NCBI GenBank assembly: GCA_964493715.1
Contig: CAZBPC010000074.1
Location: 1 to 16,818, forward strand
Reading direction: 5' to 3'
From: an uncultured archaeon
GTDB lineage: Archaea; Asgardarchaeota; Lokiarchaeia; Sigyniarchaeales; SOKP01
Length of the DNA stretch: 16,818 nt
In this document: piece by piece, positions 1 through 16,818 of the stretch
Position numbering within the stretch: the stretch's first letter is position 1
How the letters are laid out: every line of letters begins with the position of its first letter
Position numbers and translations under genes: made by a program
Notes under the pieces: generated by a model
Database searches by the model: none
Told to the model about the DNA's origin: nothing
What the model saw: only the letters and a program-made list of their open reading frames with translations

Positions 1-931
1 ATTTTCCGAAAGATTCAGGTAAGGATGTTATATTATTTAATCTAAGATTTAAGATGACTAATTCGCTTAAATTAGAAAAGGATTCTGGTAAATTAGATAA
101 TTCATTTTTCCATAAATATAGCTCCTTTAAAGAACTTAAAAGACCAAAAGAATCTGGTAAATTTTGAATATTATTGACATTTAGATTGAGATGTTCTAAA
201 TCAATTAAAGTTCCAATCCAATGTGGTAAATTTGTCAATTGGTTATATCTAAAGATCAATTTTTTTAGAGAAGTTAGATTTTTTATAGGTTCAGGAAAAG
301 ATGTTAAATTTTTAAAGATAAAATCCAACTGGGTAACTCTACAATTATTGATTTCATATTTTAACCTCCAAAATACCTTCTTAAAGTACGTTAATGTGAA
401 ATAATTCATTAAAATTGTAATATGATCGAAAATTGGATCTTTTTGTGAAGATACTATAATGTATTTCTGAATTTTAATTTTATAATCCTTATCAACAACA
501 TCTTGGAGTTCTTGTAATAAAAATGGTTTAATTAGCTTAAAATCTTGGTTTTTAAGTCCACGTAAAAATTCAACTAGAGAATTTAATATAATTTCTAATA
601 CTAATTGAGAGTCATCATTGTGAAGAGCCCACTTCATTGGTTTATAAGCTTTATCATTAAAATTAGAACTTAAAAATAAAGCAGCAGCAGCTCTGATATT
701 TTCATTAGAATCAGAAATTAAAAGATTTTCAAAGACATTAAATATATTTTCAGATAAAGAAACTGTCTTTTCATTTGTTTTCCAGATTTCAGAAAGTATT
801 TTGATGCATTTTAGACGTATTTTAAATGATTTACTATTTTCTATCAATGCAAGTAATTGTTCTAAAGCGGATCTTTTGTCAATAGTTCTATCTCTAAATT
901 TCTCTAAAATTTTGCTAGGTGCTAATTCCAT
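1..931 (-). CDS. HEAT-repeat + leucine-rich-repeat protein, paralog 1 (3'-truncated by the window edge; absent from the ORF track)
   Basis: Manual translation from ATG 931: MELAPSKILEKFRDRTIDKRSALEQLLALIENS...FENLLISDSNENIRAAAA...PMKWALHND..., then 23-aa LRRs (LTSLKKLIFRYNQLTNLPHWIGT, LIDLEHLNLNVNNIQNLPDSFGL, LSSLKELYLWKNELSNLPESFSN). The frame stays open to base 1. It shares the ENLLISD motif with the other two paralogs. Confidence 0.92.
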   Translation of the reverse strand, partial: MELAPSKILEKFRDRTIDKRSALEQLLALIENSKSFKIRLKCIKILSEIWKTNEKTVSLSENIFNVFENLLISDSNENIRAAAALFLSSNFNDKAYKPMKWALHNDDSQLVLEIILNSLVEFLRGLKNQDFKLIKPFLLQELQDVVDKDYKIKIQKYIIVSSQKDPIFDHITILMNYFTLTYFKKVFWRLKYEINNCRVTQLDFIFKNLTSFPEPIKNLTSLKKLIFRYNQLTNLPHWIGTLIDLEHLNLNVNNIQNLPDSFGLLSSLKELYLWKNELSNLPESFSNLSELVILNLRLNNITSLPESFGK

Positions 932-973
932 TGTTGTCTATAGAAAGAATTTTATTTCAAATATCAATTAGCT

Positions 974-980
974 AAAAAAA
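974..980 (-). terminator. Possible archaeal oligo-U terminator after HEAT-LRR paralog 2
   Basis: T7 run on the minus strand about 15 nt after the TAA at 996. The AT-rich background makes this weak. Confidence 0.3.
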
Positions 981-995
981 GCAAATTATTTCAAT

Positions 996-2495
996 TTATT
1001 TATAGATAACTAATCCCTTTCGTTCCAAGGATTTTAAAAAATCAGGAATTTTTACAATTGAATTAAAATTTAAATCCAAGATTTTAAGATTTTCTAGCTG
1101 AGTTAAAGATTCTGGAACTTCTACTAGTTCATTTCCCCATAGATTTAAAATTTCAAGAGATTTAAGCATTCCTATCCAACTGGGGAGAGTTTTGAATTTA
1201 TTCCAGCTTAGATTTAATGATCTTAATTTTATTAATTTTTGAAAAGAATTAGGTAGTGATTCTAAATTATTATTCCAAAGCGCAATTGATTCAATATTTT
1301 GAAGTGTTCCAATATTTTTAGGTAATTCAGTTAAATGATTATCATATAGTTGTAATTCTTCTAAATTATTTAGAGATTTAATCCATTTTGGAACAGAACT
1401 CAACCTATTTCCAGCTAAACTTAACTTTTTAAGAGATTTGAGGAATTTAATGCTCTTTGGTAATTGAATTATATTATTTAGACCTAACTCTAATACTTTA
1501 AGTGATCTTAATCCCTTCAAACTTTTAGGAAATTTTTGAAGCTTATTTCCATGAAGATCCAGAGTTTCTAATTTTGATAGGTTTTTCATTGATTTTGGTA
1601 TGGAAATTAAACGGTTTGACCTCAGATCTAAGGTTTTAAGATTTTTTAGATTATTTATGGAATGGGGTAAATATTTCAATTTATTATATTTTAGATTCAA
1701 GTATTCTAAGGATTTTAAAGAACCGATAGAATTTGGGAGGTTATTTAATTTATTATAACTTAAATCTAAATATTTTAATGCTTTCAGAGATCCTATTGAA
1801 TTCGATATCCTTGTCAATCGATTGAATTTCAAATCTAATTTTTCCAAATGCCTTAAATGGATTAAATATTCGGGGAATTTATTTAATACATTCCAACCAA
1901 ATACATGACTGCTAACATCTGATAAATATAGTTCAGAAACTAATAAATCTTTTATTGTATAATTTATATTGCCAAATTTCTTTTCTAACTCCTTAATAAT
2001 AAAGAAATTTATTAAAAATTCCGAAAGTTCTATAGTGGAATAATTTACAATAAGATTGTTTCTTATTAGCTCATCCATCTCTTTTTTAAATGAAATGTTA
2101 TCAATTTTATTTAATCTCTCTAATACTAATGACTTCGCTTCATTATGGGATAAATGACCTAATATATCCGTGATTGTAATTAAAGGGATTATTGACTCTT
2201 CATTGTTAAACGCCCATTTAACTGGTTCATAAGTTCTACTTGGGAATTTTTGCCTTAAAACACTTGCGGCAGCATTTCTAATAATTTCATGAGAATCTGA
2301 GATTAATAAATTTTCCAATAGATTAAAAATTCGGTCTTCGAATGCTCCAATTTGCCCCAATATTTTAATAGCTTCGAATCTAACTAGGGTTATTTCACTC
2401 TCTTCAATTATCGATATTAGATGATCGATAGTAGTAGTTTTATCTGTTTTTTTATTAATGAAATCATCATAAATCTTTTTGGGAGAAAAATCCAT
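996..2495 (-). CDS. HEAT-repeat + LRR protein, paralog 2 (499 aa from the probable start; 12 x 23-aa LRRs)
   Basis: ORF 996..2543. The start is moved to ATG 2495 (MDFSPKKI) because it aligns with the paralog starts MELAPSKI and MPFTPTAI. HEAT-like VRFEAIKILGQIG...LENLLISDSHEIIRNAAASVL, then 12 LxxLxxLxLxxNxLxxLPxxIxx repeats. Confidence 0.92.
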   Translation of the reverse strand: MDFSPKKIYDDFINKKTDKTTTIDHLISIIEESEITLVRFEAIKILGQIGAFEDRIFNLLENLLISDSHEIIRNAAASVLRQKFPSRTYEPVKWAFNNEESIIPLITITDILGHLSHNEAKSLVLERLNKIDNISFKKEMDELIRNNLIVNYSTIELSEFLINFFIIKELEKKFGNINYTIKDLLVSELYLSDVSSHVFGWNVLNKFPEYLIHLRHLEKLDLKFNRLTRISNSIGSLKALKYLDLSYNKLNNLPNSIGSLKSLEYLNLKYNKLKYLPHSINNLKNLKTLDLRSNRLISIPKSMKNLSKLETLDLHGNKLQKFPKSLKGLRSLKVLELGLNNIIQLPKSIKFLKSLKKLSLAGNRLSSVPKWIKSLNNLEELQLYDNHLTELPKNIGTLQNIESIALWNNNLESLPNSFQKLIKLRSLNLSWNKFKTLPSWIGMLKSLEILNLWGNELVEVPESLTQLENLKILDLNFNSIVKIPDFLKSLERKGLVIYK

Positions 2496-2576
2496 TCTTA
2501 TTCCAAATCCTAGAAAGTTATTAAATTTATGATTTAATTTCATTAATTTTATTATGTATCACAAAAGCAGACAATA

Positions 2577-4481
2577 TTATAAAAGATATCTCGTTAAACC
2601 AAGTTCTTTTAATTTATGGGTGGAAGGAGTCCCATTTTCTTTATCCCAACCACGTTCATCATAATAATCATCCAGTAATTGTTTAGCAATATCCCTATTA
2701 ATTTTTACATTTCCATAGAAATCGTAAAATTCGAGTTTATTTTCACCATATTTTAAAGGTGTGAACCAATTTTTTGGGAATGCGTCATCTTGCCGAGAAA
2801 AACCTTCCTTAACATTCATTAATTTCATTAGATTCCATGATCTCTCAGCTGCTAGTCTTATTTCATCAACCTTTAAATTGAGTCCAGTTATTGCATTATA
2901 AAAAGATGTAACGAGTTCCAAACTATAAAATCTGTTCATCTGTGCTCGAGCACATAATCCAAATGATGTTAATATTGTATACCAATCTTCTGAATATCTG
3001 GTTAATCTACCAACATTTATATTCATCTCTTTTTTGGGTGGTCTAAATAACCTATCTACAGCGCTCTCAGGGATTCCCATTCTATTAAAGTGGGATTTCA
3101 TTTTTTCTATTCCTCCTCCTGCACCAACATAAGTTGGGGATCCTCCTGAAGCAACATGCGCCCCTTTCGGATTAACCACCTGCTCAAATTCCATAGTTCC
3201 TAGCTTTAAAAACCTTGGTTCAAAAACGACATCTAAACCTTTTATAGTAAGCATTTCTTCTTCCAAATTAGCTTTTAAACGTGTGATTTCTTTCCAACCA
3301 TCAGCTAAGATATTCCCAATCCCATTTCTATAGGTTATGATCTCAATTAAATGTTCATAAGTATTATAGTCCTTTTTCCATTCAAATCCTAAATCTTTGT
3401 TTGTAAGAGAACCTTGATCGATCATTCTTGATATAAAATCAAATAATGAGGTAATTGTGAGAGAATCTAATCCATATCGACTGATTACGTCAAATATTTT
3501 AATTGCTCGATCATAAGAACTTAAGCCATCAGAAGTGAACATCAAAAAGGGATTAATTATTGATGAAGTGTAATTCAGCAGTCCTTCAAATTTTCCTTCG
3601 CGTATCTCAAGAATATCCTTATCAGCCATTGGGCAACTAGGGCATCCAATTCTTCTGAATTTTATATTTTTAAGATAATTTCGATCACTACATTGTCTTG
3701 CTTTCTTTTTTTCGCCTTTTGCGTTTAATATCATTCCAACGGGTAAGCTTCTCAACATTCCAAGTTCAATCCATGAATCTCTATGTGGATATTTCCGAAC
3801 TCGATCAATAAAACTATCATATAATTTATTAAATTGTTTTGGGTTAGCAATTTCGATTCCTTTTGAACCTTTAACTACAATTGCCTTTAAGTTTTTTGAT
3901 CCCATTATTGCACCTAAGCCTCCCCGACCTAAAGTTGAAGTTTTATCTATTAAAGTGATTGCTCCAAATACCAAATTTTCTCCCGCTTGACCAATTGCTA
4001 TCACTCCGCAATCATCGTATTTCCTCCACATCAAATTGGTTGTTTCAACAATATCTAATCCCCAAATTTTGTCTGCATTGACTAAATCGATATGATCATC
4101 AAATATGTATAGATATTTTGGTTTATCTGCTTTTCCAGATAAAATTATATGGTCATAACCAGCTTGTTTTAGATGAAATCCGAAGCTCATTCCACCACAA
4201 ACGCTGGCAACTGCTCCTGTAGCAGGAAATTTTGAGAACCCAGAAGTTCTAGATGCTCCGGGCATTATAGTACCTACCATTGGTCCTGTACCAAGTACAA
4301 TTATGTTATCAGGGGAAAGAGGATTCGTTCTGGGTTTCAATCGTTCAGCTCCCAGAAAGAAATTCATACCCATACCACCAAGGAATTTCTTGACATCTTT
4401 GAGATCTTCTCCAGTAGAGGAAATTTTCTCATCTGATAGGTTAATTTCTAGTATTTTACCAGTATATCCATACCAATTCAA
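2577..4481 (-). CDS. aor: Aldehyde:ferredoxin oxidoreductase (W/Mo-bis-pterin AOR family), divergent
   Basis: AOR-family motifs GYTGKILEINLS, LKQAGYDHIILSGKA, IGQAGENL, GRGGLGAIMGSKNLKAIVV and C-terminal LLDDYYDERGWD..G.P....LKELGL. The TTG start overlaps the ferredoxin TGA (TTGA 4481-4478) and has an SD-like GAGGTGA 7 nt upstream. Confidence 0.88.
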   Translation of the reverse strand: MNWYGYTGKILEINLSDEKISSTGEDLKDVKKFLGGMGMNFFLGAERLKPRTNPLSPDNIIVLGTGPMVGTIMPGASRTSGFSKFPATGAVASVCGGMSFGFHLKQAGYDHIILSGKADKPKYLYIFDDHIDLVNADKIWGLDIVETTNLMWRKYDDCGVIAIGQAGENLVFGAITLIDKTSTLGRGGLGAIMGSKNLKAIVVKGSKGIEIANPKQFNKLYDSFIDRVRKYPHRDSWIELGMLRSLPVGMILNAKGEKKKARQCSDRNYLKNIKFRRIGCPSCPMADKDILEIREGKFEGLLNYTSSIINPFLMFTSDGLSSYDRAIKIFDVISRYGLDSLTITSLFDFISRMIDQGSLTNKDLGFEWKKDYNTYEHLIEIITYRNGIGNILADGWKEITRLKANLEEEMLTIKGLDVVFEPRFLKLGTMEFEQVVNPKGAHVASGGSPTYVGAGGGIEKMKSHFNRMGIPESAVDRLFRPPKKEMNINVGRLTRYSEDWYTILTSFGLCARAQMNRFYSLELVTSFYNAITGLNLKVDEIRLAAERSWNLMKLMNVKEGFSRQDDAFPKNWFTPLKYGENKLEFYDFYGNVKINRDIAKQLLDDYYDERGWDKENGTPSTHKLKELGLTRYLL

Positions 4482-4717
4482 TTTTCATTCACCTCAATAA
4501 TTTCTAGTGCTCCATATAAACAGTGACGCGCACAATGTCCACATTTTATGCAATCTTCTGAAAATTCGATTTTTGGGGTTAATTCATAGATATCATGTAA
4601 TTCAATTCTAGAAAAAGCTGGCAAGTATTTCCCATTATATAGAAAGGAGCAAGAAAGTTGGCAGATTCGACAACCCACACACTTTTCTGGATGGATTAGA
4701 ATTTCATAAACTCCCAT
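4478..4717 (-). CDS. Small 2x[4Fe-4S] ferredoxin-like protein, probable AOR partner
   Basis: CVGCRICQLSC and CIKCGHCARHCLYGAL motifs; 4-nt overlap with aor suggests translational coupling. Confidence 0.9.
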   Translation of the reverse strand: MGVYEILIHPEKCVGCRICQLSCSFLYNGKYLPAFSRIELHDIYELTPKIEFSEDCIKCGHCARHCLYGALEIIEVNEN

Positions 4718-4737
4718 AATAATAAATAAACAGAAGG

Positions 4738-6240
4738 TTATATATTAACAATTACTCCTTTTTCCCTTATTTTTTTTATTTCTTTTGGAATATCCGTAAA
4801 TTTATTAAAATTAAGATATAAAGTTTTCAGATTGGCTAAGGTTTCGATTTCATTTGGAATTACTTCTATTTTATTTCCCCACAGATTTAATATCTCAAGA
4901 GATTTCAGAGAACCAATCCATATAGGAATCTCTGTGATATTATTCCAACTAAAATTCAGCGATTTTAGATTTTTTAGATTTGAGATACAAAAGGGTATTT
5001 TTTGAAAATGATTATTCCTAAAGTTTAGTAATTCTAATGTCTCTAATAAACTAAAATTTTCAGGGAGGTCTTTTAATTGATTATCATGAATTGAAAATTG
5101 TTTTAAATTTTTTAAATTTCCGATCCAAACAGGTAATTCTTTAATTTGATTACGTTCAAGATTTAGTTCAATTAATACGTTTAATTTTTTAATACAATCG
5201 GGAATATGGTCAAAATTGTTCCATCCAAGTTCAATTTGAGAGAGTGATACCAAAGAATCTATATCTATTAGAAAATTGGAGAATTGATTATGATGTAAAT
5301 CTAACAATTTCAGTTTCTTTAAAAAACCTATAGAGGAAGGAAGTGTATTAAGAGAATTGTCTCTCAGAATCAATGTTTCAAGATGATTTAAATTATTAAT
5401 GGTTTCAGGAAGAGATTTTAATCTGTTAGATTTAAGATTTAGCACTTTCAATTTTGTGAATACTGAAATGGAATTAGGTAATTTATAGATATCATTATAA
5501 CTTAAATCTAAATATTCAAGTTGATTAACTCTATTTATTACTTCTGGAATTGTCTTAAGATGATTATTACTCAAATCTAATCTTTCTAAAAATGAAAGAG
5601 ACAATATTGCTTCAATGGAGTTAAATAATTTGTTGAAGCCTAAACCTTGATAATCTACATTTGATAAATCTAAATCAGTAATGGCACCATTCTTATTAAG
5701 AGAAAATATTATATGACCAAATTTAAGTTTTAATGAACAAATTACAAGATAATTTATTAGAATTTCTGCTAACTCAAAATTATTCAAATTTTTTAAATCT
5801 TGTATTTTAACTATATCTTTTAGGTTATATTTATATTTCTTCTTATAGAATTCATTAATTTTCTTAACTAAAATTGACCGAGTCTTTTCATTTTCCATTA
5901 CTGCTAAAGAGTTTATTATCCCTATCTGAACTGCAAGTGACTTTTCGTTTTGTAGTACCCAATTAATTGGTGGAATCGCATGCTCGATGAATAATGTAGT
6001 TAAAATTTTAGCTGATTGAATCCTTATTTCCTCACTATTATCCGAAATTAAAAGATTTTCTAAAAATGTGAACAATCTTTTAGATTTATCATCAATTTTC
6101 TCTAAAACTTTAATAGCTTCTAAACGCGTATCAATATTTTCGGAATTATCAATGTTGGTTATTAACAAGTCGATGGCAGAAGCTTTGTCTAAATTACCAC
6201 TTTGAACATCATTTAAAATAGCAGTTGGAGTGAATGGCAT
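4738..6240 (-). CDS. HEAT-repeat + LRR protein, paralog 3 (500 aa; 12 x 23-aa LRRs)
   Basis: TRLEAIKVLEKI...LENLLISDNSEEIRIQSAKIL, then 12 LRRs colinear with paralog 2 (both contain LKSLEILNLWGN). Confidence 0.92.
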   Translation of the reverse strand: MPFTPTAILNDVQSGNLDKASAIDLLITNIDNSENIDTRLEAIKVLEKIDDKSKRLFTFLENLLISDNSEEIRIQSAKILTTLFIEHAIPPINWVLQNEKSLAVQIGIINSLAVMENEKTRSILVKKINEFYKKKYKYNLKDIVKIQDLKNLNNFELAEILINYLVICSLKLKFGHIIFSLNKNGAITDLDLSNVDYQGLGFNKLFNSIEAILSLSFLERLDLSNNHLKTIPEVINRVNQLEYLDLSYNDIYKLPNSISVFTKLKVLNLKSNRLKSLPETINNLNHLETLILRDNSLNTLPSSIGFLKKLKLLDLHHNQFSNFLIDIDSLVSLSQIELGWNNFDHIPDCIKKLNVLIELNLERNQIKELPVWIGNLKNLKQFSIHDNQLKDLPENFSLLETLELLNFRNNHFQKIPFCISNLKNLKSLNFSWNNITEIPIWIGSLKSLEILNLWGNKIEVIPNEIETLANLKTLYLNFNKFTDIPKEIKKIREKGVIVNI

Positions 6241-6253
6241 ACCTAATCTCTTT

Positions 6254-7228
6254 TCAACTCTTTAGAATTTCATCCATTTTTTTAAAAGTAGTGTTTTTTA
6301 AACTGAATTCTGAATGTAAACCTTTTAATGATTTTATTCTATTGAACTCGGAATCTTGTATATTAATGTCTTTGCATCCACCTAGTGCCAATTTTTTACT
6401 AATTGTAGTTAAAATGTTTAAGTCTTGGCAAAATTTAAGAAGAAACGAATTGTTTATACTCGATTTTTCAATAAGAGTGTTTTTAACATCATAAAGTCTC
6501 AAGTTTTTTACGAAAATGTTTCTTAAAATCAAAAATTCTCTCACATGAAAAAATTCGAGAGTTTTTATCTTAAATGGTACTGAATCTAAAGAATCGATTA
6601 TTATAGGATCGTCACTCGTTCCCTTTCCAGTGCATTCTACTTCCCAGGAGACTGCGCCTTTGGAATTCGCATAACAATCAATATGATATGTAGGTTTTAA
6701 AGTTTTATCAACTGGAGCTTCCATCAATTTGTAGTCCCTTTCATTGGGATCACAAACTTCATTGTCTTTAATCACATTATTTCTACTTAATCCACCTGGA
6801 TTATAGATGAAATTATAAAATGAACATTGTTCGAAGATATTGTTGTAGCACTTATAAATGGTAGCAGATTCTTCAGAAATCAATTTAAAGATCCTAGAAT
6901 TATGGCATTCTATCATTTTAAACCAACTACATTTTATTCCTTCTGCATAAATATTTAAACAATTTCTTAAATCTAAAATTCGTAACTTACAATTGATAAT
7001 TGAAATATTGGCACAGTAAAAGATGTTTAAGAACGCCAATGTACAATCCTTAAAAATAATATAAATATCAGATTCTAATACCTCAATGTTTAATTTTGGA
7101 TCTGAATAGGAATCTATTACAGCAGGATTGTCCTTAGTACCCAATCCAATACATTCTATTTCTAGATCCTCGAATTTAATTGGATATCCAATAAAAGAAT
7201 ACTTTGCTATTCGTAATTGTACCTTCAT
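6254..7228 (-). CDS. Hypothetical protein with two tandem GxGTxD(N/D)P-capped right-handed beta-helix-like modules
   Basis: 324-aa ORF in the operon-like run. IECIGLGTKDNPAVIDS and VECTGKGTSDDPIIIDS are each followed by periodic xCxN/xCxD beta-rich coils. The fold is inferred. Confidence 0.7.
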   Translation of the reverse strand: MKVQLRIAKYSFIGYPIKFEDLEIECIGLGTKDNPAVIDSYSDPKLNIEVLESDIYIIFKDCTLAFLNIFYCANISIINCKLRILDLRNCLNIYAEGIKCSWFKMIECHNSRIFKLISEESATIYKCYNNIFEQCSFYNFIYNPGGLSRNNVIKDNEVCDPNERDYKLMEAPVDKTLKPTYHIDCYANSKGAVSWEVECTGKGTSDDPIIIDSLDSVPFKIKTLEFFHVREFLILRNIFVKNLRLYDVKNTLIEKSSINNSFLLKFCQDLNILTTISKKLALGGCKDINIQDSEFNRIKSLKGLHSEFSLKNTTFKKMDEILKS

Positions 7229-7255
7229 AATAATATACCATCTTGTGAGGGGAAA

Positions 7256-8794
7256 TCAGATTCTTTCAATCATCATCCCACCTAGTATAATGGGTCCTCC
7301 AGTAGAATTGTATATTTTCTCTGCTCTTTTTAGTTTTATTTGGCTTTCTGCATATATTTTAAACACGAGATCTCCCTCTTCTATTCTTGCACCTTGTTTT
7401 TTAAAGATTTCCACACCTGATTTTTTAGAGTAAGGACACCCCGCAGCTTTAGCGATTTGATTGATTATTTTATTGTTTACTCCAGTAATATGACCCGCCT
7501 TAACTGCATAAAATTCATTTTTATACGGACCTAATTCTATATCTTGAGGTTGGATATTGGGATTTCCTCCTTGTGCTTCAATTATTTTTATCATCTTATC
7601 ATATGCTTTTCCAGAACGTAAAATTTCTTTTGCTAAGGTTTGACCCCTACCACGTTGAACTTTTCCACCCATTTCAAGCAATATTCCGGCTAAATCAGTA
7701 GATTTTTCAATCAAAGAGTTTGGTCCTGCAGAATAGTTCATGAGTAATGAAAGTGCTTCTTTTGCTTCTAAAGCAGGACCAATAGCATGACCTATTGGTT
7801 GATGCGCTAAGGTTAAAGCACATTCCGCTTCAATCCCTACATTTTTCGCGATTTCTTTAAAAACATAAGCAAACTCTTTCCCATTATTTGCTGTTGGAAA
7901 TTTAGTTCCAGGACCGCATGGTATGTCTAAAACAAGTTTTTTCACACCTAATGAAAGTTTTTTTGCAAGAATCGAGGGTATCATAAGCCCTATAGGATCC
8001 ATATGGAGAGGACGTTCAATCTCAATGAGAATATTATCTGCAGGCGCAGTGTTAAGTGCACCTCCCCAAATTATACAAGCATTTTCCTTAGAGACGATTT
8101 CCTTTAATTCTTCATATTCAAATGCAACCGGAGCCAATACTTCCATAGAATCTGCTGTACCAGATGGAGAAGTAATTGCTCTAGTCGATGATTTAGGAAT
8201 AGTTATTCCAGCTGCAGCTACAATAGGGACGATTATTAATGAGACTTTATTTCCAGGAACTCCCCCCGTGCTATGTTTATCAAATACATTAGTTCCGAAG
8301 TTATAAATTTTCCCACTCCGAGCTTCTGCAAGAGTTAAAGCAGTCATTTCATCATGGTCCATTCCATTTATAGCTACACCTGTAATAAAAGCAGCTAATT
8401 CTATTTTTGGCAATGAACCCGAAACAGCATCTTTGATAATTTTATTTATTTCTTCTCCCGTAAGTTTATTTGCTTTTATTTTTTTTTGGATAAAACTGAA
8501 AGACTCCGGTGGATCAGCAGGTTTAATGGAAAGCATCACACCCTCTTTAATATTCTTTTTTTCTTTTAAAAGATCAAGAGAGAGTCCTATTTCTCCGGGT
8601 TGAACTATTGAATTAGAATGATCAATCTCTAAAATAGCAACCCAGTATTTATCCTCAATAGATTTTGATTTAATATTTTTAATTCTTATTCTTTCTCCAG
8701 CTTTTTGTCCAAGTTCTAATGAATCGTTATAGGTAATAATAACATCTTTCCTATTTCCCGTTTCATAATTCATTACTTTAACTTTTAATTTCAT
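7256..8794 (-). CDS. deoA: AMP phosphorylase (archaeal nucleoside-monophosphate phosphorylase, thymidine phosphorylase family)
   Basis: DKHSTGGVPGNKVSL, IPKSSTRAITSPSGTADSMEVL, SILAKK, LDIPCGPGTK, QPIGHAIGPALEAKEAL, IIEAQGG; 512 aa with the N-terminal extension typical of AMP phosphorylases. Confidence 0.93.
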   Translation of the reverse strand: MKLKVKVMNYETGNRKDVIITYNDSLELGQKAGERIRIKNIKSKSIEDKYWVAILEIDHSNSIVQPGEIGLSLDLLKEKKNIKEGVMLSIKPADPPESFSFIQKKIKANKLTGEEINKIIKDAVSGSLPKIELAAFITGVAINGMDHDEMTALTLAEARSGKIYNFGTNVFDKHSTGGVPGNKVSLIIVPIVAAAGITIPKSSTRAITSPSGTADSMEVLAPVAFEYEELKEIVSKENACIIWGGALNTAPADNILIEIERPLHMDPIGLMIPSILAKKLSLGVKKLVLDIPCGPGTKFPTANNGKEFAYVFKEIAKNVGIEAECALTLAHQPIGHAIGPALEAKEALSLLMNYSAGPNSLIEKSTDLAGILLEMGGKVQRGRGQTLAKEILRSGKAYDKMIKIIEAQGGNPNIQPQDIELGPYKNEFYAVKAGHITGVNNKIINQIAKAAGCPYSKKSGVEIFKKQGARIEEGDLVFKIYAESQIKLKRAEKIYNSTGGPIILGGMMIERI

Positions 8795-8823
8795 AGTAAT
8801 TCACAAATAAATTAATTTAGAGA

Positions 8824-8831
8824 TATATAAA
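8824..8831 (-). promoter_or_regulatory. Candidate TATA box for the deoA-led transcript
   Basis: TTTATATA on the minus strand about 30 bp upstream of ATG 8794, in the divergent intergenic region; the spacing fits a leaderless or short-leader archaeal transcript. Confidence 0.4.
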
Positions 8832-8887
8832 ATTTAAGTTAAATAAGTTTAATGTGCATAATCTTTACTTCCTATTGAGCTTATTTT

Positions 8888-8905
8888 GGAAAAGTTATTT
8901 AAAAA
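8888..8905 (+). promoter_or_regulatory. Candidate BRE/TATA for the M24 peptidase gene
   Basis: Purine-rich GGAAAAG followed by TTATTTAAAAA about 25 bp upstream of ATG 8925. Confidence 0.3.
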
Positions 8906-8924
8906 TTATGAAATTATTTCAATT

Positions 8925-10061
8925 ATGAATAAATTTGAAAAAGCAAGCCAAATTCTAAAAGAAATTGATACTGATGGTTGGTTAATCGCCTGTAATGAAG
9001 ATAGTGATATCAATAGCCCATTTATGTTAGGCGTGCATAGTCATGCGAGGCATTATGTATATGTTGCTGCTAATGGTCAGCACGAAGTTATTGCAGTGGC
9101 TATGGAAGCTCCGATGATAAAAAAAGCGCTTGAGAATAAAGGAATCAATGTTAAAGTCCACGCATTCAACTCCTTGAGTGAATTAGAAGCCCTTTTAACA
9201 CGCATTTTAAAAAAATCAAGAATTGCTCTCAACTTTGGAGAAAATGTATTAGATGTTGAGGGAACTTCATATGCTGATTATCTTCGAGCAGGTGATTATG
9301 CTTCGATACAAAAATTGGGTCCTAAAACAGATTTTATTTCAGCAGCACCTATTATTTATAAATTAAGAAGTGTAAAGTCACCTGAAGAGTTAAAAGATCT
9401 AAGAAATACTTGTAAAGCCACGATTGAGTTGTTAAAAGACTTGCCTAATTGGGTTAAAGTTGGAATGACTGAAAATGAAGTCCGAGCAAAATTAGAATAT
9501 GAATACATGAAAATTGGACAATCTTCATTTTCATCAATAATAGCAACAGGTCCTCATTCTGCAGATCCTCATCATAATACATCTTCAAAAAAAGTTGAAC
9601 CAGGAGTGCTATTAGTGGACACTGGATTAAAGCTAGATGAAATGTGCTCAGATATCACATGGACCTATTATATAGGTAAACCTAACGAAGAATTTGAGAA
9701 AGCTTATTATGCACTTTATGATGCTAAGATTTCAGCTAATAATTATATGATTGATGGAACGCCTAATTATCTTCCTGGATTGAAATGTAGAGAATCTTTA
9801 GCAAAAGCAGGATATGATCACGAGAAGTTATTTTTCCACGGATTGGGTCATTCATTAGGTTTTGAAGCACACGATATTGGTGAAAGAATTAGTTGGAAGG
9901 TCCCAAAACACATTAAATTGAAAGAAAACATGGTGTATACAAATGAACCCGGTTTATACTGGGAAGGCAAATGGGGTATTCGTTTAGAAGATGATGTCAT
10001 TATTGGAAAGGAAAAATGTGAGTTAGTAACTCAGGTACCAAAAGATCCTCTTCTAATATAA
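8925..10061 (+). CDS. M24B family Xaa-Pro peptidase (prolidase/aminopeptidase P-like)
   Basis: Metal-ligand motifs LVDTG, CSDIT, HGLGHSLG..HD, NEPGLY, GIRLEDD, plus LRSVKSPEEL and PHH. ATG 8925 is preferred over the TTG at 8886. Confidence 0.92.
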   Translation: MNKFEKASQILKEIDTDGWLIACNEDSDINSPFMLGVHSHARHYVYVAANGQHEVIAVAMEAPMIKKALENKGINVKVHAFNSLSELEALLTRILKKSRIALNFGENVLDVEGTSYADYLRAGDYASIQKLGPKTDFISAAPIIYKLRSVKSPEELKDLRNTCKATIELLKDLPNWVKVGMTENEVRAKLEYEYMKIGQSSFSSIIATGPHSADPHHNTSSKKVEPGVLLVDTGLKLDEMCSDITWTYYIGKPNEEFEKAYYALYDAKISANNYMIDGTPNYLPGLKCRESLAKAGYDHEKLFFHGLGHSLGFEAHDIGERISWKVPKHIKLKENMVYTNEPGLYWEGKWGIRLEDDVIIGKEKCELVTQVPKDPLLI

Positions 10062-10076
10062 TAATAACAAATTTTT

Positions 10077-11384
10077 TTACATTTTAATGGAATATGGGAA
10101 TTCTTTGGTTAATTCTATTAGATTCTGATCTGGATCATTAAATTTAATGTAGAAAGAGATTGTAAAATCTCCTGCTTCGAGCGGTTTAATACTCAATTCC
10201 CATTTCATTTCTTCGTTTTTTCGGAGAGAATAAATTTGCTTATTAATAGTTCCCCTCATAACTTTAAGTTCTTCTGGGAATTCAATATCTATGTTTACGT
10301 CGAGCGCTTCTCCATCGCTCTTGTTCTCAATAAGGACTTCTAAAGGAAAACTTTGTCCAATAAGGGGGGGTCTTAAGTTTTTGAGAGAAAGATCTAAAGA
10401 AGGAGGGGGAGAAATCAAGGTTGGTATAATTACATCGGTATTATAAACAAAAGTAAGAATATTATCTAACTCAAATGTTAAAGAAAATGGTCCAATATAA
10501 GGATCATCCATTTGAAAATGTGGTTTCAGCACGAAATCCAATTCAATATCTGAGCCAATAGGTATATCTATAGGTTGTTGAGGTTTTTTATTTACTGAAA
10601 GATTATCAGATAGTTTGAAATGGATTTCAGTTATTTTTATGCTTTGTAATTGATGTTCGAAGAACTTATCATTGGATATTTGAGATAGAACCTTTGTTTT
10701 TACTGATAATTTTATATTTATAATATCATTAGTGGTATAAGAGTTCTTATCTAACAAGAAAGAGGAAGTCAAATTTAAGAGAGAATTAGCTAAAAGTAAT
10801 GTCTTTTTCAATAGATTATTTTCTATTAGAGTGAGTTTATAATTATCTGCATTCTCTCTAATCTTATCAAGTAAGGTTTTATTGTTGTTTCGTAACGCTA
10901 TAGTTAAATCAGTAACGAGTTGAATTAAAGGAGTATTTTTAAAAAAATCACTATCAACTTTCTTCTGGTATTTTTTTATGAAATCAAGTCCCTCTTCACG
11001 TTTCGATTCTATAGATGAACATAAATAGCTCAAAACAGGGAATAAAATATAATGCAATTCTTTACCAGAAGAATTTTTTTCCTTAGAAATTATATTTAAA
11101 GAATCTCTATAAATTTTTTTAGCTTCACCATAATTTTTTGCATACAAACAACAATCTCCCGCTAATCTATTAAATGTTACTGCGTCCCCGTATTTTTCCA
11201 ACTCAATCTGAGTTTGAGCACCATAGAGATAACAATTTTTAGCGCTTTCATACTCTTCCAATTTCATAAAGCTATTTCCTGCTTGGTAAAACGCTTTACC
11301 AGATTTTTTAAATAATCGTGCCTTGAAAAAATTTTCCGCTTTAGCTAATTGGTTTTGAGCATCAGTTCTTGGATCTTTTCCCAT
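10077..11384 (-). CDS. TPR/alpha-SNAP-like helical repeat protein with C-terminal Ig-like beta-sandwich domain(s)
   Basis: N-terminal helical repeats with small-residue/aromatic TPR pattern (AFYQAGNSF, AKNCYLYGAQ, DAVTFNRLAGDC, EAKKIY). C-terminal GQSFPLEVLIENKSDGEALDVNIDIEFPEELKV...KPLEAGDFTI resembles CARDB/DUF11 Ig folds. ATG 11384 is preferred over TTG 11405. Confidence 0.75.
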   Translation of the reverse strand: MGKDPRTDAQNQLAKAENFFKARLFKKSGKAFYQAGNSFMKLEEYESAKNCYLYGAQTQIELEKYGDAVTFNRLAGDCCLYAKNYGEAKKIYRDSLNIISKEKNSSGKELHYILFPVLSYLCSSIESKREEGLDFIKKYQKKVDSDFFKNTPLIQLVTDLTIALRNNNKTLLDKIRENADNYKLTLIENNLLKKTLLLANSLLNLTSSFLLDKNSYTTNDIINIKLSVKTKVLSQISNDKFFEHQLQSIKITEIHFKLSDNLSVNKKPQQPIDIPIGSDIELDFVLKPHFQMDDPYIGPFSLTFELDNILTFVYNTDVIIPTLISPPPSLDLSLKNLRPPLIGQSFPLEVLIENKSDGEALDVNIDIEFPEELKVMRGTINKQIYSLRKNEEMKWELSIKPLEAGDFTISFYIKFNDPDQNLIELTKEFPYSIKM

Positions 11385-11474
11385 AATGCTTTCATTAACT
11401 TCCAAATAAATTGATTAATTGTTAAATTAAGTGAAAGATCAATTTTTATCTTTTTTCAAAATAATAAGAATAAT

Positions 11475-11490
11475 AAAATAAAAAAAAAAA
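11475..11490 (-). terminator. Oligo-U terminator of the 8-TM protein gene
   Basis: T11 run (11490-11480) plus a further T4, starting 12 nt after the TAA at 11503. Confidence 0.55.
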
Positions 11491-11502
11491 TTCAAAATTG
11501 GC

Positions 11503-12108
11503 TTAAAAAGCCATTAAAATTAATATGAAACCTACCATTATGATAGTGCCACTAACTGCAGATACCCAAGTAAAGATTACAAATCCAATGATGAGTACAA
11601 CCCACCAAGTGTATGGTACTTTGATATCGACTTTATCAAATAGTGTTAGAAGTAAAATGATAGCAAATATAATTCCAACAATCGCAATTGCTATAGATCC
11701 GCCCATAATAAACATTATTGACTCATAGATTAACCAACATGCTCCAATGAACGCGACTATTTTTGAAGCAGTATAAGACTTCTTCTGAACTAATATCTCA
11801 ATTAAAGCTGCAGTGATTACTAAAATTCCCGCTAAATAAGAGGGTCCTACCAAATATTCAAAGAGAACTAGTAAGAATCCAATAATCAATAGAATCCACC
11901 AAATATAAGGAATATTTAGTTTCTTAAAATCAATTATTGCTAATGAATCAAAAACGACGAAGGCAATAATCAAGCCAATTACTCCCAACAAAATAGCTAA
12001 AACGTTTGAAGTGTAGAAGTAATTTATGCTATCTTTGATTAGGACTAATGTACCTATGAGAGCAACAACTCTGGAGGCGGTAATTACAACTTTAGAGCTT
12101 TCACCCAT
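11503..12108 (-). CDS. Uncharacterised integral membrane protein, about 8 TM, two internal ~100-aa repeats
   Basis: Strongly hydrophobic. The halves align: TASRVVALIG/TASKIVAFIG and IPYIWWILLIIGF/VPYTWWVVLIIGF. ATG 12108 is preferred because the upstream GTGA(T) looks like an SD; the ORF track starts at GTG 12117. Confidence 0.85.
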   Translation of the reverse strand: MGESSKVVITASRVVALIGTLVLIKDSINYFYTSNVLAILLGVIGLIIAFVVFDSLAIIDFKKLNIPYIWWILLIIGFLLVLFEYLVGPSYLAGILVITAALIEILVQKKSYTASKIVAFIGACWLIYESIMFIMGGSIAIAIVGIIFAIILLLTLFDKVDIKVPYTWWVVLIIGFVIFTWVSAVSGTIIMVGFILILMAF

Positions 12109-12202
12109 ATTTATCACTTTTTATAAATTTTATATCCTAAATCTGATTAGAATTAGAATATTAGTATAGCTAGAATTTTTCGTATTTAAGACTACCTATT
12201 AA

Positions 12203-12223
12203 AAGTTTGATAGTCTCAAACTT
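12203..12223. repeat. Perfect 8-bp inverted repeat AAGTTTGA-N5-TCAAACTT
   Basis: Read directly from the sequence; lies between the mvhD 3' UTR U-tracts and the promoter region of the 8-TM gene. Confidence 0.6.
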
Positions 12224-12224
12224 C

Positions 12225-12240
12225 AAAAAATTAAAAAATA
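12225..12240 (-). terminator. Oligo-U terminator of the hdrA-mvhD transcript
   Basis: TATTTTTTAATTTTTT on the minus strand just downstream of the SECIS-like hairpin, which would put the hairpin inside a 3' UTR of about 90-100 nt. Confidence 0.55.
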
Positions 12241-12257
12241 AGGGTTAAAACATATAT

Positions 12258-12327
12258 ACCGAAACCAATGCTTTATGGTTAGTCCTCTGGTGACTAGAAT
12301 TTTCTCACGAGAGTCATACTTATCGGT
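12258..12327 (-). ncRNA. Eukaryote-like (Loki-type) SECIS element, cis-acting in the mvhD 3' UTR
   Basis: mRNA: ACCGA UAAG U AUGA CUCUCGUGA GAAAAUUCUAG UCACCAGAG GA CU AACCA UAAAGCAU UGGUU UCGGU. AUGA (12317-12314) and GA (12284-12283) form a kink-turn core, with a 9-position upper helix (one C-C mismatch), an apical loop containing AAAA, and an outer ACCGA/UCGGU stem. It starts at the first base after the stop of a gene with in-frame UGAs. Confidence 0.85.
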
Positions 12328-12789
12328 TTATTTCTTTACTTTCGTTTTGACATCTTCCTCCTCTTTTTTAGAGTTGGATTGTCTCACGGGATTGGTACCT
12401 AAATTTTCAATTACATCTGAAATACGGGTGACTTCTTGTTGAAATCTTTGACCTTCTGCGGCACTACAGTGGAACATTTGGACTCGTTCGGGATTTAGTC
12501 CTGCTGTTTTTAGGATTTCTTTAGTATATTCGACATTTTTTGCTGCTATGAGATTTCCTGTTTCATAATCGCACTCGCCTTCATATCATCCTGCGACAAT
12601 AATACCGTCAGCTCCCTTTCCTATGGCTCTCATCATCAGACTTGGGGTGACTCTACCCGTACAATTAATTCTAATCGGTCTGATGGTTGCAGGATATTGT
12701 GCCCGGATTGTTCCAGCCATATCTCCCGCGCCATATCCTCATTTCCAGCACATGAACGCAATAATCTTTACTTGGTCTTTTACAGTCAT
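12328..12789 (-). CDS. mvhD: F420-non-reducing hydrogenase iron-sulfur subunit D (MvhD/VhuD/FlpD family), selenoprotein with 2 Sec (U17, U68), 153 aa; missed by the ORF track
   Basis: Manual translation: MTVKDQVKIIAFMCWK-U-GYGAGDMAGTIRAQYPATIRPIRINCTGRVTPSLMMRAIGKGADGIIVAG-U-YEGECDYETGNLIAAKNVEYTKEILKTAGLNPERVQMFHCSAAEGQRFQQEVTRISDVIENLGTNPVRQSNSKKEEEDVKTKVKK-TAA. TGAs at 12741-12739 and 12588-12586 fall on the Cys of the family CxxC and GCxxGxCxY motifs. SD-like GAGGT lies in the 15-nt gap after hdrA. Confidence 0.95.
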
Positions 12790-12804
12790 TTGTCTAATAC
12801 CTCT

Positions 12805-14775
12805 CTATATTTCTTCAAGAATTGCATCTAATTGTTTTTCATATTGTGGTTCACGATAATAGCTAAGTGTAATAGCTTCGGAAGGACAATTAGCCAAACA
12901 AGACCCACATCCACGACAGAGAATCTCATCTACATCTGCTCCATCTGTTTTTAAAGAAATCGCATTATATGGACAATTTAATTCGCATAATCCACATTTT
13001 GCACATTTTTCCTTATCCACAGTAGCTCGAATGAGCATTATTCTAAATTTATCTTTTCCCATTATGCGAGTTACAGATGTTGCGGCAGCTCTTCCTTGGG
13101 AAATAGACTCTGAAATTGATTTAGGCCCTTGAGCTACTCCAGCAAGCACGATACCTGGAATTTTCGTGTCAATTGGATTTAACCGTGAGTGAAATTCCTT
13201 GAAAAAGCCATCTTGACTGGTTTCAAGCTTTAACATCCTCCCAATTTCCTCAACTCCTTTTGCAGGCATCATTGCGCAAGATAATACGACCAAATCATAC
13301 TCAATTTCCTTTAAACCAGAATTTGATAGGGTATTTTGTAGTATCACTTTAAGATTATGGGTTTCTGGGTCTTCGTAGATCTTCGAAACATTTGTTCTGA
13401 TGTATTTTATACCTTCCTTCCTTGATGCGGTATAGTATTCTTCATAGTCTTTTCCTGCTGCTCGAATATCCATATATGCTACGCTGATATCTGCATCGGG
13501 ATAGTGTTGTTTGATTAATTTCGTATTTTTAATTGAGATCATGCAACACACCCCAGCACTGCAATATGTTTGTTTATTCAAATCTCGTGAACCAACACAT
13601 TGTATGAATAATATACGTTTTGGAGTTTTCCCGTCTGATGGTCTAGCAAGATGTCCTACAGTTGGACCATTAGGAGCAAGTAATCTTTCAAGCTTCATTT
13701 GAGTTATAACATTAGGATACACGTTATAACCCAAATATCCTGTTTCAGGTTCATATTCATCCCATCCTGTTGCTACGATAATTGTACCCACTTTAATTTC
13801 TACTATCTCATCTTCTTGATTGAAATCAATAGCATTTACCTCGCAAGCTTTTTCGCATAATCCGCATTTTATACATCTATTCATATCAATTTGAGCTTTT
13901 GAAGGAACAGCTTGAGCAAATGATACATAAATTGCTTTCCTACTATTCATGCCTTCATTAAATTCGTTATATCCATAAGAAGGACAAACCTCAAAACACG
14001 CGCCGCATCCATTGCAATCATTATTAACATACTTAGCAAATTTTCTAATTTTAACATCGAAATTTCCTACAAATCCAGATACTTCTTCAACTTTACTATA
14101 AGTATAGAGATTCAAATTGGGGGTCCGAGCTGCTTGAAGCATGACCGGCCCAAGAATTCAAATGCTACAATCATCAGTTGGGAAAGTGCGGTCAAGCATC
14201 GCCATTTTTCCTCCAATGGTGGGACTTTTTTCGACAAGATGTACTTCAAATCCCTCATCGGACAGATCAATTCCAGCACTTAATCCGGAAACACCACCCC
14301 CAATAATTAAAGCTCGTTTTGTGATGTCAACTTCTTTTACAAGTATTTTCTCTAACGTTGCAGCGCGAGCTACTCCAGACTTGATTGCATCTTCTGCAGT
14401 CTTTTGAGCTCCCGGTTTATCTTGCCGATGTACAAAACTTGCATGTTCTCGAATATTAACAAATTCTAAAAAAGAAGGATCAATATTCATTGCTTCAAGA
14501 ACGCTTTTAAAAACTGGTTCATGAGTTTTAGGGGTACAAGATGCGACAACGAGTCGATTTGCATTACTCTCGATCATTTTCTCTTTTATAAACTCCGCCC
14601 CCGGTTCAGTGCATAAACTTATATAGTCTGAGGCATCCACGACATTTGGAAGTTTCTTGGAAAATTCTGAAAGTGCTTTCGTGTCAATAATTTCAGCGAT
14701 ATTAATTCCTCAGGCACAAATGCTAACGAAAATCCGTATCTCTTCAGTATTTTTTGTAATCTCTGCTTCTACCAT
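12805..14775 (-). CDS. hdrA: Heterodisulfide reductase subunit A (FAD/Fe-S electron-bifurcating subunit), selenoprotein with 2 Sec (U22, U206), 656 aa; split into two ORFs in the track
   Basis: One frame from ATG 14775: MVEAEITKNTEEIRIFVSICA-U-GINIA (TGA 14712-14710; family CxCGxNI), VASCTPKTHE, NIREH, IIGGGVSG, LDRTFPTDDCSI-U-ILGPVM (TGA 14160-14158; family DCSxCILxP), ferredoxin insert, IIVATG, CVGSRD...YCS...CCM, GVAQGPK and two C-terminal CxxCxxCxxxCP motifs; ends at TAG 12807-12805. Confidence 0.96.
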
Positions 14776-14962
14776 TGCATATTCTACCTATTTTATTTTA
14801 GATATCCTCCTACATTAATTCCATACTATTTCAAAAATTTTTTACATTTAAAATATCTTATGAGAAAAAAGTAATTTTAAATCAAAAATCTTTTATATAT
14901 CTTTTATAAGTTATCACATTAAAAATCATTTTATATTAAAATAAAAGTCACTGGTTATAATA

Positions 14963-15403
14963 ATGCTATCAAACATATATCAAGTAACTGGAGTCACCTC
15001 AACTGGTATCATAATTACATATTCTATTGTTGCTGGAGTATCATTTCTATTCATGATATTATTTTTCAAATTAGGATTAGCAAGTGTTAAATCAAAGACT
15101 CGGAAAGGATTCAAGTGGTTAGCCATTAGTGTTATAATGCAATTGTTTATAGTTGCTTTGCTGGCGTCTCCATTTATCCTTATAGGATTTACAGGAGAAT
15201 CTGAGTACAAAGGACCTTCGCCTGGTTTAATCATATTTGCCATCATATTGGCAATATTTTTAGATCTAAATATTATTAACGTTCTTCATAAAACGGGATT
15301 GAAAAGAGCTCTTTTATGCTTCTTCTTGATGCTCGTTCCACTCGTTGTTGGAGCTATGATTGGTGTTTTAATATCGCAGTTAAAGCTTTTTATTCCAATA
15401 TGA
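14963..15403 (+). CDS. Hypothetical membrane protein, about 4 TM
   Basis: 146-aa ORF with four hydrophobic segments separated by Lys/Arg-rich loops; divergent from hdrA and convergent with pyrF. Confidence 0.8.
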   Translation: MLSNIYQVTGVTSTGIIITYSIVAGVSFLFMILFFKLGLASVKSKTRKGFKWLAISVIMQLFIVALLASPFILIGFTGESEYKGPSPGLIIFAIILAIFLDLNIINVLHKTGLKRALLCFFLMLVPLVVGAMIGVLISQLKLFIPI

Positions 15404-15405
15404 TA

Positions 15406-16332
15406 TTAATTTAATTTTATCATTTTATTAATATCTCTATTCATCTTTTCTACTTCAAATCTTGCAGCTTTTCCATATTGTGAAGGACTGAATTGTTTAT
15501 AATTATTATAAGCATAATTCACATTTCTAGAAGAATTAACGATTCCACCTAAACCATGCTCGTTAAAGCCGGGTAAGATGCTATTAACAGTAGCTCCTTG
15601 CGCCCCATATCCTGGCATTAAAATAAAAGAATGATTCACTACCTTTCTAATTGCATTCAATTCTTCAGGAAATGTAGCACCTACAACAATACCTAAATTA
15701 TTAAAATTGGAGAACGTAGGTAAGCCTCTACTCCATAAATCCACGAGTCTTGCCATCTGGATGTAATTTCGCTCGAGTTTTATATCTCTTACAACTATAT
15801 CAGTTGTTATCTTATTAACATCTTCAAGATTTATACTAAATAGATCCTGGAAATCTCGACTACTTGGATTAGATGTCTTGACTAATATGAATAATCCTTT
15901 TTCAGGATATTCTTCTAAATATGGTTGGATTGAGTCGAATCCTAAATATCCATTCAAGGTACAAGCATCTGCATTATAATCCTTGAAAGTTGAATCAGCA
16001 TACGCTTTGGAAGTTGAACCGATATCGTTACGTTTAGAATCCAATATGACTAATAGATCCTTTTTATGAGCATATTTTATTGTTTCCTTTAATGCATTTA
16101 AAGCACTATATTTCTCATAAAATGCAATTTGAGGCTTTATAATAGGAATTAAGTCACAAGTATTATCAATAATAGTTTTATTGAACTCTAATATTGTTTC
16201 ATCCGGATTATCGTATTGTTTGATTATATATTGGGGGATCTCTCCTTCATGTTCTAACCGGGGGTCTAATCCTACGCACACTACGCTAGATTTATCCTTC
16301 ACTAATTTAATTAGTTGTTCTACAAAATACAT
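15406..16332 (-). CDS. pyrF: Orotidine-5'-phosphate decarboxylase (subfamily 2)
   Basis: VCVGLDP, IKPQIAFYE, catalytic ILDSKRNDIGST, VKTSNPSS, VVGAT, MPGYGAQG, NSSR. Confidence 0.95.
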   Translation of the reverse strand: MYFVEQLIKLVKDKSSVVCVGLDPRLEHEGEIPQYIIKQYDNPDETILEFNKTIIDNTCDLIPIIKPQIAFYEKYSALNALKETIKYAHKKDLLVILDSKRNDIGSTSKAYADSTFKDYNADACTLNGYLGFDSIQPYLEEYPEKGLFILVKTSNPSSRDFQDLFSINLEDVNKITTDIVVRDIKLERNYIQMARLVDLWSRGLPTFSNFNNLGIVVGATFPEELNAIRKVVNHSFILMPGYGAQGATVNSILPGFNEHGLGGIVNSSRNVNYAYNNYKQFSPSQYGKAARFEVEKMNRDINKMIKLN

Positions 16333-16371
16333 GACGTTTCATAATGAGTGTGTTTTTTTGTAACTTTCAAT

Positions 16372-16425
16372 AATAAATGAGAATTTTGCAAAAATAAATG
16401 AGATATCTTTTAAAAATAAATGAGA
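16372..16425. repeat. Three perfect 11-bp direct repeats AATAAATGAGA upstream of pyrF
   Basis: Copies at 16372-16382, 16393-16403 and 16415-16425 (period 21 and 22 bp). Confidence 0.75.
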
Positions 16426-16513
16426 AAACCAAATTAACATTCCCCTTCTCTATTTTCATACAATTTTTAGAACCTAAAACTATGAATATAACCACTATTC
16501 CTTGATTTCTCAA

Positions 16514-16677
16514 ATAACTCTTTTAATTTTATCTCAAATAAGCAACTCTCTCATTTGATAAAATCTTTTTATTCTTATTTACTTAAAGTACTTTTCATGT
16601 ATATATCTTTTTCTAAGTAGAACAATTACTCAAATTCTTCAATAGAAATGTAAAAATATTTGATAACTCTTTTAATT
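16514..16677. repeat. Perfect 15-bp direct repeat ATAACTCTTTTAATT (2 copies)
   Basis: Copies at 16514-16528 and 16663-16677 in a non-coding AT-rich region. Confidence 0.6.
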
Positions 16678-16818
16678 ACAAAGACACTTTATTTAAATAG
16701 TGTTTATCGAACAATAAGCACTAAAATTACTGAAGTGACTTAAAAACTAGAGTAAAGGATATTAAATTAAAATTAAGATTGTGATTTTTATAATGAATTC
16801 TAAAGGCTTATTTTTAGT

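Follow-up and report, generated by a model that had tools for sequence, protein, structure and literature searches.

Predicted kink-turn core and three-way-junction base of the lokiSECIS element downstream of hdrA–vhuD in Asgard archaea

The closest described relative of the element reported here is the lokiSECIS, whose core, as set out by Mariotti et al. (2016, PMC4989117), consists of an AUGA motif, a 9-bp stem, an 11-nt loop and then GA, the first five bases of the loop being A-rich and its final G being preceded by an A. According to the same paper, one such element is located 3′ of vhuD and is common to hdrA, and as many as six UGAs spread over ~2 kb rely on it. The authors expected it to contain a K-turn, did not find SBP2, and suggested as binder an unidentified protein or a constitutive component of the ribosome such as L30. 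Huang et al. (2024, PMC11227280) extended the class to more than 400 Asgard genomes under the name ‘eSECIS-like type I’, using models that span the core, the upper stem and the apical loop, and their main text describes family-specific lower stems for frhA and selD, none being reported there for hdrA/frhD. In the one heterologous test reported, a lokiarchaeal vhuU.2 SECIS placed in Methanococcus maripaludis gave 21.1 mU/mg versus 22.1 in the no-SECIS control, which is background. The eukaryote-like core of these elements is not new, having been published in 2016 and being already known.

The element under study lies on the minus strand of a 16,818-nucleotide stretch of DNA from an uncultured archaeon, hereafter the window, and displays every sequence and position feature listed for lokiSECIS by Mariotti et al. 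(2016). A first-pass annotation of the letters had proposed at this site a SECIS with a kink-turn, a side hairpin and a closing stem, and the position that it gave to each of these parts was confirmed base for base on the minus strand (Table 1). Its SECIS assignment holds up, since the gene directly before the element is a FlpD/VhuD gene in which in-frame UGAs occupy two Cys positions, and its kink-turn reading agrees with an invariant G, A, U, G, A on one strand and G, A, C on the other. Both the minimum free energy (MFE) and the centroid structures computed by RNAfold for the window element are the three-way junction proposed in that annotation. The annotation also offered archaeal L7Ae or eL30 as possible binders, for which the 2016 paper had already proposed L30, and regarded the side arm as a possible lineage-specific addition; among the Asgard vhuD orthologs compared here, all 66 complete ones carry this arm.

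Our reading, to which we give a probability of roughly 0.8, is that this is the single SECIS of a bicistronic hdrA–vhuD transcript and a member of the lokiSECIS class in which a K-turn is combined with a three-way junction. The predicted K-turn core comprises an invariant G-C pair with a variable pair beside it, an N-A-U loop, tandem G.A/A.G pairs and a 9-position NC helix, here called helix II. Below the K-turn, a three-way junction would take the place that helix I and the internal loop have in eukaryotic elements, with two further arms: P1, a nearly invariant closing stem of 4–5 bp, and P3, a side hairpin of 5–6 bp on the non-bulged strand. We infer that the element acts in Sec insertion, the folded RNA recruiting the Sec-specific elongation factor with its Sec-tRNASec either directly or via an L7Ae-family K-turn-binding protein, and that this recruitment would lead to the recoding of the four upstream UGA codons. 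P1 and P3 would clamp or extend a C helix of only 1–2 bp so that the kink can form, and they may also supply a recognition surface. The base made of P1 and P3 appears to be an undescribed refinement of a known element: no side hairpin or three-way junction is described in the main texts of PMC4989117 and PMC11227280, the lower stem, the hairpin, the junction and the kink are all absent from a 2026 review, and literature searches on SECIS with a three-way junction, or on Asgard with kink-turn or L7Ae, returned no Asgard SECIS junction in the portions of the sources covered.

The gene context is established by the reading frames upstream. The hdrA product carries Fer4 (4Fe-4S) and FAD/NAD-binding Pfam domains, and its gene ends 15 bases upstream of vhuD, whose product of 153 residues (coded by 12789-12331, minus strand) matches the Pfam family PF02662 (FlpD) with E = 4e-43 when UGA is read through. 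FlpD is the delta subunit of methyl-viologen-reducing hydrogenase, and the gene in the window is by homology VhuD/MvhD. The element is thus positioned in the 3′ UTR of a bicistronic hdrA–vhuD unit with four in-frame UGA codons in total, the most distant of which is found ~2.4 kb upstream. Rfam gave no family at gathering score anywhere in the window and no SECIS family between 12150 and 12400 at E up to 10; the matches that do occur around the element at this permissive threshold (a CRISPR repeat, an miRNA, a PyrG leader and two snoRNAs) are noise.

Table 1. Features of the hdrA–vhuD locus and of its SECIS element in the window. Structural assignments are predictions.
Feature	Position	Strand	Remark
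hdrA (heterodisulfide reductase subunit A-like) CDS	12805..14778	minus	translation with TGA=U
hdrA in-frame UGA codons	14712-14710, 14160-14158	minus	translation with TGA=U
hdrA stop UAG	12807-12805	minus	
vhuD/mvhD (FlpD family) CDS	12328..12789	minus	Pfam PF02662
vhuD UGA codons 17 and 68	12741-12739, 12588-12586	minus	Cys positions
vhuD stop UAA	12330-12328	minus	
Whole element	12258..12327	minus	directly 3′ of vhuD stop
P1 closing stem, 5′ strand ACCGA	12323..12327	minus	pairs with 12258-12262
Junction linker UA	12322-12321	minus	
C stem, A12320-U12281 and G12319-C12282	12319-12320 with 12281-12282	minus	two canonical pairs
K-turn bulge UAU	12318-12316	minus	3 nt
AUGA SECIS core motif; GA partner half	12317-12314; 12284-12283	minus	
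Tandem G12315.A12283 and A12314.G12284	12314-12315 with 12283-12284	minus	sheared pairs
Helix II (upper helix)	12313-12305 with 12293-12285	minus	9 positions, 8 paired; C.C mismatch at 12309/12289
Apical loop GAAAAUUCUAG	12304-12294	minus	11 nt
P3 side hairpin, AACCA 12280-12276 with UGGUU 12267-12263	12263..12280	minus	
P3 loop	12275-12268	minus	8 nt; invariant G at 12271
P1 closing stem, 3′ strand UCGGU	12258..12262	minus	joins P3, no unpaired base between
U-rich tracts: UUUU, U6, U6	12250-12247, 12238-12233, 12230-12225 (12225..12250)	minus	read from sequence

Relatives of the element were collected by a genome-contig scan with the VhuD protein, which returned 68 loci at 68–94% protein identity, all but one of them (67/68) labelled as Asgard or uncultured archaeal MAGs. 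An HdrA match is present directly upstream of vhuD in 66 of the 68, and of the 65 loci that are readable at both vhuD Sec codons, 64 have TGA at each, the window being one more; in L062, L063 and L067 the end of an alignment or a gap left one or both Sec codons unread or misread. In a plain MAFFT alignment (A1), the CCGA of P1 falls one column out of register because P1 and AUGA are separated by 4 nt in some sequences and by 5 nt in others, and a covariance model of the whole element was therefore built from 26 in-register sequences and used to realign all sequences. This model found exactly one copy in 66 of the 69 sources (68 loci and the window), with E values from 5e-20 to 3e-7, and the three that it misses (L059, L066 and L067) are loci cut by a contig end, so that all orthologous vhuD 3′ UTRs of Asgard MAGs that are complete (66/66) contain the three-way junction. 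The apical loop measures 11 nt in 57 of these elements and 12–13 nt in the other nine. Neither a core-only model nor a regex scan found a second or further SECIS in the 506 kb made up of the window and the 68 loci. A weak second match to the model in L056 (5408-5490, E = 0.17) looks like a decayed partial copy, and no selenoprotein gene is evident beside it.

Pairing was counted on the realigned set (A4), a model-fitted alignment of 64 distinct sequences. The four core pairs of P1 are 100% paired and nearly invariant, with compensatory variants in two loci, L045 (GCGA.../...UCGC) and L064 (UCGA.../...UCGA); because P1 varies so little, its covariation comes down to these two. P3 is 97.0% paired with double changes in four of its five pairs, one of which occurs as AU (43), UA (6), CG (5), UG (4) and GU (1), while its three basal pairs hardly vary, their commonest letters being kept in 58–59 of the 64 distinct sequences. 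Helix II is 92.4% paired, with double changes in eight of nine pairs. The side hairpin and closing stem of the first-pass annotation have therefore fared well, being conserved and covarying in the orthologous vhuD UTRs and found by the covariance model in every complete one. Its clean two-pair C stem stands in part: the G-C pair beneath the 3-nt bulge is invariant (64/64 distinct sequences), but the second pair is formed in only 39 of 64 and unpaired in 25. On a gapless MAFFT alignment of the core (A5), restricted to the 51 of 61 distinct cores with an 11-nt loop, this second pair forms in 33/51, as against 43.4 ± 5.9% in shuffles, with 0/500 reaching the observed value.

Over the whole structure, pairing on A4 is 89.8% versus 79.5 ± 0.5% in shuffles (0/500 reach the observed value), and when each strand is slid against its partner the figure falls to 23.5–41.7%, so that both pairing and covariation lie above all 500 shuffles and all slid controls. 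Since A4 is fitted to the structure and leans towards the model, the counts were repeated on MAFFT-only alignments, where A1 gave 86.2% pairing and double changes in three of five pairs for P3, and 91.9% pairing for helix II. RNAalifold recovered helix II alone from plain A1, and P1, helix II and two P3 pairs from A4. The shuffle controls overstate significance because the sampled sequences are related, and we give more weight to the slid-partner controls and to the compensatory changes. Folding of single sequences, which is independent of any alignment, led to P1 with an enclosed hairpin in 62 of 66 elements with the core constrained and in 54 of 66 without constraint, the corresponding count for P1 with P3 in shuffled-flank controls being 517/3300. 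The junction is not the MFE structure, even with the core constrained, in L026, L039, L040 and L042, the first of which carries a disruptive P3 change. The fold energy of the window element itself is ordinary (z = -1.68, with 12 of 200 shuffles equalling or bettering it), and the evidence for structure beyond chance is comparative. Judged by this comparison of sequences, P1 and P3 are real, conserved and covarying parts of the element.

Conservation of individual letters is considerable. Invariant in 66/66 are the C-stem G, the U, G and A of AUGA, the G, A and C after helix II, three A’s and the last G of the apical loop, one G of the P3 loop and the first U of the P1 3′ strand; the first A of AUGA and the CCGA of P1 are each kept in 65/66, and the unpaired columns neighbouring the helices vary freely. 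Conservation thus exceeds what pairing needs, both in P1, with its letters identical in 65/66, and in the basal pairs of P3. This raises the possibility, which we regard as tentative and on the whole doubtful, that P1 and P3 are a putative second, sequence-specific recognition module rather than a passive scaffold, in which the invariant CCGA/UCGG, the basal ACC/GGU pairs of P3 and the loop G that never varies would be recognized by the ribosome, by the archaeal Sec elongation factor or by a protein dedicated to SECIS binding. After the P3 loop G comes a C in 52 elements and a U in 13, a motif that is general only as G + C/U, and such a module would suit archaea in which, as far as the published surveys report, no SBP2 has been found. 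However, a mutual-information scan of all column pairs, in which helix II pairs and one P3 pair rank at the top and the second C-stem pair seventh, produced no convincing long-range partner for the P3 loop, and the strong conservation could reflect limited divergence of the sampled genomes. A GNRA tetraloop was also considered for P3 and was rejected, as 0/66 MFE hairpin loops are GNRA.

A more far-reaching proposal, which we consider unlikely but worth stating, is that P1 and P3 with the loop G form a second docking surface at which the Sec elongation factor or the ribosome is bound, directly or together with an L7Ae-family protein, in an SBP2-free system that is also a structural intermediate between methanococcal and eukaryotic elements. 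Were it true, it would make clear how a single element can act on four to six UGAs across more than 2 kb of polycistronic mRNA, and it would place the Asgard element between the enclosed vhuD SECIS of methanococci and the eukaryotic design with helix I and an internal loop.

The geometry of the core bears on the nature of the kink and on its candidate binder. The sequence signature of a standard K-turn is present, with a C helix, a 3-nt bulge, tandem G.A/A.G pairs and an NC helix; L2 is A in 65/66 elements, L3 is U in 66/66, and the -1b.-1n pair is G-C in 64/64 distinct sequences. At 3b.3n, a Watson-Crick or G.U pair occurs in 36 of the 66 elements, among them that of the window (C.G); a further 18 belong to the self-folding class and 12 come under no rule. 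Under the published 3b.3n rules, the Watson-Crick/G.U class folds when L7Ae binds and not in metal ions alone, needing help from a protein or from tertiary contacts, and the observed distribution mildly favours a protein- or junction-assisted kink. A closed 3-nt bulge is reported as the preferred target of Snu13p, and a large internal loop as that of SBP2; with its closed bulge, the element would accordingly be a better match for an L7Ae-type binder than for one of the SBP2 type.

The distinction between a K-turn and a k-junction matters for the binder because Archaeoglobus fulgidus L7Ae folds standard K-turns and, in the published work covered, failed to fold the k-junctions tested. Known k-junctions, in the TPP and DUF-3268 RNAs (PMC4005666, PMC10573300), are described as 2HS2HS4 junctions in which the C helix and the third helix share an axis, and in which L1 and L1.1 pair with the two connectors within this coaxial C/T stack. 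The Asgard element could be a true k-junction, with its third helix stacked on the C helix, loop bases paired with the connectors and no response to L7Ae. We consider this improbable, although several features recall it: P3 branches from the non-bulged strand, after GA and ahead of the P1 3′ strand, which is the k-junction topology, it joins P1 with 0–1 unpaired base, and an invariant G four positions 5′ of G1b, together with an invariant C on the opposite strand, is reminiscent of c1:G(L1) in the published DUF-3268 structure. The connectivity, compared here with k-junction connectors taken from text, is not 2HS2HS4: where A1n of a k-junction would run straight into the T helix (a deduction from how the helices of the TPP riboswitch are ordered), A1n of the Asgard element is followed by two to three bases before P3, namely an invariant C and one or two variable positions, and the linker on the bulged strand is 6–7 nt long. 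K-junction membership was rejected on these grounds, as the topology is shared but the connectivity differs from the published definitions. Since the invariant C directly follows A1n, like a -1n base, we read the element as a putative standard K-turn whose C helix of 1–2 bp abuts a three-way junction, and not as a k-junction of the Lilley type.

The placement of the vhuD stop codon relative to the element varies. In 24 orthologs the stop is upstream of P1, as in the window; in another 24 it is in the linker, as UAA in one and as UAG in 23, where the G of the stop is also the invariant C-stem G; in four it is a UGA directly before AUGA, and in 14 it is the UGA of AUGA itself. The 5′ strand of P1 consequently forms part of the CDS in 42 of the 66 orthologs, where two different frames are used, and is non-coding in 24, and the vhuD tail surrounding it in the 42 is Lys/Glu-rich and poorly conserved. 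That CCGA is kept in coding and non-coding contexts alike argues for a constraint on P1 at the RNA level. In the 42 orthologs in which P1 is translated, a terminating ribosome would have to melt this stem, and the junction would refold between ribosomes.

Oligo-U is a termination signal in archaea. In the window, U-rich tracts start 8 nt past P1, similar T-rich tracts occur 3′ of the element in many loci, and those just downstream of the element are likely to mark the end of the transcript. Situated where the operon ends on its 3′ side and so close to these tracts, P3 might with them be mainly an element of 3′-end formation or mRNA stability, unrelated to recoding. This strikes us as very unlikely: the distance between P3 and the core is fixed within 1–3 bases while the downstream sequence diverges freely, the 5′ strand of P1 is kept even inside the CDS, and P1 closes around the K-turn arm as well as P3, because of which we treat the three helices as one unit. 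It is hardly credible that the functional structure is the published core only and that P1 and P3 owe their conservation to kinship or coding constraint, for, although related sequences can beat shuffles without structure and P1 barely varies, four of five P3 pairs show compensatory double changes with up to five pair types, P1 has its own compensatory changes in two loci, neighbouring unpaired columns are free to vary, slid partners lose their pairing with kinship retained, and CCGA persists in non-coding context and in two frames.

The preferred reading, a lokiSECIS with a K-turn and a three-way junction, has practical consequences. If the functional unit is ~70 nt long and includes P1 and P3, reporters, baits and binding assays designed on the core only may miss parts that are needed, and a set of mutations becomes testable, namely a P1 swap, the deletion of P3 and a change of the P3 loop G. 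A 3-nt bulge that is closed, combined with a 3b.3n class whose folding usually needs protein, points to L7Ae-family proteins as candidate binders. What is gained is a refined picture of a known element and not a new kind of system, and its relation to the systems already described can be set out as follows.

With lokiSECIS, the element shares AUGA before a 9-position stem and GA after it, an A-rich 11-nt loop ending in AG, and its use as a single element for the hdrA–vhuD pair directly after the vhuD stop; it differs by the addition of the conserved closing stem P1 and side hairpin P3, in 66/66 orthologs. Eukaryotic type I SECIS elements have in common with it the AUGA_GA non-Watson-Crick quartet of the K-turn, the unpaired A’s of the apical loop and a position in the 3′ UTR, from which the eukaryotic element acts at a distance on upstream UGAs. 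Below the core, however, the eukaryotic element has helix I and a large internal loop, whereas the Asgard element has a closed bulge and a three-way junction; the Asgard upper stem is shorter, the eukaryotic Rfam SECIS covariance models do not match it, and SBP2, which binds eukaryotic SECIS elements, is reported to be missing from Asgard genomes in the surveys available. The vhuD SECIS of Methanococcales and Methanopyrus, compared here by description, resembles it in the AUGA...GAC frame and in an enclosing stem, with no side hairpin described, while the GAA_A internal loop with G-C clamps that characterizes the main stem of euryarchaeal SECIS elements is absent from helix II, P1 and P3 of the window. 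Like the standard K-turns of Kt-7, U4 snRNA and box C/D RNAs, the element has a C helix, a 3-nt loop with U at L3, G.A and A.G pairs and an NC helix with a variable 3b.3n pair, but its C helix is only 1–2 bp long and runs straight into a three-way junction, which in turn differs from a k-junction by the connecting bases between A1n and the third helix.

Across the 66 elements of the alignment fitted to the covariance model (A4), the SECIS is overlapped by the vhuD stop codon in 42 orthologs. In 23 of those 42, the stop is UAG, and its G serves as the invariant G of the C stem, the one or two pairs lying under the bulge of the K-turn, while in 14 the UGA of the AUGA motif is itself the vhuD stop. 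The upper helix of the window element carries a C.C mismatch (12309/12289) at a position, pair 27-55 of the alignment, where 61 of the 64 distinct orthologous sequences have a standard pair.

Among the orthologous loci, L046 lies on a 4.2-kb contig (JAWODV010000081.1) labelled as belonging to a Kosmotogaceae bacterium MAG. On it are a full SECIS, scoring 53.9 bits, and a vhuD of the Asgard type in which two codons are TGA; the contig is probably archaeal and mis-binned. The locus L056 gives a second, weak match to the model of the whole element (21.2 bits, E = 0.17) at 5408-5490, about 950 nt 3′ of the genuine element; the match retains the 5′ strand of the upper helix, the A-rich loop and the 3′ half of the side hairpin and closing stem, the 3′ strand of the upper helix being lost. 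This match looks like a decayed partial duplicate, and no selenoprotein gene is evident adjoining it.

On the 3′ side of the SECIS, the intergenic stretch at 12120-12250 of the window (minus strand) contains U-rich tracts; an imperfect inverted repeat lies at about 12178-12215. Blocks within the stretch are common to the window and its closest loci (L001, L004-L006 and L009) as far as position 12117, where the next gene starts. Rfam matches in this stretch were noise. It is likely to hold a putative terminator and, for the membrane-protein gene that follows, the promoter. Other genes of the window are listed below with the vhuD stop codon; a Pfam search at E-values up to 0.001 returned no match for the ORFs of 442 and 204 residues.

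Coordinates of the vhuD stop codon and of other genes in the window
Feature	Position	Strand	Remark
HEAT and leucine-rich repeat gene	2-931	-	both repeat types combined
HEAT and leucine-rich repeat gene	996-2543	-	both repeat types combined
Aldehyde:ferredoxin oxidoreductase gene	2577-4481		between HEAT/leucine-rich repeat genes
Small ferredoxin gene	4478-4717		between HEAT/leucine-rich repeat genes
HEAT and leucine-rich repeat gene	4738-6240	-	both repeat types combined
ORF, 442 residues	10077-11405	-	
ORF, 204 residues	11503-12117	-	hydrophobic-looking by eye
vhuD stop codon	12328-12330	-	

Upstream of vhuD, hdrA has two in-frame UGA codons on the minus strand: one near the N terminus (14710-14712), in a motif read as C-A-U-G-I-N-I, and one at about residue 200 (14160-14158), which is taken to correspond to the canonical Sec position of HdrA in Mariotti's description. 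HdrA with multiple Sec residues has been reported in Lokiarchaeota, with five positions published (Mariotti et al. 2016, PMC4989117).

Follow-up and report, generated by a model that had tools for sequence, protein, structure and literature searches.

A tandem hdrA-mvhD locus with four in-frame TGA codons and a single predicted Loki-type SECIS element in an Asgard archaeon

The hdrA-mvhD locus

The stretch of DNA analysed here (16,818 nt, hereafter the window) comes from an Asgard archaeon (Promethearchaeota, Lokiarchaeia-type). It carries hdrA and mvhD next to each other on the minus strand, with two in-frame TGA codons, predicted to encode selenocysteine (Sec), in each gene:

14775..12805, minus strand: hdrA, HdrA-like flavo-iron-sulfur protein, 656 codons and a TAG stop, two predicted Sec codons
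14712-14710, minus strand: hdrA Sec codon 1 (predicted), residue 22 counted from Met (U24 in P0001 numbering); the SECIS AUGA lies 2395 nt downstream
14160-14158, minus strand: hdrA Sec codon 2 (predicted), canonical Sec site of HdrA (DCSIU); the SECIS lies 1843 nt downstream
12804-12790, minus strand: hdrA-mvhD spacer, 15 nt, with a GAGGT ribosome-binding-like motif
12789..12328, minus strand: mvhD/vhuD, FlpD family, 153 codons and a TAA stop, two predicted Sec codons
12741-12739, minus strand: mvhD Sec codon 1 (predicted), U17; the SECIS lies 424 nt downstream
12588-12586, minus strand: mvhD Sec codon 2 (predicted), U68; the SECIS lies 271 nt downstream

When its TGAs are read through, hdrA is open from an ATG at 14775 to a TAG at 12807-12805, and the product aligns over nearly its full length (residues 13-655, 676 bits) with PDB 5odc_A and contains Pfam 4Fe-4S and FAD/NAD-binding domains. 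The mvhD frame runs from an ATG at 12789 to a TAA at 12330-12328; its product belongs to Pfam PF02662, FlpD (146.7 bits against a cut-off of 22.3, E 4.1e-43), and has PDB relatives in 9sfi_K, 9sw2_D and 5odc_D. Gene order is constant: hdrA lies upstream of mvhD on the same strand in 66/66 relatives containing hdrA, with spacers that are mostly 10-20 nt (44-47 nt in three loci). The spacer of 15 nt leaves no room for an hdrA-specific 3′ element, as the original prediction had argued. That prediction also held that standard annotation would split hdrA and lose mvhD, which is what happens: gene calling with table 11 turns hdrA into ORFs of 445 aa and 160 aa and returns no mvhD ORF of at least 50 aa. 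The same breakage of hdrA and loss of mvhD occurs in every relative, which matters for annotation.

Four TGA codons at cysteine positions

The placement of all four TGAs on Cys positions, proposed from the sequence of this locus, is borne out by structural homologues. The first hdrA codon aligns with the Cys of a CxCG motif in 5odc_A and the second with the Cys of DCSIC in the same chain; the HdrA position near 200 is termed the canonical Sec site in the text of Mariotti et al. (2016; PMC4989117). Both mvhD codons fall on Cys in 9sw2_D; in 9sfi_K (the delta subunit of an F420-non-reducing hydrogenase) they fall on a non-standard residue that is printed as X. Codon conservation was counted over 68 related Asgard loci, of which 56-67 cover a given site. 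At hdrA site 1, 53/56 covering loci have TGA and three have TGT, a natural swap; TGA is found in 58/58 at hdrA site 2 and in 67/67 at each of the two mvhD sites. Assembly error was checked against contigs from an independent DNA run (X3), which are letter-identical across all four codons.

Elsewhere TGA still functions as a stop codon. It ends four of the 13 complete neighbouring ORFs:

4478..4717: ferredoxin
6254..7228: ORF
7256..8794: deoA-like gene
14963..15403: small membrane protein

Genome-wide, TGA is the stop of 16.7% of long ORFs. These counts agree with the earlier reading of local recoding rather than a changed genetic code.

A search of the genome for the Sec machinery found most of it clearly. 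ARAGORN finds no tRNA in the window; the tRNA-Sec gene (59 bits, anticodon TCA; ARAGORN also calls tRNA-SeC, tca) is on another contig and adjoins a SepSecS gene (476 bits). There are two SelD genes, with one TGA in each, and tRNA-Sec, SepSecS and SelD all score above curated cut-offs. The EFSec-like protein, encoded 3 kb from tRNA-Sec and SepSecS, has selB as its clear best family at 233.8 bits, below the NCBIfam cut-off of 242.25, and the PSTK-like protein has selen_PSTK as its clear best family at 169.1 bits, below the NCBIfam cut-off of 290.5.

A single SECIS element after mvhD

A SECIS-like hairpin follows mvhD:

12317-12283, minus strand: SECIS core, with AUGA at 12317-12314, helix II, the loop, and GA at 12284-12283
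12313-12305 with 12293-12285, minus strand: helix II, 9 bp with a single C-C mismatch, arms CUCUCGUGA and UCACCAGAG
12304-12294, minus strand: apical loop, 11 nt, GAAAAUUCUAG

The domain that contains it (12327..12258) begins immediately after the mvhD stop, and the AUGA lies 10 nt past the TAA. In 66 related loci the distance from stop to AUGA ranges from -4 to +26 nt; the one exception, L071 at -101, yielded only a late TGA. All 61 aligned elements carry A/G-UGA, and the loop AAA, the final loop G and the GAC are invariant in the A1 alignment. The loop starts A-rich and ends in a G preceded by an A, as in Loki-type elements. All published lokiSECIS features are present (AUGA, 9-bp stem, 11-nt loop, GA, position 3′ of the stop), and judged by its sequence the element is a Loki-type (eukaryote-like, type I) SECIS.

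The original prediction that this is the only such hairpin was upheld by covariance searches. Model R1 scores the core at 59.7 bits (E 2e-12) and the next best place in the window at 12.5 bits; with filters off, the R1 scan of the window yields no second SECIS. Among relatives with sequence past mvhD there is exactly one match per locus, always after mvhD, in 66/66, and five loci outside the training set of the model still match at 43.7-51.3 bits. An Rfam scan of the window (E <= 10) returned two chance snoRNA-like matches and no SECIS family, and no archaeal or Loki model matched.

Support for the structure comes from comparison. Helix II is 93% paired, a figure that is partly given by construction because the A1 training set was chosen by a pattern allowing at most one stem mismatch. 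Eight of its nine pairs are changed on both sides (56 distinct sequences), and its score is reached by 0/500 shuffles, with slid controls at 37-54%. When the 3′ UTR is folded as a single sequence the result is unremarkable (z -0.73, with 43/200 shuffles folding equally well), so the structural support rests on the comparative data.

At least nine similar elements occur in the genome. A loose regular expression gave 108 matches over the whole genome and was thus not specific, so covariance models were used; these genome-wide searches scored 150 of 8724 (R1) or 4695 (R2) first-look candidates, and one element (on contig C59) was found by the regular expression alone. All four TGA-containing hdrA-mvhD pairs of the genome have a SECIS after mvhD, including a paralogous pair with 4+2 Sec (contig C7), and none of the seven Cys-type mvhD homologues has one. 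Elsewhere in the same genome there is a widespread, unannotated family of about 150 aa with an invariant Sec-Sec (TGA-TGA) pair, here called the UU family; an obligate Sec-Sec protein family found with Loki-type SECIS elements is possibly new.

The search for a separate hdrA element

A separate SECIS inside or upstream of hdrA was looked for in four ways (the window scan, the 66 loci, synonymous sites and the 5′ region), and none was found. Across 45 loci no stretch of constrained synonymous sites lies inside hdrA or mvhD except in the first ~10 codons, in a scan that makes no correction for phylogeny and in which an element that is short or weakly conserved would go unseen. Those first ~10 codons of hdrA have unusually high nucleotide conservation (z up to 8.6), which is also seen around the start codon. 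In the 160 nt upstream of hdrA, RNAalifold gives no consensus structure (54 loci, energy 0.0). Two further features flank the pair:

14896..14909, minus strand: conserved TTATAAAAGATATA motif, ~120-135 nt before the hdrA start, columns at least 70% conserved in 54 aligned loci
12225..12250, minus strand: three T-runs (T4, T6, T6) just 3′ of the SECIS, known from sequence only

The TTATAAAAGATATA motif is a candidate TATA-box promoter for the hdrA-mvhD pair. The T-runs are candidate archaeal termination signals and likely mark the 3′ end of the transcript. Contigs from RNA libraries (X17, X19) represent only relatives at ~90-92% identity. They take in portions of hdrA and of mvhD; the hdrA-mvhD junction is spanned by 31 nt or more in none of them, and none reaches into the stretch 12150-12430, in which the SECIS lies.

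Stop codon choice offers another kind of evidence. Among 66 relatives hdrA ends in TAG in 33, in TAA in 33 and never in TGA (it is TAG at this locus), compared with 16.7% TGA stops among long ORFs of the genome, and this avoidance is predicted if a downstream element acts on hdrA. The mvhD stop is TGA in 19/66 loci, and in 14 of those 19 it is the UGA of the SECIS AUGA itself.

A probable shared element for two genes, and the alternatives

We consider it very probable that hdrA and mvhD form a two-gene selenoprotein unit, in which a single mRNA carries four UGAs decoded as Sec and one SECIS after mvhD serves both genes. Both co-transcription of the pair and the service of the downstream element to hdrA are what we infer from the arrangement. 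The two genes would most likely share one mRNA, running from a promoter ~120 nt upstream of hdrA to the T-runs just past 12258. The UGAs would be decoded by Sec-tRNA(Sec) delivered by an EFSec of archaeal/eukaryal type, and one eukaryote-like K-turn SECIS, starting one nt after the mvhD stop, would act at distances of 271, 424, 1843 and 2395 nt. To reach hdrA, its effect would have to pass both the start of mvhD and the stop codon of hdrA. That stop codon may be kept as UAG or UAA so as to escape recoding, and the mvhD stop may lie too near the element to be recoded.

Three other explanations bear on this model. That the TGAs are simply not decoded (because the genes are pseudogenes, the codons are assembly errors or TGA is reassigned genome-wide) has nothing in its favour beyond the bare presence of in-frame stops. 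It is effectively refuted and gets next to no weight from us: the same four codons recur in 53-67 loci from many MAGs with intact frames on both sides, the independent run has the same letters, TGA terminates other genes, and tRNA-Sec and its pathway are present. A more serious possibility is that hdrA has its own recoding signal of another, unrecognised type, located in the hdrA coding region, the 5′ UTR or mvhD, and that the element after mvhD serves mvhD only. The models we used recognise the Loki-type element only, methanogen selenoprotein genes are described as having a SECIS each, and Mariotti et al. assume in their text an ancestral hdrA SECIS that has since degenerated (PMC4989117). 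The strongly conserved start of hdrA could also be read in this way, but it fits translation initiation better than a SECIS. Synonymous change is not suppressed near either hdrA UGA (45 loci), the upstream 160 nt hold no consensus structure (54 loci), the 15-nt spacer is too short, and hdrA lacks a UGA stop in 66/66 loci, as expected under a downstream element that acts on it. We rate a private hdrA signal as very unlikely.

It is just as improbable, in our estimate, that the hdrA UGAs need no SECIS in cis, being served by an element in trans or read efficiently without any SECIS where EFSec and Sec-tRNA are abundant, perhaps with the two genes not co-transcribed. The RNA-library contigs, which show no single mRNA, and the abundance of similar elements in the genome would allow for this. 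On the other side, 66 loci without exception share the tandem order, the short spacer and a lone downstream element, and the hdrA stop avoids UGA; moreover, since TGA is the stop of 4/13 neighbours and ~17% of long ORFs, free read-through would be harmful. Service of both genes by the one element after mvhD is the reading that we retain.

Relation to known systems

A shared cross-cistron SECIS has been a published model since 2016, and the locus is a further well-documented example of what is already known. Mariotti et al. (2016; PMC4989117) propose in their text one shared SECIS for HdrA-VhuD that reaches over ~2 kb and serves up to six UGAs, with UGA avoided as the stop of hdrA, and Huang et al. 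(2024; PMC11227280) extend the shared-SECIS model across Asgard archaea. The original prediction had rightly placed the arrangement in a known class. Its main proposal, that one distal element recodes four UGAs in two cistrons from as far as ~2.4 kb, holds with regard to the single element, the distance of 2395 nt and the UAG stop; it does not stand as a novelty.

On the features given in the main text of PMC4989117, nothing essential separates this locus from the Lokiarchaeota HdrA-VhuD genes. Gene order, strand, the very short spacer, a multi-Sec HdrA with the canonical site near residue 200 among its Sec positions, and two Sec in VhuD are alike, as are the single element after VhuD (AUGA, a 9-bp stem, an A-rich loop of 11 nt with AG at its end, GA), the restriction of the hdrA stop to UAA or UAG, and the proposed action over ~2 kb. 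The locus has 2+2 Sec, and the 4+2 of the contig C7 pair equals the published maximum of six. The element also fits the Asgard eSECIS-like type I of the hdrA-frhD cluster as the text of PMC11227280 defines it (GA_GA core, upper stem of 7-15 bp, loop of 8-20 nt).

The Methanococcales and Methanopyrus HdrA and VhuD belong to the same two families, with the same Sec columns (9sfi_K has X at both VhuD sites) and a 3′-UTR element, and the text of PMC4989117 notes AUGA and GAC in the methanogen VhuD SECIS as well. The methanogen-type SECIS, with its GAA_A bulge, is nevertheless a different structure, methanogen HdrA has one Sec, and a shared element is not claimed there. According to the text of PMC11881835, a Loki-type SECIS tested in Methanococcus maripaludis was not functional. 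Eukaryotic type I SECIS elements, including those of selenoprotein P, resemble the present one in the AUGA...GA K-turn quartet, A-rich apical loop, 3′-UTR location, action over kilobase distances and several UGAs per message. They differ in a longer helix II and in a K-turn that is read by SBP2, a protein for which the text of Huang et al. (2024; PMC11227280) reports no find in Asgard genomes. Selenoprotein P has two SECIS for one ORF, whereas in the present case a single element would cover two cistrons with a stop codon between them. The locus and its 66 relatives are a clean comparative set for testing action on an upstream cistron without SBP2.

A possible three-way junction

The predicted fold and covariation suggest that the SECIS hairpin is part of a three-way junction that also includes a covarying 3′ side hairpin:

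12327..12258, minus strand: whole SECIS domain (proposed; MFE fold), helix I, core and helix III forming a three-way junction
12327-12323 (ACCGA) with 12262-12258 (UCGGU), minus strand: helix I
12280-12276 (AACCA) with 12267-12263 (UGGUU), minus strand: helix III, the 3′ side hairpin, loop 12275-12268

In a structure-blind MAFFT alignment helix III is 84% paired, and 3/5 of its pairs show changes in both partners. For helix I, compensatory variants occur (GCG/CGC and UCG/CGA), and column counts give 74-75% pairing; about half of the sequences have a helix I spacing that differs by 1 nt, which neither MAFFT nor the model resolved, so an explicit search of each sequence was used in place of column counts. 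The extended covariance model of the whole domain (R2) scores 79.6 bits. A flank-energy test lends the junction little support by itself, with a mean z of -1.7 for the hdrA-mvhD elements and -0.75 for those of the UU family. In the hdrA-mvhD class G-N-AUGA and GAC-NN-ACC are almost invariant, helix I is CCG/CGG and the side hairpin covaries, whereas the text of PMC11227280 describes no conserved internal-loop or lower-stem nucleotides across families.

More tentatively, Loki-type SECIS elements in general might be k-junction-like three-way junctions (helix I, a K-turn arm, and a 3′ side hairpin after the GA(C)) rather than plain K-turn hairpins, a proposal that we put at somewhat below even chances. 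The k-junction of Wang et al. (2014; PMC4005666) is alike by topology only, with the AUGA/GA K-turn and a third helix joined at the canonical-side helix; the likeness is a lead and not a claim of membership. Should the junction prove to be what functions, it could serve as a platform in place of SBP2, for example through direct docking of EFSec or through another K-turn binder, and could account for the failure of the hairpin by itself in a methanogen. No mention of a junction or side hairpin was found in the text of the two Asgard SECIS papers, and the architecture is possibly new. In this genome, elements belonging to at least four gene families show the same layout while having unrelated sequences.

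Reading frames and conservation of the in-frame TGAs

The four-selenocysteine hdrA-mvhD unit with one SECIS is real, cleanly confirmed, already known and ordinary for its clade. Its two genes are separated by a spacer of 15 nt:

14775 to 12805, minus strand: hdrA, ATG 14775 to TAG 12807-12805, 656 codons, in-frame TGAs at 14712-14710 and 14160-14158 and no other interruption
12789 to 12328, minus strand: mvhD/vhuD, ATG 12789 to TAA 12330-12328, 153 codons, in-frame TGAs at 12741-12739 and 12588-12586

Read through, HdrA is full-length (676 bits against the solved homologue, PDB 5odc_A, across residues 13-655) with 4Fe-4S and FAD/NAD-binding domains (Pfam), and MvhD/VhuD matches Pfam FlpD (E 4e-43). 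The original prediction placed the TGAs on conserved cysteines within intact frames, and read-through alignment to HdrA and MvhD structures agrees at all four: each aligns with Cys in solved Cys-type homologues, and both mvhD TGAs also align with two non-standard residues (printed X) of 9sfi_K, a hydrogenase delta subunit. Standard annotation was expected to split hdrA and lose mvhD; under table 11, hdrA indeed becomes pieces of 445 aa and 160 aa and mvhD yields no ORF of at least 50 aa. No hdrBC or mvhAG genes adjoin the pair.

The in-frame TGAs are neither chance, nor error, nor the product of a changed genetic code. Sampling one genome per species gave 68 loci with a close MvhD relative (69-94% identity), 67 of them under archaeal titles, mostly Promethearchaeota (Asgard). 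Among covering loci, TGA occupies the first hdrA site in 53 of 56 (TGT in the other 3), the second in 58 of 58, and each mvhD site in 67 of 67; the sampling was not biased towards TGA, as the Sec sites were written as Cys in two of the six search patterns. As for assembly error, contigs from an independent public DNA run (X3, records 14, 15 and 21) are letter-identical at all four codons. Local recoding had been preferred to a changed code because TGA is a real stop nearby, and it does end 4 of 13 complete neighbouring ORFs (ferredoxin, deoA-like gene, small membrane protein, ORF 6254..7228); genome-wide, TGA terminates 16.7% of long ORFs. The sole locus with a non-archaeal title (L068, contig JAWODV010000081.1, 4221 nt, binned as a Kosmotogaceae bacterium) has an Asgard-type hdrA-mvhD pair, both mvhD TGAs and a Loki-type SECIS of 57.8 bits; an archaeal contig placed in the wrong bin is the likeliest explanation.

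A single SECIS element after mvhD

The element immediately follows mvhD:

12327-12258, minus strand: SECIS element, 70 nt, starting one nt past the mvhD stop
12317-12314, minus strand: AUGA
12313-12305 paired with 12293-12285, minus strand: 9-bp helix with one C-C mismatch
minus strand: apical loop, 11 nt, GAAAAUUCUAG
12284-12283, minus strand: GA

Feature by feature, this core is the same as the eukaryote-like lokiSECIS in the text of Mariotti et al. 2016 (PMC4989117): AUGA, a 9-bp stem, an 11-nt loop with an A-rich start, a last G preceded by A, and a post-stem GA. An Rfam scan returned no family resembling it and the single-sequence fold of the region is no better than shuffles (z -0.73), so the case for the element rests on comparison. 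Of 66 sequences searched with a simple pattern, 61 have the core downstream of mvhD. When these 61 are aligned, the helix is 93% paired, a figure partly by construction (the pattern allowed at most one mismatch), and 8 of 9 pairs show both-sided changes, which are not by construction; its covariation score was reached by none of 500 shuffles, and slid registers are 37-54% paired. R1, a covariance model of the core built from relatives' elements, gives exactly one match in each of the 66 loci extending past mvhD, always just 3' of that gene, including five loci outside the training set (43.7-51.3 bits); the count includes one match cut by a contig end, and the two loci with no match end inside mvhD. 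That the only SECIS follows mvhD is borne out by R1 on the window with filters off (59.7 bits, E 2e-12; all else at most 12.5 bits).

The rival to a shared element is a separate SECIS inside or upstream of hdrA, which model, synonymous-site and upstream-structure scans did not find. R1 returned no second, Loki-type element for hdrA in the window or its relatives. Synonymous-site constraint, scanned in the codon-aligned genes of 45 loci, stands out in no window of hdrA or mvhD (|z| < 2.5) apart from the first ~10 hdrA codons, where z reaches 8.6. An alignment of 54 loci over the 160 nt preceding hdrA shows no consensus structure; it contains a conserved TTATAAAAGATATA box at 14909-14896, GGAGGA and the start region. 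The stop codons favour the shared element: across 66 relatives hdrA ends in TAG (33) or TAA (33) and never in TGA, whereas 19 of 66 mvhD genes end in TGA, 14 of them at the UGA within the AUGA of the SECIS, as predicted if the downstream element acts on hdrA and not on adjacent codons. In the same genome, all four TGA-containing hdrA-mvhD pairs (contigs C74, the window, C59, C39 and C7) have one SECIS after mvhD, and within 220 nt of the seven Cys-type mvhD homologues there is none. A shared distal SECIS serving four UGAs in two cistrons coincides with the model in the text of Mariotti et al. 2016 (PMC4989117), which Huang et al. 2024 (PMC11227280) carried over to Asgard archaea at large, and hence is not new; the closest relatives include a MAG series named in the Asgard SECIS literature (isolate bin41).

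The further Sec pairs lie at C59:3681-6114 (minus), C39:15498-17991 (minus) and C7:59850-62185 (plus). The C7 pair has six TGAs, four in hdrA (columns 24, 57, 82 and 208) and two in mvhD, and in the C39 mvhD the second site is Cys. At the hdrA start (14760-14790, minus strand), nucleotides are conserved (TGATATGCAATGGTAGAA in at least 70% of 54 loci), which probably relates to translation initiation; an out-of-frame ATG-CAA-TGG-TAG mini-frame overlaps the start codon there.

Selenocysteine machinery and proposed mechanism

Sec machinery, sought as a check on recoding, is encoded in this 3.68-Mb genome, of which the window is contig C74. A tRNA-Sec (59 bits, above the Rfam cut-off; anticodon TCA) directly adjoins SepSecS (476 bits), with an EFSec-like factor 3 kb away (best family selB, 233.8 bits vs 129 for EF-Tu). 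A PSTK-like kinase (169 bits), like the EFSec-like factor a best family match that scores below the NCBIfam cut-off, and two SelD genes with one in-frame TGA each were also detected.

A single mRNA would most likely run from a promoter near 14900 to T-runs at 12250-12225. The one 3' SECIS would recruit EFSec and Sec-tRNA(Sec) to ribosomes at the two mvhD UGAs, 271 and 424 nt upstream of it, and at those of the preceding cistron, hdrA, 1843 and 2395 nt upstream. We infer co-transcription from the 15-nt spacing, the invariant synteny and the lack of a conserved promoter-like motif between the genes. Contigs from public RNA libraries, derived from relatives ~90-92% identical, cover parts of both genes but neither bridge their junction nor reach the SECIS; they span the canonical hdrA TGA, with no difference listed at that codon. 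The text of one report states that SBP2 was not found in Asgard genomes (PMC11227280), and that of another that one Loki-type element was inactive in Methanococcus maripaludis (PMC11881835). The role of Loki-type SECIS in Sec insertion is putative.

A proposed three-way junction around the SECIS core

Two helices flank the core:

12327-12323 (ACCGA) with 12262-12258 (UCGGU), minus strand: helix I
12280-12276 (AACCA) with 12267-12263 (UGGUU), minus strand: helix III hairpin, between GA and helix I

Together with the core they appear to form a three-way junction centred on a K-turn. In a structure-blind MAFFT alignment of 63 hdrA-mvhD relatives, helix III is 84% paired with both-sided changes at 3 of 5 pairs; in a model-fitted alignment of 73 elements, which leans towards structure, it is 86% paired with such changes at 5 of 5. 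Helix I is nearly invariant (CCG/CGG), with compensatory variants in two loci (GCG/CGC and UCG/CGA) and column counts of 74-75% paired, blurred by a 1-nt spacing difference. Flanks in the hdrA-mvhD class are also nearly invariant (G-N-AUGA ... GAC-NN-ACC), and the layout recurs with unrelated sequences in SECIS of other gene families in the same genome. An explicit junction search scored at least 9 in 7 of 7 other elements tested, and against shuffled flanks nine elements gave a combined probability of 2e-5 (Fisher; single values 0.002-0.17). The layout was seen in the window (12258-12327, minus), in the hdrA-mvhD relatives (L022-L089) and in SECIS on C59, C39, C7, C14, C12, C77, C4 and C48. 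Asgard SECIS descriptions in the text of PMC4989117 and PMC11227280 give core, upper stem, loop and a generic "lower stem" and "internal loop" with no conserved nucleotides, so the junction may go beyond them, figures and supplements aside. It resembles the k-junction, as the text of PMC4005666 presents it, by topology, which is a lead and not a claim of membership.

A candidate Sec-Sec protein family

When SECIS matches were traced across the genome, two paralogues of ~155 codons emerged; in each, a TGA-TGA pair lies in frame and a lokiSECIS closely follows the gene:

C48:21729-22196 (= L100:1501-1968), plus strand: UU gene
C4:10816-11232 (= L096:205-669), minus strand: UU gene

They represent a candidate selenoprotein family, apparently new, whose proteins are ~150 aa long and share an invariant Sec-Sec dipeptide. 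The family has no relative in Pfam, NCBIfam or the PDB; a six-frame search of the class located it in 98 of 119 genomes, nearly all full-length matches carrying exactly two TGAs. At all 41 loci examined the pair falls at the same aligned place, within the motif PD-x-G-C-U-U or, in the second of two clades, H-A-D-U-U; 36 have a detectable SECIS core. Helix III is 85% paired in a MAFFT alignment of 37 elements, with both-sided changes at 6 of 6 pairs. The invariant Gly and Tyr of a "YGK...HYF" tail downstream indicate that translation continues past the pair. Of 76 database relatives none is a Cys-Cys homologue: every one either stops at the pair (~118 aa, "hypothetical protein") or carries Trp-Trp from gene callers that take TGA as W. 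This would explain why methods based on Sec/Cys homology miss the family. The published lists of five (2016, PMC4989117), seven (2024, PMC11227280) and eleven archaeal (2026) selenoprotein families do not name it in their text, supplements aside, and a literature text search for Sec-Sec and Asgard returned no such family. Close relatives share a gene cluster of orf216, a 2x[4Fe-4S] ferredoxin, orf138, the UU gene and YdjM.

Neighbours and other SECIS-linked genes

Elsewhere in the window lie:

2-931, 996-2543 and 4738-6240, all minus strand: three paralogous proteins with N-terminal HEAT repeats and leucine-rich repeats
2577-4481: aldehyde:ferredoxin oxidoreductase, flanked by these paralogues
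4478-4717: small ferredoxin, likewise flanked

Other SECIS-linked genes among the matches listed are a Prx-like protein on C77 (W-U-S-H-C), a VhuU-like C-terminus on C12 (D-C-U-L-S-C) and small U-containing ORFs on C14 and C111. A weaker match lies at C1:72429-72493.
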